This document shows positions 1 through 64,000 of a DNA stretch of 64,000 nucleotides, one piece after another. How positions within the stretch are numbered: position 1 is the stretch's first letter; every line of letters starts with the position of its first letter. The DNA lies in NCBI GenBank assembly GCA_963838345.1, contig CAWIQU010000008.1, positions 442,305 through 506,304 on the forward strand, in the 5' to 3' direction. This DNA is from an uncultured Acidobacteriaceae bacterium. GTDB lineage: Bacteria > Acidobacteriota > Terriglobia > Terriglobales > Acidobacteriaceae. Made by a program: the position numbers and the translations under genes. Under the pieces are notes generated by a model. The model was given only the letters and a program-made list of their open reading frames with translations. It had not been told where the DNA came from and ran no database searches.

Positions 1-337
1 CAGTGCTGGCGTTGAGCCAGATGGCGGGAGGGTGATCGAGCGAAGAGATGACCTCGTTGAGGACTTTTGTGGATTGGACGCGGGAGTCGAAGATGGCGCG
101 ACGGTTGGCTTGGTTGTAGCGGCAGTTGACGCTGCGGCCAGCGAGGTTGATGCAGACATCGCTGTTTTCAAGCTCGGCAACCCACTGGCCTATGGTGACA
201 CCGTCCCAGGTGACGACGCGCCAAGGCGCTGGGTGTGGAGTACGGCTGAGAACGGTGACGGAGTGGCCGCCAGAGTGAAAATGCCGGGCGAGGAGTTGAC
301 CTACTTGTCCGGCGCCACCGGGGATGACGATCTTCAT
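1..337 (-). CDS. TIGR01777/YfcH-like NAD-dependent epimerase family oxidoreductase (N-terminal part; runs off the window start)
   Basis: Not in the ORF track. Manual minus-strand translation from ATG 337 gives MKIVIPGGAGQVGQLLARHF...DVCINLAGRSVNCRY...SRVQST...WLNAST (Rossmann GxxGxxG, NLAG motif). ATGA overlap with the upstream SRPBCC gene. Confidence 0.85.
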   Translation of the reverse strand, partial: MKIVIPGGAGQVGQLLARHFHSGGHSVTVLSRTPHPAPWRVVTWDGVTIGQWVAELENSDVCINLAGRSVNCRYNQANRRAIFDSRVQSTKVLNEVISSLDHPPAIWLNAST

Positions 338-858
338 GAGGCAGGTCTTTCGCTTTTTTGGAGGTCAGCGTGGTGGGCTGGAAGATAGCGTTGCCAATCG
401 TTTGACTCGGCGATCTGCTTGATGACGGTGTTGCGCTCGCGGAGAAGAGCCAGCATGTAGCGGCGAAGGAAGACGGCTTCGGCAAGCGGGCCAAGGACGG
501 GAAGAGGAGCGGCGACGCGGAAGAGGTCCTTCATCTCGGTTGCACCGGAAGGAAGGGTGCGAAAGTAGTGGTCAGCCTGCATGGAGCGGAAGATTCCCTT
601 GACCATCGTGGCCTGGAAGTAGGTTGGTGGTTGCATCGCGGTGAACTTGCTGGTGAGGTTCTGCCAGACGCCAAAGTGTTTGGCGCGCCACGTGACTTGC
701 TGAGAGAGTTCGGGAAGGCCGGAGGTGATACCGCCGATGGCTAAAGCCTGTTCGCCGGAGTGGATGTTTGCGACCAGATGGACCTCAACACTGCGGGAGA
801 GATCGAAGCATCGGTCGATGGGTGCGTCGATGACAGTGATTTCCTCCAGGCAGATCAT
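334..858 (-). CDS. SRPBCC (START/Bet v1-like) family protein
   Basis: T.IDAPIDRCFDLSRSVEVH...VTWRAKHFGVWQNLTSKFT...F...MVKGIF....DHYF pattern typical of SRPBCC proteins paired with TIGR01777 genes. Confidence 0.8.
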   Translation of the reverse strand: MICLEEITVIDAPIDRCFDLSRSVEVHLVANIHSGEQALAIGGITSGLPELSQQVTWRAKHFGVWQNLTSKFTAMQPPTYFQATMVKGIFRSMQADHYFRTLPSGATEMKDLFRVAAPLPVLGPLAEAVFLRRYMLALLRERNTVIKQIAESNDWQRYLPAHHADLQKSERPAS

Positions 859-940
859 CGCGAGCGGGCTTCCTCTTGTGTAAGAGTAAATGTGAGGGTT
901 GGATTTATTGTTGGAAGAGTTCTTCTGTGAGGATGAGTCG

Positions 941-1291
941 ATGAGTGTGAGTGAGATGAGTTTTGTGAAGACGGGCGATGCCAGGAGTTTTACGCCGGAG
1001 CCTGGGATGAAGCGGCAGGTCCTGGCGCACAGCGACCAGCTGATGCTGGTGCGGCACTACTTTGAAAAAGACTGGGTGGGTGCGCGGCATAGCCATCCGC
1101 ACCACCAACTGGTGTATGTGGTCAGCGGCGCGATCCGTGTCGATGTGGATGGGCGGGTCTTCGACGTCCGTGCAGGCGATAGTTTTGTGGTCGATGGAGG
1201 GGTCGAACACCAGGCTTCGGCGCTGGAGCCGTCGGAGGTGCTGGACGTGTTTACCCCGGTGCGCGAGGACTATCGGGAGTTGGTGAAGTAG
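941..1291 (+). CDS. Cupin domain protein, KdgF (pectin degradation)-like
   Basis: RQVLAHSDQLMLV, HSHPHHQLVYVVSG, GDSF...GVEH and LDVFTPVREDY motifs; GAGGA SD before ATG 941. Confidence 0.8.
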   Translation: MSVSEMSFVKTGDARSFTPEPGMKRQVLAHSDQLMLVRHYFEKDWVGARHSHPHHQLVYVVSGAIRVDVDGRVFDVRAGDSFVVDGGVEHQASALEPSEVLDVFTPVREDYRELVK

Positions 1292-1332
1292 AGAGGGGCC
1301 AGTGGGGGCAAATTATTTTCCGGATGGCTGCT

Positions 1333-1348
1333 AACTAAAGGATTAGTT
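1333..1348. promoter_or_regulatory. Palindrome AACTAA-N4-TTAGTT, candidate BlaI operator
   Basis: Perfect inverted repeat ~65 bp upstream of the blaI-family start; the same core recurs at 3220-3233. Confidence 0.6.
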
Positions 1349-1413
1349 GGTCCGTCTCACGATCAGTTCGGCTTTCCCTCCGGTCGTTTTGAGGGTGGCC
1401 AACGAGAGATTCG

Positions 1414-1815
1414 ATGCCACCTAGGAAGTCCATCACATTGACGGAAGCGGAGTTACGGCTCATGAAGCTCTTATGGGCGCGTGGCGAGTCGGCTGTAGGC
1501 GACTTGGTGGCGGCGATGCCGGATGGGGCGGCTCTGGCCTATAACTCGGTTCTGACGACGATCCGGATTCTGGAGCAGAAGGGCTATGTGCAGCACCGGC
1601 AGGAGGGTAGGGCGTTTCTGTATGTTCCCTGCGTGGCTGAGCAGGAGGCTAGCCGGTCGGAGGTCCGTCATATGATGCAGCGGTTCTTCGGCAACTCGCG
1701 GGAGAGGCTGCTGCTTTCGCTGCTGGGTGACGATGAGGTGACTCCGGAGGAGTTGCAACGTCTGAAAGAAGCGATCGCTGCCGCCGCGGACGACCGTGTG
1801 GGGGAGGATCGATAA
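1414..1815 (+). CDS. BlaI/MecI/CopY family transcriptional repressor
   Basis: LTEAELRLMKLLW...LAYNSVLTTIRILEQKGYV...GRAFLY...FFGNS...LLSLL winged-helix signature. Confidence 0.92.
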   Translation: MPPRKSITLTEAELRLMKLLWARGESAVGDLVAAMPDGAALAYNSVLTTIRILEQKGYVQHRQEGRAFLYVPCVAEQEASRSEVRHMMQRFFGNSRERLLLSLLGDDEVTPEELQRLKEAIAAAADDRVGEDR

Positions 1816-1817
1816 CG

Positions 1818-3218
1818 GTGATGGATCTGAACCTGTTGCAGAGTATTGAGAGTGTGTCGCGGTTGGTGGCAAGCTCGTTTGTTTCGGGGCTTTGGCAGGG
1901 AATTGTGCTGGCCGCCGGTGTGGGGCTCTGTCTGCGGCTGGTGCCGAGGACGACCGCCGCGGTGCGTTTTGCTATTTGGACAGCAGTGTTCGCCGTCGTG
2001 GCTGCGCTGCCGTTGGTGCATGCCTATTCTTTGAACTCCGGTGGCGATATGCCGGGACGTAGTGCTCTGGTGCACGTGGATATGCGCTGGAGTTTTGTGA
2101 TTGCCGCACTCTGGTTGACGGTTTCACTAGTACGCGGCATCAAGCTCGTGATGAGCGCAGTGCGCTTGCGTGGGATTTGGAAGAGAGCGGTGCCAGTGGA
2201 GGGTTGCGATGCCGTGCTGTTGGCAGCGGGTTTTCGCGGAGTCGAGCTCTGCACTTCGAAGGATGTGGACCGACCCAGTGTGATTGGTTTCTTCTCGCCG
2301 CGGATTCTTATTCCAGAGGAGCTCTTTGCACGGCTGACGACGGCGGAGTTCGGGCAGATTGTGTTGCATGAGGTTGGGCATCTGCGGCGAGCTGATGATT
2401 GGGTCAATTTGCTGCAGAAGCTGAGCCTGGTGGTGGTTCCGCTGAACCCGGTGTTGATGTGGATCGAGCGGCGGCTATGCCTGGAGCGCGAACTCGCTTG
2501 CGATGATGATGTGCTGCGGTTGACCAAGGCTCCGAAGGCGTATGCGACCTGCCTGACAAGTCTGGCCGAGCAGAGGCTGGGCCGCCGGGCGGCGGCACTG
2601 TCGCTGGGCGCGTGGGAGAAGCAGTCGGAGCTGGCGCGGCGGGTGCACAGTATTTTGCGGAGCGGCGAGGGGATGGGCCGGACGCAGGCTCGAGTCTTGA
2701 TGGGTTTGGCTGTCGTGGCCCTGTTGGGCGGCTCAGTCGAGCTGGCGCGATGCCCGCAGTTCGTTTCATTTTCACGGACCGCATTGCCGGTGTCGGCTGA
2801 GGTGCAGAGCCTGCCCACGGCGGGGTATCAGGCAGCGGCGTTTCACTCATCGGGAAACGTAATGGGTGCCGCCCACGAGACTTTGCTGAAGGCTTCGATG
2901 CCGGTGAATCGTGAGGTTGGCTTGACGGATACGGTCAAGCGGCCGGCTGTCCCCGTGAAGAAGGCCACAACCAAACGCCACACTGCGACTCCGGTCCAGC
3001 AGAGCCGGGTTGCGATGCCGCAGATGCGGCGAGCGGAGCGCTGGATGGTACTGACCTCGTGGGATGGAATGGAACGGCCGAGAATGGTGCTTGCCGTGAC
3101 CGAAGAGCGTGTGATTTCTACTTCGTATGCAGCCGTGCCAACTGCGGGCGGCTGGCTGATTCTTCAACTTTTAACCAAGCTGTTCAACCCTTTGCTGAGG
3201 TACGAATATGTCTCTTGA
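1818..3218 (+). CDS. M56 family (BlaR1-like) membrane metallopeptidase / signal transducer
   Basis: Several TM segments, PSVIGFFSPRILIP, HEVGH zinc motif, ERELACDD, Y...L..LA; directly downstream of the BlaI gene. Confidence 0.9.
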   Translation: MMDLNLLQSIESVSRLVASSFVSGLWQGIVLAAGVGLCLRLVPRTTAAVRFAIWTAVFAVVAALPLVHAYSLNSGGDMPGRSALVHVDMRWSFVIAALWLTVSLVRGIKLVMSAVRLRGIWKRAVPVEGCDAVLLAAGFRGVELCTSKDVDRPSVIGFFSPRILIPEELFARLTTAEFGQIVLHEVGHLRRADDWVNLLQKLSLVVVPLNPVLMWIERRLCLERELACDDDVLRLTKAPKAYATCLTSLAEQRLGRRAAALSLGAWEKQSELARRVHSILRSGEGMGRTQARVLMGLAVVALLGGSVELARCPQFVSFSRTALPVSAEVQSLPTAGYQAAAFHSSGNVMGAAHETLLKASMPVNREVGLTDTVKRPAVPVKKATTKRHTATPVQQSRVAMPQMRRAERWMVLTSWDGMERPRMVLAVTEERVISTSYAAVPTAGGWLILQLLTKLFNPLLRYEYVS

Positions 3219-4785
3219 AACTAATAAATTAGTAGGTAAGGCGGGACGGATTGCCGCTCCCGCAGGTGCTGCCGCGGCACTGGTGCTGGCAGGTTCGATG
3301 TTCTTTCATTACAGCGGCGTTCATGCGGCGATGATCTCGTCGCCTGCGCCGATGGACGACAACAGTGTGTCTGCGCTGGTCTCGCTGGATAGCGCGGTGG
3401 AAGCGGTTGCCTCGCGGGTCTCGCCTGCAGTGGTGAATATTCAGGTGACCTCGCGTGGGTCATCCGAACATGAGACTGGCGGGGAGCAGGATCAGAGCCA
3501 GCAGGAGGCACCTCAAGGAGTGCCTCCGGGTTTTGCCCAGTTCTTTGGACCGGGCGGTCCCTTTGGCGGTCAGATGCAACGGCCGCAGCAACCGCAGATT
3601 GAGCATGGAATTGGCAGCGGCGTGATCATCTCTCCCGATGGCTATATCGTGACCAACAATCACGTCGTCGATGGATCGATGGACATGCGCGTGACGTTGA
3701 GCGACCGGCGCGTGCTCAATGCGAAGCTGGTTGGCGTGGATAAGCTGACCGACCTCGCCGTGATCAAGGTGGATGCGCATGATCTGCCAAGTATCGCCTG
3801 GGGCGACTCCACGAAGCTGAAGCCAGGCCAGACGGTGCTGGCGTTCGGTAGCCCGTTTGGATACTTCCAGAATTCGGTGACGCGCGGCATCGTGAGCGCC
3901 GTGAACCGGGAAAATCCTTACCGTGATGATGCGCGCAAACCCGGTGGCTACATCCAGACCGATGCAGCGATCAATCCGGGCAACTCCGGTGGCGCGCTCG
4001 TGAATGCGCATGGCGAATTGGTTGGCATCAATACCTTCATCATCTCGAACAGCGGATCGTTCGCGGGTGCTGGGTTTGCCATTCCGTCGCAGCTTGTACG
4101 CGCGACGGCGGAGCAGCTGATCAAGAGTGGAGTTGTGCATCATGGCTATCTCGGCATCAGCTTGAACGACGTGACGCCGGCGAATGCCAGCTTCTTCAAT
4201 CTCAAGACGGCTACGGGAGCGATCGTCGCGCAGGTGACGCCTGACTCTCCGGCCAGCAGCGCTGGGTTGAAGAACGGCGACGTGATTGACACGTTGAATG
4301 GAGAGAAGATCGAGAACGGCAGTGCATTGCAGGTTGCTGTTAGCGAGATTGCTCCGGGAACGACGATCAAGCTTGGTGTTCTGCGCAACGGAAGCCCACA
4401 GACTCTCGATGTGAAGGTTGGCGAATTCCACAAGAGCACCGACGTCGCGAGCGATGGCGATTCGGCGGGTCCACAGAAGGGCAAGCTCGGGTTGGCAGTT
4501 GCTGAGCTGACTCCGGATGTGCGGCAGCAGCTGCATATTCCGTCTCAGGTGAACGGTGTCGCGGTCGAGAGCGTTCGTCCTGCGAGCCCTGCTGAGGATG
4601 CCGGCCTTACTCCTGGAGACGTGATCCTTGAGGTCGATCGCAAGCCGGTTACTTCCGCTGAGCAGTTCGTCAACGAGGCGCACGCCAACCCGGCAGGGAA
4701 GGATCTGCTGCTGCTGGTTTGGTCGCAGGGAAATGCGAGCTACCGCGTTGTGCACACGGACGGTGGCAATCAGAACGGCGAATAA
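3208..4785 (+). CDS. degP: Do/DegP/HtrA family periplasmic serine endoprotease with two PDZ domains
   Basis: GSGVIISPDGYIVTNNHVV, DLAVIK and QTDAAINPGNSGGAL triad motifs; two PDZ-like repeats; GAGG SD. Confidence 0.93.
   Translation: MSLETNKLVGKAGRIAAPAGAAAALVLAGSMFFHYSGVHAAMISSPAPMDDNSVSALVSLDSAVEAVASRVSPAVVNIQVTSRGSSEHETGGEQDQSQQEAPQGVPPGFAQFFGPGGPFGGQMQRPQQPQIEHGIGSGVIISPDGYIVTNNHVVDGSMDMRVTLSDRRVLNAKLVGVDKLTDLAVIKVDAHDLPSIAWGDSTKLKPGQTVLAFGSPFGYFQNSVTRGIVSAVNRENPYRDDARKPGGYIQTDAAINPGNSGGALVNAHGELVGINTFIISNSGSFAGAGFAIPSQLVRATAEQLIKSGVVHHGYLGISLNDVTPANASFFNLKTATGAIVAQVTPDSPASSAGLKNGDVIDTLNGEKIENGSALQVAVSEIAPGTTIKLGVLRNGSPQTLDVKVGEFHKSTDVASDGDSAGPQKGKLGLAVAELTPDVRQQLHIPSQVNGVAVESVRPASPAEDAGLTPGDVILEVDRKPVTSAEQFVNEAHANPAGKDLLLLVWSQGNASYRVVHTDGGNQNGE
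3220..3233. promoter_or_regulatory. Second ACTAA-N4-TTAGT palindrome inside the first codons of degP
   Basis: ACTAATAAATTAGT has the same core and spacing as 1334-1347. Confidence 0.5.
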
Positions 4786-4799
4786 GCTGAATCCCTTTG

Positions 4800-4837
4800 G
4801 GCCGCTGCGTGATGGATTAGCAGCGGCCATTTTTTTT
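4800..4837 (+). terminator. Rho-independent terminator after degP
   Basis: GGCCGCTGC/GCAGCGGCC stem followed by a T8 run. Confidence 0.8.
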
Positions 4838-4942
4838 GGGAGAAATCATTTAGAAACAATTCCTCATTTGCAAAAAATTGTGCGTCTTTCATCTTGCTTC
4901 GCTCGTACCCTGATCGATAGCGCCTGATCTGGAGGCTGTACG

Positions 4943-7141
4943 ATGCCGTTTGTTCGCCGCTTCGCTGGGTTGCTCTTTTCCTGTGCGACTGCGCTGCCTG
5001 TTCTCGCTGCTCCTGCAAAACCTGTGGCTCCGCCGGTGACGGTCACTGACGATGGGCCGACCTACACGATGGCCAACGGCTACCTGACCGTGAAGGTGGA
5101 TAAGGTCACTGGCGATCTTGTCTCGGTGAAGACGCCGAAGACCGTCACGCCCGACATTGAGTTGATGGGCTTCGTCTCCGGACACCATGCTGGATATTGG
5201 GAGCAGAGCCCAGCACTCGCTGCCCGCAGGGAGGCGAAGATCACCATCGATCCTGCCAGCGTGAGCGGTGACCGCGCCGAGGTTTCGGTTAAGGGCTGGT
5301 CTGACGGCAAATCGATTCTTGGTGCGCATCCCACTGCAGCCGGACAAGAGGGCGGCCTTATTGCGGATCTCGAGATACGGTATGCGTTGGCGCGCGGAGA
5401 TCACGGCCTGTATACCTACGCCATCTTCACTCATGAAGCTACCTATCCTGCGGGATCGGTCGGCGAGAGCCGCTTTGGGTTCAAGTTGAATAGCAAGGTC
5501 TTCGACTGGCTCTCGATCGATGACCAGCGAAATGCGTTGATGCCTACCGGAGCAGACTGGGACGCCGCCACCGATCTCAATATGAAGGAGTCTCGCCGGC
5601 TGACCACAGGCACCTACAAGGGGCGTGCGGAACACAAGTACGATTACTCCGCGGATCAGTCGAAGATTCCTGCCTTCGGGTGGTCTTCCACCACGGAGCA
5701 TGTCGGACTCTATCTGATCAATCCATCGTTCGAATATCTATCGAGCGGGCCGCTGCACTTTGAACTGACCGGCCATATCGACGACGGCGACGGCGGTGAT
5801 CCGACGCTGCTCGACTACTGGCGTGGTACGCACTATGGCGGCAGTGTGTTGAACTTCGCGGACAACGAGCCCTGGACCAAGGTCGTCGGGCCCATCTTTA
5901 TCTATGTTCCGACTGGTGGTTCGCCGAACGTGTTGTTCACCGATGCGAAACGTCAGGCGGCCGTTGAGGCTGCGCGCTGGCCCTATCCTTGGGTGAAAGG
6001 CGTCGACTATACGCCTGCCGATCAGCGCGCCACGGTCAAGGGTCGTCTGAAGTTGATCGATCCACAGGCACCGACAACGAAGTTTTCGAATCTACTGGTG
6101 GGACTTTCATTCCCAGATCAGCCGGCGGTGCCGCGTGCGCCACGGCCACCGCGGCCCGAGGCCAGTCCTACACCCAGTACGGAACCTTCTGCTACGCCTC
6201 AGGCTGCAGGGACTATCGCGCCTAAGGTCGATGCCACACCGGGCACGCCTGCTGTGGCCGCTGATCCGGATCATCCTGCGCAGGTTAACGCTCAGGGGCA
6301 GCGCGTCAATCGCGGCACCTATGTTCCCCCGCGTCCCCCCGGAGCGTTGGCTTTCAACTTTCCGCCGCAGCCGATTACGTGGCAGAGCGACGCGAAGCAC
6401 TACGAGTTCTGGGCGCATGGCGCGGATGATGGCAGTTTCACGATCCCTAATGTGCGTCCCGGGACGTATCAGTTGCACGCGATTTCGGACGGTGTGCTCG
6501 GCGCGTATGATGCTACGGCCAGCGTGACGATTGCGCCGGGACAGAAGCTTGATCTTGGCACAATTGAATGGCATCCGACGCACTACGGCCGACAGATATG
6601 GCAGATCGGTACACCCAATCGCTCGGCCAAGGAGTTTCTCAAGGGCGACGATCACTGGCATTGGGGAATGTACATCGAATACGCCAAACTCTTCCCCAAC
6701 GATGTCGACTTTACCGTCGGCAAGTCCGACCCGGCGAAGGACTGGTTCATCTATCAGGTGCCGCACGATACCGATTTCAAGCCCGATGGCCGTGATCAGG
6801 GCCGCGCCACGCCGTGGACGATCCACTTCGAGATGCCTGCAGGCCGACAGCCCGCAGGCAAAGCCACGTTGCGTTTCGGGCTTGACGGTGTTTCTACGCG
6901 GACACTTGGCATCACTGTCAACGGCAAAGACGCGGGGTCGATGACCGACTTGTTTGGAGCGGGCGCGTCCATGATCCGCGACGGGATCGAAGGGACCTGG
7001 ATCGAGAAGGACTTCAACTTCGATGCGTCACTGCTGAAGCCGGGAGCGAATACGATCGTCCTTACTGTCCCTGCTGGTGGTGTCGCGAATGGCATCTGCT
7101 ATGACGTTGTTCGCCTTGAGGTCGCCCCACCTGCTCCGTGA
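4943..7141 (+). CDS. Polysaccharide lyase family 4 (rhamnogalacturonan endolyase), secreted, with Pro-rich insertion
   Basis: Signal peptide; NGYLTV...G.LVS, HKYDYS, H..GTHYGG, WTKVVGP, YEFW...DGSFTIPNVRPGTYQL and WQIGTPNRSAKEF motifs; C-terminal YDVVRLE. Confidence 0.85.
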   Translation: MPFVRRFAGLLFSCATALPVLAAPAKPVAPPVTVTDDGPTYTMANGYLTVKVDKVTGDLVSVKTPKTVTPDIELMGFVSGHHAGYWEQSPALAARREAKITIDPASVSGDRAEVSVKGWSDGKSILGAHPTAAGQEGGLIADLEIRYALARGDHGLYTYAIFTHEATYPAGSVGESRFGFKLNSKVFDWLSIDDQRNALMPTGADWDAATDLNMKESRRLTTGTYKGRAEHKYDYSADQSKIPAFGWSSTTEHVGLYLINPSFEYLSSGPLHFELTGHIDDGDGGDPTLLDYWRGTHYGGSVLNFADNEPWTKVVGPIFIYVPTGGSPNVLFTDAKRQAAVEAARWPYPWVKGVDYTPADQRATVKGRLKLIDPQAPTTKFSNLLVGLSFPDQPAVPRAPRPPRPEASPTPSTEPSATPQAAGTIAPKVDATPGTPAVAADPDHPAQVNAQGQRVNRGTYVPPRPPGALAFNFPPQPITWQSDAKHYEFWAHGADDGSFTIPNVRPGTYQLHAISDGVLGAYDATASVTIAPGQKLDLGTIEWHPTHYGRQIWQIGTPNRSAKEFLKGDDHWHWGMYIEYAKLFPNDVDFTVGKSDPAKDWFIYQVPHDTDFKPDGRDQGRATPWTIHFEMPAGRQPAGKATLRFGLDGVSTRTLGITVNGKDAGSMTDLFGAGASMIRDGIEGTWIEKDFNFDASLLKPGANTIVLTVPAGGVANGICYDVVRLEVAPPAP

Positions 7142-7202
7142 CGCGACGCTCCGTTAGACTGGCATCGCACGCTGAATCATTTTCTTCAGGAGAGATTTCA
7201 CC

Positions 7203-8495
7203 ATGAACACGACTCGCCGCCACTTCATTACGACGGCTCTTTCAAGCGGCGCAGTCGCTGCGACCGTTCCTGCAACGGCGGGAGCTCAGTTTCTCAACGC
7301 CCCGCGTCACGGCCTGCCCGGGACCTTGAAAGAACGCTATGCGAAGCTTGACGCCATTCTGAAGGAGCCAGTATTCAAGCGCGATCTCTTTCCTGATCCA
7401 GTCATCATCGAGTCCGTCGAACTTCTGCGTAACAAGAAGCAATATCTGTGTCGCGTGCGATCGAAGGATGGGCATGAGGGATTGTCCGTCTCCAACGCAC
7501 AGCAGATGGAGGTCCTGTACCCGATGTTCGTGAAGCACATCGCTCCTTTCTTTATCGGGAAGGATGCACGCGACATCGAAGAGCTGGTTCCTGCCTCGAC
7601 GGTCTACGAAAACAACTACAAGGCGCAGGGACTTGCCATCTGGGTGCCGATCGCGACGATCGAGTTCGCGATTCTGGATATGTTCGGCAAGATGTCGAAA
7701 CGACCGATTGGGCTGTTGATCAGCGACAAGATCTACAACACCAAAATTTCCGTATATCAGGCGAACGGTGAACGTGACATCACCGCCGAAGAGACGATTG
7801 AGCACCTCAAGCGCGATGTGGCTATCTCGAATGCGAAGGCGATCAAGTTCAAGCTCGGGGGCCGCATGTCGCATCCGGAGACACCGCTTGGTCGCAGCGA
7901 GAAACTCATTCCTCTCGTGCGCAAGACCTTCGGAGACCAGATGGTTATTTCAGCCGACTCCAATGGTTCTTATACGGTGGCCGAAGCGATCCCGATTGGC
8001 AAGCTGATGCAGGAGTACAAATACGCGTTCTACGAGGAGCCGGTGCCGTTCGACTGGTACGAGGAGACGAGAGCAGTGGCGGACGCGCTCGAGATTCCGA
8101 TTGCCGGCGGGGAGCAGGAGCCGAGCACGCACAACTTCCGCTGGCTCATCGCCAACGGCGGACTGTCGATCGTGCAGCAGGACATGTTTTATTTCGGCGG
8201 CATGATTCGCTGCATGCAAGTGGCGCGTATGGCCAACGCCTTCGGCAAACAGTGCATACCGCACATCTCATCGACCGGCCTGGGCTATGTGTACATGATG
8301 CACTTCGTCTCCGCGATACCGAACTCTGGGCCGTATCACGAGTTCAAGGAGTTCAACAACGAGCTTCCGTATCACTGCGAGACCTCAAGCCTGCGGAGCG
8401 ATAGCAATGGCGTGATTCAGGTGCCGTCCGGTCCTGGCTTCGGCGTCGATATCGATCCCGACTTTGTGAAGAAGGCTACGGTCGTTACTGGCTGA
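7203..8495 (+). CDS. Mandelate racemase/muconate lactonizing enzyme (enolase superfamily) protein with Tat signal
   Basis: TRRHF twin-arginine leader; KFKLG, ADSN, YEEP, GGEQE, VQQD, IPH and PGFGVDID motifs. Confidence 0.85.
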   Translation: MNTTRRHFITTALSSGAVAATVPATAGAQFLNAPRHGLPGTLKERYAKLDAILKEPVFKRDLFPDPVIIESVELLRNKKQYLCRVRSKDGHEGLSVSNAQQMEVLYPMFVKHIAPFFIGKDARDIEELVPASTVYENNYKAQGLAIWVPIATIEFAILDMFGKMSKRPIGLLISDKIYNTKISVYQANGERDITAEETIEHLKRDVAISNAKAIKFKLGGRMSHPETPLGRSEKLIPLVRKTFGDQMVISADSNGSYTVAEAIPIGKLMQEYKYAFYEEPVPFDWYEETRAVADALEIPIAGGEQEPSTHNFRWLIANGGLSIVQQDMFYFGGMIRCMQVARMANAFGKQCIPHISSTGLGYVYMMHFVSAIPNSGPYHEFKEFNNELPYHCETSSLRSDSNGVIQVPSGPGFGVDIDPDFVKKATVVTG

Positions 8496-8496
8496 C

Positions 8497-9591
8497 CTAG
8501 AGAGGCAGCGGTTCAGTCTGGCGTGCGCTTGAGCGATACGCCGCCTCGACCAGAGCCATCGTTTCGTAAGCCGACTCGAATCCGATCGGAAGATCCACGG
8601 TCGATCCCTCGACATAGGACTGCAGCGCGCCCATACTGCCCACGAATGCGTCTGGAAACCAGTTGCCTTTCACCGGCAAGCTCTTCCATTGTCTGCCCGC
8701 GCTGTCGCGTTCGGCATAGGACAGCGTATCCGGCACACCCTTCGGATAGTCGAGATTAACGCCCATGTCCATCCGGATTGCGCCTCCAGTTCCTTCCGTT
8801 TGCACAAAACTGCGGTGAGTCTCCGCCGCGAAATCGTGGCCATGATTTGTGACGACAAACACGCGCTTCCACTCGCCGTAGTCCAACAGGATCGAGGATT
8901 TGGTGGCAGCCAGCGACGCAGATTGCGGGTTTCTCACGGTCTTTGCGTAGACACCGACAGGGTTACCGAACCACGAGCGAATGAGATCGAGATAGTGGAT
9001 GCTGTGATAAAGAATCTCCAGCCGCGGCGCGGTCGCAAGAAAGGTCCACAACTTCCATGGTGTGTAGGTTCGAACCTGAACTTCCATGTCGTGCAACTCA
9101 CCGAGCAGCCCAGCCTTTCCGAGCGCAACGGCGGCGAGGTTATTTGGCGAATAGCGCAATTGGAAGTTAACTGCGGCGACCAGACCGCGCGCGCGGCAAA
9201 GATCGCGTATCGCCCGGGCCTCCTCGAGCGTCTCTCCCATCGGCTTCTGCAGCAGAACGGCGGCGCCGGAGGGAAGATGAGGCAGGATGGTCATGATCTG
9301 CGAGGCTGGCACTGCGACATCGAAGATGGCATCGGGCGGTGCGAAACGAGCGGCTTCTGCGATCGAGTCGAAGCTGTGGGGAATGCCTTTCTCCGAAGCT
9401 AACTCGGCTGCCTTGCCGCTGGCACTGTCTGCCACAGCAATAACAGGAAAGCCGGCTTTTGCATACGCTGGCAGATGAGCTGCGCGAATGATGCCGCCAG
9501 CGCCAAGGATCACGATTGGTCGAGGGCTCTTCGGGAGAGGCGGTCCAGATGCCTCTGCTGCGCGCCGATATCGCTCGTCGTTGCTCTCCAT
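8497..9591 (-). CDS. Gfo/Idh/MocA family oxidoreductase
   Basis: ILGAGGIIRAAHLPAY, LQKPMG, VNFQLRY and HSIHYLD motifs. Confidence 0.88.
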   Translation of the reverse strand: MESNDERYRRAAEASGPPLPKSPRPIVILGAGGIIRAAHLPAYAKAGFPVIAVADSASGKAAELASEKGIPHSFDSIAEAARFAPPDAIFDVAVPASQIMTILPHLPSGAAVLLQKPMGETLEEARAIRDLCRARGLVAAVNFQLRYSPNNLAAVALGKAGLLGELHDMEVQVRTYTPWKLWTFLATAPRLEILYHSIHYLDLIRSWFGNPVGVYAKTVRNPQSASLAATKSSILLDYGEWKRVFVVTNHGHDFAAETHRSFVQTEGTGGAIRMDMGVNLDYPKGVPDTLSYAERDSAGRQWKSLPVKGNWFPDAFVGSMGALQSYVEGSTVDLPIGFESAYETMALVEAAYRSSARQTEPLPL

Positions 9592-9669
9592 CCCCGCCTC
9601 GCTTGATTGCTGCATGGTCCTAGCCTCTACAATCTAAATATCTAAGTGACCATATTACGTGAGGACACC

Positions 9670-10470
9670 ATGCATTCTGTAGCAGCAAAATTGGGCAAGT
9701 TTCGACTCGACGGCCGCTCCGCAATCGTGACGGGGGGCGCCAATGGAATCGGCTTCGCCATCGCTTCCGCATTTGCGATGGCAGGAGCATCCGTTCATAT
9801 TGTGGATCTGAATCTTGATGGCGCGAACGAAGCGGCACAAAAGATCGTCGAAGCTGGCGGCACGGCCAAGGGCCACGGTTGCAACGTAGCTGATCAAGCC
9901 GAGGTCGACCGCGTCTTCGGCGAGCTTCTGGAAAGTCAGCGCATCCACATCCTCGTCAACAACGCGGGCATCGCGGGCATCGGCCGTGTCGACACCACCA
10001 CCGCGGCCGACTTCGATCGCGTCTTCCAGGTCAACGTCAAGAGTGTGTACCACTGCACGCGTGCCTGCATCGGATCGATGGTTGAAGCGGGTGGCGGAGT
10101 CATCCTCAACATGGCGTCAATCGCCGCCACCAGCGGCCTCGACGACCGCTTTACTTACTCGATGAGCAAGGGCGCCGTGCTCGCGATGACCTATTCGATT
10201 GCGCGAGATTTTTTGAAGAAGAACATTCGTTGCAACGCCATCTCGCCCGCGCGGGTGCACACGGGCTTCGTCGACGGGTTCCTTGCGAAAAACTATCCGG
10301 GAAAAGAGGCTGAGATGTTCGAAAAGCTTTCGGCAGCCCAACCCATAGGCCGCATGGCGGAGCCCGACGAGGTCGCCAATCTTGCGCTCTATCTCTGCTC
10401 GGACGAGGCCAGCTTCCTGACCGGCGTCGACTATCCACTGGATGGAGGCTTCAACAACCTGCGCAGTTGA
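9670..10470 (+). CDS. SDR oxidoreductase, 2-keto-3-deoxy-L-fuconate dehydrogenase-like
   Basis: TGGANGIG, NNAG, YSMSK, CNAISPARVHT and QPIGRM motifs; GAGGA SD. Confidence 0.8.
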   Translation: MHSVAAKLGKFRLDGRSAIVTGGANGIGFAIASAFAMAGASVHIVDLNLDGANEAAQKIVEAGGTAKGHGCNVADQAEVDRVFGELLESQRIHILVNNAGIAGIGRVDTTTAADFDRVFQVNVKSVYHCTRACIGSMVEAGGGVILNMASIAATSGLDDRFTYSMSKGAVLAMTYSIARDFLKKNIRCNAISPARVHTGFVDGFLAKNYPGKEAEMFEKLSAAQPIGRMAEPDEVANLALYLCSDEASFLTGVDYPLDGGFNNLRS

Positions 10471-10477
10471 TCAGTGG

Positions 10478-11482
10478 CTAACTGACCTGCACCATGATTT
10501 TTGTAAACGCCGCGGGGTTCGCGCTCCACTGCCGCAGCATCTCAGGTGCCTCTTCGATGGGAACAACCGCCGAGACAATATCGTCGACTGGAAAGCGTCC
10601 CTCTTCGAGCATGCGGATCACCTCGCGGAAGTCCTCGGGCAACGCATTGCGTGAGCCCAGGATGTCCAGTTCCTTCTGTACGAAGAGGCTGGTCTCATAC
10701 GCCACCGGCTCCTTGGCATAGCCGATATAAACGACGCGACCAGTGAAGGCGACCTCCTCGACGCTGGCACGAAAGGTCTGCGCCAAGCCGATAGCTTCAA
10801 TGATGCAGTCCGGTCCGCGTCCATCTGTGAGTTCACTCAACCGGAGGTGCAGATCTTCATTGCTCGAATGGACGAGCTCGTAGGCACCGGCCTTGCGAGC
10901 GATCTCGAGCTTCGCGTCGTCCATGTCGATTGCGATGACGCGGGCTCCGTGAAATGCGGCTGCAGAAATTGCACCTAACCCCACGCCACCGCAGCCGAAG
11001 ACAGCAACCGTATCGCGTTCCGTCACACGCCCTCGTTTTGCCGCGTGGAACCCCACCGTTAGTGGCTCCACCAGACAAAGTTCTTTAAGCGAGAGTTGCG
11101 CTCCGTAAAGTTTCTCAGCCGGAATCGCGATGCGCTCAGTCAGTGCTCCATCGCGCTGTACGCCTAGTGTCTGGTTAGAGCGGCATGCGTTTGGCCGGCC
11201 ACGAAGACAACTGGCGCATTCGCCGCAGGAGGTGTAGGGCGCGAGCGTGACTCCCGTCCCCGCCTGCAAGCCGTTATCGGCGTGGAGAATCGTTGCGGCT
11301 ACTTCGTGTCCCAGAACGCGTGGAAAAGTCACAAGTGGATTCTTCCCGCGGAAGGTATTCAGATCTGTTCCGCATAGCCCGATCATTCTGACCTGCAGCA
11401 AGGTTTCGCCCGTACCTCGGTACGGTTCAGGAATATCGGCCAGCACCGCCTTGCCCGGCTCCTGCACGACTACTGCTTTCAT
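10478..11482 (-). CDS. Zn-binding alcohol dehydrogenase, L-galactonate/L-gulonate 5-dehydrogenase-like
   Basis: GLCGTD, GHE, structural CxxCxxC...C, LVEPLTVG, GCGGVG and KELDILGSRNA motifs. Confidence 0.85.
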   Translation of the reverse strand: MKAVVVQEPGKAVLADIPEPYRGTGETLLQVRMIGLCGTDLNTFRGKNPLVTFPRVLGHEVAATILHADNGLQAGTGVTLAPYTSCGECASCLRGRPNACRSNQTLGVQRDGALTERIAIPAEKLYGAQLSLKELCLVEPLTVGFHAAKRGRVTERDTVAVFGCGGVGLGAISAAAFHGARVIAIDMDDAKLEIARKAGAYELVHSSNEDLHLRLSELTDGRGPDCIIEAIGLAQTFRASVEEVAFTGRVVYIGYAKEPVAYETSLFVQKELDILGSRNALPEDFREVIRMLEEGRFPVDDIVSAVVPIEEAPEMLRQWSANPAAFTKIMVQVS

Positions 11483-11491
11483 CTGTCTCCT

Positions 11492-12367
11492 CTATTTCAG
11501 ATCATAGATTCTGATCGCGGTTGCGCCAAAGATCTCAGCGCGCTCGGTCTCGCTGAAGGCGGCAAAATAACTCCGGAGCACCTGCCACCATCGAGCATAT
11601 CCGGTTGCAACCAGACAGACAGGCCAATCAGAGCCGGCCATCAGTCGATCCGCTCCGAATGCTTCGACCACAACATCCAGATAAGGCCGCAGCGACTCCA
11701 TTGACCAGCTAGACCATGCGTCCTCGGTCACCATGCCTGAGATTTTGCAGGATACATTTTCGCGCTGGCTCAACTCGCGCATCAGGGTTCGCCAGGGTTC
11801 GCTCTCTCCGGCTGCGATTTTTGGCTTTGCAATGTGGTCGAGGACAAACGGCTGTTGTGGATGCCGATCGACGAAGCGAATCGCTTCCTCGAGTTGACTC
11901 TCGACAATGAGCAGATCATAGATAAGCCCGGTTGTCCGCATGGCCCGGATACCGCGATTGAAGTCTGCACCATCCAGGAAACCTTGCGGTTCAGCCTGGA
12001 CGACATGACGTAACCCCACCAGCTTCGGTTCATCCGCGAATGCAATCAGCGAGGCCTCAAAATCAGAAGCAGCAAGGGGAGCCCATCCCACGACACCCCG
12101 AATTGCTTCGCAGCTTCGCGCAGCTTCAAGTAGCCATCGCGTCTCTTCGAGCGTCTGCCGTGCCTGCACGGTGACGGCGCCATCTACACCTGCATTCGCA
12201 AGCTCGGCGACCAGATCAGGTGTCAGGAAATCGCGGCGTATCGCCGCCATACTAGCGTTGATCCAGTCGTACTCGGCGGGGGAGTAGCGCCAGAGGTGGT
12301 GATGGGCGTCGATGACTGGGCAGTTTGTCGATTCAGGCAAGCGTATTTCTATTGTGTTCGATGGCAT
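11492..12367 (-). CDS. Amidohydrolase family sugar lactonase (L-fucono/L-galactono-1,5-lactonase-like)
   Basis: IDAHHHLW..., VQA, GVVGW, GLRH, LDHIAKP, CKISG and MAGSDWPVC motifs. Confidence 0.87.
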   Translation of the reverse strand: MPSNTIEIRLPESTNCPVIDAHHHLWRYSPAEYDWINASMAAIRRDFLTPDLVAELANAGVDGAVTVQARQTLEETRWLLEAARSCEAIRGVVGWAPLAASDFEASLIAFADEPKLVGLRHVVQAEPQGFLDGADFNRGIRAMRTTGLIYDLLIVESQLEEAIRFVDRHPQQPFVLDHIAKPKIAAGESEPWRTLMRELSQRENVSCKISGMVTEDAWSSWSMESLRPYLDVVVEAFGADRLMAGSDWPVCLVATGYARWWQVLRSYFAAFSETERAEIFGATAIRIYDLK

Positions 12368-12902
12368 CTAATCGTAAGTTGTCTTTCGATTCGAACTTGT
12401 GCGTGTTGTCCTGACGCTTTTCCATTAGTCTACATAGACTTTCAAGCGATCGATGCCACATCTTCCTGCACCAGGCACTTTCTGCCGCATCTTTGAACCC
12501 GCTGTGTTTCAAACCGAGAATACAACCCCGTGGACTACGCAGGAGCTGCATGTCAACCAGGGTTTCCGTGGTGCCAAAGGGAGACATTCTCTTCCAGGTA
12601 TATCGCACCTGATTCGCGTTCATGACACAGCAAGAACCATGAATGCTGGCCTGAAGCGCTCCGGCGCGATAGAGGTCAATACGGAAGGACTCCGCTGCTA
12701 CGAGATTGAAGACAAACTGCAGCTCCTCTGCATCCGGGGTCTGCAGCCATGCTTCGATATATTCCGGGATGCTGAGCGCATACAACACACGGCTGCTATC
12801 GGCCTCAATTTTGACCGAAAGAGAGACGTCCCTCACATGCCGGTTCGGAATCGTTGCTATCATTCCAGAATCTTTTAGAGTATTTCGCTCAAGAGTGTTC
12901 AC
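12333..12902 (-). CDS. SRPBCC/Aha1-like domain protein
   Basis: IEADSSRVLYALSIPEYIEAW...LKHSGF...W.RSLESL pattern; GAGGTG SD before GTG. Confidence 0.6.
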   Translation of the reverse strand: MNTLERNTLKDSGMIATIPNRHVRDVSLSVKIEADSSRVLYALSIPEYIEAWLQTPDAEELQFVFNLVAAESFRIDLYRAGALQASIHGSCCVMNANQVRYTWKRMSPFGTTETLVDMQLLRSPRGCILGLKHSGFKDAAESAWCRKMWHRSLESLCRLMEKRQDNTHKFESKDNLRLDAIEHNRNTLA

Positions 12903-13233
12903 GTATCACCTCGTCTGCACACGGAGGAAGCATTTCAGCCTCCGAAGGACGAATCGTAGGCAACAATGTGACGAGAATGCGTTGTCAGGGATGAACCGAT
13001 CTGTGCGAGAGGTCGCCTGGTAGTGGCAACTAGCTCGCAAATCGATACCCTCAGCATCCTGTAGCTGATTGCTATGAATTTGCGAAATTGGGTATAGCGC
13101 ACTTCCACATTCTGAGATTATGTGGTGAAACGCAGCAGACAGGGATGAACGGCGTGAAATGCGCCACGTCTTCCATAGTCGGCGCGAGTGTTCTGCAAGG
13201 CACGGCCCTTCAAATGCAGAAATCAGTATGGGA

Positions 13234-13992
13234 TCAGCTGTGGGTCAGCCATCCGTTGATACGGGACCGATAGCCGCGACTCATCGTAAGCTTTTCGCCA
13301 TTTACCAAAACAACCGCATAGTCGCCGTCAGCTTCAGTGCGCACTTCCTTCACGTGTTGCAGATTGACGATGGAGGAGCGATGCACGCGCAAAAACATAT
13401 CCGGGTCCAGCTTTTCTTCCAGACGAGCCATGGTCTCGCGCAGCAGATGCGTCTCGGTCTGCGTGCTTATGCGCACGTAATTTTCCTCTGCGCTGATCCA
13501 GCGAATGTCTGACACCGGAAGGAAGACAATCCTGCCGCGGGACTTGAAGACGATACGGGTCGTATAACGGCTTCCGTTCTGAGCGGTCGCACCGTTAGCT
13601 GCCGGCTGCTGATTGGCGAGAAGTATCTCTTTGCGAGCGCGCTCCACAGCTGAAGAGAGTCGCTCGCGAGTGAACGGCTTCAGCAGATAGTCCACCGCGT
13701 GAATTTCAAAGGCACGCAGCGCGTACTGATCATGCGCAGTCGTAAAGATGATGTGCGGTGTTGGCACGTTCTTGCAGGAACAAAGCTCTGTGGCGATATC
13801 GAAGCCATCCATGCCGGGCATCTGGATATCGAGAAAAAGCAGGTCCGGTTTGGTGGCACGCACCAGGTCGATCGTCTCGCTCGCCGTCATCCCCTCACCG
13901 ACGACGTCTATCTCTGGCTCATCCCGTAGAAGCTGGCGCAGCTTTTGTCGAGCGAGCACCTCATCATCTGCCAAAACAGTATGAATCATCAC
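13234..13992 (-). CDS. LytTR family two-component response regulator
   Basis: ADDE, PDLLFLDIQMPGMDGF, IFTTAHDQYALRAF...DYLLKP receiver; FLRVHRSSIVN LytTR domain. Confidence 0.93.
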   Translation of the reverse strand: MMIHTVLADDEVLARQKLRQLLRDEPEIDVVGEGMTASETIDLVRATKPDLLFLDIQMPGMDGFDIATELCSCKNVPTPHIIFTTAHDQYALRAFEIHAVDYLLKPFTRERLSSAVERARKEILLANQQPAANGATAQNGSRYTTRIVFKSRGRIVFLPVSDIRWISAEENYVRISTQTETHLLRETMARLEEKLDPDMFLRVHRSSIVNLQHVKEVRTEADGDYAVVLVNGEKLTMSRGYRSRINGWLTHS

Positions 13993-15137
13993 ACACCATA
14001 TCCTGTGAGCTTTCCGGTTGGAAGTTCTGAGAATTGCAAGGGGAGCGCTAAGGTCACCCGGACTTTACCGTGTGCCATCTCCTCTATGTTGAAAGCCTGG
14101 TCGCTGCCGTAGTGCAAACGCAAACGATCTCTTACATTGGTGAGTCCCACACCCCGCCGTCCGTTTCCGTTCGTGGACAGTGGATGTAAACCTAACCCAC
14201 TGTTAATCACGCTGATCATCAGTGTTGCGTTCTGGCGGCGCACGTCCACGCTGATCACGCCATCCCTGTCCAGCTTCGAAAGGCCGTGAGTATAAGCATT
14301 TTCGATAACCGGCTGTAGAAGCATGGCGGGTATCAGTGCATCGTGCAGATCGGATTCGACGGAGATCTCCTGTTGCACACGGCCGGTGAATCTGCGGTCC
14401 TGCATCGCCAGATACATCTCTATAAATTCCATTTCGTCGCTGAGCGGGATTAGCTGCACCTCGCCGCGTTCTAGCGTGATACGCAAGAGGCTGCTAAGTT
14501 GTTCCAACATTTTGTCGGCGGCAGCAATGTCGGTCTGCATCAGGCTGGAGATGCTGTTCATCGTGTTGAAAAGAAAGTGCGGATTCAACTGCATGCGCAG
14601 GGCGCGGAGCTGAGCGTTGGCAAACTGCGCCTCCAACTGGACAGCCGCATGTTCGGTCTCGCGGTAGAGCTGGTAGTACCCGATGCCGCGAAGCAAGAAG
14701 AAGACCGACCAGAAGATGACCATGTTGTCGACCAGTTCTGCATCCAGGTGGAATACAACACGATGCCAGTAGGTCATACGGGGCAGGCCAACGGGCAACT
14801 GTGGGAAGAATGCAACCCAGATCATCTCTTCAAGCACACTCACGGCCACGCTCAACGGCAGAACGCGCGTCATCATGGTCAAAAAGGTTGCCGTTTGAAT
14901 AAGCGGTCTCAGCTGCCACCACAACAGCCAGCTGATGGTCCCCCACAGAAAATAGTGCACGCACCACGCTGCCATCACAAGCCTAAGTGTGAGCGTGGCG
15001 GGGATGGAGTGATTCCACGAGTGCATACTGGCCCACTCCTGCAATGCAAACAACATCCCCAACAACGTGAATGCTCCCACGAAGATGATCGGATTCAGGA
15101 ATGGAAGTGCTGTACGATCTTTTACTTTCGGGAACAA
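13989..15137 (-). CDS. LytS/YpdA-type membrane sensor histidine kinase
   Basis: N-terminal TM segments; LRMQLNPHFLFNTMN H-box; LLQPVIENA, GVGLTNVRDRL motifs. Confidence 0.92.
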   Translation of the reverse strand: MFPKVKDRTALPFLNPIIFVGAFTLLGMLFALQEWASMHSWNHSIPATLTLRLVMAAWCVHYFLWGTISWLLWWQLRPLIQTATFLTMMTRVLPLSVAVSVLEEMIWVAFFPQLPVGLPRMTYWHRVVFHLDAELVDNMVIFWSVFFLLRGIGYYQLYRETEHAAVQLEAQFANAQLRALRMQLNPHFLFNTMNSISSLMQTDIAAADKMLEQLSSLLRITLERGEVQLIPLSDEMEFIEMYLAMQDRRFTGRVQQEISVESDLHDALIPAMLLQPVIENAYTHGLSKLDRDGVISVDVRRQNATLMISVINSGLGLHPLSTNGNGRRGVGLTNVRDRLRLHYGSDQAFNIEEMAHGKVRVTLALPLQFSELPTGKLTGYGV

Positions 15138-15188
15138 GTTCAGTGGTGGACCCTACGCTTTCTGTGCAAATTGCACGGCTAAGTTTAT

Positions 15189-16325
15189 TCAAGAACTGGA
15201 AAGAGGAAGCAATTGACCCGCAGACGATCCATCGGGGGCCGACGCTATCGCCGCCGCCGGGAAATCGCTCTTTGTCCCTTCTTTATAGACGAAAGCAAGT
15301 GCAAGAGAGTGATGCTCAAACCATGTATTCGCCGCGAAATCTGCCGTTCGTCGCTCGTCAGCTCCAATCTTCGCCGCGAGGGTATCGATGTCCCGCTTCA
15401 TGAGATGGTTAGCTTCCGCCCCACCCTGCAGAACAGCGACGCGGAAGTGAAAATATGCGGCCTTGTTGTCGATTGGCATACCGCGCCCATCGCGTGCCAA
15501 AACGCCAAGCACGATGGAAGATTTCCAGCTCCCCGCATTCGCGGCCGTCTCCAGAAGAGCAAGACTTTGTTGAGGATCCTGCTTGAGTTCAGGGTGGTTG
15601 ACCAGCAGAAGCCCAAGCGAATGCATCGCCGGTACGTATCCTGCGTCGGCTGCCTGACGTAGCAGCTCCGCAGCCTTAGGCAAGTCTTGCGGATGGTCCG
15701 CATACGCCGAATAGAGCAATCCAAGGTTGTAAGCAGCCAAGGGTTCATGCAGTTTCAACCCTGATTCGAACCATTTCTCCGCGGCAATCTTGTCCTCTTT
15801 CACAGCGATGCCGAAGAATGAAAGAAGTCCGAGATAGGTAGCAGCGGTGCCATTGCCTTCCTGAAAGGCCTCGTTCAGCAACTGGACGGCAAGATCACCG
15901 TTCTTCTGAGTTCCCGCTCCATGCAGGTAGACGACTGCCAAATTGACCTTAGCCTTGGCAAAGCCCGAAGACGCAGAGAGTTGATACCAATGGACCGCGC
16001 GTTTGGAATCCTGGGACACTCCGATTCCAGCCTGGTAGAAGTAGCCGATCTGGTTCTGCGCTTGCGGGTCTCCATGTCCGGCCGCCTTCTCGTACCAGTA
16101 AGCTGCCATCTTCGGGTCTTGCTTCACGCCCTTTCCGATGAAGTAATCTCCCGCTAGGGTAATCTCATCGCGAATTGATCCTTGTTCCGCAAGCATACGA
16201 ACATGTTTCAGATCTTCTGTCCCTCCCGTGTCAACGTAGGCATGCAGGACAGTGCAGGGACCGCATGCAACCAGGAGAACAGCAGCCCCAAAGCGGTTGA
16301 TGAATTTCCACGCGGTAGGAATCAT
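15189..16325 (-). CDS. Secreted Sel1-repeat protein
   Basis: Signal peptide; repeated A..WY..AA..G...AQ..LG..Y..G.G units; GGAGG SD before ATG 16325. Confidence 0.88.
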   Translation of the reverse strand: MIPTAWKFINRFGAAVLLVACGPCTVLHAYVDTGGTEDLKHVRMLAEQGSIRDEITLAGDYFIGKGVKQDPKMAAYWYEKAAGHGDPQAQNQIGYFYQAGIGVSQDSKRAVHWYQLSASSGFAKAKVNLAVVYLHGAGTQKNGDLAVQLLNEAFQEGNGTAATYLGLLSFFGIAVKEDKIAAEKWFESGLKLHEPLAAYNLGLLYSAYADHPQDLPKAAELLRQAADAGYVPAMHSLGLLLVNHPELKQDPQQSLALLETAANAGSWKSSIVLGVLARDGRGMPIDNKAAYFHFRVAVLQGGAEANHLMKRDIDTLAAKIGADERRTADFAANTWFEHHSLALAFVYKEGTKSDFPAAAIASAPDGSSAGQLLPLSSS

Positions 16326-16539
16326 GGTTCCCTCCATATCCCAATTGCGACTTAGCACTCACTTGAAATTTGTTGGGCCGACCGGAACGTCTCTAGGTGT
16401 CACCTAGACGTGAGCCGCTACGCAACGGTGATCGAAGTAGTTCCGCGATTTCAGGCTATTTACCGCGTGAAATAGCCTGTTGAACCCACCCCCATACCTC
16501 TGGCAGAGACAAACGGTTCATTCGTCACAAATCTCGCAA

Positions 16540-16582
16540 TTAAATAAATGAAGAGGGCCGAAAGCAGAACTTCCGGCCCTCT
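16540..16582 (-). terminator. Rho-independent terminator after the frameshifted TBDR
   Basis: AGAGGGCCG/CGGCCCTCT stem followed on the minus strand by TCATTTATTT. Confidence 0.6.
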
Positions 16583-16602
16583 GGGGAGGACTGAAAACTT
16601 TG

Positions 16603-19600
16603 CTAGAACCTGAACTTTGCCCAAAGCAACAAGTGGCGGAACGTTGGTTCTACTGCATTCTGCTTATTCAGGTAGCTGCTGGTCCCGATATCCAACAGGT
16701 TGATGTCCAGCGGACCGATGTTGTTGTCATTCGTAAAGTTCTGCGCCTCGACACGGAAGACGAACATACCTCGATCGAAGTGCAGCCACGTTGACGGAAC
16801 GTCCTTCTCCACAGCGATGTTCCAATACTGTGCGTTCGGATTCGTGAAGCTGTTGCGTCCCACTTCCTGGGTTGTAAATTGTGGTCCGTTGGGCACAAGC
16901 CAGTGCACTTTGTCCGCTGTGGTGGGGTTGCCAGTCACAGCGTCGTAATAAACACCGGGAGTGAGACCGAAGTAAGTTCCATCAAAGCCGGCCGTATCGA
17001 TTGGCTGATGCGGATTGCCCACAAGTGGACGGTCGTTGGCTGTGCTGCCATCACCATTCGTATCCAGGCCACTGACGTTGAACGTGCTGTGATAACCGGA
17101 CTGCAACTGAGTGGTTCCGGAGATCGTGATGTGACGCGTAAAGGCGCTGGCCAGCACATCCGCGGCCCGGTTATTGGAATGGAATCCGGCCGGTGACCAC
17201 GCATAACTAAACGACACGTAGTTACGGTGGTCCCAGACCGAGGGCCCCCAGTCCTGCCCCAGGCCATTGCCGTGAGAGATTGGCCGAGTAGGACGTAGGC
17301 GCCGCAAACGTAGCAAATACATCGGATGCATCGTCCAGGTCTTTTCCGTACGTGTAAGCCACGCGGAAGAACAGACCGTGGGAGAACTGGCGGGTGACCT
17401 CCGTCTGCAGGCTGTTGTACTCCGAATCAGCGCGGTTGGCGCGTATGTTGATGGCATTGCGAGTCGGGTTGATGCGTGATCCGTTGATGAAGTAGTTCAG
17501 TTGCTGGTTGGCATAGAGTTGCCCGCCGTGGTTACCTACGTAGTTAACCGTCAGCTTGATCTGAGCTGGCAATTGCCGCTCCAGGCCGAAGTTCCACTGC
17601 CAGGTAAGAGGATTTCTCAAGTTACTTGCCACACTCTGAACGGAAGACATAGGACTTAGCGTGGGAGTAATGGTGCTGAGAAGCGAAGTGGCGTTGGCCA
17701 GTCCGCGACCAGTGGTGGAGGTGAGCAGGCCCGTGGGAGCATTCGGCGAAGACTGCGCGCCATTGGTAGCGATATTGGTGAAGTCAGTGTCGTAAAAGAG
17801 GCCCAAGCCACCGTGGAAGACCGTCTTACCATCGCTGAAAATGCTCCCGTGCGGGTTCCACGCAAAGCCGAAACGCGGGGCGAAATTGTTCGTATCGTTC
17901 TTCACCTTGACGACGGTATTGATCGGCGCGAAGGGATTGTTCAAATCAATCGCGGGATACTGAAGCGAGTTTTCCGGCGGCGTGAAATAGTCATACCGCA
18001 TGCCTACGTTGATCGTCAGGTCCGGTGTCAGTTTGATATCGTCCTGCACGAAAAAGCCGCTCTTCCATGAGTGCGGATCGATGCGCGTTGGACCGAAGGT
18101 CTTGCCGGCTGAACCGGATGAACCCAGATAGTTATCGAGGAAATTATCCAGGGCAGAAAGAGCGCCTCCCTTGGCAAAGACAAGACCACCGAGAGCGTTC
18201 TGTGCTACGACGTCCGTTTCAATCTGACGCCCTACGTCCGCACCGAAGCGGATCGTATGACGATTGAGTGCCCAGCTTATAGTGTCTTGAAATTGATAGA
18301 GTTCCTCGTTGTCTCCCTGCGGTATGTTCTGCGAGATGCCGAGTGGGGACGCTGAACCACCGAAGCCCTGTCCACTAAACGTAATGTTGTAGTTCTTCGA
18401 CAGGGGGTTGGCGACCGTCTCCGGAGTTGGCTGAAAGAGGAAGTTTACTCGGGTCTCTGAAGCTCGAAACTCGTTGAGCATACGCGGCGTGAAGACATGG
18501 GTCCATGTGCCCAGGCCGACTTCAGCAGGGCCGCCGACCTCACCATCGAAACCGGGCAGGCCTGAGGTGTTCAATGCCAGATCCGGATCAAAGTTGGCGC
18601 GATCATGCAGATAACGAACGGTGAACGTATCCTTTGCGCGCGGAATGAAATCGATGCGATAGATCCATTGGGTTTCGGGTTCCTGTTGCGGTACCGGGGG
18701 GCGCTCAAACAAAGCGGTCGTAATGGAACAGCCCGCAGTGCAGCCGCTGCGCGGACTGATCTTGTATGCGTTTGCCGCACCAACGTTGGTGTACTCGGTA
18801 AGATAGGCCCCTCCAGAGAGATAGCTTTGCAGCAGAGCGACCTGCGGTCCGCCAATCGCCGTCAACTGCGCGTAGCCCGTAGCGTCTGGTAGTTCGACTG
18901 AGCCGGGCTGTGAATTGCCATAGAAGCGCGCAAACTGCAACGCGCCGAAGCCATAGAGTTTGTCCTTCCAGATTGGACCGCCGACAGTAAAGCCAAACTG
19001 GTGCTGGTCATAGCGCGCCTTTGGATTGGTAGCGTAAGGCTTCCCTTGACGCGTGATACCGTCCAGTGAGTCAAGGCCGGATCCGGTGTAGAGCTCCCAC
19101 AGATCCCCGTGATACTGGCTCGTCCCGGATTTGGTGATGAGGTTGACCACGGCACCGCCCGAACGGCCGTACTCCGCCGATGCCGAATTCGTCAGGGCGG
19201 TAATGCTCTGATAAGCATCAGGAATCTGGATGTTAAATGCCTGGCCTCCTATGCCGATGTCGTTGATATCCTGGCCATCCATCATGAAGTTATTGCTGCG
19301 CGGGCGCGCTCCATTCACTTCAATCTGCTCAAAGTTACCGCCGATGCCGCCGAGCCCAAGGTTCGAATCCACGATCTGAACGCCGGGCACCGTCTGCAGC
19401 AACTCGATCGGATTTAAGGTGAAGACGGGAATCTTCGAGAGCTCTGCGGTGCCGACTGTACTCGATAACTGGCCGTTTTCCGTGTTGATAGTGTTCGAGT
19501 TCGCTTCAACGGTAACGGCTTGCGAAACCTCACCAACGGTGAGCACCGGATCGAAGGTTGTCACAACTGAGGAGACCACATTGACGTCACGCGTATTCGC

Positions 19601-19873
19601 CGTCTCAAAGCCGCCGGCCTGCACGTTCACCGTGTAATGGCCGGAGTTCATAGCATCGATGCGGTAGGCCCCACGCTCATCGGCCACCGCACTGCGCGCC
19701 TCGCTTGTCTCCTGCGAAGTCACAGTAACCTTGGCTCCGGGAATGACAGCGCCGGTCTTATCGCGCACAATCCCCGCGATAATTCCTTTGCTGGTCTGTG
19801 AGTTGGCAGGAAGACTGGTTGCAATAACCAGAAACAAAGCGACCGCAGTCACAAATGTGCGCTTCAAGTTCAT
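16603..19873 (-). pseudogene. TonB-dependent receptor (carboxypeptidase regulatory-like N-terminal domain), split by a frameshift near 17272
   Basis: ORFs 17222..19954 and 16603..17457 carry the N- and C-terminal parts of one receptor. Removing one base at ~17272 joins ANLS to GNGLGQDWGPS and gives 1090 codons ending in the aromatic WAKFRF. Confidence 0.8.
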
Positions 19874-20486
19874 TTTTTGTTTCTCCTTGGATTTAGGCAG
19901 AGAACTCGTTTGATTGCATGCATGGCGGGGCCGGCGGTGACTGCATCTCTGCAATCACGCTTCAACTCTCATCCCTTCCACCAAGGGACTGAGTTGTATT
20001 CACCGGCGTCCTCGCATGCATTTGCTGCATTAGTTTCACTGGCCTCGATGAGGTATCGTGCAACTGGATATCCGAAACGCAATGCCGGAGCGATGTATGT
20101 GACGAGAAGCGGTTGAGTGTGACGGAATGCACTCTACCGGATAGGAGAGGGGCGGGAGCGCTGAATTGCGACACAGAAGACAAAGAAAATGCGCCAGCGA
20201 TCTCCGTTTATTCGAACAACTCGCACTTTCCTTCTTCGGTTATCTATATGGGGGACGGAAATTCACCCTGCGGGGATGAACGGCGCATAGCAGTGACCAA
20301 CGGAAGATAAAACACCAACAATACGAGTTGATGAATCACCGCGCCTATTGAAATTGGAATAACTCCACCGCGCATTATTCTCGTCCACGCGCGACATATT
20401 CGGGAGCTCGAGCTTGAGCTGGACTGTAACCTGCACGATCACGCCGAAGAAAAAAATGGAGCCTTTTTTCTTAGAACCGTAACACT

Positions 20487-20496
20487 TGATATATCA
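20487..20496. promoter_or_regulatory. Palindrome TGATATATCA, candidate repressor operator
   Basis: Perfect 10-bp palindrome ~80 bp upstream of the TBDR start at 20576. Confidence 0.35.
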
Positions 20497-20575
20497 GATA
20501 TAAACAAATCACCCATAAAGTGCACTTAGTCACCGATAACTTTTGGGCTTCATTCGGCACTCTTTGGGAGATCAC

Positions 20576-23500
20576 GTGAAACGCATTCTTTTTGTCCTTC
20601 TGGCAGTAGGTTTTCTCGCAGCGCGATCGATTTCACTCTATGCACAGTTCGAGACTGCGTCTGTCCTCGGTTATGTGCGCGATTCCTCTGGCGCCGTCGT
20701 CTCTGGTGCAACCGTCTCGCTCGTCAATCAGGAGACCAAGGCACAGGTGACAGCCGAGACCAACGCTCAAGGCGCCTACGAGTTCACTGACGTAAAGATC
20801 GGGCAGTATCAGGTCACCGCGCAGGCAAACGGGTTTGGTCCCAGCACCACGCAGCCGTTCACCGTCACCGTCAACGCCCGTCAACGTGTCGACGTCGCGT
20901 TGAAGATCGGTTCCAACACCGAGACAGTCACTGTCGACGCCGCTGCCGCCTCCTTGTTGGAGACCGACAACAGCGAACGCGGTCAGGTCATCGGCACCCG
21001 CGAGGTCGAGAACCTCCCGCTCAATGGTCGCGCCTACGCCGACCTTGCCGCTCTCGTGCCCGGCGTGCGCCGCAACATCCTAGAGAACTCAACCGACTCA
21101 AGCCGCGACGCCTCCTTCAACGTCAACGGACAGCGCAGCGAGTTCAACAACTTCCTTCTCGACGGCCTCGACAACAACGCCTACGGAACCTCAAACCAGG
21201 GCTTCTCCAATCAGGCAATTCCTCCCTCGCCCGATGCGATCTCCGAGTTCCGCGTCGAAACCGACAACTATAGCGCAGAGTACGGCCGTTCCGCAGGCGC
21301 CGTCATCAACGTCAGCATCCGCAGCGGCACCAACCGGTTTCACGGCAAGGCCTACGACTATCTGCGCAACACCATCTTCAACGCCATCGGCCCCTTCACG
21401 CCGCCCACCAATCCGCTCACCGGAGCAGCACAGAAGCCCGTCCTCATCCGCAATCAGTTTGGCGGAACCTTCGGTGGCCCCATCTGGAAAGACCACACCT
21501 TCTTCTTCGCCGACTATGAAGGCACTCGCCAGGTCGTCCACGCCGTCAATCAGGCGACCGTCCCCACGGCCAACCAGAACGGAACCAGCGCCCTCGCCAT
21601 CGCCAACGGCGGCTACACCTTCCTCTCGGGCAGCAGCACCGAGAACGGCGCGCCCGTCTCCCTCCTCAATCCCATCACCGGCCAGGCTTATCCCAACGGT
21701 GTTATCCCCTTCAGCGATCCCTCCGTCTCCTCCTTCGCCAAGGGTGTCCTCGCTGCTCTCCCCGCTCCGAACGTTCCCGGCAATCCCTACAGCAATAACT
21801 ACGCCTCTCTGCCCGCCGACACGATCAACGACGACAAGGGCGACATTCGCGTCGACCAGACCTTCAACCAGCGCAACACAGCCTTCGTCCGCTACAGCCA
21901 ACATCAAGGAAAGATTGCATCTCCGCCTAACATTCAAGGGCCGGCCGGCGGCAACAGCAACGGCACCGTCAACATCTTCAATCAGCAAATAGCCGGTGGC
22001 GTCACGCACATCTTCAATCAAAACTCGATCCTCGACGCCCGCTTCGCCTTCACCCGCACCGACGGCGGTAAGAGCCCCTACGGAGCAAATCTACCCAGCC
22101 TGATGACCGGCATCCCCGGTCTCCCAACCGATCCCGCAGTCGTCCGCAGCCTCAACGTCCAAAGCGTCAACGGCTACTCCCAGTTCGGCAATCAGGGCAG
22201 CAACCCTCAGTACCAGAATCCCTACATCTACAACCCGAAGATCAACTACACACAAATCCGAGGGCGCAGCACGTACAAAGTTGGCTACGAGTATCAAGCG
22301 ATCTTTACCACCATCGACGACTTCAACCCCGTCTATGGTCAGGACACCTACAACGGCGGCTATAGCTTCAGCGGAGCCACCGCCAGTGCTCTCAGCGGGT
22401 CCAACACCGGCACCAAGGAGGCCGTCGCTCTCGCTGACTTCCTCTTCGGCGCGCGCGACACTTATCAGCTCAACAACTTCGTCAACGTCCATCTCAACCA
22501 GCGGATGAATTACTTCTACTTTCAGGACGACATCCGCGTGAACTCTCGCCTCACCGTCAACGCCGGCCTGCGCTACGAACTCGTAACTCCACAGTGGGAG
22601 TCCAGCAACAAGCTCTCCAACTATGATCCCGGCACCCAGTCCCTCATTCAAGCCACTCCCGGCTCGCTCTACAACCGCGCTCTGGTCAACATGCCGAAGC
22701 TCGACTTCGCTCCCCGCTTCGGCGTTGCATACTCGCTCACTCCGAAGACAGTCGTTCGCGCTGGCTACGGCCTCGGCTACGCTCAGTTCAATCGTGAGGG
22801 CGGCGAGAACCTGCTCGTCTACAACCTGCCGGCCATCGTCAACACCAACATCGTTCAGGGTCCACAGTTCGCCAATCCCGGCGTTCTCGGCTCACAAAAA
22901 GCGCTGCCCATCTGCACCGCCGCGCAAGCCGGAGCACCATTCAGCTCCACGAACCCGAACCCCTGTTTCCGCACCACCAGCCAGGGCTATCCGACAGGTT
23001 TCACCAGCCCGGCCAATGTCACTACGGCGAGCAACCTTAGTACAGAGGCACGCTACATCCCCAAGAACACACCCACCGGATACGTTCAGAGCTATCATCT
23101 GACCGTTCAGCGTGAGCTCACCAACACGACGACCTTTGAGGCATCCTATGTCGGTAGTCATGGCGTCAAGCTTCAGGTTCTCGCTGACCTCAATCAGTCC
23201 GCAGCCAACGCCGTCACGGCCACTTGCAACCCAACGGTCAACTCAGGCTGCCTTAGCCTTGCAGCGCGCCGCCCCATCCCCACCTTCACCACCATCGAAG
23301 AGAGCCTCTCGCAAGGCTTCCTCAGCTACAACGGTCTCCAGACCAAGCTTGAGCATCGAGCCGGTCACGGCCTCTATCTGTTGAACTCCTTTACATGGTC
23401 GCGCGCAATCGACAACGCCTCCGGGCACCTCGACACTCCCGACGGCGACAACTCCCGCATCAACCTGGCCAATCCACTCGGCGAACGCGGTCCCTCCGCC

Positions 23501-24112
23501 TACAACCAGCCGCTGAACGACATCCTCTCCATCGTCTACGATCTGCCCTACGGCAAGGGCCGCATGTTCGGCAGCAGCGCTCCTTTCATGATGCAGGAGG
23601 TGCTCGGAGGCTGGCAGGTCACAGCGATCAATAGCGCCAGCAGCGGTCTTCCCGTCAACATCACTTACTCTCCCAACAGCTTCCAGCAGGTCAGCCCGCT
23701 GCTCGTTCAGCGTCCCAACCTCACCGGCAACCCTGTCATCCCCAAAAACAAGCGCATCAAAATTGCGGGTAATCAGGACCTCGTTGCCTTACAAAATCCG
23801 GTCTTCGGACTCACAGGCAATGCTGTCCTGAGTCTGCCGGACGTCAATCATCCTTACGGAAGCGCGGGTCGCAACTCGGTACGCTTCGATCCTTTCTACC
23901 AACTCGACCTCGGTCTGCACAAAAACTTTCCGCTCCGTCTCGAGGGTTCCTCATTCGACTTCCGCGCCGAGGCCTTCAACATCTTCAATCAGACCAACTA
24001 CGCCTTCCCTCAGAGCGGCTACAGCCCCACCTCCAGCAGCTTCGGCGTCGTCGCTGCAGCATCCACCTTCCCGGCGCGTATCCTGCAGTTCGCCGGTAAA
24101 ATTATCTTCTGA
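20576..24112 (+). CDS. TonB-dependent receptor (carboxypeptidase regulatory-like domain, Oar-like)
   Basis: Signal peptide; G.VRDSSGAVVSGATV, LPLNGR, NNFLLDGLDN, EYGRSAG.VIN plug motifs; ends RILQFAGKIIF. Confidence 0.92.
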   Translation: MKRILFVLLAVGFLAARSISLYAQFETASVLGYVRDSSGAVVSGATVSLVNQETKAQVTAETNAQGAYEFTDVKIGQYQVTAQANGFGPSTTQPFTVTVNARQRVDVALKIGSNTETVTVDAAAASLLETDNSERGQVIGTREVENLPLNGRAYADLAALVPGVRRNILENSTDSSRDASFNVNGQRSEFNNFLLDGLDNNAYGTSNQGFSNQAIPPSPDAISEFRVETDNYSAEYGRSAGAVINVSIRSGTNRFHGKAYDYLRNTIFNAIGPFTPPTNPLTGAAQKPVLIRNQFGGTFGGPIWKDHTFFFADYEGTRQVVHAVNQATVPTANQNGTSALAIANGGYTFLSGSSTENGAPVSLLNPITGQAYPNGVIPFSDPSVSSFAKGVLAALPAPNVPGNPYSNNYASLPADTINDDKGDIRVDQTFNQRNTAFVRYSQHQGKIASPPNIQGPAGGNSNGTVNIFNQQIAGGVTHIFNQNSILDARFAFTRTDGGKSPYGANLPSLMTGIPGLPTDPAVVRSLNVQSVNGYSQFGNQGSNPQYQNPYIYNPKINYTQIRGRSTYKVGYEYQAIFTTIDDFNPVYGQDTYNGGYSFSGATASALSGSNTGTKEAVALADFLFGARDTYQLNNFVNVHLNQRMNYFYFQDDIRVNSRLTVNAGLRYELVTPQWESSNKLSNYDPGTQSLIQATPGSLYNRALVNMPKLDFAPRFGVAYSLTPKTVVRAGYGLGYAQFNREGGENLLVYNLPAIVNTNIVQGPQFANPGVLGSQKALPICTAAQAGAPFSSTNPNPCFRTTSQGYPTGFTSPANVTTASNLSTEARYIPKNTPTGYVQSYHLTVQRELTNTTTFEASYVGSHGVKLQVLADLNQSAANAVTATCNPTVNSGCLSLAARRPIPTFTTIEESLSQGFLSYNGLQTKLEHRAGHGLYLLNSFTWSRAIDNASGHLDTPDGDNSRINLANPLGERGPSAYNQPLNDILSIVYDLPYGKGRMFGSSAPFMMQEVLGGWQVTAINSASSGLPVNITYSPNSFQQVSPLLVQRPNLTGNPVIPKNKRIKIAGNQDLVALQNPVFGLTGNAVLSLPDVNHPYGSAGRNSVRFDPFYQLDLGLHKNFPLRLEGSSFDFRAEAFNIFNQTNYAFPQSGYSPTSSSFGVVAAASTFPARILQFAGKIIF

Positions 24113-24132
24113 CCTTAGCCAGGAGGCCTCCC

Positions 24133-25077
24133 ATGATGGATCGCAGACAATTTGCCACTCTTGCCGGTGCATCCCTCGGCAGCCTGCTCACCCGTAGACT
24201 CTGGGCCGAGCAGGCTCGCGCGACGGCCTCACCCGACAAGTTCTACTTCGCCCTCGTCGCCGACACGCATATCATCGACGACTTCTACGTCAAGGGCAGC
24301 GAGAACGGAGTCGAAGACAACGAGAGCATCCTGCTCACGACTCCGCGGCTCATCTCCGCCCGAGATCTCATCAACTCGCTCCATCCCGCCATCGAACAGG
24401 TTTTCCTCATCGGCGACTACTTCCACAACTACCCTTCCACCGACTACGACTTCTACTTCAAGAACACTACACGCCTGGACAACGCCAAGGTCATCACCGA
24501 CGGCTTCAAGATGCCCGTCCACCTGGGCTTCGGCAATCACGACTACGACGTCAAACGAGTCTCTCGCGAGATGAGCCACCGACTCTTCGAAGCCAAGTTT
24601 AAAACCCAGCCGTATTCCGTTCTGGACTACAAAGGTTACAAATTCATCCACCTCAATAATTTCCTCGGCACCACGCAGGACCACACCTCGCCCGACTTCA
24701 ATCCCAGCATCGGCTCCCTCGGCGAAGACCAACTCCACTGGTTCGAAGCTCAACTTCAGCAGCACAAGCCCACGTTCGTCTTCATCCACTACCCGCTCAT
24801 CCAGGACAAGGCAACCGAGTTTGCCGACTACGGGCTGCATCCGCTCCTGCGCAAATATCAGGACACCATCCAGCTCGTCGTCTCCGGTCACCAGCACAAG
24901 TGGGTTGACTACGCCCACAACTACGGCCCGCAACACTACATCATGGCCGCCACCCGCTACGACCCCAACGCCTACATGCTCATGGAGGTCGACACGAAAC
25001 ATGCAGCCTGGCGCTTCATGAACGAGAGCCTCGTCGAATGGTCCACGCACTACAGTAAGCCCTACGTCGCCTCGTAA
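24133..25077 (+). CDS. Tat-exported calcineurin-like metallophosphoesterase
   Basis: DRRQF Tat motif; ADTH, GD, GNHD, FIHYP and SGHQH metal-ligand motifs; GGAGG SD. Confidence 0.87.
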   Translation: MMDRRQFATLAGASLGSLLTRRLWAEQARATASPDKFYFALVADTHIIDDFYVKGSENGVEDNESILLTTPRLISARDLINSLHPAIEQVFLIGDYFHNYPSTDYDFYFKNTTRLDNAKVITDGFKMPVHLGFGNHDYDVKRVSREMSHRLFEAKFKTQPYSVLDYKGYKFIHLNNFLGTTQDHTSPDFNPSIGSLGEDQLHWFEAQLQQHKPTFVFIHYPLIQDKATEFADYGLHPLLRKYQDTIQLVVSGHQHKWVDYAHNYGPQHYIMAATRYDPNAYMLMEVDTKHAAWRFMNESLVEWSTHYSKPYVAS

Positions 25078-25102
25078 TCGGCAAGAAATTCGCGCTCAAC
25101 AA

Positions 25103-26278
25103 GTGAACTCAAAGCGCTGTCAATCCAAAGGACACAGATTGCTCACCATCGACTTCCGCATGCTCTCCGTAGTTGCTCTGACTACAGCTCTCAGCACTAA
25201 CCTTCACGCCCAGGCAACCGACAGTACTCTAAAGCTCAACCAGATCCAGGTCATCGGCACGCACAACAGCTACCACGCCGGCATCGCGCCAAACGAAAGC
25301 AAGATCTGGCAGGAAAAGTACGCCGACGCGTACAAAGGTCTGGACTACCAGCACCAGTCCCTTCCGCAACAGTTCGATAGCGGTGTCCGCCAGATCGAAC
25401 TCGACATCTACGCCGACACCAAAGGCGGTCTCTACGCCCACCCCTCCGGCCCATCCATGGTCGACGCAGCAAAGCTTCCGCCCGATCCGGACTTCGACCC
25501 CAACGGTGTCATGAACAAACCCGGCTTCAAAGTCATGCACGTTCAGGACGTCGACTACCGCAGCACTTGTCAGCCTTTCATCGCTTGTCTGGAGCAGGTA
25601 CGCCAGTGGTCCCACACCCATCCCGGTCATGTCCCCATCTTCATCCTCGTCGAGACCAAGCAAGGCAAACCTCGCGGCGAACTTCACCTCACGGAACCGG
25701 AGCCCTTCACCTCGAGTACCTTCGACGCCCTCGACGCTGAGATTCGTTCCGTCTTCCAGCCCAATGAGATGGTCACCCCCGACGATGTGCGTGGCCACTA
25801 CGACACACTCAACGAGGCCGTTCTCGCCGGCAACTGGCCCAGCCTCGCCAGTGCTCGCGGCAAGGTCGTCTTCCTCATGGACCAGCACCCGGTCGGCCCG
25901 GTATATCTCGCTGGGCACCCTTCGCTGCGCGGCCGCGTCCTCTTCACGAACTCGACGCCCGGCGAACCTGACGCCGCCTTCATCGAGCGTAACGATGGCC
26001 CCGCCGCGGATATTACTTCGCTCGTACGCAAGGGCTATCTCATCCGCGCCCGCACCGATTCAGACACCAAAGAAGCGCGAACCAACGACACCACCGTGCG
26101 TGACTCAATGATCGCGAGCGGCGCCCAGATCCTCAGCACCGACTACCCCATCAACGAACCCGCCCGTTGGCCCGGCAACTTCGTCGTCACGCTACCCGGA
26201 AAAGCCGTTGCGCGATGCAATCCGGTCAACGCCCCGGCAACTTGCAACGCAGCGCTGGCGACTAATCCCGGAAATTAG
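25103..26278 (+). CDS. Phosphatidylinositol-specific phospholipase C1-like (Ca-dependent PI-PLC) protein
   Basis: LNQIQVIGTHNSYH, GVRQIELDI, KVMH..D.D..STC, HVPIFILVETK and SGAQILSTDY motifs. Confidence 0.85.
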   Translation: MNSKRCQSKGHRLLTIDFRMLSVVALTTALSTNLHAQATDSTLKLNQIQVIGTHNSYHAGIAPNESKIWQEKYADAYKGLDYQHQSLPQQFDSGVRQIELDIYADTKGGLYAHPSGPSMVDAAKLPPDPDFDPNGVMNKPGFKVMHVQDVDYRSTCQPFIACLEQVRQWSHTHPGHVPIFILVETKQGKPRGELHLTEPEPFTSSTFDALDAEIRSVFQPNEMVTPDDVRGHYDTLNEAVLAGNWPSLASARGKVVFLMDQHPVGPVYLAGHPSLRGRVLFTNSTPGEPDAAFIERNDGPAADITSLVRKGYLIRARTDSDTKEARTNDTTVRDSMIASGAQILSTDYPINEPARWPGNFVVTLPGKAVARCNPVNAPATCNAALATNPGN

Positions 26279-26529
26279 TGCGCCCCTGACCAGCGATCCG
26301 GTTTAGACATCCATGGGGTTCGCCATAGTTCCTGTCCAGGTCAGATACTTCGCTGATGGGCAGCTTGTCCGGAGAGACGGAGTAGAGGACAGCGAAACGG
26401 GAAGCTCCCAAAGCTCCCTTTGCTAGCCAGTCAGAGCTCCTGTCGTTTAGTTAGTCATTCCCAAAACGGGAATCACCAAAATAAATCCAAAATCGTGGCA
26501 TATTTTTCGGACCCCAAAGTGTCCGGCAA

Positions 26530-26650
26530 TCCACCAGCTTTCACCAGCATTCCACCACGAATTCACCATGAAAAAACCACGTTCTGCCACCCATTTTTGC
26601 CAAAACCCCCGCAAAAACACACGAACCCTTCCGCAAGAAAAAAATCACTG
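26530..26650. repeat. C/A-skewed intergenic element with four helically phased CACCA motifs and A-tracts
   Basis: CACCA starts at 26532, 26542, 26553 and 26564 (10/11/11 bp spacing), followed by A/T tracts. Confidence 0.55.
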
Positions 26651-26707
26651 ACGAAATACGCAGAAAGCCCTTCGACATAGTCTTCAAAAGTGTTGCTTTT
26701 GGAAGAA

Positions 26708-26784
<77 letters not shown>

Positions 26785-26993
26785 AACAGATGCTGCGATG
26801 AGATGTCGATGAGGGTGCTTTCCGTGAGGCTCAAGCATGCGGGTGGGCTTGCTGGATCGCTGTACCGACTTGGCTAGTTTAGCAGATTATGGACGTTGGG
26901 TGGTGGAGGCTGGCTGAAGCCCCAGATCCTCTCCTGCCGGCAGTACAACGCGCAGCCAGTAACGTCGCGGGCGCTGTGTATGGAATGAGTTGA

Positions 26994-27034
26994 GAACAAA
27001 AAGATGGGGAGGAGCCCTAGTGACTCCTCCCCAT
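26994..27034 (-). terminator. Rho-independent terminator after the OmpA-family gene
   Basis: ATGGGGAGGAG/CTCCTCCCCAT 11-bp stem followed by TTTTT on the minus strand. Confidence 0.75.
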
Positions 27035-27056
27035 GAGTGGTGCAAAGTCGATCAGC

Positions 27057-28718
27057 CTAGTTGGCTGGTTTGTGACCTCTGGTGGCGGTTTTGGGCTTCC
27101 CATAAGGCTGCCCCTGCCGCTTCACCGAGTTCGAATCGAACGTGTTGGTATCGCCGGGAGTGAACGTCGCTCCCGCGGGAACCAGGATGTTGTCAACCGT
27201 GCGGCCAGGTTCACCGCTCGTGCGCAGCTCAATGCGAGAAGGATCGATACCCTTTTCGTCAGTGAGGTATTGCTCGACGTTGAGAGTGCGCTGTGCGGCG
27301 GCATCAGGTGTTTCATCGGCAGAATGCCTGCCGACGATCACTAGTTTGGACGAGGATTCGCGATTAAGTGTGAGCGCGATCTCGTCGAGGCAGCCCTTAG
27401 CTTCGTTATCGACGCGGACTGGGCGCTTTCTGTCGCGCTCGAAGGAGACGCTGCAGAGATTGCTCGGTTGCGGAGCGACCGGAGGCGGCGGAGCCGTAAT
27501 GGTCACCGACGTGTTGGCAGTTGCCTGCTTGCCCAGGTCGTCGACGACGTTGCAAGTGACGTTGACGGTTCCCGGGAGTGCGCCAGTGGTGACGAGTGTG
27601 GCAGTTGCCGTGTTGCTTGCGATCTGGCCCGCAGATGCAGAGTAAGAGTAGGTGAGCGGACGGTTCTGCGGACTATTAGCGATCGACGTGATGGTGGAGG
27701 GATCGCCCGGCATTACGGTGCTGGGATTGGCCGAGCAGGTGATGGTCGGTGGCTCGTAGGCGTGGACGCGGAAGCCGACGCTGCAGCTCGCCTGTTGGCC
27801 AGGCCGGACGCCCTCGGAGACGTGACCGGTGATCGTGTAATCGCCCGCGGGGACACCCGTGGTGACCACGGTAGCGGTGGTGTCAGTTCCGGTGATCTTG
27901 CCGCCGGTAGTCGTCCACGTGTAGGTGGCCTTCTTCTTCAGGTCAAGATTGCTGCTCGTGGCAGTGACAGTGATTGGGTCGCCGGGAAATACGTTCGCAG
28001 GTTGTACCGTGCAACCGAGCTGCACCGGCGGGGGAGGCGTGACCTGACCGAGGCGGAGAACAATGCCCGCGGAGAGGCGGTAGGCGTAGATATCACCAAC
28101 GCCGCCGCTCACTCGACCGACGTCGGGCGGACCATAGTCGACGTGGGAGAAATGAAAGTCAGCCTGAATGGGACGGATAGCAATCCGATTGTTGAAGGCG
28201 GGGAGGATGTAATCGAGGCCGAGGCCGCTGGTCACGCCCCAACCCCAGGTGCAGGGCTGGAAGATGGGACCTCCGACCTTGGCTCCGCCGGCAAGAGCGT
28301 GCGCGAAGGGGACCCAACGATTCTTCTGGTAGCGGAAGATTGGCCCAGCCTGAGCTGTGAAGACGCAGTCGTTGGGGCCGGAGGGGAAGAAGCTGCCTTC
28401 GGCCTGAACTCCGAGATAGCGGTTGAAGTAGCCGGTAGCACTGACGACAGCGCCAACGTTGATGGGCTGGTATTGGACGTTGAAGATATCGCTGTTGACG
28501 GGGTGGAGATAGCCGTATCCGCCATAGAGGTCGAAGCGCGAGGGCTCGGGCGGCGGAGTGGAGGCGGTCTTGATGGCCTGGGCAGCAGCGGACAGAGTTG
28601 AGGCTGTCATGAAGGCGACGGTGAGGGCGACGAGAAGCGTGGCCTGGGCTGTGATGCGGCGGCTGGAGCGCGAGGGGCTGCTGTTCAAATGACCGGAGCT
28701 CACGGGGCTGGAATGCAT
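27057..28718 (-). CDS. OmpA-family outer membrane protein: small beta-barrel, two Ig/PKD-like modules, OmpA C-terminal domain
   Basis: DLYGGYGY...YRLSAGIVLRLG barrel; two C.A.P..V.PGDP.TIT...TY repeats; LDEIAL...LVIVGRH...QR..NV..YL..GIDPSRI OmpA-like motif. Confidence 0.8.
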   Translation of the reverse strand: MHSSPVSSGHLNSSPSRSSRRITAQATLLVALTVAFMTASTLSAAAQAIKTASTPPPEPSRFDLYGGYGYLHPVNSDIFNVQYQPINVGAVVSATGYFNRYLGVQAEGSFFPSGPNDCVFTAQAGPIFRYQKNRWVPFAHALAGGAKVGGPIFQPCTWGWGVTSGLGLDYILPAFNNRIAIRPIQADFHFSHVDYGPPDVGRVSGGVGDIYAYRLSAGIVLRLGQVTPPPPVQLGCTVQPANVFPGDPITVTATSSNLDLKKKATYTWTTTGGKITGTDTTATVVTTGVPAGDYTITGHVSEGVRPGQQASCSVGFRVHAYEPPTITCSANPSTVMPGDPSTITSIANSPQNRPLTYSYSASAGQIASNTATATLVTTGALPGTVNVTCNVVDDLGKQATANTSVTITAPPPPVAPQPSNLCSVSFERDRKRPVRVDNEAKGCLDEIALTLNRESSSKLVIVGRHSADETPDAAAQRTLNVEQYLTDEKGIDPSRIELRTSGEPGRTVDNILVPAGATFTPGDTNTFDSNSVKRQGQPYGKPKTATRGHKPAN

Positions 28719-28800
28719 AACTATGAATCCTCCAACTACGGTGCTTCTTCCTGATTTAGGAAGACTGCCGAACGCCAAAGAAGCGAGCGGCAGTCAGGGA

Positions 28801-31800
28801 CTACTGGTTACCGACGGACAGGATGACCGAGGTGGATTGAGCGGGCGCCGTGAAGCTGACGCTGGTGGCAGTTATGTTGATGGTGTAGGTCTGGAACGCG
28901 GTGCTTGGGCAACCGCACCCTGTCAGGCCCAGAATACCAAGGGAGAAGAGGATGACGGCCAGCAACCGCATCTTCTGAGTACTTAGTTTCTTACGACGGC
29001 GAAGGCCAGCGAAGAAGACTCCAAGACCGGTCAGTTCGACGGGGAAGACGGCGGCAGCAGTGATCGGCGCAAAGTCCGCAGGGCCGAAGTCGCGAAGTCC
29101 TGGTTGGCGAAGCTCGGCATCGGCAGCGGTAGTGTTGACCGTCATCGCGATGGTAGCGGTTCCACCTGCGGTAAGGGTTGGGTTGTTGGCGAAGGAGCAA
29201 CTGGCGTCAGATGGAAGTCCGGAGCAGGCCAGATTGATCTGGCCGGCGAAGGCCCCCATCGAAGTAAGTGTGACTTGATAGACCGTTGCACCGGCGCCCT
29301 TGATGTACTGCGTGGCGGGCGAGGCGGAGATGGTGAAGGTGCCGGTCGGGGCGGTCATGACCTGAGTGAGGGTGGCGGAACTGGCGGTGAAGTTGAGGTT
29401 GGCCTGGAAAGCCGCGGTGATGCTGTGACTGCCCTGTGCCAGGCTCGTTGTGGAGAAGGTGGCGACGCCACTGCTGTTCAGGGTTCCATTCCCGAGCAGG
29501 GTAGTCCCGTCAGAGAAGGTGACGGTGCCAGCTACGACGCTTGCGGCGCTGGTGACTGTGGCGGTGAAGGTTACGTTGGCCCCAACCGTTGCAGGCGAGC
29601 CTGAGGTCGTGATGGTCGTGACGGTGGACGCAGGAGTGACGGCCAGCGTGCCAGGGTGGATGGTCGCAATGTAGTTGGCCGCAGAGGTTCCTGAGACGTT
29701 GGCTCCGATGGGATAGTTGCCCGCCGGTGAGGTCTGCGTGGCGGTGGTGGTATAAGTGACGATCACGTTGTCCCCAGGAAGGACGCCGGTGACAGTGCCG
29801 GTGAAGTTGGGGTTCGGTTGGCCGTAGAGGCGGGTTTTGCTGTCAACGTTGATGACGAGAGAAGAAAGATTTTGCGTGATGGTCAGCGTGCCGTTGACGA
29901 GAACGACGGTGTAGTTCGAAGAGACACCCGAGACAGCGGGGGTGATGGGGTAGGTGCCGACTGGGGAGTTGGCGACGGCGGTCGTACTGAAGGTGGTGGT
30001 GACGGTGTCACCGTTGGCCAGGCCTGTGGTGGTGCCGCTGAAGGGCGGGTTGGCCGCACCATAACTGCGGGTGGCGTTGTTCGCAGTGACCGTAAGTATT
30101 GCCGGGGTGACGGTGAGGACACCGTTGGTGGTTGTGATGGTGTAGTTGCCGGTGGCAGGGCCGGAGACGGTGGGGATGATGGGATAGGTGCCGACCGGCG
30201 ACGTCACAGTAGCAGTCGTGGAGTAAGTGATGGTGAAGGTGTCACCGTTTAGTGCGCCGGTGATGGTGCTGGTGAATGTCGGGTTCGGTGCGCCATAGGC
30301 GCGGCTCGCGTTATTTGCGGCGACGTTCAGAACCATTGTTGCCGTGGTGATGGTAAGGGTCCCAGGCGTCACGTGGATGGTGTAGTTCGCCGCGGCAGGG
30401 CCGCCGACTACGTCGTTGATCGGATAGGTTCCGACGGGCGAGGTGATCGTGGCGGGGGTGGAATAGGTATTGGTGAAGGTATCGCCATTGAGTGCGCCGG
30501 TTACAGTGCTGGTAAAGGGCGGATTAGGTACGCCGTAGGGCCTGGTCGCGTTGCCGACTGTGACTGTGAGGGGTGCTTGCGTGACGGTGAGAGTCCCAGG
30601 GACCACTGTGATGAGGTAGTTTCCTGACGACGGTCCCGAGACGGTCGCGTTGATGGGATAGGTTCCGACCGGTGAGGTGACGGTCGCAGGAGTGGAGTAG
30701 GTGATAGTGAAGGTGTCGCCGTTGAGCGCGCCGGAGGTAGTGCTACTGAAGGTCGGATTTGGCTGACCATACTGGCGGCTGGCGTTGAGGACGGTGACAG
30801 TAAGTGCAGCCTGAGTGATAGTGAGGGTGCCCGGGTTGTTGGTGATGACGTAGTTGGCCAGGCTGGTGCTGCCGACCGGGGTAAGGGTCGCGATAATGGG
30901 GTAGTTGCCGGCTGGACTGAGGATCGTCGCAACAGTGGAATAGGAGACAAGAATTGTGTCGCCTGGAACTACGCCGGTGATAGTGCCGGTGAAGGTTGGG
31001 TTGGGTGTCCCGTATGCCCGGGAGGCATTATTGACAGTGACGGTGAGCGGCGCTGGAGTGACTGTCAACGTGACGGTGCTGTTTGCCGGTGCGTAGTTGC
31101 TGTCTCCGGTGTAGCTGAAGGTGACCGTGTAGGTGCCGACGGGAAGGCCGCTGTTTGGTGCGTTACACGTTGTAGTGGGCCCGAGTGTCGTGGTGAGAGT
31201 GCAGAGGATCTGCTTACCGAGGCTGAAGGTGATGGTGCCAGTGGGAGCCGGGTTGCCGTTAGAGACGAGGACCGTCTCGGGGAACGGCTGACCATAGATC
31301 TCGGTTTGGGGCGGAAGCGTGAACTGGAGCGGTGCGATGAGTCTTCCGGTGCCGGTCAATTGGATGGGCTGTGGGCTGTTGTAGGAGTTGGAAACGAGAG
31401 TGGCAGTTGCGGTCAAAGGACCGTTGGCAGTGGGGGTAAAGATAAAGCCAACGTTGCAGGTTGAGCCAGCGATGATGGTAGTGCCGCAGGTGGTGGAGCT
31501 GAAGTCGATGGTGAAGTGCGGGTCAGAGGTGGTGTAGGGACCCGTGAGATTGAGGTTGTCGGTACCGAAGTTGCTGATGCCCTGCTGCATGACCGGAGAG
31601 CTTTGGCCGACCGTAACGGTGCCAAAGGCAATGGTGGGACTTGGGTAGGTGATTTCGCGGACGGAGCTGTTGCCGTTGTCGACGACGAAGAGGTTGCTGC
31701 TGCCGTCGACTGCGACGCTAAGAGGGTTATTGACCTGGGCGAGATTGGCAAAGCCGCCGTCTCCCGCATTGCCCGGAGTGCCAGTGCCAAAGACAGTAGC

Positions 31801-33963
31801 AATGTTGCTGCCGTTGCTGGTTGTGGAGGCGTAGACGGTATAGACGCGATTTGCCGCGGCGTCCGTGATGTAGAGGTCGCCTGCTGCATCGACAGAGAGT
31901 GAGGATGGTGCAATCAGCGCAGTGCCTGTGGCCTGGCCGGGAACGGTAGTGGTTGTAGTGCCGTTGCCGGCGACCTGGTGGAGGGTGCCGGACTTGTCGA
32001 CAGCATAGACGAAATGGCCGCCGGCGTCGGCGATGTAGATGATCCCGTTGAGGTCGACGGCGAGGCCGCTGGGTGAGACGAAGCTGGAAGAAATGGTGCG
32101 GCGGGATCCGCCAGCGTAGGCTTCGATCACATTGTGGGTCCCGCCGGCCTGGGCGATGAGGAGATTGTCAAAGCCGTCGACGTAGATCTCAGTTGGGGTG
32201 TCGAGTCCAGTGATGTAGCTGGTGTTGATTGTGCCATCAGCGCCGAAGCGGGCGATGGTGCCGTGGGTGGAGTCCGCGATGAAGAAATTGCCGGCCGAGT
32301 CGATTGCGAGGGCGGAGGGAGTGAGCAGACCAGCTCCCTGGGGAATCACGATCTGCGGTGGGCCACCACCAACGGGAAGAAGCAGAAGATCGGCAGTGCC
32401 AGAAGTGGTTCCAGCTTCGAGGACATAGGCGTTGCCTGCGGAGTCAACCGCGACGGCGGTAGGAGCGGCCAGTGAGCTGGCGATCGTGTTGACAATGCCG
32501 GGCGTAAAGACACTGAGCGCGCCAGTAGCGACGGCCTCAAGTCCTTGCAAGGTGGTCGTGCCGGAGATAGAGTCGGTTAGTTTGACTGGGGCGCTTCGTA
32601 GTCCGGGGCGTGTGGGCGTGAAGCGGACGAAGACCTGGCAGGTGTTAGGCACTGCGCCCATCGCTGCGGGGCTGAGTGCTCCGATGCAGGAGTTGCTGGT
32701 AATGCTGAAGTCGGGTCCGGAGGCGGCCGACAGATTGACGCTCTGATTGATGACGAAGGTGAGGGGCATCGTCGCGCTGGCACTACCAACTGGGGTCGAG
32801 GGAAAGATGACATTGCTGCTTAGTTTGCGTGCGATGCTGTTGCCGGAGTCGGCAAGTGAGAAGTTGCCGAAGCTGTCGACGGTGATGCCGCGGGGCGCGT
32901 TGAGCGGAGTGCTAAGAGCTGAGGTGCCATCCTGGGTGGGGCTATATGGACCGGACGCACCGTTGGGCAGGCCCGCGGCGATGGTCAGAGCCGAAGATCC
33001 AAGAACGTAGCTCACCACGTTGTCCGGAGTGGTTTCGGTGATGAAGAGCGATTGCGCGGGCGAAAAGGTTAGGCCGTAGGGCTTGTTCAGCGTAGTTGCA
33101 GAATTGCCGGAGTTATCGTTGGAGCATTGACCGACAGCGGTCTTGTAAGAGGCAAGATTCGGCATCTGGCGAACACAGTTGTTGCCGGTGTCGGCAATAA
33201 AGAGATCGCCCATGCCGTTGATCGCCAGGCCGGAGGGTGCGTTGAGCACGACGCTGCCTGTGATACCCGCGCATGCATTGGGTACAAGGGTGGAAGGGGC
33301 TCCCGCCATGACGCAAGGTGTAGCTTTTGGCACCTGGCGAAGGACCTGATAGGTACTGACCGCAGGGAGAACCTCGGTGTCCTGGACAGAGATGTATAGA
33401 TTGTTGCTGGCGTCGAGGATGAGGCCGTTGGGGTTTGGTGTTGTCGATGCCGTGGAGCCGCAGGTGCCGGCGACTGTAGAGAGGGTGGTGACGCCGGCAG
33501 ACCCGTTCGCGAGCATGCGGACGCAATTGTGTTTGCTGTCAGCGATGTAAAGGTTATTGGAGCTGTCGACGGCGAGACCGGTTGGTTGATACAGACCCTG
33601 GGAGGGGGTCGGGGTAGGGTTCGAGGCAGTAGAGCAAGTGTCCCCCTGGCCCGACACGGCAAATCCCACCAGAGTGCTCATCGAACCCGAGGTATCAATC
33701 TTGCGGACGCAGTTATTCAGCGTGTCCGAGATGTATTGATTGCCGTGCGAGTCGAAGACAATATAGGAGGGGGTGTTGAGGCTGACCGTCGTTGCGGATC
33801 CAAAGTCTCCGTTGAACCCAGGCGTGATGGTGCCCGCGTAGCGTGTTCCGCTCTGTACGGGGGTCAAGGCCTGGGAGTATGCGAAAGTTGGAGCGAGGGT
33901 GGATGCAACAAAAGAGACGAGATTGAAGAGGACTCGGACTCCAGAGAGACGGTTAATGCGCAT
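28801..33963 (-). CDS. Large surface/adhesin-like protein: two NHL propeller blocks, choice-of-anchor-D/ASH-like Ig domains, six MBG domains, Big_3 domain, C-terminal TM-basic-lipobox tail
   Basis: Repeated P.GLAVD..GNLYIAD (NHL); six LT.T.A.LTV...NA.R.YG..NP.F units (MBG); GTVTFSDG..LLG...L Big_3; AGGAG SD before ATG 33963. Confidence 0.85.
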   Translation of the reverse strand: MRINRLSGVRVLFNLVSFVASTLAPTFAYSQALTPVQSGTRYAGTITPGFNGDFGSATTVSLNTPSYIVFDSHGNQYISDTLNNCVRKIDTSGSMSTLVGFAVSGQGDTCSTASNPTPTPSQGLYQPTGLAVDSSNNLYIADSKHNCVRMLANGSAGVTTLSTVAGTCGSTASTTPNPNGLILDASNNLYISVQDTEVLPAVSTYQVLRQVPKATPCVMAGAPSTLVPNACAGITGSVVLNAPSGLAINGMGDLFIADTGNNCVRQMPNLASYKTAVGQCSNDNSGNSATTLNKPYGLTFSPAQSLFITETTPDNVVSYVLGSSALTIAAGLPNGASGPYSPTQDGTSALSTPLNAPRGITVDSFGNFSLADSGNSIARKLSSNVIFPSTPVGSASATMPLTFVINQSVNLSAASGPDFSITSNSCIGALSPAAMGAVPNTCQVFVRFTPTRPGLRSAPVKLTDSISGTTTLQGLEAVATGALSVFTPGIVNTIASSLAAPTAVAVDSAGNAYVLEAGTTSGTADLLLLPVGGGPPQIVIPQGAGLLTPSALAIDSAGNFFIADSTHGTIARFGADGTINTSYITGLDTPTEIYVDGFDNLLIAQAGGTHNVIEAYAGGSRRTISSSFVSPSGLAVDLNGIIYIADAGGHFVYAVDKSGTLHQVAGNGTTTTTVPGQATGTALIAPSSLSVDAAGDLYITDAAANRVYTVYASTTSNGSNIATVFGTGTPGNAGDGGFANLAQVNNPLSVAVDGSSNLFVVDNGNSSVREITYPSPTIAFGTVTVGQSSPVMQQGISNFGTDNLNLTGPYTTSDPHFTIDFSSTTCGTTIIAGSTCNVGFIFTPTANGPLTATATLVSNSYNSPQPIQLTGTGRLIAPLQFTLPPQTEIYGQPFPETVLVSNGNPAPTGTITFSLGKQILCTLTTTLGPTTTCNAPNSGLPVGTYTVTFSYTGDSNYAPANSTVTLTVTPAPLTVTVNNASRAYGTPNPTFTGTITGVVPGDTILVSYSTVATILSPAGNYPIIATLTPVGSTSLANYVITNNPGTLTITQAALTVTVLNASRQYGQPNPTFSSTTSGALNGDTFTITYSTPATVTSPVGTYPINATVSGPSSGNYLITVVPGTLTVTQAPLTVTVGNATRPYGVPNPPFTSTVTGALNGDTFTNTYSTPATITSPVGTYPINDVVGGPAAANYTIHVTPGTLTITTATMVLNVAANNASRAYGAPNPTFTSTITGALNGDTFTITYSTTATVTSPVGTYPIIPTVSGPATGNYTITTTNGVLTVTPAILTVTANNATRSYGAANPPFSGTTTGLANGDTVTTTFSTTAVANSPVGTYPITPAVSGVSSNYTVVLVNGTLTITQNLSSLVINVDSKTRLYGQPNPNFTGTVTGVLPGDNVIVTYTTTATQTSPAGNYPIGANVSGTSAANYIATIHPGTLAVTPASTVTTITTSGSPATVGANVTFTATVTSAASVVAGTVTFSDGTTLLGNGTLNSSGVATFSTTSLAQGSHSITAAFQANLNFTASSATLTQVMTAPTGTFTISASPATQYIKGAGATVYQVTLTSMGAFAGQINLACSGLPSDASCSFANNPTLTAGGTATIAMTVNTTAADAELRQPGLRDFGPADFAPITAAAVFPVELTGLGVFFAGLRRRKKLSTQKMRLLAVILFSLGILGLTGCGCPSTAFQTYTINITATSVSFTAPAQSTSVILSVGNQ

Positions 33964-34080
33964 GGTGAAACTCCTAGGTATGTGTCCCGCAAAGTGGTTC
34001 AGGTCGAACGTGCTGACTGAGTTGGTGGAACAGGGAGATTTCTTTGGACGTCGTCCGCAGACTTGGGTGACTCCCCTTGT

Positions 34081-34095
34081 GCACAGGGAGTGCCA
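34081..34095 (-). promoter_or_regulatory. Candidate sigma-54 (-24/-12) promoter for the adhesin gene
   Basis: Minus strand TGGCACTCCCTGTGC has GG-N10-GC spacing, ~120 bp upstream of ATG 33963; -12 is GTGC instead of TTGC. Confidence 0.35.
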
Positions 34096-34309
34096 AAGTG
34101 GTGCAAACGGCACATATTTTGCGGATTATCTGCAAAGTGACAGCAATAAAAGGGGAAACGTACCGCAATAGAACCCTAAAATGATGAAATTACAGGGCCT
34201 TGATGCGTTATTGGTTACTGTCTTTCCAGTAAGTCATGCACTTGATTGCAAAAAAAGAGAAAACTTTTTCCTTTTTAGTCGTCTGACAGTGGTGTAGAAG
34301 GCAAAACGT

Positions 34310-34325
34310 GGGAAAAGCTTTTCCC
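34310..34325. promoter_or_regulatory. Perfect 16-bp palindrome GGGAAAAGCTTTTCCC, candidate operator
   Basis: Self-complementary; lies in the divergent adhesin/xdhC intergenic region. Confidence 0.45.
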
Positions 34326-34411
34326 TCACATGTGAGGGCGTGTTCGCCGAAGCATTCACTCTTGAACCGGTGAAATGGACTAAGCTTTATGAAAAGGACG
34401 AGGTTCTCGCC

Positions 34412-35536
34412 ATGATGGAACGTCGGCAGATCGTTCGGCTATGGCAGCAGGGCGGGACTGCTGTGCTGGTAACGCTAGTGCGGGCCGAGGGGTCGAGCTA
34501 CAGGCGGCCGGGAGCCCGACTGCTGCTCGGTGCGCGGGGAGAGTATGCAGGAACGATCAGTGGAGGCTGCCTGGAGACGGAGGTCCTGCGCAAGGCGACC
34601 TGGCTAGTGCGCGAGGGCGCCGTGGTGGAGCGCTACTCGACGATGTTCGATGATACGGCGGACGTGCCGTTTGGACTGGGGTGCGGCGGTGTCGTTGATC
34701 TATTGCTTGAGCCAGGGGACACTGCCGAGTGTCGGGCGCTGATGGCGGCTATGGAGGGGACGTTTGCTGGAGAAGAGGCGACCGTGCTGACGTGGTTGCC
34801 GCATAAGGGCCGGCCGTTGGCACGCGCGGTGCTTGCAGCTAGTGGCGACTTCATCTTCGCGAGTGAGGGGTTGACCGAATCTGAACTGGTGGAGGCACGG
34901 CTTGGAGTCTTGCGACAGGGTTGGGTCGACAGGATGCCTGAGGAGATGTTTGTAGAACGGATTGCCCCGCCGCAACGGCTGTTTATTCTGGGTGCTGGAG
35001 ACGATGCGAAGCCGCTGGTTAGCATGGGCGCACTGTTGGGATGGAGCGTGACCGTTATGGATGGGCGTGCACAGCTGGCTCGCCCGGAGAGGTTTCCGGA
35101 GGCCGAGCGGGTTGCCGTGGTTTCCTCCAACTCCTCTGATCTGCTTGGGATTCGGCCGGAGGATGCTGTAGTGCTGATGACCCATAGTTACGAGCAGGAC
35201 AGGGAACTGCTGGCAGCGTTGTTACCCTTGCGGCCACGGTATCTGGGGCTGCTGGGAGCGCGGCACCGGAGTTCGTTGCTGGTGAGCGAGGTCGCGGTGA
35301 AGTTGGGACGAACTGTCGCTGCGTGCTGCGAGCAGATCTACGCTCCGGTGGGGCTAGACCTCGGTGGAGATGGGCCGGAGGCGATTGCGCTGGCAGTGAT
35401 TGCGGAGGTGCAGGCCTGCTGCACAGGGAAGCTGGGGACTTCGCTGAGGTTGTCGGCGGAGGATGTTGAGCGACATGTGAGAGAAGGCGGACGATCGCGG
35501 TATCTTCAGGTGCAGTGTGCTCTGGACGTTGCCTGA
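34412..35536 (+). CDS. xdhC: XdhC/CoxI family molybdoenzyme accessory protein
   Basis: GSSYRRPGARLL, GTISGGCLE, GLGCGG, LGAGDDA, VLMTHSYEQD, YLGLLG and APVGLDLGGDGPEAIALA motifs. Confidence 0.9.
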   Translation: MMERRQIVRLWQQGGTAVLVTLVRAEGSSYRRPGARLLLGARGEYAGTISGGCLETEVLRKATWLVREGAVVERYSTMFDDTADVPFGLGCGGVVDLLLEPGDTAECRALMAAMEGTFAGEEATVLTWLPHKGRPLARAVLAASGDFIFASEGLTESELVEARLGVLRQGWVDRMPEEMFVERIAPPQRLFILGAGDDAKPLVSMGALLGWSVTVMDGRAQLARPERFPEAERVAVVSSNSSDLLGIRPEDAVVLMTHSYEQDRELLAALLPLRPRYLGLLGARHRSSLLVSEVAVKLGRTVAACCEQIYAPVGLDLGGDGPEAIALAVIAEVQACCTGKLGTSLRLSAEDVERHVREGGRSRYLQVQCALDVA

Positions 35537-36105
35537 TGCGAGTGGCGGCGATCGTCTTGGCGGCGGGTGCGTCGAAGCGGTTGGGTGAACCGAAGCAGTT
35601 AGTTCGATTAGGGTCGGAGACTTTGCTGGAGCGAGCAGTGCGAGTGGCCCGCGAGGCTGGATGTTCGCCCGTGGTAGTTGTGCTGGGGGCCTCGGCTGCG
35701 TCGATTCAGGTAGCGTCTGAGTTGGGGAATGTCATCATTGTAGTGAATGACGATTGGGCTGAAGGAATGGGAAGTTCAGTGCGGTCTGGCCTGGGAACCT
35801 TGCGATATGTGGATGCGTGTTTGGTTATGACCTGCGATATGCCGGCGGTGACAGCCTCGCATCTTCGGTTGTTGATGGCTGCTGGAGAGTTGACGGCTTC
35901 TTCCTACGCTGGACGGCGCGGAGTTCCGGCTTATTTTCCGGTTGGCACGTTTCCATCGTTGATGGAATTGCACGGGGACGTCGGCGCGAGAGATCTGTTG
36001 CAGTCAGCGCGCTGCGTTGAGTTGAGCGGCGGGGAGTTGGATATAGATACGATGGAGGATCTCGAACGGGCGCGCCAGTTATTTGGCAGGTTGGGCAATA
36101 GCTAA
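35536..36105 (+). CDS. mocA: Molybdenum cofactor cytidylyltransferase (MocA-like nucleotidyltransferase)
   Basis: IVLAAGASKRLGEPKQL, W.EGMGSS, TCDMP and DIDT motifs; TGATG coupling to xdhC. Confidence 0.85.
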   Translation: MRVAAIVLAAGASKRLGEPKQLVRLGSETLLERAVRVAREAGCSPVVVVLGASAASIQVASELGNVIIVVNDDWAEGMGSSVRSGLGTLRYVDACLVMTCDMPAVTASHLRLLMAAGELTASSYAGRRGVPAYFPVGTFPSLMELHGDVGARDLLQSARCVELSGGELDIDTMEDLERARQLFGRLGNS

Positions 36106-36959
36106 AGGGTGTGGAGGAAATCTTCGACGAGATTAGCGGCCACGGTTGCGCGGTATTTGGCGGTGCTGCGGATGTCGTCAATCGGGCGGGCTTCGGTAAG
36201 GATGGCAGCGCGGGCGGCGGCGATGGTTTCCGACGTAACTGTTTTGCCGATGAGGGACCGTTCGGTGGCGGTAAGTCGGGTAGGATATTCGCGCAGGCTG
36301 GCGGCGCCAATGCGAATATCTTCGATATGGCCGTTGTTTGTGCGGGCGAGGGCCGCTATCGCGACCTTGGAGATGGCCTGAGCGTTACGCGGGCCAACTT
36401 TCTTGATGTAGCTTTTGTAACCCTTTAAGTTACGTGAGATTGTGATGCTATGGAGGAGTTCGTCTGGTTCAAGTGCGGTTTCTTTGTAGGCGAGGTGGAA
36501 GTCGCGGTAGGGGAGCGTGCGCGGTCCTCGGGTAGAAATGAGAGTGAGTTGGGCGTCGTAGGCGAGGAGAGCCGGAGGCGAGTCAGCGGCGGGCGAAGCG
36601 TTGACGATGTTGCCACCGAGTGTGCCGCGGTTCTGATTGGCAATACTCCCGGTCCAGCTTGCAGCCTGGTTCAGGATGGAGAATTCGTCTGCGATAACGG
36701 GGTGTTTGCGGATGTCGGTGAAGGTCGTGCCGGCTCCGATGATGATAGCGTCGGGCGTGACCTCAATGAAGCGGAGCTCTTCCAGGTTCCAGAGGGAGAT
36801 GAGTTTCTTCGATTGCAGGCGACCGGCGCCAAGGCCGACCATGAGTTCAGTCCCCCCAGCAATGGGAGTGTAGCGATCGGGCGAATCGGCAAGGATCTGC
36901 AGGACCGCTTCTAGAGAGGTTGGTGCGATCAGTTCATAGTTGGTGACGTTGGAGCGCAT
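36102..36959 (-). CDS. Xanthine dehydrogenase family FAD-binding subunit
   Basis: IAGGTELM, IRNRGT-like IANQNRGTLGGNI, ASPAADS and PIDDIRSTAKYR motifs; true start ATG 36959. Confidence 0.9.
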   Translation of the reverse strand: MRSNVTNYELIAPTSLEAVLQILADSPDRYTPIAGGTELMVGLGAGRLQSKKLISLWNLEELRFIEVTPDAIIIGAGTTFTDIRKHPVIADEFSILNQAASWTGSIANQNRGTLGGNIVNASPAADSPPALLAYDAQLTLISTRGPRTLPYRDFHLAYKETALEPDELLHSITISRNLKGYKSYIKKVGPRNAQAISKVAIAALARTNNGHIEDIRIGAASLREYPTRLTATERSLIGKTVTSETIAAARAAILTEARPIDDIRSTAKYRATVAANLVEDFLHTL

Positions 36960-37429
36960 TATTTTATGGCTCCGGCGAGAGCGGATTGATGAACCGCGTT
37001 GAAGATGCGCATGTAGCCAGTGCAACGGCACAGGTTGCCGTTGAGGCCTTCCTGGATTTGTAACAGCGTTGGTTGCGGATACTTTTCGAGCAGGTGGTGC
37101 GTGGCGAGGATCATGCCGGGAGTGCAGATACCGCACTGGGCTCCGCCTTCTTCGAGGAAGCATTGCTGAATCGGGTGAAGTTTTTCGTCGATGGCGAGGC
37201 CCTCGATGGTGGTGATGCTGGCACCTTCTGTCTGCAGGATGGGAACCAGGCAGGAGTTAACCAGGTCGCCGTCGATCAGGACGGCGCAGGCTCCGCACTC
37301 GCCTTCGCCGCAGCCCTCCTTGGCTCCAGTTAGGTGCAGATCTTCGCGGAGGACGTCGAGGAGGCGCTTCATCGGCGGCGCTTCGATGGTTTTTTCCTGG
37401 CCGTTGATGGTGAACCGGATGTTAGTCAT
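36959..37429 (-). CDS. Xanthine dehydrogenase family (2Fe-2S)-binding subunit
   Basis: GAKEGCGEGECGAC...NSC, QCGICTPG and GNLCRCTGY motifs. Confidence 0.93.
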   Translation of the reverse strand: MTNIRFTINGQEKTIEAPPMKRLLDVLREDLHLTGAKEGCGEGECGACAVLIDGDLVNSCLVPILQTEGASITTIEGLAIDEKLHPIQQCFLEEGGAQCGICTPGMILATHHLLEKYPQPTLLQIQEGLNGNLCRCTGYMRIFNAVHQSALAGAIK

Positions 37430-39741
37430 GCGGTGGCCTCGCTGAAAATCGGGCCAGCGAGGGCGGGGTTGAGAGACTCGGTGCCCGCGTTGGGAAAGCT
37501 CGCCATGCGCTCGAAGATGTCTTCGGGCAGGAGGGGGATCTCGGTGAAGGCGATGCCGATGGCGTGTTCGATGGCGTTGAGAATAGCGGGGGCGGGGCCG
37601 TCCATGGGGAGTTCGCCAATGCCCTTGGCTCCGAAGGCACCCTGGGGCGATGGCACCTCTTCGAAGGTCACGTGGATGGGCGGGAGGTCGGCGCTGGTGG
37701 GCATGATGTAGTTGGTCATCTGGTTGTTCGCCAGGTGGCCGTTACGCCAGAGGCACTTCTCGTAGAGGGCGTAGCCGATGCCTTGCGCGACGCCGCCTTC
37801 GATCTGGCCAGCGGCGAGGATGGGGTGGAGGACCTTGCCGACCTCCTGCAGGGCGTGGAAGTTGGTGACGCTGGCGGAGTAGGTGGTGGTATCGACGGCG
37901 ACTTCGGCGACGTAGACGGCCCAGGCGTAGGCGGGATAGGCTTCGCCGCTGTAGGTTTCGTCGTCCCAGAAGATGTTGCCGGGGGACTCGTAGCGGACGC
38001 AGGCTTCCAGGTTGCCGACCTCTTCACCGTAGCGAATGGCGGCTTTCTTGAAGTCAGCCGGAGTATGCGGAGTCGGAAGGTTCGCGTTATCGCGCAACTT
38101 CTCGAGTATTTGTATAGAGGCACGTTCGACCAACTTGCCAACAACCATAGCTGTGCGGCTGGCTACGGTTGGTCCCGAGTTGGGGACGAGATGGGTATCG
38201 GGCTGGGCGATGCTGATGCCTTCATAAGGTAAGCCGAGGGTTTGTGCGGCGACTTGGCAAAGAATGGTGTTGGTGCCTTGGCCGAACTCGGTTGACGAGA
38301 CGAGAATACGAGGGCGGCCCGTTTGTAGGTCTACATCGATTGCGACTTCTGAGTTAAGGCGACGTTCGCCAGAGCCGGTGAAGCCTGCGCCGTGGAAGAA
38401 GGTGGCGAAGCCGATACCGCACTTGATGGTGCTGGTCGTGTTTTCGCGATCGAACTGCTCGCGCTTGGCGTGGTAGTTGGACTCTTCGAGCGCGCGAGTG
38501 AGCAGATGCTGCATGTCCACGGGGTCGCTGAGGAGCTGGCCGGTGGCGGTGCGGTCGCCGGTGGTGAGGAAGTTGCGGCGGCGGAACTCGTCAGGGGTTA
38601 GACCGACGACTTTCGCGATCTTATCCATGTGGCGTTCGAGGGCGAAGATGCTTTGCGGTGCGCCGAATCCACGGAAGGCTCCGTGGGGCGGAATATTTGT
38701 TGCCATCGCTTTTGCGCGGACTGTTATGTAGGGCCAGTGATAGGGGCCCGGGGCGTGGATGGTGCCGCGGGAGAGGACTACCGGCGAGAGGGTGGCGTAG
38801 GCTCCGCCGTCGATGGCGAAATCGATCTCGCCGGCGAGGAGTTTGCCGTCCTTTGACACTGCAGTGCGATGGCGAGTGCGGCTGGGATGGCGCTTGGTGG
38901 TGGCAGCCATGTCTTCTGCGCGGTCGTAGCAGATCTTTACGGGGTGGCCAGACTTCATGGCGAGCAATGCTGCGTGGCTGCCGATGACGCTGGGGAAGTC
39001 TTCCTTGCCGCCGAAGGCTCCGCCGGTTTCGGTCTGGATGACGCGGCACTTTTCGGCGGGGAAGTTGAAGACGAGTTCGAGGGCGTGGACCAAGTAGAAG
39101 GGACATTGCATCGAGCCGCGGACGGTTACGCCGGATTCGGGATCATATTCGGCGATTACTCCGTTGTTTTCGATGTAGAGCTGCTCCTGGGCTCCGGTGC
39201 GGTATTCGCCTTCGACGATGAAGTCGGCGGTTTGCCAGAGCTCGTCGGGAATTGGCGTCTGGTTCTTTTGCATCAGGTAGGTCTTGAAGGTGTTGGCATG
39301 GTCGCCTTCGCCCCAGATTATTTGTTCTTTTTTCTCGGACTCCTCGATGGTGTAGATGGCGGGGAGTTCCTCGTAGGTGATGTGGACGGCGGCGACGGCA
39401 GCGGGGAGCACGGCGCGGTCTGGGTGGGCGAGGAGGAGGATGGGCTCTTCGGCGTGGTTGACGTGGCTGGAGGCCAGGCAGGGGTGGTCCTTGGTGAGGT
39501 GGACGATGGTGTTCTCACCCGGGATGTCGGCGGCGGTGACGATGGTGAACTCGTGCCAGGGGATGGCAGGGTCGAAGGTGATGGAGGTGATGCGACCGCG
39601 TGGGATGGTGCTGCGGACGGTCGCGCCGAACCACATGCCGGGGAGGGAGATGTCGTCGACGTACTGGGCGCGGCCGAGCACCTTGGCTTTTCCCTCTTTG
39701 CGGAGGGGCGATTGGCCGACGATTTGGGCGGTTTTGGCCAT
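37426..39741 (-). CDS. Xanthine dehydrogenase family molybdopterin-binding subunit
   Basis: KVLGRAQYVDD, GGAFGGKE, AFRGFGAPQ, GQG, GQIEGGVAQGIG and KGIGE motifs. Confidence 0.92.
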   Translation of the reverse strand: MAKTAQIVGQSPLRKEGKAKVLGRAQYVDDISLPGMWFGATVRSTIPRGRITSITFDPAIPWHEFTIVTAADIPGENTIVHLTKDHPCLASSHVNHAEEPILLLAHPDRAVLPAAVAAVHITYEELPAIYTIEESEKKEQIIWGEGDHANTFKTYLMQKNQTPIPDELWQTADFIVEGEYRTGAQEQLYIENNGVIAEYDPESGVTVRGSMQCPFYLVHALELVFNFPAEKCRVIQTETGGAFGGKEDFPSVIGSHAALLAMKSGHPVKICYDRAEDMAATTKRHPSRTRHRTAVSKDGKLLAGEIDFAIDGGAYATLSPVVLSRGTIHAPGPYHWPYITVRAKAMATNIPPHGAFRGFGAPQSIFALERHMDKIAKVVGLTPDEFRRRNFLTTGDRTATGQLLSDPVDMQHLLTRALEESNYHAKREQFDRENTTSTIKCGIGFATFFHGAGFTGSGERRLNSEVAIDVDLQTGRPRILVSSTEFGQGTNTILCQVAAQTLGLPYEGISIAQPDTHLVPNSGPTVASRTAMVVGKLVERASIQILEKLRDNANLPTPHTPADFKKAAIRYGEEVGNLEACVRYESPGNIFWDDETYSGEAYPAYAWAVYVAEVAVDTTTYSASVTNFHALQEVGKVLHPILAAGQIEGGVAQGIGYALYEKCLWRNGHLANNQMTNYIMPTSADLPPIHVTFEEVPSPQGAFGAKGIGELPMDGPAPAILNAIEHAIGIAFTEIPLLPEDIFERMASFPNAGTESLNPALAGPIFSEATA

Positions 39742-39904
39742 GGGGTAGGGTAAAGAATAGAACGAAAAGCCGCTCGGCGCGAAGTATTGATGTAGTTGAC
39801 GTTCGCTGAAGGGTTTTCGCGTGCGGTTGTCTTCGGGCTGGGCTCTTCCGTGGCTTGCTTTCCGTTCATCATCTTCTCGATCCTCCTTTTAGGCATGTCG
39901 TTAG

Positions 39905-40620
39905 AGGGGGTCCCCCCTTCCCCCGCGGGGGTATTTTGCATGTAAGATATTTGGATTCAATGGGTTGCAGGGGGATTGCGTCTGTAAAATATTCATAACA
40001 AACGGTTTGTTCGCAAAATATCTATTATCAATAAGTTAGCCCCGGAGGGTATCCGGGGCTCGCTTGTTTTCGATCTATATATTCAGTATAGCGGTCGGAG
40101 CGGAACTAAAATGCCACGCGGATGTTGCTGTTGAGTAATGGGTTAGGTGGTTTAGGGGCTTGACATGCGATTTTTGGGCGCAAAATGACAAAAGAAAAAT
40201 AACTGCAACTGCAACAGCAATAGAATGAGTCGCTTCGGCCTTTGGGCTTCGCTCCAGCCTTCGGCAGATCGGTGGCCGCTGCTCGGCTTAGCTTTGGCGC
40301 GGGGCTGAAGCCCCCGCTCTAATCCCAAGGGTAAGTAATCAAGAACAAGAACAAGAACAAGAACAAAAGCAAAATGCGGGGGTTCTTCGCTTCGCTCAGA
40401 ATGACAAGCAAAAAAGTCGCTCAGTCAGAATGACAGGCAAGAAAGAAGAAGAGGCAAAGAGAGAGGGCAGGGGCGTTTTGGATGGTCGCGCAATCGCTCA
40501 TTCCACCCGTCGCATGCGCTCATTACCACCATCGCAGAGTACGCAATGGATGGGGCGCCCGCATTGTTTGTTGCGCGACAAATAAGGGCAAGTGCAAGGT
40601 GGAAGGGCACATTCCCCTTC
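39905..40620. repeat. Mosaic intergenic region of short repeats, hairpins and REP-like elements
   Basis: G/C-run block 39906-39931; three 26-27-bp imperfect direct repeats; 9-bp hairpin 40038-40060; GGGGCTGAAGCCCC; (CAAGAA)4; two TCAGAATGACA copies; CCATCGC...GCAATGG hairpin. Confidence 0.75.
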
Positions 40621-40638
40621 CACACCTGCGGTCCATCA

Positions 40639-42375
40639 TCATCTTGACCGTTTTACCGGTGTGCGGCTCTTTCGCGGACGGCGTTGGTGCGAACTTTTCC
40701 TCTTCGTGCTGGCGGAACTGCCTGGGTTGACCACGGCAATCAGCTTTGTGCCGATGGGTGAGCCGAGGCCGGTGCAGGCGTCCCAGCCGGGGCCGGCTTT
40801 GAAGCCTACGGGAGTGCCGACGTAGTTGGTGCCGGATGTGATGTCGTTGAAGGCGGCTTTGCCTTTGGCGGCATAGATGGCGGGTTGGATGAAGCCGGCG
40901 GACTTGCCGTTCTGCGCGTTGGCGACGGCGATGAGGCCTGCCCATAAGGGCGCGACTGCGCTGGTTCCGCCGATGACCATGTTTTTGCCGTCGACGCGGA
41001 CGGCATAGCCGGTGGTGGGGTCGGCATCGCCGCATACGTCGGGAACGCCGCGGCCGCCGCCTGCAGTGGTGGGCTTGGGCACGCCGGCGCTGGACTGCCA
41101 GGAGGGCAGAGGGAAGACGTTGCTAACGCCGCCGCCGGTTGCGCCTTCGTTGTTGGCGAGTTCGTTCCAGACGACCTCGGAGGTGATTGTAGAGCCGCTG
41201 CCGACGAGTTTGGTTCCACCGCAGGCGAGGACGTGAGGACTGGAGGCGGGGAAGTCGACGTGATTTTGACCGCCTGTGAGGCCGTCGGTAGAACCGTCGT
41301 CGCCGGCGGCGACGGTGATAGTGATGCCGAGAGCTGCAGCGGATTGGCAAGCGGCGTCGAGAGCCGTCGTGGACTGCGCGGTCCAGTTGGCTTCAGGGCC
41401 TCCCCAGCTGATGGAGATGACGCTGGGTTTGTTTTTAGTGTCGTGGACTGCGGTGGCGATTGCATCGATGAAGCCCTGGTCGGTGTTGGGGGTGAAGTAG
41501 ACGACGATGTTGGCACCGGGTGCGACGGATGAGGCGACTTCGATGTCGAGCATGACTTCACCGTCGGCGCTGTTGGCATTGGTAGGGGCGTTCTTGCCGC
41601 CGTCGACGAGGACTGCGGAGATGTTGGGCGCCTTCCGGCCGAGGGTCTTGAAGTAGGCGGTGAGATCTGCGGTCTTGTATCCGCCGCCGAGTTCGATGAT
41701 GCCTATGGTCTGTCCTGCTGCCGACGCGTTGGCGGGGAACTGGTAGAGCGCTGCAACCTGCGGTGGAGTATAAGAGGCGTTTGCGCTGCCGGCGTGGGGT
41801 TCGGCGAAGCCGCTGCCCTGGGCGAGTTTGGCGCTGATGTCTCCGGACTCGCCGAAGACACGAAAGTGGGGGTGTGCCTGCGGGCGGTTGTCGAGACCGA
41901 GGACGGCCTGGACAGGGCCAACGAGTTCGCTGGGCAAAGTGATGCTGCCTTCGCGGACGCGGTACGTTGTGTTGTCGTGGGTTTTGTGAACGAGCGTAAC
42001 GCCGAAGGCCTTCTGCATGGCAGCGATGGTGCCGGTGAGCTTGATGGTGCGGCGTTCGGGGCCGGGAGTGTCGGGCGCGACGGTGAGGCCGAACTCTTTG
42101 GCGAAGGCGCGGACGAGCTTGACGGCGTCAGGGTCCGCTCCGTGGCTCTGGCGGTACTGGGCGTGGGTGAGACGCTCTTTGCCGGTGCGGTTGGCGACCT
42201 TGAGTGGGCTCTTGCGACGGACGACGACTGAGACGGTGATCTTCGTGCCCGATGGCGCGGGCTTTTCGGCGGCGGTCTGAACGAAGGGAGCTTTTTCGCT
42301 GCCCGGCAGAACGGTGCGGGGTGAAGCGATGAGGTGCGGAGCGGATTTCTTTGCGGATTTCTTTTTTGCAGCCAT
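40639..42375 (-). CDS. S53 family (sedolisin/kumamolisin-like) peptidase with prodomain
   Basis: Prodomain LGLDNRPQA; EVMLDIE, ISISWG, AAGDDG, DFPASSP, GGTSAVAPLW and GWDACTGLGSP motifs. Confidence 0.92.
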   Translation of the reverse strand: MAAKKKSAKKSAPHLIASPRTVLPGSEKAPFVQTAAEKPAPSGTKITVSVVVRRKSPLKVANRTGKERLTHAQYRQSHGADPDAVKLVRAFAKEFGLTVAPDTPGPERRTIKLTGTIAAMQKAFGVTLVHKTHDNTTYRVREGSITLPSELVGPVQAVLGLDNRPQAHPHFRVFGESGDISAKLAQGSGFAEPHAGSANASYTPPQVAALYQFPANASAAGQTIGIIELGGGYKTADLTAYFKTLGRKAPNISAVLVDGGKNAPTNANSADGEVMLDIEVASSVAPGANIVVYFTPNTDQGFIDAIATAVHDTKNKPSVISISWGGPEANWTAQSTTALDAACQSAAALGITITVAAGDDGSTDGLTGGQNHVDFPASSPHVLACGGTKLVGSGSTITSEVVWNELANNEGATGGGVSNVFPLPSWQSSAGVPKPTTAGGGRGVPDVCGDADPTTGYAVRVDGKNMVIGGTSAVAPLWAGLIAVANAQNGKSAGFIQPAIYAAKGKAAFNDITSGTNYVGTPVGFKAGPGWDACTGLGSPIGTKLIAVVNPGSSASTKRKSSHQRRPRKSRTPVKRSR

Positions 42376-42607
42376 GAGGAGTCCTCCAAATTTGGGGATG
42401 AATTTTGAAGAGGGCCTTGCGCGCGGAGCGCGACTTGCGAGAGACCATACTATGCCAATAGTGAAGAAGGAGGCGAATTCGTCTCAAATATTTCTGAGAC
42501 GTGAGGTAAGGGATCACTGGGATAGACTGGCATCACTTTTTTGTGGGGTGCAGGTCGTGAGCTAAATCTTCGCTTGCGACCCGAAGCTGGATACGAGAGG
42601 ACGATGC

Positions 42608-43936
42608 ATGCAGGTTTCAACGTCGGTTGGTTCGGGTGTTACTTCACACGATGGCAAAAAGCATTCCGTATTTCCTGAGGGTCATCTGTTGCCGTTTGTG
42701 TTCGTGACGGTGCTGTTTTTTCTTTGGGGAATGTCGAACAATCTGACGGACATTCTGGTGCAGCAGTTCAGGAAGTCGTTCGAGCTATCGCAGTTTGGCG
42801 CGCAATTGGTGCAGACCGCGAATTTTTTTGGCTACTTCTGCATGGCGATTCCTGCAGCCCTGCTCATGCGCAGATGGGGATACAAGGCCGGAATGGTGAC
42901 CGGACTAGTGATGTTTGGGGCAGGGATGGTGCTTTTCTGGCCAGCGGCCGTAAGCGGGCAATACGGCCTGTTCTTGATGGCGCTGTTTACAGTAGGCTGC
43001 GGCGCTTCGATTCTCGAGACGGCGGCTAACCCCTTCATTGCGCAGTTTGGCGATCCAGCGACGTCGGAGCAGAGGCTGAATTTTTCGCAGTCGTTCAATC
43101 CTCCGGGGACGATTACCGGAGTGTTGATCGGTACGTACTTCATCTTTTCGGGCGTGGAGAAGAACCAGGTCGAGGTGGCCGCTATGAAGGCGGCGGGGAC
43201 CTACCAGGCTTATCTGCATACCGAGATCATGCGGGTTGTTCCGACTTATCTCACGTTCGGTGCGGTAGTGCTGCTGTGTGCTGTTGTCCTTTCACGGACG
43301 AAGTTTCCGGTGATGCAGTCGGAGCATGAGGGCGCCGGCGAGAACCATGGAAGCTTTGCGGAGCTGCTGCGGATTCCGGCGATATGGATTGCTGTGGCGG
43401 CGAACTTCTGCAACGTGGGGGCACAGATATCTTCGTGGAGCAGTTTGATCCCTTATATGAAGCAGTACACGATGGTGAGCGAACGGACAGCGGCTCATTA
43501 TCTGACCGGTGTGCTGATTGCGATGGGCATCGGGCGGTTTGTTTCGACTCCTCTGATGCGTTTCGTACGGCCGAGTTTGATGCTTGGGGCCTACGGCGTG
43601 GTGAACGCGCTGCTGATGCTGGTGACAGTGAGCAGGCCCGGAATTGTTGGTGCGTGGGCTGTGGTGGCGAGCGGGTTCTTCATCTCGATCATGTTTCCGA
43701 CCATCTTTGCGCTGGGCTTGAAGGGACTGGGGCGGAATACGAAGATCGGCGGTTCGCTGCTGGTGATGGCGATTGTTGGCGGTGCGATCTTTCCGCCGGT
43801 GCTTGGGTTGATTGCCAAGCATACGGGGAGTCTGGCGCTGGGATACCTGGTACCCACGGTTGGGTTTGTCGGGGTGGCGGTGTTCGGGTTTTATCAGGCT
43901 ACGCAGCGGTCTTTGCTCTCGGGGCCTGAATACTGA
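42608..43936 (+). CDS. fucP: L-fucose:H+ symporter (MFS, FucP family)
   Basis: LFFLWGMSNNLTDIL, LETAANP, RLNFSQSFNPPG, SIMFPTIF and MAIVGGA motifs. Confidence 0.88.
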   Translation: MQVSTSVGSGVTSHDGKKHSVFPEGHLLPFVFVTVLFFLWGMSNNLTDILVQQFRKSFELSQFGAQLVQTANFFGYFCMAIPAALLMRRWGYKAGMVTGLVMFGAGMVLFWPAAVSGQYGLFLMALFTVGCGASILETAANPFIAQFGDPATSEQRLNFSQSFNPPGTITGVLIGTYFIFSGVEKNQVEVAAMKAAGTYQAYLHTEIMRVVPTYLTFGAVVLLCAVVLSRTKFPVMQSEHEGAGENHGSFAELLRIPAIWIAVAANFCNVGAQISSWSSLIPYMKQYTMVSERTAAHYLTGVLIAMGIGRFVSTPLMRFVRPSLMLGAYGVVNALLMLVTVSRPGIVGAWAVVASGFFISIMFPTIFALGLKGLGRNTKIGGSLLVMAIVGGAIFPPVLGLIAKHTGSLALGYLVPTVGFVGVAVFGFYQATQRSLLSGPEY

Positions 43937-43953
43937 GCAGCTTCTCCTGACTC

Positions 43954-44688
43954 CTAAAAGTGACGCAGGGTCTCGGTGTGGGTTGGGGGCTTGTAGTCGG
44001 GGTCGCCGGGAATGGGGTCAAAGGTGGTGCTGCGCTCAAGGGAGCGGCTGACGATGTCGCGGGAGCCGAGGCCGACGGCGAGGGCTAGCGTCAGGACGAT
44101 GCCGCCGAACAGAATGCCAAAGGCGAGTTCGACGACGGCGCCACCGATCTGGAGGTGATCGAGCACCATGGCAGCGGTGAGGACGAGGACGAGCCACTTG
44201 ATGCCAAGGGAGAGGAAGCGCGCGTACTGGAGCTTGGCGTTGACGGCGCCGATGAGGACGGAGCGTTCGAGGAAGCGGGCGATGACGGTGCCAGCGATGA
44301 GAAGGAGGACGGCTCCGATGGAGTGGGTGAGGTAGGGGATGATGAAGGTCGAGATCTGCGCGTCGCCGGGGTAGGCGCCGTCGAAGGCGGAGATGCCGAT
44401 GAAGCAGCCGATGAGGACGCAAGCCCAGAAGACTACGCGGGCGATGAGCGCCGTGGGGCTGTTGGCGGGGGACCAGTCGGAGATGGGCGCGGTGGCGTTG
44501 CGGGCGAGGCGCTCGTCAAACTTGGCGGCGGTGAGGGTGCGGCGCAGAAGAGCGGCCAGGCCTGCTCCGATGGCGGTGAGGACGATGACGGCGAGCAGAA
44601 GGGCGACGAGGCCAGGGAGGAAGCTGGCGAGTTTGACGAGCACTCGGTGAGCGGATTGGCTAAGGGCGAGTTCGACTTGTTGCCACAT
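43954..44688 (-). CDS. TM-helix repeat membrane protein (CmpX / MscS N-terminal-like)
   Basis: FLPGLVALL...G...A.LLR..L....FDERL; LAFGILFGGIVLTLALAVGLG motif; no MscS cytoplasmic cage domain seen. Confidence 0.65.
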   Translation of the reverse strand: MWQQVELALSQSAHRVLVKLASFLPGLVALLLAVIVLTAIGAGLAALLRRTLTAAKFDERLARNATAPISDWSPANSPTALIARVVFWACVLIGCFIGISAFDGAYPGDAQISTFIIPYLTHSIGAVLLLIAGTVIARFLERSVLIGAVNAKLQYARFLSLGIKWLVLVLTAAMVLDHLQIGGAVVELAFGILFGGIVLTLALAVGLGSRDIVSRSLERSTTFDPIPGDPDYKPPTHTETLRHF

Positions 44689-44699
44689 GGTTGTTACCT

Positions 44700-44734
44700 C
44701 AGTTGTCAGTTCCCAGTTGTCAGTTCTCAGTTCC
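44700..44734. repeat. Heptamer tandem repeat (CAGTTNY)x5
   Basis: CAGTTGT CAGTTCC CAGTTGT CAGTTCT CAGTTCC, followed by degenerate NNGTTNN units. Confidence 0.8.
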
Positions 44735-44771
44735 GGTTATGAGTTGCGGGTTGTAAATCCTGAAGTGTCTT

Positions 44772-45968
44772 TCATGGGTTGAAGCGGTCTGGCCATCGCC
44801 AGCGGGATACGAGGTACGGTTTGTCGGTTTCGAAGGCGACAGCGACGTCCTGGATGTGCTTTTCGGGAGCGGTCCCGTTGCTGATGAGCGTGAGGTGCGA
44901 GGCGACCCAGGCGAGATAGAGCGGCGTGAGTGCGCCAAGAAGGTGTCCGCGATTGATGGTGCGGAGGCGGAAGGCGAGGATGAAGTCGTAGACGATGCGC
45001 GCCCAGAGATTGTCGGGCATGCGGAAGTTTTCGGGCTGCATCAGGGAGAGTTTCTTGAGGCCGAGGAGCGAGTTGGGCGGAAGGACGAGAGACCAGATCT
45101 CGTGGAGGTTGGTGTAGGCGAGACGGAAGGCGTCGAGCATTGAGGCGATGTCGGATGGCGGTTCGGCGACTGGGGTGGTTTGGGTGATGGACTGGGCGGT
45201 TTGGGTGCCGCGGGCGCGCTGCCAGAAGGCAGCTTTAGCGTCGACGTCGGCGAAGAGCGAGCCGGCGATGTGGGCCAGGAGCCCGTTGATGTCAGCTGAG
45301 ACTGGCTGAGGGAAGGTGCGGGGGCCGACCTCGACCTCGGAGATGCTGCAGTTAGCGGAGGCTGCTTCGCTAAGGGGCCAGAGGAGCCCGTCATTTTGGC
45401 CGGCGGCGGTGAAACGTTGTGCAGTGTTCGCTAGACGCTCCGCCATGCGGAGAGAGAAGCCGAGATCAATGGCGAGCGGGTAGCGGGGGCGGGTACTGAA
45501 GAGGGCGCGAGTGACGGGGTAGAGGATCGCGGAGTTGACCAGGCCTTCGTGGGGGCCGAGGTCGTAGTGAGCCAGGGTGAGGTCGCTGAGGAGTGCGGAT
45601 TTTGCGAGCGCGCGGATCGCCTCGGGATGGAGGGATTGGGCTTCGGGACCGAGGAGGACGCAGGCGGTGGCGTGGTTTTCCTGTGCGAGCTTGTAGGTGT
45701 TGAGGTAGTCGGCCGCAGTGAGCATCCAGGGGGTGGCTGAGACGGAAGTCAGGGTGTAGGAGATAAGGCGGAGGGGGCTTCCGGAGGAGGATTGCGGGGC
45801 AGCGTCTGGTGTGGCGACGAGAACGGTTTCGCCCGGGAAGGCTAGGGCGAGGTTACTGAGCGTAGCGTCGAAGGCCTCCTGCGGCAGGGGAACGAGGCTG
45901 ACGAGAAGGCCGCTCGTACCGGTCGAGGGGGCGGAGGTGAGGTCGACATTTGTTTGCGTGGAGGCCAT
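44772..45968 (-). CDS. Glucosylglycerate synthase-like glycosyltransferase homolog, apparently lacking the DxD motif
   Basis: C-terminal LWARIVYDF..A...LL.ALTPLYLAWVAS...FETDKPYLVSRW and HEGLVNSAILYPVTRALF resemble Ggs-type proteins; N-terminus degenerate. Confidence 0.5.
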   Translation of the reverse strand: MASTQTNVDLTSAPSTGTSGLLVSLVPLPQEAFDATLSNLALAFPGETVLVATPDAAPQSSSGSPLRLISYTLTSVSATPWMLTAADYLNTYKLAQENHATACVLLGPEAQSLHPEAIRALAKSALLSDLTLAHYDLGPHEGLVNSAILYPVTRALFSTRPRYPLAIDLGFSLRMAERLANTAQRFTAAGQNDGLLWPLSEAASANCSISEVEVGPRTFPQPVSADINGLLAHIAGSLFADVDAKAAFWQRARGTQTAQSITQTTPVAEPPSDIASMLDAFRLAYTNLHEIWSLVLPPNSLLGLKKLSLMQPENFRMPDNLWARIVYDFILAFRLRTINRGHLLGALTPLYLAWVASHLTLISNGTAPEKHIQDVAVAFETDKPYLVSRWRWPDRFNP

Positions 45969-46215
45969 CAGGCGATCTGGACTTTCTCTGTTCGGTTAGC
46001 GGTAGTTCAAATCTTCGTAAGTGGACGGCTCTTTTGTTTTGTGGGTGTCATGTGTTCGAGATTTTCATGCGTCGTATTCAAAGCCCATGCCGTTTTTAGC
46101 ACGCACAAAATGACTGTGATGTGCATCTTACGTATTTGAATCTGCTTAAGCAGATGCGTGTTCTTGTGTATGCGGTTGCTGGCAGGAGGAATGCAGTCGC
46201 GAAAGGCGAAGACCA

Positions 46216-48063
46216 GTGGCAAAACAAAAGAAAAAGGGCGCGAGCCCATTACATGGCTCGCTGATTGAAGATTATTGCATGATTGGGGACTGCGAGACGG
46301 CAGCGTTGGTCTCTCGGGAAGGCTCGATCGACTGGCTGTGCTGGCCGAACTTCTCTTCGGCGGCGTGTTTCGCAGCTTTGCTGGGTACACGCGACCACGG
46401 ATATTGGAAGATTTCGCCTGCCGGCAAAGTGAAGGCGGTGAGGCGACAGTACGAGGCGCATGCCTTAGTGGTGGAGACGACCTTCGAGACAAGCGACGGA
46501 GAGGTGTGCCTTGTGGACTTTATGCCGCCGCGGGGAAAGCACTCGCATGTGGTGCGGATGGTACGCGGGGTGCGCGGCAAGGTGGCGATGCAGATGGATT
46601 TAACGATCCGGTTTGACTATGGCAGGACGATTCCGTGGGTGACGAGCACCGACCACGAACTGCATGCGATAGCCGGATCGGACATGGTGGTGCTGCGGGC
46701 GGATACGCCCCTGCGTGGCGAGGGGATGTCGACGCGTAGTGAATTTACGGTGCGGAAGGGACAGACGGTGAGTTTTACCATGACGAGTTTGTCGTCGTTG
46801 GAAAAGGTCTCGCCGGCGCAGCCTGCCGAGACGGCGCTTAAGGAGACGCGGGATTTCTGGACGGCGTGGAACAGGAGGAACAAATACCGGGGCCCTTATG
46901 CCGATGCGGTGGAAAGGTCGTTGATGACTTTGAAGGCGATGACGTACCGACCTTCGGGTGGAATTGTTGCGGCGGTGACGACTTCGTTGCCGGAGAAGAT
47001 CGGCGGGTCGCGCAACTGGGATTACCGGTACTGCTGGCTGCGGGACACTGCGTTCACGCTGCTGGTGTTGATGGAGGCCGGTTACGTCGAGGAGGCTGTG
47101 GCTTGGCGAAAGTGGTTGTTGCGGGCTATCGCCGGAGCGCCGGATCAGGTGCAGACGATTTACGGCATCTGCGGTGAGCGGCAGCTCCTTGAGTGGGAGG
47201 CTGATTGGCTGCCTGGGTATGAGGGCTCGCGGCCAGTGCGCATCGGTAATGCAGCGGTGGATCAGTTTCAGCTGGATGTGTTTGGCGAAGTAGCTGCCGC
47301 GCTGCACCAGACGCCGCAGGAGGAGGAGGACATCCGGGTGTCCTCGACGGCGGTGCAGGCGGCGTTCATCGACCATCTGTGCAAGGTGTGGCAGGAGCCA
47401 GATGAAGGGATATGGGAGACCCGCGGCGGGGCGAGACACTTTACGTACTCGAAGGTAATGGCGTGGGTCGCGCTCGACCGGGCGATCAAACACCACGAGC
47501 GTTGTGATGGCGGCGGTGATGTTAGGCGGTGGCGCAAGAACCGCGACATGGTCCACAAGGAGGTCTGCGAGAAAGGCTTCAATAAAAAGCTGAACAGCTT
47601 TGTGCAGTCGTATGGGTCGAAGGAGCTGGATGCATCGTGTCTGCTCATTTCGCTTACTGGATTTCTGCCCGCAGATGATCCGCGAATTGTTGGAACGGTC
47701 GAGGCGATTGAAAAGCGGCTGCTGAAGGGTGGCTTTGTGCTGCGGTATGACACGAGGACAACAGACGACGGCCTGCCGGCTGGGGAGGGAGTGTTTCTGG
47801 CGTGCAGCTTCTGGATGGTGACGAACCTCTGGCTGATTGGACGCAAGGCGGATGCGACGGCGATGTTCGAGCGGCTGCTTGCGTTGAGGAACGATGTGGG
47901 GCTACTGTCGGAGGAGTACGATCCGGTGGCGAAGCGCATGGTGGGAAATTTTCCGCAGGCGTTTTCGCATATTGCGCTGATTCAATCTGCGTTTGCAATT
48001 TCTGGGCTGTGGCGGCCGGAGCCATCGGCCGTGACAAAGGGTCCGGCGAAAAAAGCAATCTAG
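46216..48063 (+). CDS. Glycoside hydrolase family 15 protein (trehalase/glucoamylase-like)
   Basis: IGDCETAALV...IDWLC, WDYRYCWLRD, QLDVFGE, DEGIWETRG and LLSEEYDP...GNFPQAFSH motifs. Confidence 0.92.
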   Translation: MAKQKKKGASPLHGSLIEDYCMIGDCETAALVSREGSIDWLCWPNFSSAACFAALLGTRDHGYWKISPAGKVKAVRRQYEAHALVVETTFETSDGEVCLVDFMPPRGKHSHVVRMVRGVRGKVAMQMDLTIRFDYGRTIPWVTSTDHELHAIAGSDMVVLRADTPLRGEGMSTRSEFTVRKGQTVSFTMTSLSSLEKVSPAQPAETALKETRDFWTAWNRRNKYRGPYADAVERSLMTLKAMTYRPSGGIVAAVTTSLPEKIGGSRNWDYRYCWLRDTAFTLLVLMEAGYVEEAVAWRKWLLRAIAGAPDQVQTIYGICGERQLLEWEADWLPGYEGSRPVRIGNAAVDQFQLDVFGEVAAALHQTPQEEEDIRVSSTAVQAAFIDHLCKVWQEPDEGIWETRGGARHFTYSKVMAWVALDRAIKHHERCDGGGDVRRWRKNRDMVHKEVCEKGFNKKLNSFVQSYGSKELDASCLLISLTGFLPADDPRIVGTVEAIEKRLLKGGFVLRYDTRTTDDGLPAGEGVFLACSFWMVTNLWLIGRKADATAMFERLLALRNDVGLLSEEYDPVAKRMVGNFPQAFSHIALIQSAFAISGLWRPEPSAVTKGPAKKAI

Positions 48064-48077
48064 ATATGTGGCCATTG

Positions 48078-48155
48078 CAGTGCAACAGTGAATGCAAGCA
48101 ACTGTGAATGCAACCAGCAGTGATGCGATGAACCAACAGTGATGCAACCAACAGG
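48078..48155. repeat. Degenerate 15-19-bp tandem repeat, consensus CAGTG(A)ATGCAACCAA
   Basis: Units at 48086, 48102, 48118 and 48137 plus partial units. Confidence 0.65.
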
Positions 48156-48234
48156 GCGCTTAGAGCCTCTAATCAACTATCTGCATAACTCTTCTGCTGC
48201 CTTGTTTTCCTGAACGAGTTTTTCTGATCGGCTG

Positions 48235-50940
48235 ATGACAATGCTACGGATTCCATGCTCGACCTACAGGCTGCAACTCCATAAAGACTTTACATTCGAT
48301 AATGCGGCGGGGATCGCGGGCTATCTGCGTGAGCTTGGGATTTCGCATGTCTACAGCTCTCCTTATCTGCAGGCTGCACCGGGAAGCCTGCATGGATACG
48401 ATGTTGTCGATCACCAAGGAGTAAATAAAGAACTGGGCGGCGCCGAGGCGCACGATCGCTTCTGCGCGAAGCTGGGCGAGGCGGATCTGGGGCAGGTTCT
48501 GGACATTGTGCCGAACCATATGTCGCTCGGCAAGGAGAACAAGTACTGGTGGGACGTGCTCGAGAATGGAACGTCGAGCCGGTATGCTTCGTTCTTCGAT
48601 ATCGACTGGCAGCCGCAGGAGGAGCGCCTGCGGGACAAGGTACTGGTCCCAATACTCGGCGATCAGTATGGGCGGGTGTTGCAGACGGGTGGCATCAAGG
48701 TGGTGCGGCGAGGAATCAAGTTTCAGGTGGAGTGCGCGGGACAGACTCTTCCCGTGTCGCCACCGTCGCTTCCGGCGATTCTTGCGCGGGCCGCGGAGTA
48801 TGCGAAGTCGGATACGCTGAGTTTTCTTGCGGCTTCGTTCGGCCGATTGCCTGCGCCTGAGTATGTTGACCGCGGGACGATTCTGGCACGGCATCGCGAT
48901 AAGGTTGTGCTGTTCACGCTGCTGGAGCGGCTCTGCGCGGAGGAGCCGGAAATCTTTGACGGGATGGACCACTCAGTATCTGACTTGAATGCGAATCTGG
49001 ATGCGTTGGATGATTTTCTGAACCAGCAAAATTATCGGCTGGCGTACTGGAAGACGGCGGACCAGCAGTTGAGTTACCGGCGGTTTTTCGATGTGAATAC
49101 GCTGATCGGCCTGCGTGTGGAGCGGGAGTATGTGTTCGAAGAGACACATGCATTGGTTCTGGACTGGCTGAGGCGCGGAGTTATAGACGGGGTGCGGGTG
49201 GATCATCCGGACGGGCTGCGCGATCCGCTGGAGTATCTGAAGCGTTTGCGAGAGAATGCGCCAGATGCTTATATCGTCGGCGAAAAGATCCTGGAGCCGG
49301 GCGAGTTTTTGCGTGAGAGCTGGCCGATCCAAGGGACGACCGGGTATGACTTCCTCAATGTTGCAGCGGGCGTGCTGGTCGCTCCTGAGGGAATGGCGGA
49401 GTTGACGTCGATCTATGGCGATTTTACGGACCAGATCACGGACTTCCATTCCATCGCGCACGAGAAAAAAATCAGTGTGACGCAGGAGGGGTTAGGAAGT
49501 GACGTCAATCGGCTGACGTCGTTGTTTGTGGAGATATGTGAGGCGAATCGTGACCGGCGGGACTATACGCAGACTGAGGTGAGGCGGGCGATTCGTGAGG
49601 TGGCGGCGTGCTTTGCGATCTATCGGACGTATGTGGTACCGGAGCGGGAGGAGATTACCGACGAGGACCGAGAACACATTGCCCAGGCGGCGGAGTGCGC
49701 GAAGCAACATCGGCAAGACATCGATGGCGGGCTCTTCGACTTTCTTCGCGATGTGCTGACGATGGAAGTGAAAGGAAAGCAGGAGAGTGAGTTTGTGCTG
49801 CGGTTCCAGCAGTTCACCGGGCCGGTGATGGCGAAGGGTGTGGAAGACACGGCCTTTTACTGCTATGACCGGCTGACCGGGATGAACGAGGTGGGGAGCG
49901 ATCCGGGGCGCAACGGTTTGAGCGTCGCTGAGTTTCATGCGTACTGCCAGAAGATGCAGGCGACGCATCCTTCGACGATGACGACGCTGTCGACACACGA
50001 TACGAAGCGCAGTGACGATGTGAGGGCGCGGCTGGCGGTGTTGTCGGAGATCCCGGGGAAATTTAATGCAGCGGTGCAGCGGTGGTCGCGGATGAATAGC
50101 GCGTTTCGTACAGGTAGGCGTGGGACACCTGCGATGCCGGACCGGAACACGGAGTATCTGTACTACCAGACGCTGATTGGCGCGTGGCCGCTGCCGATAG
50201 ACCGGGCGCAGGCTTATATGTTGAAGGCGGTGCGCGAGGCGAAGCAGCAGACGAGCTGGGTGGCGAACAACAAGGAGTTTGAAGATGCGCTGCGCATGTT
50301 TATTGAGTTGACGTTGAACTATGCGCCGTTCTTGCGGGAGCTGCAACAGTTTGTGACGCGGGTGCAGGACGCGGGACGGGTGAACTCGCTGACGCAGACG
50401 CTGCTGAAGTATACGGCTCCCGGTGTGCCGGATCTTTATCAGGGAGGCGAGTTGTGGGACCTGAGCCTTGTCGATCCGGATAATCGGCGTCCGGTTGATT
50501 ATGCGCTGCGGAAGCGTTTGTTGTGTGAGCTGAAGCGGATGAAAGGGGAGGATGTCGTGGCGCAGGTGATGTTGCGGGCGGATGAAGGATTGCCGAAGAT
50601 GTGGACGATCCATAAGGCGCTCGAACTGCGGCGGGAGCGGCCGGAGTGTTTTGGCGCAGAGGCGGAATATACGCCGCTCGAGGTGGATGGGGATAAGCAC
50701 GACCATGTGATTGCGTATCTGCGGGGCGAGGACGTTGTGACGGTGGTGCCGCGACTGACGCTGAAGTTGGGTGGTGCGTGGAAGGACACGATTGTGGTGC
50801 TTCCTAAGGGCAAGTGGCGAAATCGTCTGACGGGGGGAAGTGTTGAGGGTGGTGTGATTACGATGAGATTGTTGATGAAGGATTTTCCGGTAGTGCTTCT
50901 GGTGCGCGAGGGTACGGGGGCTGGCGAGAGCGATGCATGA
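48235..50940 (+). CDS. treY: Malto-oligosyltrehalose synthase (GH13)
   Basis: STYRLQL, SHVYSSP, HGYDVVDH, DIVPNHM, YRRFFDVN, RVDHPDGLRDP, VGEKILEPGE, STHDTKRS and LVDPDNRRPVDY motifs. Confidence 0.95.
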   Translation: MTMLRIPCSTYRLQLHKDFTFDNAAGIAGYLRELGISHVYSSPYLQAAPGSLHGYDVVDHQGVNKELGGAEAHDRFCAKLGEADLGQVLDIVPNHMSLGKENKYWWDVLENGTSSRYASFFDIDWQPQEERLRDKVLVPILGDQYGRVLQTGGIKVVRRGIKFQVECAGQTLPVSPPSLPAILARAAEYAKSDTLSFLAASFGRLPAPEYVDRGTILARHRDKVVLFTLLERLCAEEPEIFDGMDHSVSDLNANLDALDDFLNQQNYRLAYWKTADQQLSYRRFFDVNTLIGLRVEREYVFEETHALVLDWLRRGVIDGVRVDHPDGLRDPLEYLKRLRENAPDAYIVGEKILEPGEFLRESWPIQGTTGYDFLNVAAGVLVAPEGMAELTSIYGDFTDQITDFHSIAHEKKISVTQEGLGSDVNRLTSLFVEICEANRDRRDYTQTEVRRAIREVAACFAIYRTYVVPEREEITDEDREHIAQAAECAKQHRQDIDGGLFDFLRDVLTMEVKGKQESEFVLRFQQFTGPVMAKGVEDTAFYCYDRLTGMNEVGSDPGRNGLSVAEFHAYCQKMQATHPSTMTTLSTHDTKRSDDVRARLAVLSEIPGKFNAAVQRWSRMNSAFRTGRRGTPAMPDRNTEYLYYQTLIGAWPLPIDRAQAYMLKAVREAKQQTSWVANNKEFEDALRMFIELTLNYAPFLRELQQFVTRVQDAGRVNSLTQTLLKYTAPGVPDLYQGGELWDLSLVDPDNRRPVDYALRKRLLCELKRMKGEDVVAQVMLRADEGLPKMWTIHKALELRRERPECFGAEAEYTPLEVDGDKHDHVIAYLRGEDVVTVVPRLTLKLGGAWKDTIVVLPKGKWRNRLTGGSVEGGVITMRLLMKDFPVVLLVREGTGAGESDA

Positions 50941-52707
50941 GTTTACGGTTTGGGCGCCGAATGCACGTAAGGTTGCGGTGAAGATTGGTGAGGCGACGTA
51001 TCCGATGCGCGGGCCCAGCGATCGCGGGTGGTGGAGTGTTTCGGTGGAGCATGCCGGGCCGGGGACTGACTATAAATTTTTGCTGGACGGGGATGCAAGG
51101 ACGGGGATGGGCAGGCATGGCCCGATCCTCGTTCGCTATGGCAGCCGCATGGAGTGCACGGACCGTCGCGGATTTACGACCAGGCGGCATTTACGTGGAG
51201 CGATCAGGGTTGGGATGCTCCGCCGCTTGCGCGAGCGGTGATCTATGAGTTGCATATTGGGACGTTTACGCCGCGGGGGACGTTTGATTCGGCGATTGAG
51301 CGGCTGGACTATCTGGTTGAGCTTGGGATTACACATGTCGAGTTGATGCCGGTGGCTGCGTTTCCTGGCGGGTATGGGTGGGGGTATGACGGGGCTTCGT
51401 TGTTTGCCGTGACGGAGCAGTATGGCGGGCCGGACGGATTGAAGCGACTGGTGGGCGCTTGTCATGCGCGTGGGCTCGCAGTGTTGCTGGATGTGGTCTA
51501 CAACCACTTCGGGCCAGTGGGGAACTACAGCGGGAAGTTTGGGCCTTACATCACGGACAGGCATCGCACGCCGTGGGGTGGGGCGGTGAACTTTGAGGAT
51601 TGGGGAAGCGATGAGGTGCGGCGGTTCTTCTGCGACAACGCGTTGATGTGGATGCGGGACTACCATATCGACGGGCTGCGGCTGGATGCGGTGCATGAGT
51701 TTGTCGACCGGTCGGCGGTCCATCTCATGGAGCAGTTAGCGGATGAGGTGAGGGAGTTGTCCGCGGGGCTGAAGCGTCGGCTGGTCCTGATTGCCGAGAG
51801 CGACTTGAACGATCCTCGAGTGGTAACACCCCGCAAGGCCGGTGGCTATGGAATGGATGCGCAGTGGAGTGACGATTTTCATCATGCGCTGTTTGCTGTT
51901 CTCCATAGCGGTGGCGGAGAGAAGGGGTACTATGTCGATTTCGGGTCGGTGGCGAAGCTGGCCAAGGCGCTGGCGAAGACGTTTGTGCAGGATGGGACTT
52001 ACTCGAAGTACCGCGGACGCAACCATGGAAGGCCGGTCGATGATCTTTCATCGCATCAGTTTCTCGGGTATATCCAGACTCACGATCAGGTGGGAAACCG
52101 AGCGATTGGAGACCGTGTGGAGCAGATCGTCGGGATGGACCGGGCGAAGGTTGCGGCGGGGATAGTGCTGACGGCGCCGTTCGTTCCGATGCTTTTTCAA
52201 GGGGAGGAGTTCGCGGCTTCGGCGCCGTTTCAGTACTTCGCTGATCATGAGGATCCGGAGATGGCGAGGGCGGTGAAGATGGGCCGACGCGGCGAGTTCG
52301 CTGCGTTTGGGTGGAGGCCGGAGGATATCCCCGATCCGGAGAACGTGGAGACGTTTCAGCGATCGAAGCTGAAGTGGGACGAGGTGCATGAGGGGCGACA
52401 TGAGGAGATGCTGGAGTGGTATCGCAGACTGATCGCGCTTCGGCGTGGCTCGCCTTCGTTGAACGATGGGGATCCGGGACAGACGAAGGTGTCGTTTGAT
52501 GAGGACAAGAAATGGCTTGTGATGGAGCGTGGAGCGGTGACGGTGATGTCCAATCTCGGGATGGAGCCGGTGGAGTTGGACAATCCCCAGCGGCTTGCAC
52601 TGGCGCTCGCGTCGCGCGCAGATGTTGCGGTGATGGAGGGTAGGATCGTGCTGCCGCCGAACACGCTGGCTGTTCTTTCGGGTGAGAAGAGCCAGCAGAG
52701 TGTGTAG
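50933..52707 (+). pseudogene. treZ: Malto-oligosyltrehalose trehalohydrolase, frameshifted by a 14-bp insertion at 51085-51098
   Basis: N-part FTVWAP...DYKFLLDGD; C-part WPDPRSLWQPHGVHG, YELHIGTF, WGYDG, DVVYNH, RLDAVH, IAESD and HDQVGNR. Deleting GGACGGGGATGCAA restores LLDGDGQAWPDPRS (587 codons). Confidence 0.88.
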
Positions 52708-52748
52708 AATTTCCTAATCTAATTCTTCAATTGAAGGAAGTGTCTGCC

Positions 52749-55700
52749 ATGTTACTCGTTCTTCGCCGTTCGCCCCTGTGTGCACTTATTCTCTGGGTTT
52801 TGCTTGCTGGAAGGGGTGCGATAGCGCAGATGGCGTTGCCTTCGTTGAGCGACCCGGCGATTTCGCCTGATGGACATGAGATTGCGTTTGTGTCGGGTGG
52901 CGATATTTGGACTGTGGCGTCGGCAGGTGGTGAAGCGCATCTGTTGGTGACGCATCCGGCGACTGAGTCGCGGCCACTGTATTCGCCGGATGGAACGAAA
53001 CTGGCGTTTGTTTCGACGCGGACTGGTGCAGGAAATATCTATGTCCTGACGCTGGCGACGGGAGAGCTGATGCGGCTGACGTATTCCGACCGGCCGGATG
53101 CTCTCGATGGATGGTCGCATGACGGCAAGTGGATCTACTTCACTTCGGCGGTGAATGACGTTGCGGGGCAGGGTGATATCTTTCGCGTGAGTTCGGCTGG
53201 TGGTACGCCGCTCGAGGTGAGCCATGAACGCTATCTGAATGAGTTTGAGAGCGCGCCATCGCCGGACGGACAGATGATTGCGCTGATGGCGAAGGGTTTG
53301 AGCAGCACGCAGTGGTGGCGGAATGGGCACGCGCACATCGATGAGACCGAAGTGTGGCTGAAGCCGGTAGCCGAGAGTGGCAAGTACCAGATGCTGCTGA
53401 AGGCGGATGCGAAGCATGCCTGGCCGATGTGGTCGGCGGATGGCAAGACGCTGTTTTACATGAGCGATGCTTCGGGTGCGGAGAACATCTGGGCGGTGCC
53501 GGTGGCTGCACCGGCGTCGGCGAAGGAGCTGACCCACTTCAAGGAAGGGCGCGTGTTGTGGCCGAGCATCGGTGACGGTGGAAAGACGATTGTGTTTGAG
53601 CGCAACTTCACGATCTGGAAGATGGAGACTGCTACGGGCAAGGCGGAGCGTGTGCCAATTACTCTGCGCGGGGTTCCGGCTTCGCCGGGTGTGACGCATG
53701 TGACGGAGACAAACTTCAACACGATGGCGCTGTCGCCGGACGGAAAGAAAATTGCGCTGATCGCGCATGGCGAGGTCTTCGCGGCGTCGGGCAAGGACGG
53801 CGGTGAGGCGCAGCGGCTGACGCATACGCCGACTGCCGAGAGCGATCCGGTGTGGTCGGCGGATTCGATGAAGCTGGTGTACCGGTCTGAGTCGGGGACG
53901 GGTGAGGGGAGCGGTCACAATCTGGTGATGTATGACTTCGCTACCGGGAAGGAGAGCGTGCTGACGCAGGCGGGGAGTGACGACCAGAATCCGAAGTGGT
54001 CTCCGGATGGCAAGAGCGTGGCGTATCTGCGAAATGACAAGGAGCTCCATGTATTGACAGTGCCGACGCAGGCTGGGGCCGCGGTTGCGGATCGCGTAGT
54101 AGCGAGCGGAGAGATGCCGAGGGCATCCATGGCGTGGTCGCCTGACAGCCAATGGGTCGCGTATACGGCGGACGACAGCCGCTCCTTCCGCAACGTGCAT
54201 GTGGTGCCGGCCACTGGTGGAGACTCGCATCCAGTGAGTTTTCTGGCGAATGGAGAGACTAGCGGCGTGGTCTGGTCGCCGGATGGAAAGTACATTTTGT
54301 TCGATACGGCGCAGCGCAGTGAGCAGGCACAGATTGCACGCATCGATCTTTTGCCGCATGTGCCGAAGTATCATGAGGACGAGTTCCGGGAGCTGTTCCG
54401 GCCTTCGAAGACGCCGGGAACACCGACTACGCCTGGCGCGACGCCGTCGACGTCGACGGAAGAGGAGAAGCCAGCAACTCCGCCTGCTACGGTTGATGCA
54501 AAGAAGAAGCCCGAGCCGGTAAAGATCGTCTTCGAGGGCATCCGCGACCGGTTGACACTGTTGCCGCTTGGGTTGAACGCAGAGGAGCCAGTGATCAGTC
54601 CCGATGGCAAGACTCTGCTCTTTGCAGCACGCACGGCGAATCAGCAGAGCCTCTATACGTACAGCCTCGACGAGCTCTCGAAGGAGCCGCCGGTGGCGCG
54701 TCAGTTGACTTCGACACCGGGACGCAAGAGCGACTATGTCTTCGCGCCGGACAACAAGGATGTGTTTTATCTCGAAAACGGCACGGTGAAGACGATTACT
54801 GTGGAGTCACGCACGCCGAAGACGATCGCAGTGACCGCGCCTATGCAGATCGACTTCGATGTGGAGAAGAAGGTGGTGTTTGAAGAGGCTTGGGAGACGC
54901 TAAACCGGCGTTTCTACGATGCCAACTTCAACGGTAAGAACTGGCTGAAGCTGCATGATGAGTGGGCACCGTATATTGCGGGCGTGAGGACATCGGATGA
55001 GCTGCGTCGCGACATCAATCTGCTGATCGGCGAGTTGAACTCATCGCACTCGGGCATCAACCGGCCGATAGGGCCTGGCTCCGCGCCGCAGCCGGTGCAG
55101 GTTGGCAATCTTGGGCTAAGGTTCGACCGTGAGGCGTATGAAGCAGGGAAGGGCCTGGTGGTACGCGAGGTGATTGCGCTGGGGCCTGCCGCGATTGAGG
55201 GTTCGATCAAGCCGGGCGATCGGCTGGTGAGCATTAACGGCGATGCTGTCGCAGCGAAGAATCTTGACAGCATGCTGGAAGACACTGTGGGCAAGCGTGT
55301 TGTGCTTGGCATCGAAACGGATGGCAAGACTCGCGATGCAGTTGTGCGACCGGTGTCGTCGGTTGCGGCGATCGGCCTGCTATACCGGCAGTGGGTTGAG
55401 AGCCGCCGTGCGCTTGTGGAACGTGTGAGCGGCGGCAAGATCGGCTACGTTCACATCGCCGATATGAGCGATGCTTCACTGCAACAGTTGTATATCGATC
55501 TCGATGCGCAGAATGAGGCAAAGAAAGGCGTAGTGGTCGATGTAAGGAATAACAACGGCGGCTACATCAACGGATATGCGCTGGATGTGTTTACGCGGCA
55601 GAACTACCTGATGATGACGCCGCGCGGACTGTCGCCGGTGCCTTCGCGACAGAACCTTGGGCAGCGGGCTCTCGGTTTGCCGACGGTGCTGGTGACGAAC

Positions 55701-55994
55701 GAGTCGTCGTTGTCGGACGCGGAGGACTTTACCGAGGGGTATCGGTCGCTGAAGCTGGGCAAGGTCGTCGGAGAGCCGACGGCGGGCTGGATCATCTTTA
55801 CCGGAGCGCAGCCGCTAATCGATGGGTCGACGGTTCGTGTGCCGGGTGATCGGATACAGGACATGCGTGGACAGACGATGGAGATGCATCCGCGGCCCGT
55901 GGATGTCGAGGTGGCGCGTCCGCTGGGCGAGACCGAGGCGGGCTCGGATGCTCAGTTGGAGCGTGCCGTGAAGGAGTTGCTGGCTACGCAATAA
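52749..55994 (+). CDS. Tricorn-like S41 family peptidase with PD40/TolB-like propellers and PDZ domain
   Basis: Repeated P..SPDG..IAF units; LIGELNSSHSG, GYVHI.DM, DVRNNNGG, SLSDAEDF and GKVVGEPTAG motifs. Confidence 0.92.
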   Translation: MLLVLRRSPLCALILWVLLAGRGAIAQMALPSLSDPAISPDGHEIAFVSGGDIWTVASAGGEAHLLVTHPATESRPLYSPDGTKLAFVSTRTGAGNIYVLTLATGELMRLTYSDRPDALDGWSHDGKWIYFTSAVNDVAGQGDIFRVSSAGGTPLEVSHERYLNEFESAPSPDGQMIALMAKGLSSTQWWRNGHAHIDETEVWLKPVAESGKYQMLLKADAKHAWPMWSADGKTLFYMSDASGAENIWAVPVAAPASAKELTHFKEGRVLWPSIGDGGKTIVFERNFTIWKMETATGKAERVPITLRGVPASPGVTHVTETNFNTMALSPDGKKIALIAHGEVFAASGKDGGEAQRLTHTPTAESDPVWSADSMKLVYRSESGTGEGSGHNLVMYDFATGKESVLTQAGSDDQNPKWSPDGKSVAYLRNDKELHVLTVPTQAGAAVADRVVASGEMPRASMAWSPDSQWVAYTADDSRSFRNVHVVPATGGDSHPVSFLANGETSGVVWSPDGKYILFDTAQRSEQAQIARIDLLPHVPKYHEDEFRELFRPSKTPGTPTTPGATPSTSTEEEKPATPPATVDAKKKPEPVKIVFEGIRDRLTLLPLGLNAEEPVISPDGKTLLFAARTANQQSLYTYSLDELSKEPPVARQLTSTPGRKSDYVFAPDNKDVFYLENGTVKTITVESRTPKTIAVTAPMQIDFDVEKKVVFEEAWETLNRRFYDANFNGKNWLKLHDEWAPYIAGVRTSDELRRDINLLIGELNSSHSGINRPIGPGSAPQPVQVGNLGLRFDREAYEAGKGLVVREVIALGPAAIEGSIKPGDRLVSINGDAVAAKNLDSMLEDTVGKRVVLGIETDGKTRDAVVRPVSSVAAIGLLYRQWVESRRALVERVSGGKIGYVHIADMSDASLQQLYIDLDAQNEAKKGVVVDVRNNNGGYINGYALDVFTRQNYLMMTPRGLSPVPSRQNLGQRALGLPTVLVTNESSLSDAEDFTEGYRSLKLGKVVGEPTAGWIIFTGAQPLIDGSTVRVPGDRIQDMRGQTMEMHPRPVDVEVARPLGETEAGSDAQLERAVKELLATQ

Positions 55995-56103
55995 AAACGA
56001 ACGGATCACGCCGGGCGGGTATCATAGGAGTTGGCGTTGGTGTGCCACTTAGATCTGTTCGCCTTAGTTTCGTCCGGTTCAATACCAAGTATTGTTTTCC
56101 AGC

Positions 56104-56130
56104 GGAAACTTTTGTGTCGCTGGCCCGTCT
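56104..56130 (+). promoter_or_regulatory. Candidate ECF sigma promoter (GGAAAC-N16-CGTC)
   Basis: GGAAACTTTTGTGTCGCTGGCCCGTCT ~80 bp upstream of ATG 56209. Confidence 0.45.
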
Positions 56131-56208
56131 TCTTTAGAGAACCGGCGACTTCAGTAACTCAATCTGAAGCGACCACTGCAAACTGCATCAAAGCTGAGGG
56201 GTAAGAAG

Positions 56209-57405
56209 ATGTTTTACAAAATCGGTGGATTCCGTACCGTTGCGCTAAGAGCCAGCCTGATAGTGCCAATGACGGTATTGTCTACTGGCACGGTGCTGAT
56301 GGCGCAGGCACCGACCGCGGCGCCGGCGGCTGCGGCGCGTCAGCTCGGCACCGTCACGGCGGTTGCCGGAAACAGCCTTACCCTGAAGACGGATGCAGGC
56401 CAGGAGGTCACTGTCAGTGTGGCCGATGGAGCGCGCATCCTGCAACTGGCGCCCGGCAGCACCGATCTGAAGACGGCACAGACGATCACCTTAGCAAATA
56501 TTGCGGTTGGCGATCGCGTGCTGGTGAGCGGCAAAGCCGGCGACACCGCGAGCGCCTTCTCGGCATCGCGCGTGATCCTGATGAAGTCAACCGACATTGC
56601 ACAGAAGCACGAGATGGAGCAGGCGGACTGGCAGAAGCGTGGGACCGGCGGCATTGTTAGCGCGGTTGACGCGGCCACCGGCACGCTGACTGTCTCAGTC
56701 GGCGCCAAGAAGATCGCTGTAAACACTTCCAACACAACCCAGTTCCGTCGCTACGCCGGAGACTCCGTGAAGTTTGAGGATGCGAAGCCTGGGACGCTGG
56801 CACAGATACAAGTAGGCGATCAGCTTCGTGTCCGTGGGGCGAAGTCGGACGATGGGTCATCCATTCAGGCGGAAGAAATCGTCAGCGGATCGTTCAAGAA
56901 TTTTGCTGGGCTGATCGCAACGATCGACGCCGCAAAGGGAACCCTGACATTGAAGGATCTGGCGACAAAGAAGACGGTCACGGTGTCGATCACGGCGAAC
57001 TCGAATGTGAAGACACTGCCGCCCCAGGCTGCTGCGATGTTTGCGGCTCGCGCGAAGGGCGGAGCTACCGGTGCAGGTGGGTCCGGCGGGGCGGCTCCGC
57101 AGGGAGCAGGTCAGGCCGATGCATCGGGAGGAGGACGGCCCGGTGGTTCGGGGCGGTCGGCCGGAGGAGACCTCTCTCAACTGGTGAGCCGACTACCGAA
57201 TAAGACGCTCGCAGATCTCAAGGTGGGCGATGCGGTGATGATTGTGGCGTCGCAGCCCGACCCGGGCAGCGCGACTGTAACAGCTGTAACTTTGCTGTCT
57301 GGAGTTGAACCGATTCTAGCGGCGACGCCAGGCGCACCCTCGATGACGCTGTCTCCCTGGTCTCTAGGTGGCGAAGGGGCCCCTGAAGGTGGCGGCGGGC
57401 AGTAA
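56209..57405 (+). CDS. DUF5666-like repeated beta-domain secreted protein
   Basis: Signal peptide; three G.V.AV....LT.......V.....T.......L.DLKVGD.V.V repeats; Gly-rich linker. Confidence 0.7.
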   Translation: MFYKIGGFRTVALRASLIVPMTVLSTGTVLMAQAPTAAPAAAARQLGTVTAVAGNSLTLKTDAGQEVTVSVADGARILQLAPGSTDLKTAQTITLANIAVGDRVLVSGKAGDTASAFSASRVILMKSTDIAQKHEMEQADWQKRGTGGIVSAVDAATGTLTVSVGAKKIAVNTSNTTQFRRYAGDSVKFEDAKPGTLAQIQVGDQLRVRGAKSDDGSSIQAEEIVSGSFKNFAGLIATIDAAKGTLTLKDLATKKTVTVSITANSNVKTLPPQAAAMFAARAKGGATGAGGSGGAAPQGAGQADASGGGRPGGSGRSAGGDLSQLVSRLPNKTLADLKVGDAVMIVASQPDPGSATVTAVTLLSGVEPILAATPGAPSMTLSPWSLGGEGAPEGGGGQ

Positions 57406-57456
57406 TTCTTTGCAGGTTCACGAACGGCAACGATGAATACTTTTTGAGGAGTAGTA

Positions 57457-60400
57457 ATGTCATTTCGCGCAACGTTGAAGATTGCTTTACTTTTTTTTAT
57501 GGCTTTGACGCCTATGGTTGCGACTGCCCAGCAGACTGGAGCTACGGTGCATGGGCTGGTTGCCGATCCTGAGAATGCGGTGATTCCTGGAGCGACGGTG
57601 ACGTTCACGCCGGCTTCGGGCAAGGCATTGATCACGCAGTCGCAGAACGACGGAACGTACGTGCTGCGCGGTGTTCCGCCGGGGACTTATGCGGTGACGG
57701 TGACGATGCAGGGTTTTGCGTCCTTCGTGAAAGCGGGCGTGAAGATTACCGCAGGGCAGAACCTCACCCTCGATGTGCAGATGACAATTCAGGAGCAGAA
57801 GCAAGAGGTAAATGTGACGACGACAGCGGCACAGGTGAGCGTCGATGCCGACAATAATGCCAGTGCAACAGTGCTCAAAGGCAAGGATCTCGATGCCCTT
57901 TCGGATGATCCCGATGAACTCTCGTCAGAGTTGACCGCGCTGGCCGGGCCTGCAGCAGGGCCGAACGGCGGCCAGATTTATGTGGATGGATTTACCGGCG
58001 GGCAGCTTCCTCCCAAGTCGTCGATTCGCGAGATCCGTATCAATCAGAATCCGTTTTCCGCGCAGTACGATCGCCTGGGTTATGGACGAGTGGAGGTCTT
58101 CACCAAGCCGGGTACGGACAAGTTTCACGGGCAGTTCAATCTGCAGGGCATTACCTCGGCCTTGAACACAAGCAACCCTTTATTGAATGAGTTCAACAGC
58201 CCGGGGCAGCCGACTCAGACGCAGCCGCCGTATCACACGATCTTTGTACTTGGAAATATTACGGGCCCTCTTGCGAAGAATGCGTCCTTCACCTTATCCG
58301 GGTCTCATCGCGCGATTCAGGACAATAACCTGGTGAGCGCAACGATTTATAACCCGACGATTTTGGGTGACACGACCCTTACGTGCCCCCCTGGCCTGAT
58401 ATCGTGCAACTATTCCGTCGCGAATCCTGCACCGCAATCCAGAACCGACATCACTCCGCGAATCGATCTTGCGCTGGGTGAAAAGAATACCCTGGTAACC
58501 CGCTTCCAATACGAACAGAACGATCAGACCAATGTTGGTGTCGGCGGTTTGGTACTGCCTGACGCAGGCTACTATTCAAGCGCTTCCGAGACCACGATCC
58601 AAGTAGTCGATACCCAGATTCTGAGCCAACGCATCATCAACGAGACACGATTTGAGTATCAGCACGAGTCTGCAACCCAGACCGCTCTCAACACGACGCC
58701 GACGATCCAGGTGTCGGGCGACTTCACGGGCGGCGGATCAAATTCTGGCAACTCGTCAACGCCCGAGAACCATTTCGAAGCGCAAAATTACACCTCGATT
58801 CAGCTGGCGAAGAACTTCATTCGGTTGGGAGGGCGGCTGCGGTCGACGAGTGAAACAAACACCACAACTGCGGGAGCGAATGGACAGTTCAACTACAACT
58901 GTCTGTTGACTGCGGGTTGCACGGCGGGACCTACCGGTTTGATACCGTCGTACGAGGCGAACCAGGCCAGCCAGTTCAGCATTACTCAGATTCTTCATCC
59001 GGTCAGCGCGACGCTCGTCGATCTTGGTCTGTATGCCGAGGACGATTGGAAGGCGCGTCCGAACCTGTCCATCAGCTACGGCGTCCGGTACGAGACGCAG
59101 AACCATCTTACGGACCATCACGACTTTGCGCCGCGCGTGTCAATTCGCTATGGACTGGGCAGGGCGAACAGTACGCCGAAGACTGTCCTTAACGCTGGCT
59201 TCGGAATCTTCTATGACCGTTATCAGCTGGGCAACGTGATTACCACGCTCCAATCAAACGGCACGAACCAGATACAGACGCAGATTGTGAATCCGAGCGC
59301 CACTTGCACGCCGGAAAACATCGCTGCCTGCACGGGAGGCACCGCATCCGCAGGCAACAAGACGGTACAGGCGTCCCCGAACCTTCGAAGTCCCTACACG
59401 TTGCATTACGCGTTCGGCGTGGACCAGCAGCTCTTTCGCGGAGCAACGTTGTCGCTGAACTATATCCTTGCGAACGGCGTGCACCAGTTTTATACCGCGA
59501 ACCTGAACTCGCCGACGGGCTTCGTCAATGGCCAACCTGTGTATCCAATACCGCCTGCGCCGGGTCAACACCCCCTAATTCAGGATACGTACGAGTCAGG
59601 AGGCGTGTATCACCAGCAGCAGCTGATCGCCAATGTGAACATTCGCCCAAGCCGGATCTGGTCTGTCTCGGGCTATGGTGTGTTTAATACTGCCAAGGCC
59701 GATACCGGCACGATAAACACATTTCCGTCCGTCGATCCCTACGATATCGGGAAGGACTACGGGCGGGCGGTCTTCGATGTTCGCTATAGGTTCTTCCTGT
59801 TTGGCAACCTGTCGCTTCCTCACGCGATCAGTGTGAGCCCCCTGATGATTTTTTCGGCAGGTACACCGTATAACATCACGACCGGCAGCGACTTGAACGG
59901 CGACGGTCAATACAACGACCGGCCGATGTTTGGGCCAGCCAACGGCATCGCGCCCGGCACGTCTGGAACGAACACGATCGCGGGTTGCGGCAGCTTCGTT
60001 TCGCCGCCTCCCTATACGTCCTACACTCCTATTCCAATCAACTACTGCACAGGGCCGAGCCAGTTCGTAACAAATCTGCGTATTACCAAGACGTTTGGTT
60101 TTGGGCCCGCGACTGGAGCTGCGGCTCAGGGACGAGGTCAAGGTCAAGGCGGTCCGGGTGGACCCGGCGGACCGGGCGGTCCTGGTGGCCCTGGCGGCGG
60201 ACGAGGTGGTCCCGGCGGCGGTGGTGGTGGACGTGGCGGCGGAGGTGGCGGCGGCTTTGGTGGTGGTGGCGGCGGCACGGGCAAGCGATACAACCTCGCG
60301 TTCGGCGCCCAGATCCAAAACCTGTTCAACAACGTTGATGTTTCAACGCCGAACGGGGTTCTGACATCGCAGCAGTTCGGCAGATCGACGCAGCTGGCTG

Positions 60401-60465
60401 GCAATCCGTTTACCAGCAACTCTGCTCCGCGGCGTATCTCCCTGCAGATGGCCTTCAACTTCTAA
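57457..60465 (+). CDS. TonB-dependent receptor-like outer membrane protein with Gly/Pro-rich insertion
   Basis: Carboxypeptidase regulatory-like N-terminus; LDALSDDPDEL...YVDGF...REIRINQNPFSAQYD plug; ends RISLQMAFNF. Confidence 0.85.
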   Translation: MSFRATLKIALLFFMALTPMVATAQQTGATVHGLVADPENAVIPGATVTFTPASGKALITQSQNDGTYVLRGVPPGTYAVTVTMQGFASFVKAGVKITAGQNLTLDVQMTIQEQKQEVNVTTTAAQVSVDADNNASATVLKGKDLDALSDDPDELSSELTALAGPAAGPNGGQIYVDGFTGGQLPPKSSIREIRINQNPFSAQYDRLGYGRVEVFTKPGTDKFHGQFNLQGITSALNTSNPLLNEFNSPGQPTQTQPPYHTIFVLGNITGPLAKNASFTLSGSHRAIQDNNLVSATIYNPTILGDTTLTCPPGLISCNYSVANPAPQSRTDITPRIDLALGEKNTLVTRFQYEQNDQTNVGVGGLVLPDAGYYSSASETTIQVVDTQILSQRIINETRFEYQHESATQTALNTTPTIQVSGDFTGGGSNSGNSSTPENHFEAQNYTSIQLAKNFIRLGGRLRSTSETNTTTAGANGQFNYNCLLTAGCTAGPTGLIPSYEANQASQFSITQILHPVSATLVDLGLYAEDDWKARPNLSISYGVRYETQNHLTDHHDFAPRVSIRYGLGRANSTPKTVLNAGFGIFYDRYQLGNVITTLQSNGTNQIQTQIVNPSATCTPENIAACTGGTASAGNKTVQASPNLRSPYTLHYAFGVDQQLFRGATLSLNYILANGVHQFYTANLNSPTGFVNGQPVYPIPPAPGQHPLIQDTYESGGVYHQQQLIANVNIRPSRIWSVSGYGVFNTAKADTGTINTFPSVDPYDIGKDYGRAVFDVRYRFFLFGNLSLPHAISVSPLMIFSAGTPYNITTGSDLNGDGQYNDRPMFGPANGIAPGTSGTNTIAGCGSFVSPPPYTSYTPIPINYCTGPSQFVTNLRITKTFGFGPATGAAAQGRGQGQGGPGGPGGPGGPGGPGGGRGGPGGGGGGRGGGGGGGFGGGGGGTGKRYNLAFGAQIQNLFNNVDVSTPNGVLTSQQFGRSTQLAGNPFTSNSAPRRISLQMAFNF

Positions 60466-60481
60466 CGAACAGTAGACAGAC

Positions 60482-60520
60482 AAAAGGGGTGCAATCAGCG
60501 ATTCGATTGCCCCCTTTCTG
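60482..60520. terminator. Probable bidirectional terminator between the convergent TBDR and hmgA
   Basis: AAAGGGG(T)GCAATC / GATTGCCCCCTTT stem with A-rich and T-rich flanks. Confidence 0.65.
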
Positions 60521-60545
60521 TTTGACGAACCGGCCCAAACCGTCA

Positions 60546-61844
60546 TCAACTCGCTGGCTTGAAGTTCTTCTTTAACGTCTGCCAGCAGGTGTAGTACTCG
60601 TGCTGGCGGGCGGCGGTGTCCATGGCGAATTTCGTGGGACGGCAGACGAAGCGAGTCTCGAACATAAAGGCGAGCGTGCCGTCGAGTTTCACTGGCTTCA
60701 GTTCGGCGGTGCTTGCGCGCGCGAAGGTCTCGGCGTCGGGGCCGTGCCCGCTCATACAGTTGTGCAGACTGGCTCCGCCCGGAGTAAAGCCCTCGGCCTT
60801 GGCGTCGTATTCGCCCTGGATGAGGCCCATAAACTCGTTCATGAAGTTGCGGTGAAACCAGGGTGGACGGAAGGTATGTTCTGCGACGATCCAGCGCGGC
60901 GGGAAGATCGCGAAGTCCACGTTGGCCGTGCCGGGAATCTCGCTAGGCGAGGTGAGAACCGTGTAGATCGACGGGTCCGGGTGATCGAAGCTGACGGAGT
61001 TGATGCAGTTGAAGCGTGCGAGATCGTATTTGCACGGCGCGTAGTTGCCGTGCCATGCAACGACGTCGAGCGGGGAGTGGTCGAAGTCGGTCGCCCAAAG
61101 ATTGCCTTGAAACTTAGCAACGACCTGGAAGCTGGCGTTGTCGCGGTCGTCGTAGGCGGCGTGCGGGGTGAGGAAGTCGCGGCTGTTGGCCAGGCCGTTC
61201 GCACCGATTGCGCCCAGTTCAGGCAGGCGGAAGCTGGCGCCGTAGTTCTCGAGGAGATAGCCGCGAGCCTGCGGTTCGAGCAGCTCGACACGGAACTTAA
61301 TGCCGCGGGGGACGAGGGCGATTTCGCCAGGGGAGAGGTAAAGGATGCCGAGTTCGGTGTGGAGCATGACGCGGCCGAGCTGAGGAACAAAGAGAAGTTC
61401 GCCGTCGGCGGAGTAGAAGAAGCGGTCGGCCATGCTTTTAGTGGCAGCGTAGATATGGATCGCAACGCCGGAGTGCATGGTGAGGTCGCCGTTGCCGGCC
61501 AGGGTGGTCAGGCCATCAACGAAGTCGGTTGGTTTGGCTGGCAGCGGGAGCGGGTCCCAGCGGAGTTGGCTGGGTGTTGTCTCGACTTCGTTGAAGGGAG
61601 ACGAGCGCACCATGCCGTTCGGGATGCGTTCGTAAGGTTTGTGCATGACCGAGGGGCGGATGCGGTAGGTCCAGGTGCGCCGGTTGAGCAGGCGCGGCGC
61701 GGTGAAGGGGCTGCCGCTCAACTGCTCGGTATAGAGGCCGAGCGGGGCCTTCTGGGGGGCATTCTGGCCCACGGGAAGGCCGCCTGGATGGGCCTCGGTG
61801 GCAAACTCGTTGCCGAAGCCGGTGAAGTACTTGAGATCGGGCAT
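60546..61844 (-). CDS. hmgA: Homogentisate 1,2-dioxygenase
   Basis: [58 protein letters not shown] and [10 protein letters not shown] motifs; GAGAGG SD. Confidence 0.95.
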
Positions 61845-61958
61845 TATGGTCCTCTCTGGTGAAGATACGTCTGTGTTGACGGCTTCCATACGAGTGAACG
61901 GCACTTCGCAGGAACACCGTAGCTTAACCGAAAAGACGTGTCTCGTGCTTGTGGACGA

Positions 61959-63395
61959 TTAGCGCGTAGCAGGAGTTTCTGCTATGGATAGCAGATATGG
62001 CTTGCTGGGTGTGTCGCTCGCGGAACGAGCCGAGGCGATCACGACTGTCTTTGCATTGAGGAACTCGCGCATGCCGGCGGCTGAGAGCTCGCGGCCGTAG
62101 CCAGAATGTTTGATGCCTCCGAATGGAAGCCGCGGGTCGCTGGCAACCGTGGCGTTCAGGAAGACACCGCCGCACTGCAGCTCAGCGATCAGGCGCTGTT
62201 GTTCGACGGAATCGCGTGTCCAGCCGGACGCCGCCAGGCCAAAGGGCGTGTCGTTTGCGATCTCGAGGGCCTCGTTGAGGTCTTGCACGCGGAAGAGCAT
62301 AGCGACGGGGCCGAAGAGCTCCTCGCGGTAGACTGCGGAGGTGCGTGGCACACCGGTGAGGACCGTGGGTTCGAAGTAGTTGCCCTCGCCCACCATGCGC
62401 TCGCCGCCGGTGAGGATGCGCGCACCTACGCGAGTCGCTGCCTTGACCTGGGCCTCAAGCTGCTCAACGGCGCGAATCGTTGCGAGTGGTCCGATGTCAG
62501 TGCCTTCCTTCATCGGATCGCCGACGCGCATGGCCTCCATGCCCGCGACGAAGCGCGATTCGAAGGCGTCGTAGATCTCGTCCGCGATGATGAAGCGTTT
62601 GGCTGCGATACAGGACTGACCGCTGTTGACGCATCGCGCCCGCACAGCAGTTTCGGCGGCAAGGTCGAGGTCGGCAGACGGCATCACGATGAAAGGGTCG
62701 CTGCCGCCGAGCTCAAGGACGGATTTTTTGATGAGCCAGCCCGCCTGGGCGCCGATAGCGCGGCCAGCGGTCTCGCTGCCAGTTAGAGTGACAGCCGCAA
62801 TCCGCTCGTCGCCAAGTACAGTTTCGACCTGGTTGAGTTCGAGCAACAACGTCTGAAAGGTGCCACGTGGAAAGCCAGCGCGACGGACCAGGGCCTCGAT
62901 TGTGAGAGCGCATTGCGGGACGTTCGAGGCGTGTTTTAGCAAGGCGACGTTGCCTGCCATCAGCGCAGGTGCAAGAAAACGGAAGACCTGCCAGAAAGGG
63001 AAGTTCCACGGCATCACGGCAAGAACAATGCCTAGCGGATCCCAGCGCACGTAGCTTTGGTTATCGCCGGTAGGAATGGATTCCGCCGCGAGCATAGTGG
63101 CAGCGTGGTCGGCGAAGTAGCGGCAAGCGTCGGCACACTTCAGAATCTCGTAGCGAGCGGCTTCGAGTGGCTTGCCCATTTCGAGTGTGATCAGTGTGGC
63201 AAGATCTTCTGTCTCCTGCTCGAGAATGGCGGCGAGCTTGCGCATCCACAGAGAGCGGTGCTCCAGCGGGACGGCTGCGTAGGCGCGGAACGCAGCGGCG
63301 GCAAGGGCTATTTTTTGACGGGCGGCCTCGTCGCTGAGGGGCTCGAAGCGGCGTAGCAGCTTGTTGGTCGCGGGATTGATCGATTCGATTGCCAT
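61959..63395 (-). CDS. NAD-dependent succinate-semialdehyde dehydrogenase (Sad/GabD-like aldehyde dehydrogenase)
   Basis: ATG read directly on the minus strand (CAT at 63393-63395; the track label + is wrong). [33 protein letters not shown] and EELFGP motifs. Confidence 0.92.
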
Positions 63396-63412
63396 TGCTC
63401 GGCGTATGTGGC

Positions 63413-64000
63413 TTACTCTGATGCTAGCTTAGCAAGAACAGTGGCCAGTACGTTTACTCCTCGGGCAATATCGGCTGGCGTAGCATATTCGTCTGGCCGG
63501 TGACTGACGCCGTTGCGGCAGGGGATGAAGATCATTGCGATGGGAGCAATCCGCGCCATGAAGAGCGAGTCGTGGTAGGCGCGGCTGACCATTTTTTTGT
63601 ATGCGATTCCTTTTTCTACGCAGATCTCCTCCAGAAGCTCGATGGTGTGCGGAGACGATTGCGCCGGTGCATCGGCGTTGACCAGCTCTTCTGCGATCGT
63701 AACCCTACGGCGTTGGCGTAGCTCCTCGCAGTCACGGCGCACGGCCTGCATAACGGACTCGCGTCGCGCCGGATCGGTGTCGCGAATATCGAGTTGCAAG
63801 ATAACGCGGCTGGGAACGCTGTTGACTGCGCCGGGATGGACGTCGCAGGTACCCACGGTGGCGACGGTGTCGATCGCTCCAGTGGCGAGAGCGTGCTTTT
63901 CGATGGATAGAATGAGTTCGGCGGCGGCGCACAGCGCGTCTTTGCGGTCCGGCATCAAGAGCGCTCCGGCGTGGCCGCCGAGACCGGTGATGGTGAAGCG
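63413..64000 (-). CDS. M20 family Zn amidohydrolase (allantoate amidohydrolase / N-carbamoyl-amino acid hydrolase-like), C-terminal part
   Basis: The frame stays open to the window end (RFTITGLGGHAGALLMPDRKDAL); PGAVNSVP, DIRD, SRAYHDS and IPC..GVSHRPDEY motifs. Confidence 0.88.
   Translation of the reverse strand, partial: RFTITGLGGHAGALLMPDRKDALCAAAELILSIEKHALATGAIDTVATVGTCDVHPGAVNSVPSRVILQLDIRDTDPARRESVMQAVRRDCEELRQRRRVTIAEELVNADAPAQSSPHTIELLEEICVEKGIAYKKMVSRAYHDSLFMARIAPIAMIFIPCRNGVSHRPDEYATPADIARGVNVLATVLAKLASE

Follow-up and report, generated by a model that had tools for sequence, protein, structure and literature searches.

The window, a stretch of 64,000 nucleotides from the genome of an uncultured Acidobacteriaceae bacterium, carries three genes on the forward strand that encode a BlaI-family repressor (blaI), an M56-family membrane protease and a DegP/HtrA protease (degP), together with two copies of a palindrome that we treat as putative operators (O1 and O2; Table 1).

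Table 1. Genes and sequence features of the blaI-M56-degP locus, in window coordinates.
Feature	Position	Strand	Description
Putative operon promoter	1330–1358	+	GCTAAC (1330–1335), N17, CGTCTC (1353–1358); O1 fills the spacer
Putative operator O1	1333–1348	.	AACTAAAGGATTAGTT; perfect 6-N4-6 palindrome
blaI	1414–1815	+	133 aa; BlaI/MecI/CopY-family winged-helix repressor, PF03965
M56 protease gene	1818–3218	+	466 aa; BlaR1-like membrane zinc protease, HEVGH at residues 184–188
M56 frameshift site	3165–3176	+	CAACTTTTAACC; relatives have CAA CTT TAA (Q-L-stop)
degP ribosome-binding site (RBS)	3197–3200	+	GAGG, 7 nt 5' of the ATG; read from the sequence
degP/htrA	3208–4785	+	525 aa; Do-family periplasmic serine protease-chaperone, TIGR02037
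Putative operator O2	3219–3234	.	AACTAATAAATTAGTA; overlaps degP codons 4–9
Intrinsic terminator	4799–4837	+	GGGCCGCTGC, 11-nt loop, GCAGCGGCC, then A and T8; read from the sequence

Profile searches agreed with the original prediction on a BlaI-family repressor and on DegP as the third gene. BlaI matched PF03965 (Penicillinase_R) with 103.4 bits (cut-off 22.6) over profile positions 1–114 of 115 and aligned end to end with the structures of MecI (1sd6, 1okr) and BlaI (1sd4). DegP scored 448.2 bits against TIGR02037 (cut-off 416.2) and contains an N-terminal signal or anchor sequence, a Trypsin_2 domain (residues 136–274), two PDZ domains (313–404 and 453–505), and, in its translation, the His, Asp and GNSGG Ser motifs; the genome holds at least three HtrA paralogues, including this one. 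blaI and the M56 gene are 2 nt apart in the window and overlap by 4 nt or lie 0–5 nt apart in 57 relatives, and a published survey placed 96% of M56 genes at most five genes from a BlaI-like gene (PMC13492132). A gaGg consensus occupies the position of the degP RBS in 66 loci. The terminator was not called by a scan with a loop limit of 8 nt, its own loop being 11 nt. We consider it probable that the three genes form one operon between the putative promoter and this terminator.

The M56 protein has PF05569 as its sole domain match (residues 94–278, 93.6 bits), and H184, E185, H188, and E225 were invariant in 58 M56 orthologues. In its AF2 model, residues 1–330 were confident and residues 330–466 had pLDDT <50. 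Foldseek returned S. aureus BlaR1 as the best match (8exq, 8exp, 8exr; probability 1.00), with TM-scores of 0.60–0.62 against BlaR1 chains that comprise only the transmembrane and protease parts. No PF00905 match for a penicillin-binding/transpeptidase domain was found in a profile search, as predicted, and the score on the blaR1_generic model (NCBIfam NF000326) was 56 bits vs. a cut-off of 400. Because of these two results and a tail without a fold, we classify the protein as BlaR1-like and not as a BlaR1. Its C-terminal tail (~150 aa) is predicted to be periplasmic and disordered; a folded sensor domain was considered and rejected, the AF2 model giving a disordered tail only. The lack of a penicillin-binding sensor is nevertheless usual, since only ~6% of M56 proteins have a transpeptidase sensor (PMC13492132), making sensor-less proteins the rule in this family and not an oddity.

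The palindrome pair and its conservation

The sequence ACTAA-N4-TTAGT occurs twice with identical spacing, as originally noted, with copies ACTAAAGGATTAGT at 1334–1347 and ACTAATAAATTAGT at 3220–3233. Its full form is AACTAA-N4-TTAGTT, and one helical turn separates the centres of its half-sites. O1 ends 65–66 nt 5' of the blaI ATG, whereas O2 begins one base past the M56 stop codon (3216–3218) and, in agreement with the prediction, also encodes part of degP (codons 5–9, ACT AAT AAA TTA GTA, T-N-K-L-V; ATG at 3208). When the window was shuffled 100 times, the expected palindrome count was 0.00. Based on base composition, ~1.9 matches are expected anywhere in a genome; the scan of the 5.85-Mb genome that had been suggested with the prediction returned exactly two, both in the blaI-M56-degP operon and 1886 bp apart. 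In a genome scan with a position weight matrix, O1 ranked first (27.1 bits) and O2 second (25.7 bits), followed by a site of 19.1 bits beside an ORF with an IS110-like transposase N-terminus (by reading). Nothing convincing beyond O1 and O2 emerged as a further regulon member from this whole-genome scan.

We compared 110 orthologous blaI-M56-degP loci, comprising 30 family loci and 80 named Acidobacteriaceae loci, which form two deeply split clades (100/100 support in the tree). Gene order was retained in 29 of 30 genera of Acidobacteriaceae, and the culturable relatives with the module include Granulicella aggregans and Acidicapsa dinghuensis. The O1 palindrome was present 5' of blaI in every locus (30/30 and 80/80; 110/110 in total), and nearly every locus long enough to reach the M56/degP junction had the O2 palindrome there, while the flanks of both sites were not conserved; the palindrome is identical in the two clades. 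A chance origin of the pair can be regarded as excluded, because ~110 other species retain the palindrome at each of the two positions in their orthologous loci.

Within the window's clade (clade 1), the degP ATG lies exactly 11 nt ahead of the palindrome in 64 loci, and the codons beneath the palindrome are nearly fixed. Codon 5 reads ACT in 65/66 loci, against a background share of 10.7% among Thr codons; AAT fills codon 6 in 59/66 loci (background: 31.6%); and 61/66 loci have TTA as codon 8, although TTA accounts for 0.6% of Leu codons in the background. Codon 4 ends in A in 66/66 loci, even though the residue itself varies among nine amino acids. Comparison of the synonymous positions of T-N-x-L-V with the palindrome, which had been put forward as a check, showed that they are strongly kept across 64 species, and this pattern indicates selection at the nucleotide level on O2 inside the degP codons. 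Codons 4–9 are part of a signal-peptide extension of DegP in which amino-acid identity seems to be free.

The predicted dual-coded intragenic operator is borne out as far as the silent positions are frozen, but its position inside the gene is lineage-specific, since the sister clade carries the same palindrome just upstream of the degP RBS, outside the ORF. From this placement, the O2/degP overlap is best explained by a start-codon shift: an operator was apparently absorbed into coding sequence when the start codon moved and now dictates rare codons in one clade. Eight species have an altered right arm (TTAAGA) at O2. A single origin of this arm was rejected, as it appears at least four times separately in the tree, and a perfect O2 is therefore not indispensable.

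The probable link between BlaI and the palindrome

The recognition helix of BlaI (LAYNSVLTTIRILEQKGYV) is nearly invariant among orthologues, and the palindrome lies in the promoter region of blaI itself in all 110 loci, which is the arrangement of an autoregulated gene at the sequence level. We regard BlaI as the likely binder of the palindrome because the genome has no other strong site, because the paralogous BlaI genes each come with a separate palindrome of equal geometry, and because, in distant families, BlaI genes that share the recognition helix but lack degP have the same 16-mer in their promoters. Three paralogous BlaI genes in the genome encode different recognition helices, and their palindromes (CCTAA-N4-TTAGG, CCTAT-N4-ATAGG, and ACGAA-N4-TTCGT, each 5-N4-5) are each fused to a TTGACA −35 box. 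Outside Acidobacteriaceae, 3 of 18 motif matches lie no more than 40 nt ahead of a BlaI gene; the three genes concerned encode the helix PAYNTVSTIVRILEKKGFV, have an M56 partner and lack degP, and at their loci the motif is the spacer of a TTGACA-N17-(C/T)ATAAT promoter. The canonical operator core of BlaI/MecI/CopY repressors is TACA/TGTA, from which the present half-site (AACTAA, spacer of 4 nt) departs in both sequence and spacing; this departure bears on specificity and not on family membership.

BlaR1 cuts BlaI directly, at N101/F102 (PMC9834060). The aligned residues are S102-L103 in the window's clade, where Ser replaces the P1 Asn of BlaI, and N-I/L in the sister clade, and S102-L103 falls within an invariant RFFxNS...L(L/V)L block of the BlaI orthologues.

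The promoters are less clear. The O1 region of 87 clade-1 loci has the consensus tGcT-AACTAAT...TTAGTT-G.TCGTCta, and the putative operon promoter resembles an ECF-type promoter in sequence (AAC / CGTC; AAC-N16/17-CGTC) and may be one. Scans of the window and two relatives with sigma-70 consensus sequences found no canonical promoter at either operator, so the promoter assignments are weak. GCTAAC-N16-CGTCTA has five matches in the genome, including ORFs with HU-like and FtsH-like N-termini (by reading); the looser AAC-N16-CGTCTA, with 32 matches, does not exceed a composition-matched control (54 matches), and a common ECF-type promoter is a lead only. Between M56 and degP, no conserved promoter was found in the window's clade. 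In the sister clade, O2 is preceded at a distance of 5 nt by a T-tract and TTG(ACA).

A proposed BlaI-M56 switch for HtrA/DegP

Taken as a whole, these results are probably best explained by a BlaI-M56 switch that controls HtrA/DegP through two operators. A BlaI dimer would bind AACTAA-N4-TTAGTT at O1 and O2. O1, embedded in the operon promoter, would provide autoregulation, and O2, at the very start of degP, would act as an extra lock on the output gene. Upon an extracytoplasmic cue, M56 would cleave BlaI in its dimerisation helix, BlaI would leave both operators, and HtrA/DegP would be made along with fresh repressor and sensor. The output gene suggests envelope or protein-folding stress as the cue. 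For O2 in the window's clade, we favour a roadblock to read-through transcripts from the blaI promoter, because there is no conserved promoter between M56 and degP; a dedicated degP promoter is possible in the sister clade because of the T-tract and TTG(ACA), and, as a third possibility, O1 and O2 could loop together.

Other readings of the palindrome pair fit less well. That another, unlinked transcription factor recognises it, with BlaI controlling something else or itself via another sequence, would account for a motif unlike the TACA/TGTA site, but a global regulator of that kind should have more sites than those of one operon. It would also have to explain why the motif accompanies BlaI genes with the same helix in distant families without degP, and why the BlaI paralogues have analogous, distinct palindromes at the same promoter position; we regard it as improbable. 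The repeat might instead act as an RNA hairpin on degP translation initiation, processing or termination, given that O2 falls inside the degP ribosome footprint in the window's clade and that GC-rich genomes often have AU-rich early codons. However, O2 folds with only −1.5 kcal/mol (z-score in context: +0.5), and 197 sites have invariant arms, no compensatory pairs and a variable loop, which together are the signature of a DNA palindrome read by a protein. O1 would, by the proposed promoter position, lie upstream of the transcription start, and at the out-of-family loci a sigma-70-type promoter can be recognised whose spacer contains the motif. We rejected the hairpin on its weak energy and lack of covariation, and its probability is very low. 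Even less credible is a neutral, presently functionless O2 left over from a promoter region that was duplicated long ago: eight species tolerate the two-base change in the right arm, but the site is retained letter for letter in two deeply split clades, at unconserved intergenic DNA in one setting and at silent codon positions in the other, and even the TTAAGA variant retains the rare codons ACT, AAT and TTA.

A further alternative keeps the wiring, with HtrA as effector, and changes the input, the M56 tail sensing pH, a metal, an antimicrobial or a cell-wall fragment. A tail predicted to be disordered and without a recognisable domain would be compatible with such a specific cue, as is the association of sensor-less BlaIR systems with cell-wall hydrolases, virulence and energy metabolism, and no inducing condition was found for CenIR of C. 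difficile (PMC13492132). Against it, though only indirectly, the sole output is a quality-control protease that is induced by envelope stress in other bacteria, and we consider a specific cue possible but rather unlikely.

The BlaI-M56-degP switch, as proposed, shares several features with BlaI/BlaR1 and MecI/MecR1 of Staphylococcus aureus and Bacillus licheniformis: a gene for a winged-helix dimeric repressor adjoins an M56 gene, the palindromic operator would be autoregulatory, the modelled M56 fold matches BlaR1 (8exq, 8exr), and derepression would follow from proteolysis of the repressor, which in those systems is direct cleavage (PMC9834060). Unlike BlaR1 and MecR1, the M56 protein has a disordered tail in place of a penicillin-binding sensor. 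A single operon starts with the repressor gene and has the output gene further downstream, whereas theirs are divergent, and the output is HtrA instead of beta-lactamase or PBP2a. The putative operator reads AACTAA-N4-TTAGTT in contrast to TACA/TGTA, and a second one is placed at the beginning of the output gene or within it. Also related are CenIR (C. difficile), PvmSR (P. aeruginosa) and BlaIR Rv1846c/Rv1845c (mycobacteria), in which M56 also lacks a transpeptidase domain and has a short, mostly unstructured C-terminal region. These three have roles outside beta-lactam resistance, some of them in the cell envelope. An HtrA/DegP output is not reported in the papers on them, and both names are absent from the CenIR text; they also differ from the present system in its apparent single-operon regulon and its two-operator layout, conserved in >100 species.

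Intragenic auxiliary or roadblock operators are established in E. coli, namely lacO2 in lacZ and the PurR operator in purB. As in these cases, the putative repressor site in degP would serve a protein code and a DNA-binding code at once, although it lies in a signal-peptide extension and is outside the ORF in the sister clade. In E. coli, degP is controlled by sigma-E/RseA/DegS and CpxAR and is induced by envelope stress. The proposed system would likewise induce a periplasmic quality-control protease via a membrane-spanning relay, but, unlike sigma-E/RseA/DegS, its transducer would destroy a DNA-bound repressor and not an anti-sigma factor. It thereby points to a third induction route for HtrA/DegP, besides the sigma-E and Cpx types, in a major, poorly studied soil phylum. 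Literature searches found no prior description of a BlaI-M56-HtrA link, and the operon is probably an undescribed way of switching on HtrA. A beta-lactam sensor is missing from about 94% of BlaR1-like M56 proteins, and inputs or outputs are known for almost none of them (PMC13492132). With one operon, one output of known function and a sharply defined operator that occurs exactly twice, all conserved in >100 species, the logic of a sensor-less BlaIR system becomes directly testable.

The C-terminus of M56 is conserved and hydrophobic, ending in ...YAAVPTxxGWLxxQL-COOH in the window's clade; that of the sister clade ends in ...[KR]x[ILMT]-COOH. It may be that HtrA and this tail constitute a closed feedback sensor, in effect a sensor of protease capacity on a BlaR1 scaffold, with the C-terminal end serving as tethered ligand or substrate of the HtrA PDZ domains. 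While idle, HtrA would then bind or trim the tail, so that M56 stays silent; once unfolded envelope proteins titrate HtrA away, M56 would cleave BlaI and HtrA production would rise. We put this forward as a speculative extension that is unlikely at present. Alignment with the nearest relatives showed one extra T in the M56 gene of the window, in the T-run at 3169–3172, through which the stop codon is lost, 17 residues are added and the reading frame overlaps the degP start, while the M56 proteins of clade 1 end in ...GWLxxQL; the frameshifted C-terminus could reflect a damaged sensor or a sequencing error.

Organization and conservation of the module

The blaI, M56 protease and degP genes follow a cupin gene as one putative operon, and a strong hairpin with a T8 run after degP would close the transcription unit (table); the 11-nt loop of this hairpin exceeds the loop limit of the terminator scan, which hence missed it. 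The genome encodes seven BlaI-family proteins and at least three HtrA paralogues, and the module is therefore one dedicated pair for one of several HtrAs. The palindrome ACTAA-N4-TTAGT, originally seen to occur twice with identical spacing, is exact at both places, upstream of blaI (O1) and at the degP start (O2), which are candidate BlaI operators. The window contains two exact matches (shuffled windows: 0.00), and a scan of the whole assembly (5.85 Mb, 57.8% G+C), as the original prediction had proposed, returned exactly two, both in the module, with 0 or 1 match for each of the other spacer lengths. Because composition alone predicts about two sites anywhere in the genome, the signal is the shared operon location and not the number of sites.

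Coordinates of the module in the window and of paralogous BlaI-family genes in the same genome
Feature	Position	Properties
Cupin gene	ends at 1291	precedes the module
O1	1333-1348	AACTAAAGGATTAGTT
blaI (BlaI/MecI/CopY-family repressor)	1414-1815	PF03965, 103 bits
M56 protease gene	1818-3218	HEVGH present; further domains: none found
degP (Do-family HtrA/DegP)	3208-4785	two PDZ domains; TIGR02037, 448 bits, above cut-off
O2	3219-3234	AACTAATAAATTAGTA
Intrinsic terminator	4799-4837	GC stem 9-10 bp, 11-nt loop, T8
Paralogue, contig C3	C3:1289955-1290293	palindrome CCTAA-N4-TTAGG
Paralogue, contig C10	C10:154901-155242	palindrome TCTCCTAT-N4-ATAGGAGA
Paralogue, contig C1	C1:216283-216621	palindrome ACGAA-N4-TTCGT

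Using the M56 protein as a query against 81 genomes of the same GTDB family, we found an orthologue in 32. Gene order was kept in 29 of the 30 fetched loci (the remaining one runs off its contig), and essentially all of them (30 genera) had AACTAA-N4-TTAGTT both ahead of blaI and in the interval from the M56 stop to degP; these loci had no other sequence within two mismatches, save for a few isolated matches with two mismatches. A second sample, drawn with a BlaI-orthologue profile, comprised 80 further named genomes, all from Acidobacteriaceae or close to it (Edaphobacter [the nearest], Granulicella, Terracidiphilus, Silvibacterium, Acidicapsa). O1 was found in 80/80 and O2 or its variant in all loci reaching far enough. 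Information content is about 2 bits at the twelve arm positions and about 0 in the flanks, with two low-information positions in the center of the spacer and an A/T bias at its outer positions. Among 401 genomes of the phylum, pairs of the exact 16-mer 1.8-1.9 kb apart were confined to this family, outside which the 16-mer and a reversed control are similarly rare. A different 16-mer, AACTAACCAGTTAGTT, occurs once per genome in unrelated families (G422, G092, G155, G302, G312, G222, G089, and G463) and probably belongs to a conserved gene or RNA, or serves a different regulator as its operator.

O2 within degP codons

The M56 tree divides the loci into two clades (support 100/100). In the window's clade, the degP ATG precedes the palindrome by exactly 11 nt (64 loci with ATG), giving M-x-x-x-T-N-x-L-V. 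Compared with codon usage in the same degP genes, codon 5 is ACT in 65/66 (10.7% of Thr codons), codon 6 is AAT in 59/66 (31.6% of Asn codons), and codon 8 is TTA in 61/66 (0.6% of Leu codons), and the third base of codon 4 is A in 66/66 even as the residue varies among nine amino acids. These silent positions are nearly invariant while codons 2, 3, and 7 vary freely, a pattern of selection on the DNA and not on the peptide; in the originally proposed check, the synonymous positions of degP 5' ends in this clade keep the palindrome. In the sister clade, 2-15 nt separate the palindrome from the degP Shine-Dalgarno sequence downstream of it, and the palindrome's own TAG is often an in-frame stop. 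Judged from these alignments, the putative operator stays constant, and the degP start codon is what moved between clades.

Eight species (L006, L045, L057, L060, L061, L063, L075, and L100) carry AACTAA-N4-TTAAGA(G) at O2, a variant that changes Val to Arg in degP, retains the rare TTA codon, and arose in at least four separate places in the M56 tree. O1 is canonical in six of them and deviates in its left arm in L006 and L100. The recurrence of the variant indicates that a perfect right arm of O2 is favored and not obligatory.

BlaI as candidate binder and M56 as transducer

Three kinds of evidence favor BlaI as the protein that would bind O1 and O2. With a weight matrix built from 197 sites, the window sites scored 27.1 and 25.7 bits and the next genome match 19.1 (adjoining an ORF read as an IS110-like transposase), a gap suggesting that the regulon is the operon itself, as expected of a local autoregulator. 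Three BlaI paralogues of the same genome differ in their recognition helices, and each is accompanied by a palindrome of its own with the same geometry, the right arm of which is joined directly to a TTGACA -35 box; O1 of the sister clade shows the same fusion (TTAGTTGAC). Together, these helices and palindromes are ready material for working out a BlaI-family recognition code. The paralogous blaI-M56 pairs also have a second dyad near the -10 box.

Of 18 fetched out-of-family places with the exact 16-mer, three, which belong to two further families of the phylum, have it 20-40 nt ahead of a BlaI gene whose helix, PAYNTVSTIVRILEKKGFV, closely matches LAYNSVLTTIRILEKKGYV of the window's BlaI. 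An M56 gene follows at all three and degP is absent, showing that the motif follows the repressor and not the protease gene. At these three loci, the palindrome fills the interval between the two boxes of an evident TTGACA-N17-(C/T)ATAAT promoter, with a further copy directly adjoining the -35 box. In L111 (3749-3784), L112, and L120, tandem palindromes 20 bp apart bracket a TTGACA-N17-CATAAT promoter upstream of a blaI-M56 pair that lacks degP; the M56 protein there has a long Lys/Glu-rich, coiled-coil-like C-terminal region.

All 58 orthologues compared retain H184, E185, H188, and E225 of M56. Confidence in the AF2 model is high for residues 1-330 (membrane helices and protease), and its top fold matches are cryo-EM structures of S. 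aureus BlaR1. Residues 330-466, which follow the final predicted membrane helix, come out as disordered in the prediction and would, by analogy with BlaR1, be periplasmic. Almost every orthologue of the window's clade ends in ...YAAVPTxxGWLxxQL-COOH. The window reads CAACTTTTAACC at 3165-3176 and its relatives CAACTTTAACC; the extra T in CAACTT(T)TAA abolishes the M56 stop, adds 17 residues and removes the conserved ...GWLxxQL C-terminus. This change, shared with one close relative (L035), may be a homopolymer sequencing error. BlaR1 cuts BlaI directly at N101/F102 (PMC9834060), a bond that aligns to S102-L103 in the window's BlaI and to N-I/L in sister-clade BlaI; the block around it is invariant.

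The module would work like BlaI/BlaR1, its repressor being a member of the BlaI family. The M56 protein is BlaR1-like but lacks the sensor domain that defines BlaR1: no domain besides M56 was found in it, in agreement with the predicted lack of a penicillin-binding sensor domain. Sensor-less BlaR proteins are the majority of the family (PMC13492132) and have been linked to cell-wall hydrolases (CenIR), virulence (PvmSR), and energy metabolism (mycobacteria); the papers found make no mention of HtrA or DegP as output. The original interpretation, a proteolysis-switched circuit that may control DegP through an intragenic operator, is supported. New are the operator sequence, the output, the layout of two operators within one operon, and the absorption of an operator into coding sequence by one lineage.

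Promoters and possible action of O2

Scans with the sigma-70 consensus, covering the window and two relatives, gave no promoter match at either operator. The consensus around O1 in the window's clade (tGcT-AACTAAT..TTAGTT-G.TCGTCta) might be read, with uncertainty, as GCTAAC-N16/17-CGTCT, an ECF-like AAC/CGTC promoter with the operator as its spacer; this pattern showed no genome-wide enrichment over a control pattern. GCTAAC-N16-CGTCTA precedes an HU-like ORF and AAC-N16-CGTCTA an FtsH-like ORF (C6:26815 and C6:317597; read from N-termini); these resemble the box around O1, with which they may share an alternative-sigma promoter. Between M56 and degP, the window's clade shows no conserved element resembling a promoter, which favors read-through from the blaI promoter, and O2 could act there as a roadblock to read-through transcripts or as a looping partner.

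Sister-clade loci (L008-L030) have a conserved CGTCTAAT box that follows TTAGTT(G)AC by 16 nt, about 19 nt downstream of O1. A conserved GCAAC(C) box lies about 18 nt upstream of O1 in the same loci, and GCAAC recurs directly adjoining the palindrome on its left (GCAAC-N16-GCAAC). These GCAAC and CGTCTAAT boxes could belong to a second regulator or an ECF-type promoter. A conserved A-run/T-run, gcAAAtTTTTTTTG, lies a few nt after the M56 stop and 5-20 nt upstream of O2 (L008-L029), and a likewise conserved TTG(ACA) stands 5 nt upstream of O2; the two elements could represent a separate degP promoter (-35 region), a UP-like element or a weak terminator. A GC hairpin precedes the A-run/T-run in some sister-clade genomes.

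What the first reader, a model, noticed from the sequence alone, without database searches (positions are those of the whole stretch)
12948..20303. Recurring GGGATGAAC(C/G)G box with a degenerate partner 20 bp away: candidate LytTR regulon
Seen: GGGATGAACGGCG is identical at 13142-13154 and 20273-20285, and GGGATGAACCG lies at 12988-12998, all intergenic. Each has a degenerate half-site 20 bp away (12970 GACGAGAAT, 13124 GGTGAAACG, 20295 GACCAACGG). GACAAACGG also lies at 16508, upstream of the Sel1 gene. Established: LytTR domains bind ~9-bp direct repeats about two helical turns apart. Inference: the local LytS/LytTR pair controls the SRPBCC gene, the Sel1 gene and the divergent TBDR promoters, defining a self-contained sensing and uptake system for an unknown ligand.
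Basis: partly seen in the sequence, partly recalled or inferred. Interest (0 to 1): 0.62.

Follow-up and report, generated by a model that had tools for sequence, protein, structure and literature searches.

The report
AlgR-like operator repeats around LytTR cassette
The recurring GGGATGAAC box is real: it is one variant of a 12-base repeat (CCGTTCGTCACA-like, paired every 20-21 bases) that looks like the docking site of the neighbouring LytTR response regulator in a soil Acidobacterium, an ordinary kind of switch not previously described for this group.

Summary
All three boxes sit at the stated coordinates, and each has a partner half-site exactly 20 bp away. Read on the gene strand (minus), the box is CCGTTCATCCC. 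It is a minority variant of a 12-mer whose consensus, built from orthologous loci only, is CCGTTCGTCACA. That consensus contains the published AlgR core CCGTTCGTC, and the window's variants CCGTTCATC and CCGTTGGTC are both footprinted AlgR sites.

Half-sites occur as direct repeats 20-21 bp apart, the usual LytTR layout. They are conserved upstream of the AHSA1/SRPBCC gene, the TonB receptor TBDR1 and the Sel1-kinase-regulator operon. This holds in about 17 related cassettes from several Acidobacteriaceae genera.

Its Sel1 site at 16508 is not conserved. The regulon is not self-contained, because similar pairs lie upstream of three more TonB receptor genes elsewhere in the genome. The link to TBDR2 is unproven, and TBDR1 carries a frameshift here.

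Binding by the regulator is inferred, not shown. Transcription starts, the sign of regulation and the ligand are unknown. This is a new member of a known kind, of moderate interest.

The parts
12333..12902 (-). p189: AHSA1-like (SRPBCC superfamily) cytoplasmic protein, the candidate output gene
   Evidence: The window copy scores 18.8 bits on PF08327, below the 22.1 cut-off. Six of 7 orthologues match, best E 9e-8. A profile of the 7 hits PDB 3q63 at E 3.4e-5. Its position next to the regulator gene is kept in L001, L002, L003, L006, L009 and L014.
12926..12948 (-). Hairpin in the probable 5' leader of p189 (CGGAGG-CTGAAATGCTT-CCTCCG)
   Evidence: Read from the alignment and the sequences. The loop GAAATGC is kept while the stem sequence differs between orthologues. 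Not tested formally.
12967..12998 (-). A weak third half-site lies at 12945-12956.
   Evidence: Scores are 9.6 and 11.5 bits with a matrix built without window data. Both halves are conserved in L001, L002, L003 and L006, and GTCACATTG is invariant.
13072..13081 (-). Conserved block AAATTCATAG between the two p189 operator pairs, function unknown
   Evidence: Conserved in all four aligned orthologues. Related words occur upstream of TBDR1 and after a second LytTR regulator gene.
13121..13152 (-).
   Evidence: Scores are 11.3 and 6.5 bits. Pairs or triples occupy the aligned position in L001, L002 and L003.
13234..13992 (-). Response regulator with receiver and LytTR DNA-binding domains, the proposed binder
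   Evidence: PF00072 E 6e-25 and PF04397 E 3e-27. It is one of only three LytTR genes in the genome. The loci of the other two have no motif pairs.
13989..15137 (-). Sensor kinase of the LytS/YehU/AlgZ class: about four membrane helices followed by a His_kinase domain
   Evidence: PF06580 E 1e-24. H-box NPHFLFN and N-box LLQPVIENAYTHG are visible in the translation. Compare AlgZ RPHFLFNSL and LQPLLENALIYG in PMC4064291.
15189..16358 (-). Sel1-repeat protein with a lipoprotein-like signal (…AAVLLVAC), first gene of the Sel1-kinase-regulator operon
   Evidence: PF08238 E 4e-36. Sequence. The ExoR model hit is weak, 23.9 bits against a 450-bit cut-off.
16405..16444 (-). Candidate alternative-sigma (ECF-like) promoter of the Sel1 operon: GGAAC-N16-GCGTA-N10-GTCTA
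   Evidence: Conserved in five close orthologues and recognisable in L008 and L009. The pattern is unique in the genome. The assignment to a sigma factor is my inference.
16518..16529 (+). Strongest single half-site of the window, TCATTCGTCACA, 160 bp upstream of the Sel1 ORF and in the opposite orientation to it. This is the probable autoregulatory site.
   Evidence: 16.5 bits. ATTTGTGACGAAYG is invariant in five orthologues. In more distant cassettes the same place holds full 21-bp pairs: L007, L011, L013, L014, L015, L016, L017.
16505..16516 (-).
   Evidence: 10.1 bits but not conserved in orthologues.
16552..16582 (-). Intrinsic terminator after TBDR1, separating it from the Sel1 operon
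   Evidence: 14-pair stem followed by a T-run.
16603..19954 (-). TBDR1: TonB-dependent receptor with a CarboxypepD_reg N-terminal domain, split here into two ORFs by one extra base near 17263
   Evidence: Pfam hits. The orthologues are contiguous. The single-base insertion is shown.
20098..20129 (-).
   Evidence: 14.1 and 13.9 bits. Third-best pair in the whole genome with the matrix built without window data. Conserved in L002, L003 and L006, with equivalents in L004, L008 and L015.
20251..20303 (-). It lies 318 bp from the TBDR1 start and 240 bp from the TBDR2 start.
   Evidence: 13.4, 9.5 and 4.5 bits. L002 and L006 have a full triple spanning 42 bp.
20345..20357 (-). Invariant block CCAATTTCAATAG upstream of P1, function unknown
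   Evidence: Identical in WIN, L002, L003 and L006. Also present upstream of the paralogous receptor gene at C6:358259.
20543..24112 (+). TBDR2, divergent from TBDR1. Membership of the regulon is doubtful.
   Evidence: Pfam hits. Homologues next to cassettes L010, L011 and L017 have no motif upstream.

Best explanation
The boxes are half-sites of the operator of the locally encoded LytTR response regulator (13234-13992).

On the gene strand each half-site is a 12-mer with consensus CCGTTCGTCACA. Half-sites are arranged as two, sometimes three, direct repeats 20-21 bp apart. That spacing would place two regulator molecules on the same face of the DNA, as in other LytTR systems.

Inferred mechanism: the four-helix membrane kinase (13989-15137) phosphorylates the regulator, possibly modulated by the exported Sel1 lipoprotein. 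The regulator then occupies the pairs upstream of p189 (P4, P3) and TBDR1 (P2, P1) and the site upstream of its own operon (16518). It thereby controls an outer-membrane importer, a small-molecule-binding cytoplasmic protein and itself. It probably also controls at least three other TonB receptor genes elsewhere in the genome.

Shown: the motif, its spacing, its conservation and its linkage to the cassette. Inferred: binding by this protein, activation rather than repression, and the roles of the Sel1 protein and the ligand.
For: 1. An unbiased 7-mer count in the intergenic regions of 13 orthologous cassettes puts TCGTCAC first: 36 copies against 2.3 expected, in 12 of 13 loci.
2. The consensus is CCGTTCGTCACA, with or without window data.
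3. Spacing of same-strand pairs in 19 loci: 11 at 20 bp and 14 at 21 bp, with 2 or fewer at every other spacing from 9 to 44.
4. In the window's own genome, pairs at 20-21 bp are almost all intergenic, 9 of 11. Pairs at other spacings are almost never intergenic.
5. With a matrix trained only on other genomes, three of the eight best pairs in 5.85 Mb fall in this locus.
7. The only DNA-binding protein encoded in the conserved cassette is the LytTR regulator.
8. The loci of the two paralogous LytTR genes have no such pairs.
9. Published AlgR data: ChIP-seq consensus CCGTTCGTC, and footprints CCGTTCATC and CCGTTGGTC (PMC4787818).
10. LytTR sites are described as two imperfect direct repeats of 8-13 bp about 12 bp apart (PMC4064291; PMC4847170).
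11. Pairs at 21 bp also occur next to regulator homologues of 35-47% identity in other phyla: 7 at 21 bp against 2 or fewer at most other spacings, in 951 kb.
Against:
- Transcription starts are unknown, so the position of the sites relative to promoters, and hence activation versus repression, cannot be judged.
- Orientation relative to the downstream gene is not constant. It is forward for p189 and TBDR1 and reversed for the Sel1 operon and two distant receptor genes.
- Single half-sites are barely enriched outside genes: 19-23% intergenic against a 12.6% background.
- Similar pairs exist in relatives that lack a close orthologue of this regulator. The motif class is therefore probably shared by several LytTR paralogues and cannot be assigned to this one by distribution alone.
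- AraC-type regulators also use 21-bp direct repeats.
Confidence: 0.74

Rival explanations
1. The repeats are a real regulatory element but are bound by another protein encoded elsewhere, for example an AraC-type or other regulator dedicated to TonB receptor genes. Their closeness to the LytTR cassette only reflects the receptor gene next to it.
For: Three of the five best pairs outside the locus lie upstream of TonB receptor genes that have no regulator gene nearby. Similar pairs occur in relatives without a close orthologue of this regulator. A 21-bp period is not unique to LytTR proteins (my own knowledge).
Against: Pairs are also conserved upstream of p189, and upstream of the kinase or Sel1 gene in cassettes that have no adjacent receptor of this type: L007, L011, L014, L016, L017. 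The half-site equals the experimentally defined site of a LytTR protein. About 55 receptor genes of this class exist in the genome, and only a handful carry the motif.
Confidence: 0.14
2. The conserved words are core promoter elements, recognition hexamers of an alternative sigma factor, rather than a regulator's operator.
For: CGTC is a common -10 word of ECF-type promoters (my own knowledge). GTCACATTG and GTCACATA are conserved beyond the half-site proper. An ECF-like GGAAC-N16-GCGTA is conserved upstream of the Sel1 operon.
Against: Both halves of a pair are the same word, not two different hexamers. The period is 20-21 bp centre to centre and arrays of three or four occur. Orientation relative to the gene varies. 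The simple sigma-70 scan found nothing at the sites.
Confidence: 0.07
3. Chance recurrence of a short word with no function.
For: Genome-wide the 11-mer occurs at the frequency composition predicts, and the 9-mer is not enriched outside genes. A 13-mer shared by two places in 64 kb is not rare in itself.
Against: Conservation at aligned positions in diverged intergenic DNA, the sharp peak at 20-21 bp, and partner half-sites with per-position probabilities of 1e-3 to 1e-5 at the exact offset.
Confidence: 0.03

Closest known systems
AlgZ(FimS)/AlgR two-component system of Pseudomonas aeruginosa and its binding site CCGTTCGTC
   Same: The regulator has receiver and LytTR domains. The kinase has about four membrane helices followed by the unorthodox His_kinase domain, with similar H and N boxes. 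The half-site consensus CCGTTCGTC(ACA) is identical to the AlgR core, and the window's variants CCGTTCATC and CCGTTGGTC are both footprinted AlgR sites.
   Different: AlgR sites are often single and far apart, not regularly paired at about 12 bp (PMC4064291). Here they are strict 20-21 bp direct repeats. The targets here are TonB receptors and an AHSA1-like protein rather than alginate, pili and cyanide genes. Orthology with AlgR was not established: the best NCBIfam models are BtsR and LytR, both below their cut-offs. The organism is an Acidobacterium.
Canonical LytTR operators (AgrA P2/P3, YpdB at yhjX, BtsR, ComE, PlnC)
   Same: Two imperfect direct repeats of 9-12 bases with an 11-13 base spacer, next to the regulator's own operon and its target genes.
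   Different: The half-site sequence differs from those of AgrA and ComE. Arrays of three half-sites spanning 42 bp occur. One autoregulatory site is inverted relative to its operon.
ExoR-ExoS/ChvI, a periplasmic Sel1-repeat protein that modulates a sensor kinase
   Same: An exported Sel1-repeat protein is encoded immediately upstream of, and co-transcribed with, a sensor kinase and regulator.
   Different: This is a resemblance of domain type and gene order only. The ExoR model scores 23.9 bits against a 450-bit cut-off. The kinase and regulator belong to different families, and no interaction is shown.
TonB receptor-linked regulation (FecA-FecR-FecI surface signalling; SusC-linked regulators)
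   Same: A receptor gene lies next to the regulatory genes that appear to control it.
   Different: No ECF sigma/anti-sigma pair is present in the cassette, and no signalling extension on the receptor was identified. The regulator is a two-component LytTR protein.

Membership tests
LytTR-type operator | Half-sites of 8-13 bp | tested here: met
   The informative core is TTCGTCAC within a 12-mer, about 12 bits in total. The definition is taken from PMC4064291.
LytTR-type operator | Two imperfect direct repeats about 12 bp apart (centre to centre about 21 bp) | tested here: met
   The spacing histogram peaks sharply at 20-21 bp in the orthologous loci and in the window's own genome.
LytTR-type operator | A LytTR-domain regulator encoded next to the sites | tested here: met
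   PF04397 E 3e-27 in the adjacent gene. The linkage is kept in about 17 loci.
LytTR-type operator | Sites placed just upstream of the regulated promoter | tested here: inconclusive
   Sites lie 65-320 bp upstream of start codons. No transcription start is known, and the consensus promoter scan was uninformative.
LytTR-type operator | Physical binding by the regulator | not testable with these tools
   Needs EMSA, footprinting or DAP-seq.
AlgZ/AlgR system | Regulator made of a receiver domain plus a LytTR domain | tested here: met
AlgZ/AlgR system | Kinase with about four N-terminal membrane helices, a PF06580 domain, and AlgZ-like H and N boxes | tested here: met
   compared with the boxes quoted in PMC4064291. 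Helices were judged by eye from the sequence.
AlgZ/AlgR system | Recognition sequence CCGTTCGTC | tested here: met
   Consensus against PMC4787818. This is agreement at the motif level, not binding.
AlgZ/AlgR system | Orthology of the regulator with P. aeruginosa AlgR | tested here: inconclusive
   The best NCBIfam models are BtsR (174 bits, cut-off 246) and LytR (162 bits, cut-off 375). No AlgR sequence or model was available for comparison.
SRPBCC / AHSA1 (p189) | Match to the PF08327 profile | tested here: inconclusive
   The window copy scores 18.8 bits, below the 22.1 cut-off. Six of 7 orthologues match, best E 9e-8, and the family profile hits PDB 3q63 at E 3.4e-5. The family as a whole qualifies; the window copy is below threshold on its own.
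ExoR-type kinase modulator (Sel1 protein) | Match to the ExoR equivalog model | tested here: not met
   23.9 bits against a 450-bit cut-off. Only the Sel1 repeats and the export signal are shared.

The most novel reading that the evidence does not exclude
The conserved block of TonB receptor, exported Sel1 lipoprotein, four-helix kinase and LytTR regulator is a trans-envelope signalling device. In this reading, substrate occupancy of the receptor is relayed through the periplasmic Sel1 protein to the kinase, which then switches on a set of receptor genes through the AlgR-like operator. It would be a two-component counterpart of FecA-FecR-FecI surface signalling. The extra conserved blocks (CCAATTTCAATAG, TATAGATAAC…ACGGAGAT, and the 150-nt leader) would be further layers of that control.
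Probability: 0.12. Interest if true: 0.6.

Novelty: new member of a known kind. Interest (0 to 1): 0.36.

Why it matters
Acidobacteria are abundant in soil and carry dozens of TonB receptor genes, about 55 of this class in this genome. Almost nothing is known about how those genes are regulated.

A testable operator (CCGTTCGTCACA pairs at 20-21 bp) tied to a conserved Sel1-kinase-LytTR cassette gives a concrete handle on one such circuit. It names a short list of candidate target genes. It also suggests that the AlgR-type DNA specificity is old and shared across phyla.

It does not reveal a new mechanism. It extends a well-known kind of switch to a poorly studied group.

Tried and rejected
- Rfam search of 12300-21000 at E up to 1: no credible RNA family.
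- Sigma-70 promoter scan: nothing at the sites. Only the terminator after TBDR1 was useful.
- Reading the box on the plus strand as an ECF promoter (TGAAC-N16-CGTC, seen at 13146): rejected because the downstream part is not conserved.
- Reading GTCACATTGTTGC as a sigma-54 promoter: rejected because GG and TTGC are not conserved.
- Co-evolution test 1. I looked upstream of homologues of the distant target receptors in eight relatives, with and without the regulator orthologue. No pairs appeared in any of them, so the test was uninformative.
- Co-evolution test 2. A genome-wide pattern count of YCGTCAC-N13-14-YCGTCAC in 41 genomes was too noisy, with many coding hits. It showed plausible sites in genomes that lack the close orthologue as well.
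- A small ORF between P1 and P2: not conserved (inspection).
- Earlier notes of the scan: none concerned this locus directly.
Full report
**Observation**

GGGATGAACGGCG is at 13142-13154 and 20273-20285, and GGGATGAACCG is at 12988-12998. All three lie between ORFs. The exact pattern occurs three times in the window against 0.12 expected from shuffles.

Across the 5.85-Mb genome the pattern occurs ten times, about what base composition predicts. Three of those ten are in this 7.3 kb. As a single word the 9-mer is not enriched outside genes: 51 copies, 8 intergenic. The case therefore rests on arrangement and conservation, not on word frequency.

**Gene content (all on the minus strand except TBDR2)**

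| Window coordinates | Gene |
|---|---|
| 12333-12902 | p189, AHSA1-like (SRPBCC superfamily) |
| 13234-13992 | Response regulator, receiver + LytTR domains |
| 13989-15137 | Kinase, about four membrane helices + PF06580 His_kinase domain |
| 15189-16358 | Sel1-repeat protein with a lipoprotein-like signal |
| 16552-16582 | Intrinsic terminator |
| 16603-19954 | TBDR1, TonB receptor with CarboxypepD_reg domain |
| 20543-24112 (+) | TBDR2, divergent from TBDR1 |

For p189, the window copy is below the Pfam cut-off, but six of seven orthologues match and the family profile finds PDB 3q63. TBDR1 is split into two ORFs by one extra base near 17263, whereas the orthologues are contiguous. The genome has only three LytTR genes.

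**Orthologous loci**

The organism belongs to the Acidobacteriaceae; the closest named records are Edaphobacter and Tunturibacter. I collected about 17 loci whose regulator is 62-89% identical. The order (receptor)-Sel1-kinase-regulator-(p189) recurs in them, with some variation.

**What the box is**

Alignment of the p189-regulator spacer shows diverged DNA with a few conserved islands.

On the gene strand the box reads CCGTTCATCCC. In the orthologues it is followed, 20-21 bp on, by an invariant GTCACA. Upstream of TBDR1 and its equivalents, the word cGTCACa recurs two to four times per locus.

An unbiased 7-mer count over the cassette's intergenic regions in 13 loci ranks the words as follows:

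| Word | Copies | Expected | Loci |
|---|---|---|---|
| TCGTCAC | 36 | 2.3 | 12 of 13 |
| CGTCACA | 25 | 1.3 | 11 of 13 |
| TTCGTCA | 23 | 2.1 | 11 of 13 |

Aligned as TTC-R-TC-M-C, the two forms (TTCGTCAC and TTCATCCC) are variants of one half-site. An iterated weight matrix gives the consensus CCGTTCGTCACA, and the result is the same when window sequence is left out.

**Spacing**

Same-strand pairs of half-sites in the 19 loci show 11 cases at 20 bp and 14 at 21 bp. Every other spacing from 9 to 44 bp has 2 or fewer.

In the window's own genome, pairs at 20-21 bp are nearly all intergenic. Pairs at other spacings are almost never intergenic.

With the matrix trained only on other genomes, three of the eight best 20/21-bp pairs in the genome lie in this locus.

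Per-position frequencies of such scores are 6e-5, 1e-3 and 1.5e-5.

**Sites in the window**

| Site | Coordinates | Half-sites (gene strand) | Position |
|---|---|---|---|
| P4 | 12967-12998 | CGGTTCATCCCT, ATTCTCGTCACA | 65 bp upstream of p189 |
| P3 | 13121-13152 | CCGTTCATCCCT, CGTTTCACCACA | just after the regulator's stop codon |
| P2 | 20098-20129 | CATTCCGTCACA, CTTCTCGTCACA | 144 bp upstream of TBDR1 |
| P1 | 20251-20303 | CCGTTGGTCACT, CCGTTCATCCCC, weak third | 318 bp from TBDR1, 240 bp from TBDR2 |
| Sel1 site | 16518-16529 (+) | TCATTCGTCACA | 160 bp upstream of the Sel1 ORF, inverted |

The Sel1 site is the best single half-site in the window at 16.5 bits. It is invariant in five orthologues and is replaced by full 21-bp pairs at the same place in more distant cassettes.

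**Comparison with known systems**

ChIP-seq and footprinting define the AlgR site as CCGTTCGTC. Footprinted variants include CCGTTCATC (czcR) and CCGTTGGTC (mucR) (PMC4787818). These are the two variants present in the window.

LytTR sites in general are two imperfect direct repeats of 8-13 bp about 12 bp apart, whereas AlgR's own sites are often not so arranged (PMC4064291; PMC4847170).

The kinase resembles AlgZ in topology and in its H and N boxes.

The element thus combines an AlgR-like half-site with the canonical LytTR spacing. Orthology with AlgR itself could not be tested, because the best NCBIfam models are BtsR and LytR, both below their cut-offs.

**Which protein binds**

This is inference. 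The points in favour of the local regulator are:

- It is the only DNA-binding protein in the conserved cassette.
- Pairs are kept upstream of the operon's first gene even where no receptor gene is adjacent: L007, L011, L014, L016, L017.
- The two paralogous LytTR loci in this genome have no pairs.
- 21-bp pairs of TTCGTCRC accompany homologues of only 35-47% identity in other phyla.

The points against exclusivity are:

- Good pairs occur in relatives without a close orthologue.
- My two co-evolution tests were uninformative.

**Extent of the regulon**

Outside the locus, the best pairs lie 176 bp and 274 bp upstream of two large receptor-like genes on contig C3. A triple lies about 520 bp upstream of a receptor gene on C6. 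The C6 upstream region shares further conserved blocks with that of TBDR1 (CCAATTTCAATA and TATAACTTAACGGAGAT). Two weaker pairs precede other exported proteins.

The genome has about 55 receptors of this class, so three of five is far more than chance. The system is therefore not self-contained.

TBDR2 is doubtful as a target. The distal array is kept in orthologues that lack TBDR2, and TBDR2 homologues beside other cassettes lack the motif.

**What remains unknown**

The unknowns are the transcription starts, the sign of regulation, the signal and the role of the Sel1 protein. I favour activation by analogy with AlgR, AgrA, BtsR and YpdB, with low confidence.

**Verdict**

The element is most likely the operator of an AlgZR-like two-component system that controls TonB receptor genes in Acidobacteriaceae. 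It is a new member of a known kind. I found no description of it in the paper library.

Noticed in passing
window 16603-19954 (break near 17263): TBDR1 is split into two overlapping ORFs by a single extra base (TCTCACGGCAATGG here, TCTCAC-CCAACGG in orthologues). It is either a real pseudogene or an assembly error.
   Followed up: partly
window 20345-20357 (- strand); also G000 C6:357630 and window 13072-13081: An invariant block CCAATTTCAATAG lies about 45 bp upstream of the distal operator array. The same word, plus a TATA(G/A)NTNAACGGAGAT block, lies upstream of a paralogous receptor gene on C6. Related AAATTCATAG and AAATTCATTAG words lie downstream of this regulator gene and of a second LytTR regulator gene (C8:66470). 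Function unknown.
   Followed up: partly
window 16405-16444 (- strand): GGAAC-N16-GCGTA-N10-GTCTAG is conserved upstream of the Sel1-kinase-regulator operon and is unique in the genome. It looks like an ECF-type sigma promoter. No sigma gene was looked for.
   Followed up: no
window 19950-20097 (- strand): A leader of about 150 nt before TBDR1 is conserved in four orthologues. It contains GAGGCCAGTGAAG and a stem ACAACTC/GAGAGTTG that covers the TTG start codon. The GAGGCCAGTGA word also precedes the Sel1 gene in L004 and L008. There is no Rfam match, and there are too few sequences to test covariation.
   Followed up: partly
window 12926-12948 (- strand): A hairpin lies in the probable p189 leader. 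The loop GAAATGC is conserved and the stem sequence changes between orthologues. It may occlude a GGAGG.
   Followed up: no
G000 C3:955300-955700: A long tandem array of a roughly 20-bp unit (ACACTTGTCMCTTAGCTAAAC) gave a false pair hit. It is unrelated to the operator.
   Followed up: no
L045, L056, L065, L082 (Gammaproteobacteria loci): Direct pairs of TTCGTC(A/G)C at 21 bp lie next to LytTR regulator homologues of 35-45% identity. This suggests the AlgR-type specificity is widespread in this regulator subfamily.
   Followed up: partly

Follow-up and report, generated by a model that had tools for sequence, protein, structure and literature searches.

A Ggs-family protein with replaced glycosyltransferase motifs and its linked MscS-like membrane partner beside trehalose genes in an uncultured Acidobacteriaceae bacterium

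Trehalose is one of the main stress protectants of soil bacteria, and the way in which its pool is tied to the membrane or osmotic state of the cell is poorly understood. Among the described enzymes closest to the protein studied here is the glucosylglycerate synthase (Ggs) of Persephonella marina (EC 2.4.1.268), a protein of about 400 aa; a gpgS-gpgP-ggs gene layout was reportedly published in a study of that enzyme. Metal-independent enzymes with the GT-A fold exist. For GpgS and mannosylglycerate synthase (MgS), the one network at the donor sugar that is strictly conserved consists of Lys114, Asp134 and Glu232, and Asp136 and His258 of GpgS hold the metal (PMC2581804). On the membrane side, CmpX of Pseudomonas aeruginosa is described as a homologue of the channel protein MscS (PMC10965496).

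In this work, we analysed a window of 64,000 nucleotides from an uncultured soil bacterium of the Acidobacteriaceae, in which a protein of the Ggs family (P0001, encoded by ggsL and hereafter also GgsL) and a membrane protein (P0002, encoded by an msc-like gene) lie next to trehalose genes (Table 1). The first-pass annotation had described an osmolyte block in which a Ggs-like product is co-oriented with a CmpX/MscS-N-like membrane gene and divergent from GH15-treY-treZ, and this layout was confirmed: the membrane gene, with weak matches to NF033912 and PF05552, follows 83 bp downstream on the same strand, and the three trehalose genes occupy 46216..52707 on the opposite one. Glucosylglycerate is probably not made here, because neither gpgS nor gpgP (an MPGP-type phosphatase gene) was found in the bacterium's own genome (95% completeness). 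The gene block is a trehalose block, and the TreS-Mak of the same genome is encoded on a different contig.

Table 1. Features of the ggsL locus, in positions of the window.
Feature	Position	Strand	Remarks
ggsL	44772..45968	-	putatively Ggs-derived GT-A protein P0001, 398 aa; intact ORF
msc-like gene	43954..44688	-	membrane protein P0002, 244 aa, about five helices
ggsL/msc spacer, 83 bp	44689..44771	-	14-nt unit repeated 2.4 times at 44700-44732
divergent ggsL/GH15 intergenic region	45969..46215	.	alignment of 14 loci (A3)
GH15 trehalase-like glycoside hydrolase	46216..48063	+	Pfam Glyco_hydro_15 1.8e-84, TREH_N
treY, malto-oligosyltrehalose synthase	48235..50940	+	TIGR02401 926.7 bits, above cut-off
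treZ, malto-oligosyltrehalose trehalohydrolase	50912..52707	+	TIGR02402 652.9 bits, residues 69-544 only

The GH15 gene also matched NCBIfam TreH1 (3e-114, below cut-off), and treZ displays an apparent frameshift near 51100 that leaves its first ~60 codons in another frame than the main ORF (51154..52707); tblastn with full-length orthologues recovered it in two frames. No terminator-like site was found in the spacer between ggsL and the msc-like gene, so both are probably read as a single transcript. In the divergent intergenic region, the alignment of 14 loci revealed a conserved block, CCAGCAACC ... GCATCT ... AGATGC, at 46123-46182, that is, 34-93 nt 5' of GH15, and the 5' leader ahead of the ggsL ATG was likewise conserved; a palindrome lies at 46140-46155, and a sigma-70 promoter scan gave no match.

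Searches with the single P0001 sequence returned no match in Pfam, NCBIfam or PDB, and the Protein Atlas offered generic names only; P0001 was placed exclusively via its family profile and a fold search. The family comprises 920 clusters at 50% identity, and its profile matches GpgS (E 5e-4). The AF2 model (pLDDT 89.8) displays a GT-A fold with a helical C-terminal domain, and in Foldseek the closest PDB fold was that of MgS, matched along its full length (TM 0.63-0.69), with GpgS and MPGS next. Moreover, full-length homology (phmmer/HMM) and a shared tree join P0001 and the members of gpgS-gpgP-ggs operons in one family. With an intact ORF, membership in the Ggs family and the MgS/GpgS fold along its full length, the product is indeed Ggs-like, as had been proposed. 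Its descent from a GT-A enzyme of the glucosylglycerate synthase type, which works in a single step, is put at an even chance, as part of the overall explanation set out below.

The same family profile aligns D134-S-D136 of GpgS with G107-P108-E109 of P0001, within the stretch ACVLLGPEAQSL, where intact family members read VVD[AS]DL; the first Asp is gone, and the second, a metal ligand in GpgS, has become Glu (E109). The Lys of the P-G-K-G loop (GpgS K114, MgS K76) is absent, with L83-T84-A85 at a site where 31/31 intact members have G-K-G, and the His metal ligand (GpgS H258, MgS H217), part of K-I-H-D in 31/31 intact members, corresponds to F219 in P0001 and to L, I or F across the clade. 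The N-terminal nucleotide motifs, P-x-x-N..T after strand 1 and D-G-G-S-x-D-G-T, are replaced by SLVPLPQEA and ATPDAAPQSSS, only D55 being kept. Six marker positions summarize the change: D55, T84, G107, E109, D168 and F219 in P0001 stand against D-K-D-D-D/E-H in every one of the 31 intact Acidobacteriota relatives sampled, and D-T-G-E-D-[LIF] was found in 80/80 Acidobacteriaceae orthologues, these being the best 80 loci of the genome-collection scan, all from Acidobacteriaceae. Altogether, 44 of the ~60 positions that are at least 90% conserved in intact members are altered in the Acidobacteriaceae clade. The acid that contacts O4/O6 of the donor sugar (GpgS E232, MgS D192) persists as D168 in 80/80 clade members at these best loci, and D55, D129, E109 and D168 are all retained in P0001, whose pocket residues were mapped by sequence only. 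Because the GKG Lys, the first Asp, the His and the nucleotide motifs have all been replaced, it is well supported that P0001 would be catalytically dead for the ancestral reaction. The loss of DxD and of this reaction had been suggested in the first-pass annotation; mapping by the family profile onto GpgS placed G107-P108-E109 at the DxD site, and both suggestions stand.

These replacements bear directly on the possibility that GgsL is an ordinary glucosylglycerate synthase working from NDP-glucose, with P0002 as a release valve for the glucosylglycerate formed. Such a reading, compatible with the intact GT-A fold, with the acid E109 persisting at the metal-ligand position and with the product name 'glucosylglycerate synthase' given by JGI to some near-identical relatives, appears highly improbable to us, as the Lys, first Asp, His and nucleotide motifs it would need are invariant in 31/31 intact relatives and replaced here, the nucleotide half is under relaxed constraint, and the genomic context has changed from gpgS-gpgP to trehalose genes. 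The JGI names also disagree among proteins that are 85-89% identical and therefore look like borderline automatic calls; on proteins of the disabled clade, the name is probably wrong.

The ggsL gene is under purifying selection, with a dN/dS of ~0.27 for the gene as a whole and 0.19 for its C-terminal domain, and no decay was detected. A decaying pseudogene was rejected by this ratio together with the 80 intact orthologues. Within the derived clade, constraint has shifted away from the catalytic half towards the C-terminal domain: from intact to derived members, relative conservation falls from 1.11-1.14 to 0.67-0.80 in the nucleotide half and rises from 0.87 to 1.35 in the C-terminal part. 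A C-terminal tail, RWRWPDRFNP, is confined to the derived clade, and by means of this tail pattern relatives were confirmed in 571 stretches of the species-genome collection. The acceptor/sugar-loop region (111-172) also remains above average in derived members, with a relative conservation of 1.09, a pattern that would fit ligand binding and altered catalysis equally well.

Altered catalysis is what the main rival to a sensing or gating role proposes, namely that GgsL is a re-tooled enzyme that still transfers glycosyl groups, or performs a related reaction, using a donor for which neither nucleotide pocket nor metal is required. Candidate donors would be maltose-1-phosphate (from a neighbouring TreS-Mak), glucose-1-phosphate, trehalose and maltose, although we know of no GT-A enzyme that uses any of them, and the part of P0002 would be to export the product or enzyme, or to tether it. 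We regard this proposal, including the part given to P0002, as a tentative possibility. The losses in P0001 comprise exactly the binders of nucleotide, diphosphate and metal, with D168, E109, D129, Y135, Y150, R154 and R162 kept; the residues that took the place of the lost ones are in turn highly conserved (G107 0.99, L143 0.98, N145 0.98, R217 1.00); region 111-172 is still constrained; and the fusions described below, with TreS and with a Mak-like domain, are of a kind typical of consecutive enzymes. It is weakened by the location of the strongest constraint in the C-terminal domain and tail rather than in the cleft, and by the fact that two residues are missing from the Lys-Asp-Glu network, which is described as the one feature of the donor face that retaining GT-A enzymes strictly conserve (PMC2581804).

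Regarding the membrane partner, P0002 matched the C-terminal half only of NCBIfam NF033912 'msc' (1.7e-13, 50.5 bits against a cut-off of 100) and, weakly, Pfam PF05552 (18.6 bits against a cut-off of 22); since both scores fall below the cut-offs, P0002 appears to represent a subfamily related to, and distinct from, the CmpX type of these models. Its family profile (alignment A2) weakly matched residues 23-112 of E. coli MscS (E 0.003-0.06), and a Foldseek search with the P0002 model gave no significant global match and one local match to 6vyk (92 columns, rmsd 1.7 Å, E above 1). The last three helices weakly resemble TM1-TM3 of MscS and include a Gly/Ala-rich, pore-helix-like segment; the C-terminus extends ~30 residues past the last helix and ends in ..RH[FLIV], invariant in A2. 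P0002 has no cytoplasmic cage domain, with no match to PF00924 even at E 10. As part of the same overall explanation and with the same balanced weight, P0002 may be the counterpart of the TM1-TM3 membrane region of MscS, with the cytoplasmic cage missing. The missing cage, the weak similarity to MscS and the conserved terminal tails of both proteins, which could be docking motifs, would also suit a plain membrane tether, in which P0002 anchors GgsL (and TreS) and GgsL is a scaffold without a ligand-dependent role. We consider a tether improbable, since a plain anchor needs no MscS TM1-TM3-like helices and these constitute the most constrained part of P0002 (residues 121-215, dN/dS 0.13).

The pairing of ggsL with the msc-like gene is far above chance. 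At the best 80 Acidobacteriaceae loci, the msc-like gene lies 3' of the glycosyltransferase gene in all 80; among 401 Acidobacteriota genomes, P0002 orthologues were directly downstream of a family member in 51 of 53 strong matches, and none occurred in a genome lacking a member of the glycosyltransferase family. In this same sample, 54 of the 105 family glycosyltransferase genes have no msc neighbour. Furthermore, the two genes share a 4-bp stop/start overlap in three intact loci, and the pairwise identities of both proteins correlate (r 0.71). On genomic grounds it is strongly supported that GgsL and P0002 would constitute a functional unit, and their synteny suggests physical contact.

Intact enzymes encoded beside GpgS (NF040724, 1e-105) and a phosphatase of the MPGP family (TIGR01486, 9e-80) are likewise accompanied by an msc gene, in 12 of 31 cases. 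Because members of gpgS-gpgP-ggs operons with an intact enzyme also carry msc, the pairing predates the motif loss. In the tree, a branch with support 93 separates the TreS-linked rows from the others. At the best 80 Acidobacteriaceae loci, treS(-mak) lies immediately 5' of ggsL in 48, and a trehalose gene is present in 74. Single-ORF TreS-GgsL fusions were identified in L122 and P0151; in P0231, a Mak-like part is fused to GgsL. Two other apparent fusions, L084 and L121, were discarded as over-extension of ORFs in high-GC DNA. Unlike the intact operon members, the disabled lineage is linked to trehalose genes and not to gpgS-gpgP.

With the integration of these findings, our preferred explanation, which in our judgement stands midway between doubt and acceptance, is that GgsL is a former Ggs kept as the cytoplasmic partner of the MscS-like P0002 and coupled to trehalose. 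The pair would have originated in gpgS-gpgP-ggs-msc operons with an intact enzyme; in one lineage it would have moved beside treS-mak, sometimes becoming fused, or, as here, beside GH15-treY-treZ, losing catalytic residues and gaining the conserved C-terminal tail. GgsL would have lost the ancestral manner of binding NDP-sugar and metal, and would be kept by purifying selection as the cytoplasmic partner of a co-transcribed P0002. P0002, in turn, would sense or relieve membrane tension, and the remaining sugar/acceptor pocket of GgsL, together with its constrained C-terminal domain, would couple this tension to the trehalose pool, either by modulating the channel-like P0002 or by GgsL controlling the TreS-Mak/TreYZ enzymes. 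Both the ligand and the direction of control are conjectural in this scheme, as is the role of GgsL as solute sensor or gating subunit that the first-pass annotation had proposed; the pair probably links the membrane or osmotic state to the trehalose pool of the cell. A bolder version, which we hold to be rather unlikely, is that the cage-less MscS-derived protein and the dead synthase serving as its cytoplasmic module act as a tension-to-metabolism transducer that switches trehalose turnover (TreS-Mak/TreYZ/trehalase), that is, as a mechanosensitive regulator and not a release valve; if true, an MscS-type protein would for the first time be described with a pseudoenzyme as its partner.

The GgsL-P0002 pair is widespread and undescribed; in the literature, no paper was found on it, nor on a pseudo-glycosyltransferase or pseudoenzyme combined with a mechanosensitive channel and a compatible solute. 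The clear history of this two-gene module, from an active solute synthase with a membrane partner to a disabled synthase with the same partner by trehalose genes, would make GgsL a tractable case of a pseudoenzyme derived from a glycosyltransferase, and the module hints at what the CmpX-like relatives of MscS that have no cage, a poorly understood group, might do.

Compared with described systems, P0001 presumably belongs with the Persephonella Ggs, a relationship that we take from JGI names (by which both fall in the same family) and from the operon layout reported for that enzyme. The gpgS-gpgP-ggs layout is reportedly shared with Persephonella by the intact relatives and not by P0001, which differs from Ggs in lacking the GKG Lys, the first Asp of DxD, the His and the nucleotide motifs kept by intact members, and in lying beside trehalose genes instead of gpgS/gpgP. 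MgS of Rhodothermus marinus (CAZy GT78; PDB 2BO4, 2BO7, 2Y4J-M) is the best whole-length fold match, with ~400 aligned columns at only 13-14% identity; mapped through GpgS, none of its D100, K76 and H217 has a counterpart in P0001, whereas D102 corresponds to E109 and D192 to D168. The GpgS proteins (CAZy GT81; M. tuberculosis Rv1208, PDB 4DEC, 4Y6N; M. hassiacum 7PDO), the only solved proteins reached by the profile, share the GT-A core and the motif order with P0001, which of Lys114/Asp134/Glu232 and Asp136/His258 keeps only the Glu232 and Asp136 equivalents; in GpgS, in turn, the long and conserved C-terminal domain and the tail are missing. With respect to the TreS-Mak (Pep2) fusions and complexes of the GlgE pathway, GgsL fills the slot directly after treS-mak in 48 of the best 80 loci, and in the fusions L122, P0151 and P0231 it stands in place of Mak or after it; unlike Mak, it has no kinase fold, and here its neighbours are GH15-treY-treZ. 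Finally, TM1-TM3 of E. coli MscS align weakly with residues ~113-205 of P0002, which, compared with MscS and CmpX, lacks the beta or alpha-beta cage, carries two extra N-terminal helices and is obligately linked to a gene of the Ggs family.

As a single query, P0001, the product of ggsL, had no match in Pfam, NCBIfam or among PDB sequences, and the label 'glucosylglycerate synthase' is carried by some, not all, of the JGI proteins 85-89% identical to it; its family runs to over 4,000 clusters at 90% identity and 920 at 50%. The AlphaFold model obtained from a 95-sequence alignment was confident (pLDDT 89.8), and its top matches among solved structures were chains of Rhodothermus mannosylglycerate synthase (MgS; about 400 columns, TM 0.63-0.69), followed by GpgS, MPGS and GT2 enzymes. 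Mycobacterial GpgS was also reached by sequence with the family profile (E 5e-4), and this alignment sets GpgS D134-S-D136 on P0001 G107-P108-E109, the very position at which the first-pass annotation had placed the missing DxD motif.

The extent of catalytic-residue loss was assessed across Acidobacteriota, where the family was found in 103 of 401 genomes; these counts take in an unpublished genome (G049), GT-positive without a strong msc match, which enters only this tally and that of GT-msc adjacency. From this sample, 40 diverse family loci were retrieved, 31 of them encoding intact enzymes with the GT-A signatures G-I-P-x-[FY]-N-x-x-T, D-G-G-S-x-D-G-T, G-K-G, V-V-D-[AS]-D-L, P-I-G-G-[DE]-F and L-G-x-K-I-H-D. 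Six marker positions (D55, T84, G107, E109, D168 and F219 in P0001) read D-K-D-D-D/E-H in 31/31 intact enzymes and D-T-G-E-D-[L/I/F] in 80/80 Acidobacteriaceae orthologues. In GpgS, the one strictly conserved network facing the donor sugar consists of Lys114, Asp134 and Glu232 (K76, D100 and D192 in MgS), and the metal is held by Asp136 and His258 (D102 and H217 in MgS) (PMC2581804). Of these five donor/metal residues of GpgS, P0001 has counterparts to just two: Glu109 for Asp136 and Asp168 for Glu232. Overall, 44 of the approximately 60 positions conserved at 90% or more in intact members are altered in the Acidobacteriaceae clade, and the ancestral NDP-sugar chemistry has very probably been lost from P0001. 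The main rival reading, which we regard as rather unlikely, has P0001 re-tooled to work with a non-nucleotide donor, for example maltose-1-phosphate; this would account for the loss of exactly the nucleotide and metal residues while the sugar-side acids are kept.

Purifying selection, which the first-pass annotation had proposed to look for on the motif-loss gene, was evident from Nei-Gojobori estimates on 81 Acidobacteriaceae sequences (pairs with dS < 1), with a dN/dS of 0.27 over the whole of P0001 (0.30 in the N-terminal half, 0.19 in the C-terminal domain); this value rules out a decaying gene. For P0002, dN/dS was likewise 0.27, falling to 0.13 at residues 121-215. Furthermore, the constraint pattern is flipped between intact and derived members: relative to the own mean of each set, conservation was 1.11-1.14 in intact and 0.67-0.80 in derived members for the nucleotide half (20-110), 1.27 and 1.09 for the acceptor/sugar loops (111-172), and 0.87 and 1.35 for the C-terminal part (301-398). 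Intact members terminate soon after K-P-Y-L-x-x-W, and an extreme C-terminal RWRWPDRFNP is limited to the derived clade; with this tail pattern alone, relatives were confirmed in at least 571 stretches of a one-genome-per-species collection.

The co-oriented membrane gene noted in the first-pass annotation, as well as the divergent GH15-treY-treZ genes, were found as described (see the table). Source names of near-identical proteins and loci point to an Edaphobacter-like member of the Acidobacteriaceae as the origin of the window.

Features of the ggsL-msc locus and its trehalose neighbours (window coordinates)
Feature	Position	Strand	Remark
ggsL (P0001, 398 aa)	44772..45968	-	encoded ORF
msc-like gene (P0002, 244-aa membrane protein)	43954..44688	-	encoded ORF
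ggsL-msc spacer	83 bp between the two genes	-	short 14-nt repeat
GH15 trehalase-like gene	46216..48063	+	divergent from ggsL/msc
treY	48235..50940	+	score above TIGR02401 cut-off
treZ main ORF	51154..52707	+	model match starts only at position 69

The msc-like gene directly follows the GT gene in 80/80 Acidobacteriaceae loci. Among the 401 Acidobacteriota genomes, 53 strong matches to the P0002 subfamily were identified, 51 of them at most 400 bp downstream of a family GT on the same strand, one in the same operon 3.5 kb off and one on a short contig; the membrane gene without a GT was seen in none of these genomes, and 51 of the 105 GT genes have the msc-like neighbour. Weaker matches (100-160 bits) corresponded to other, mostly longer, MscS-type paralogues. 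Pairwise identities of the GT and the membrane protein correlate (r 0.71), three intact loci have a 4-bp overlap between the ORFs, and a site scan of the ggsL-msc spacer found no terminator-like site. The two proteins are very likely to form a functional unit. The spacer also holds 2.4 copies of the 14-nt unit CAGTTGTCAGTTCC (+ strand, 44698-44733).

P0002 displays about five hydrophobic helices, a below-cut-off match to the C-terminal half of the NCBIfam 'msc' model (NF033912) and a weak match to Pfam PF05552. A profile of 34 orthologues matched E. coli MscS residues 23-112 (TM1-TM3; E 0.003-0.06), and Foldseek also aligned this region locally over 92 columns (rmsd 1.7 A), with no significant global match; the MS_channel cage domain was not found in P0002. 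The segment aligned to TM1-TM3 is the most conserved part of the protein, and its orthologues end in an invariant ..R-H-[FLIV].

Regarding trehalose, treS or treS-mak lies directly upstream of the GT gene in 48/80 Acidobacteriaceae loci, at least one of TreS, TreY, TreZ and GH15 is encoded in the flanks of 74/80, and the remaining six are cut by contig ends; TreS also adjoins the GT gene in all nine other derived loci. Single-ORF fusions of a complete TreS (TIGR02456, 893 bits) with a GgsL domain occur in locus L122 (4998-8045, -; 1015 aa) and database protein P0151 (1019 aa), and in another protein, P0231 (833 aa), the GgsL domain is preceded by a Mak-like region that matches APH weakly (E 0.0044). 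The divergent arrangement of the window is a minority variant; TreS-Mak of this genome lies on another contig, and neither gpgS nor an MPGP-type phosphatase was found in this genome (95% completeness). A role of the pair in trehalose or osmolyte homeostasis is likely.

Within the window, full-length treZ orthologues align in two frames meeting near 51100, the first 60 or so codons lying in another frame than the main ORF (50912-51160); treZ is therefore frameshifted in this assembly, by either true inactivation or assembly error. Upstream of the GH15 gene, a block conserved among 14 related loci (46123-46182) reads CCAGCAACC followed by the inverted pair GCATCT ... AGATGC, with arms about 25-35 nt apart, and contains in the window a perfect 16-nt palindrome (46140-46155); the block may be an operator or leader structure of the GH15-treYZ operon. 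An MFS transporter gene (42608-43936, +) is convergent with msc, and about half of the closer Acidobacteriaceae loci carry its counterpart (76-95% identity) after the pair. The + strand GC skew is unusually strong at 32000-56000 (+0.23 to +0.36), regardless of gene orientation, and drops to about zero or below at 8-24 kb; C-ending codons are used heavily by genes on the minus strand, for example ggsL and msc.

Intact enzymes are found beside a GpgS of Methanococcoides type (NF040724, E 1e-105) and a HAD phosphatase of the MPGP family (TIGR01486, E 9e-80), a neighbourhood that we take to be the gpgS-gpgP-ggs layout reportedly published for Persephonella marina. Since the msc-like gene follows 12/31 intact enzymes, the pairing is older than the catalytic-residue loss. 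In the maximum-likelihood tree, a branch with support 93 separates the TreS-linked members from the rest, and the Acidobacteriaceae clade sits at the tip of a succession of long branches with good support, along which the His and Lys were lost first and the DxD and nucleotide motifs afterwards. Separately, one intact Ggs-type enzyme (L101:4368-6236, -; genome G006) is fused to a C-terminal TrkA_N (RCK) domain (Pfam 7e-20), and an open frame of the same length occurs in G096; as TrkA_N domains regulate K+ channels and transporters, the predicted fusion is another tie of the family to osmoregulation.

Taken together, the chances are about even that P0001 acts as a non-catalytic partner of the membrane protein, in which case it may serve as a sensor or gating subunit. 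Full-text literature searches returned no paper on such a GT-msc pair; the nearest studied small MscS relative is CmpX of Pseudomonas.
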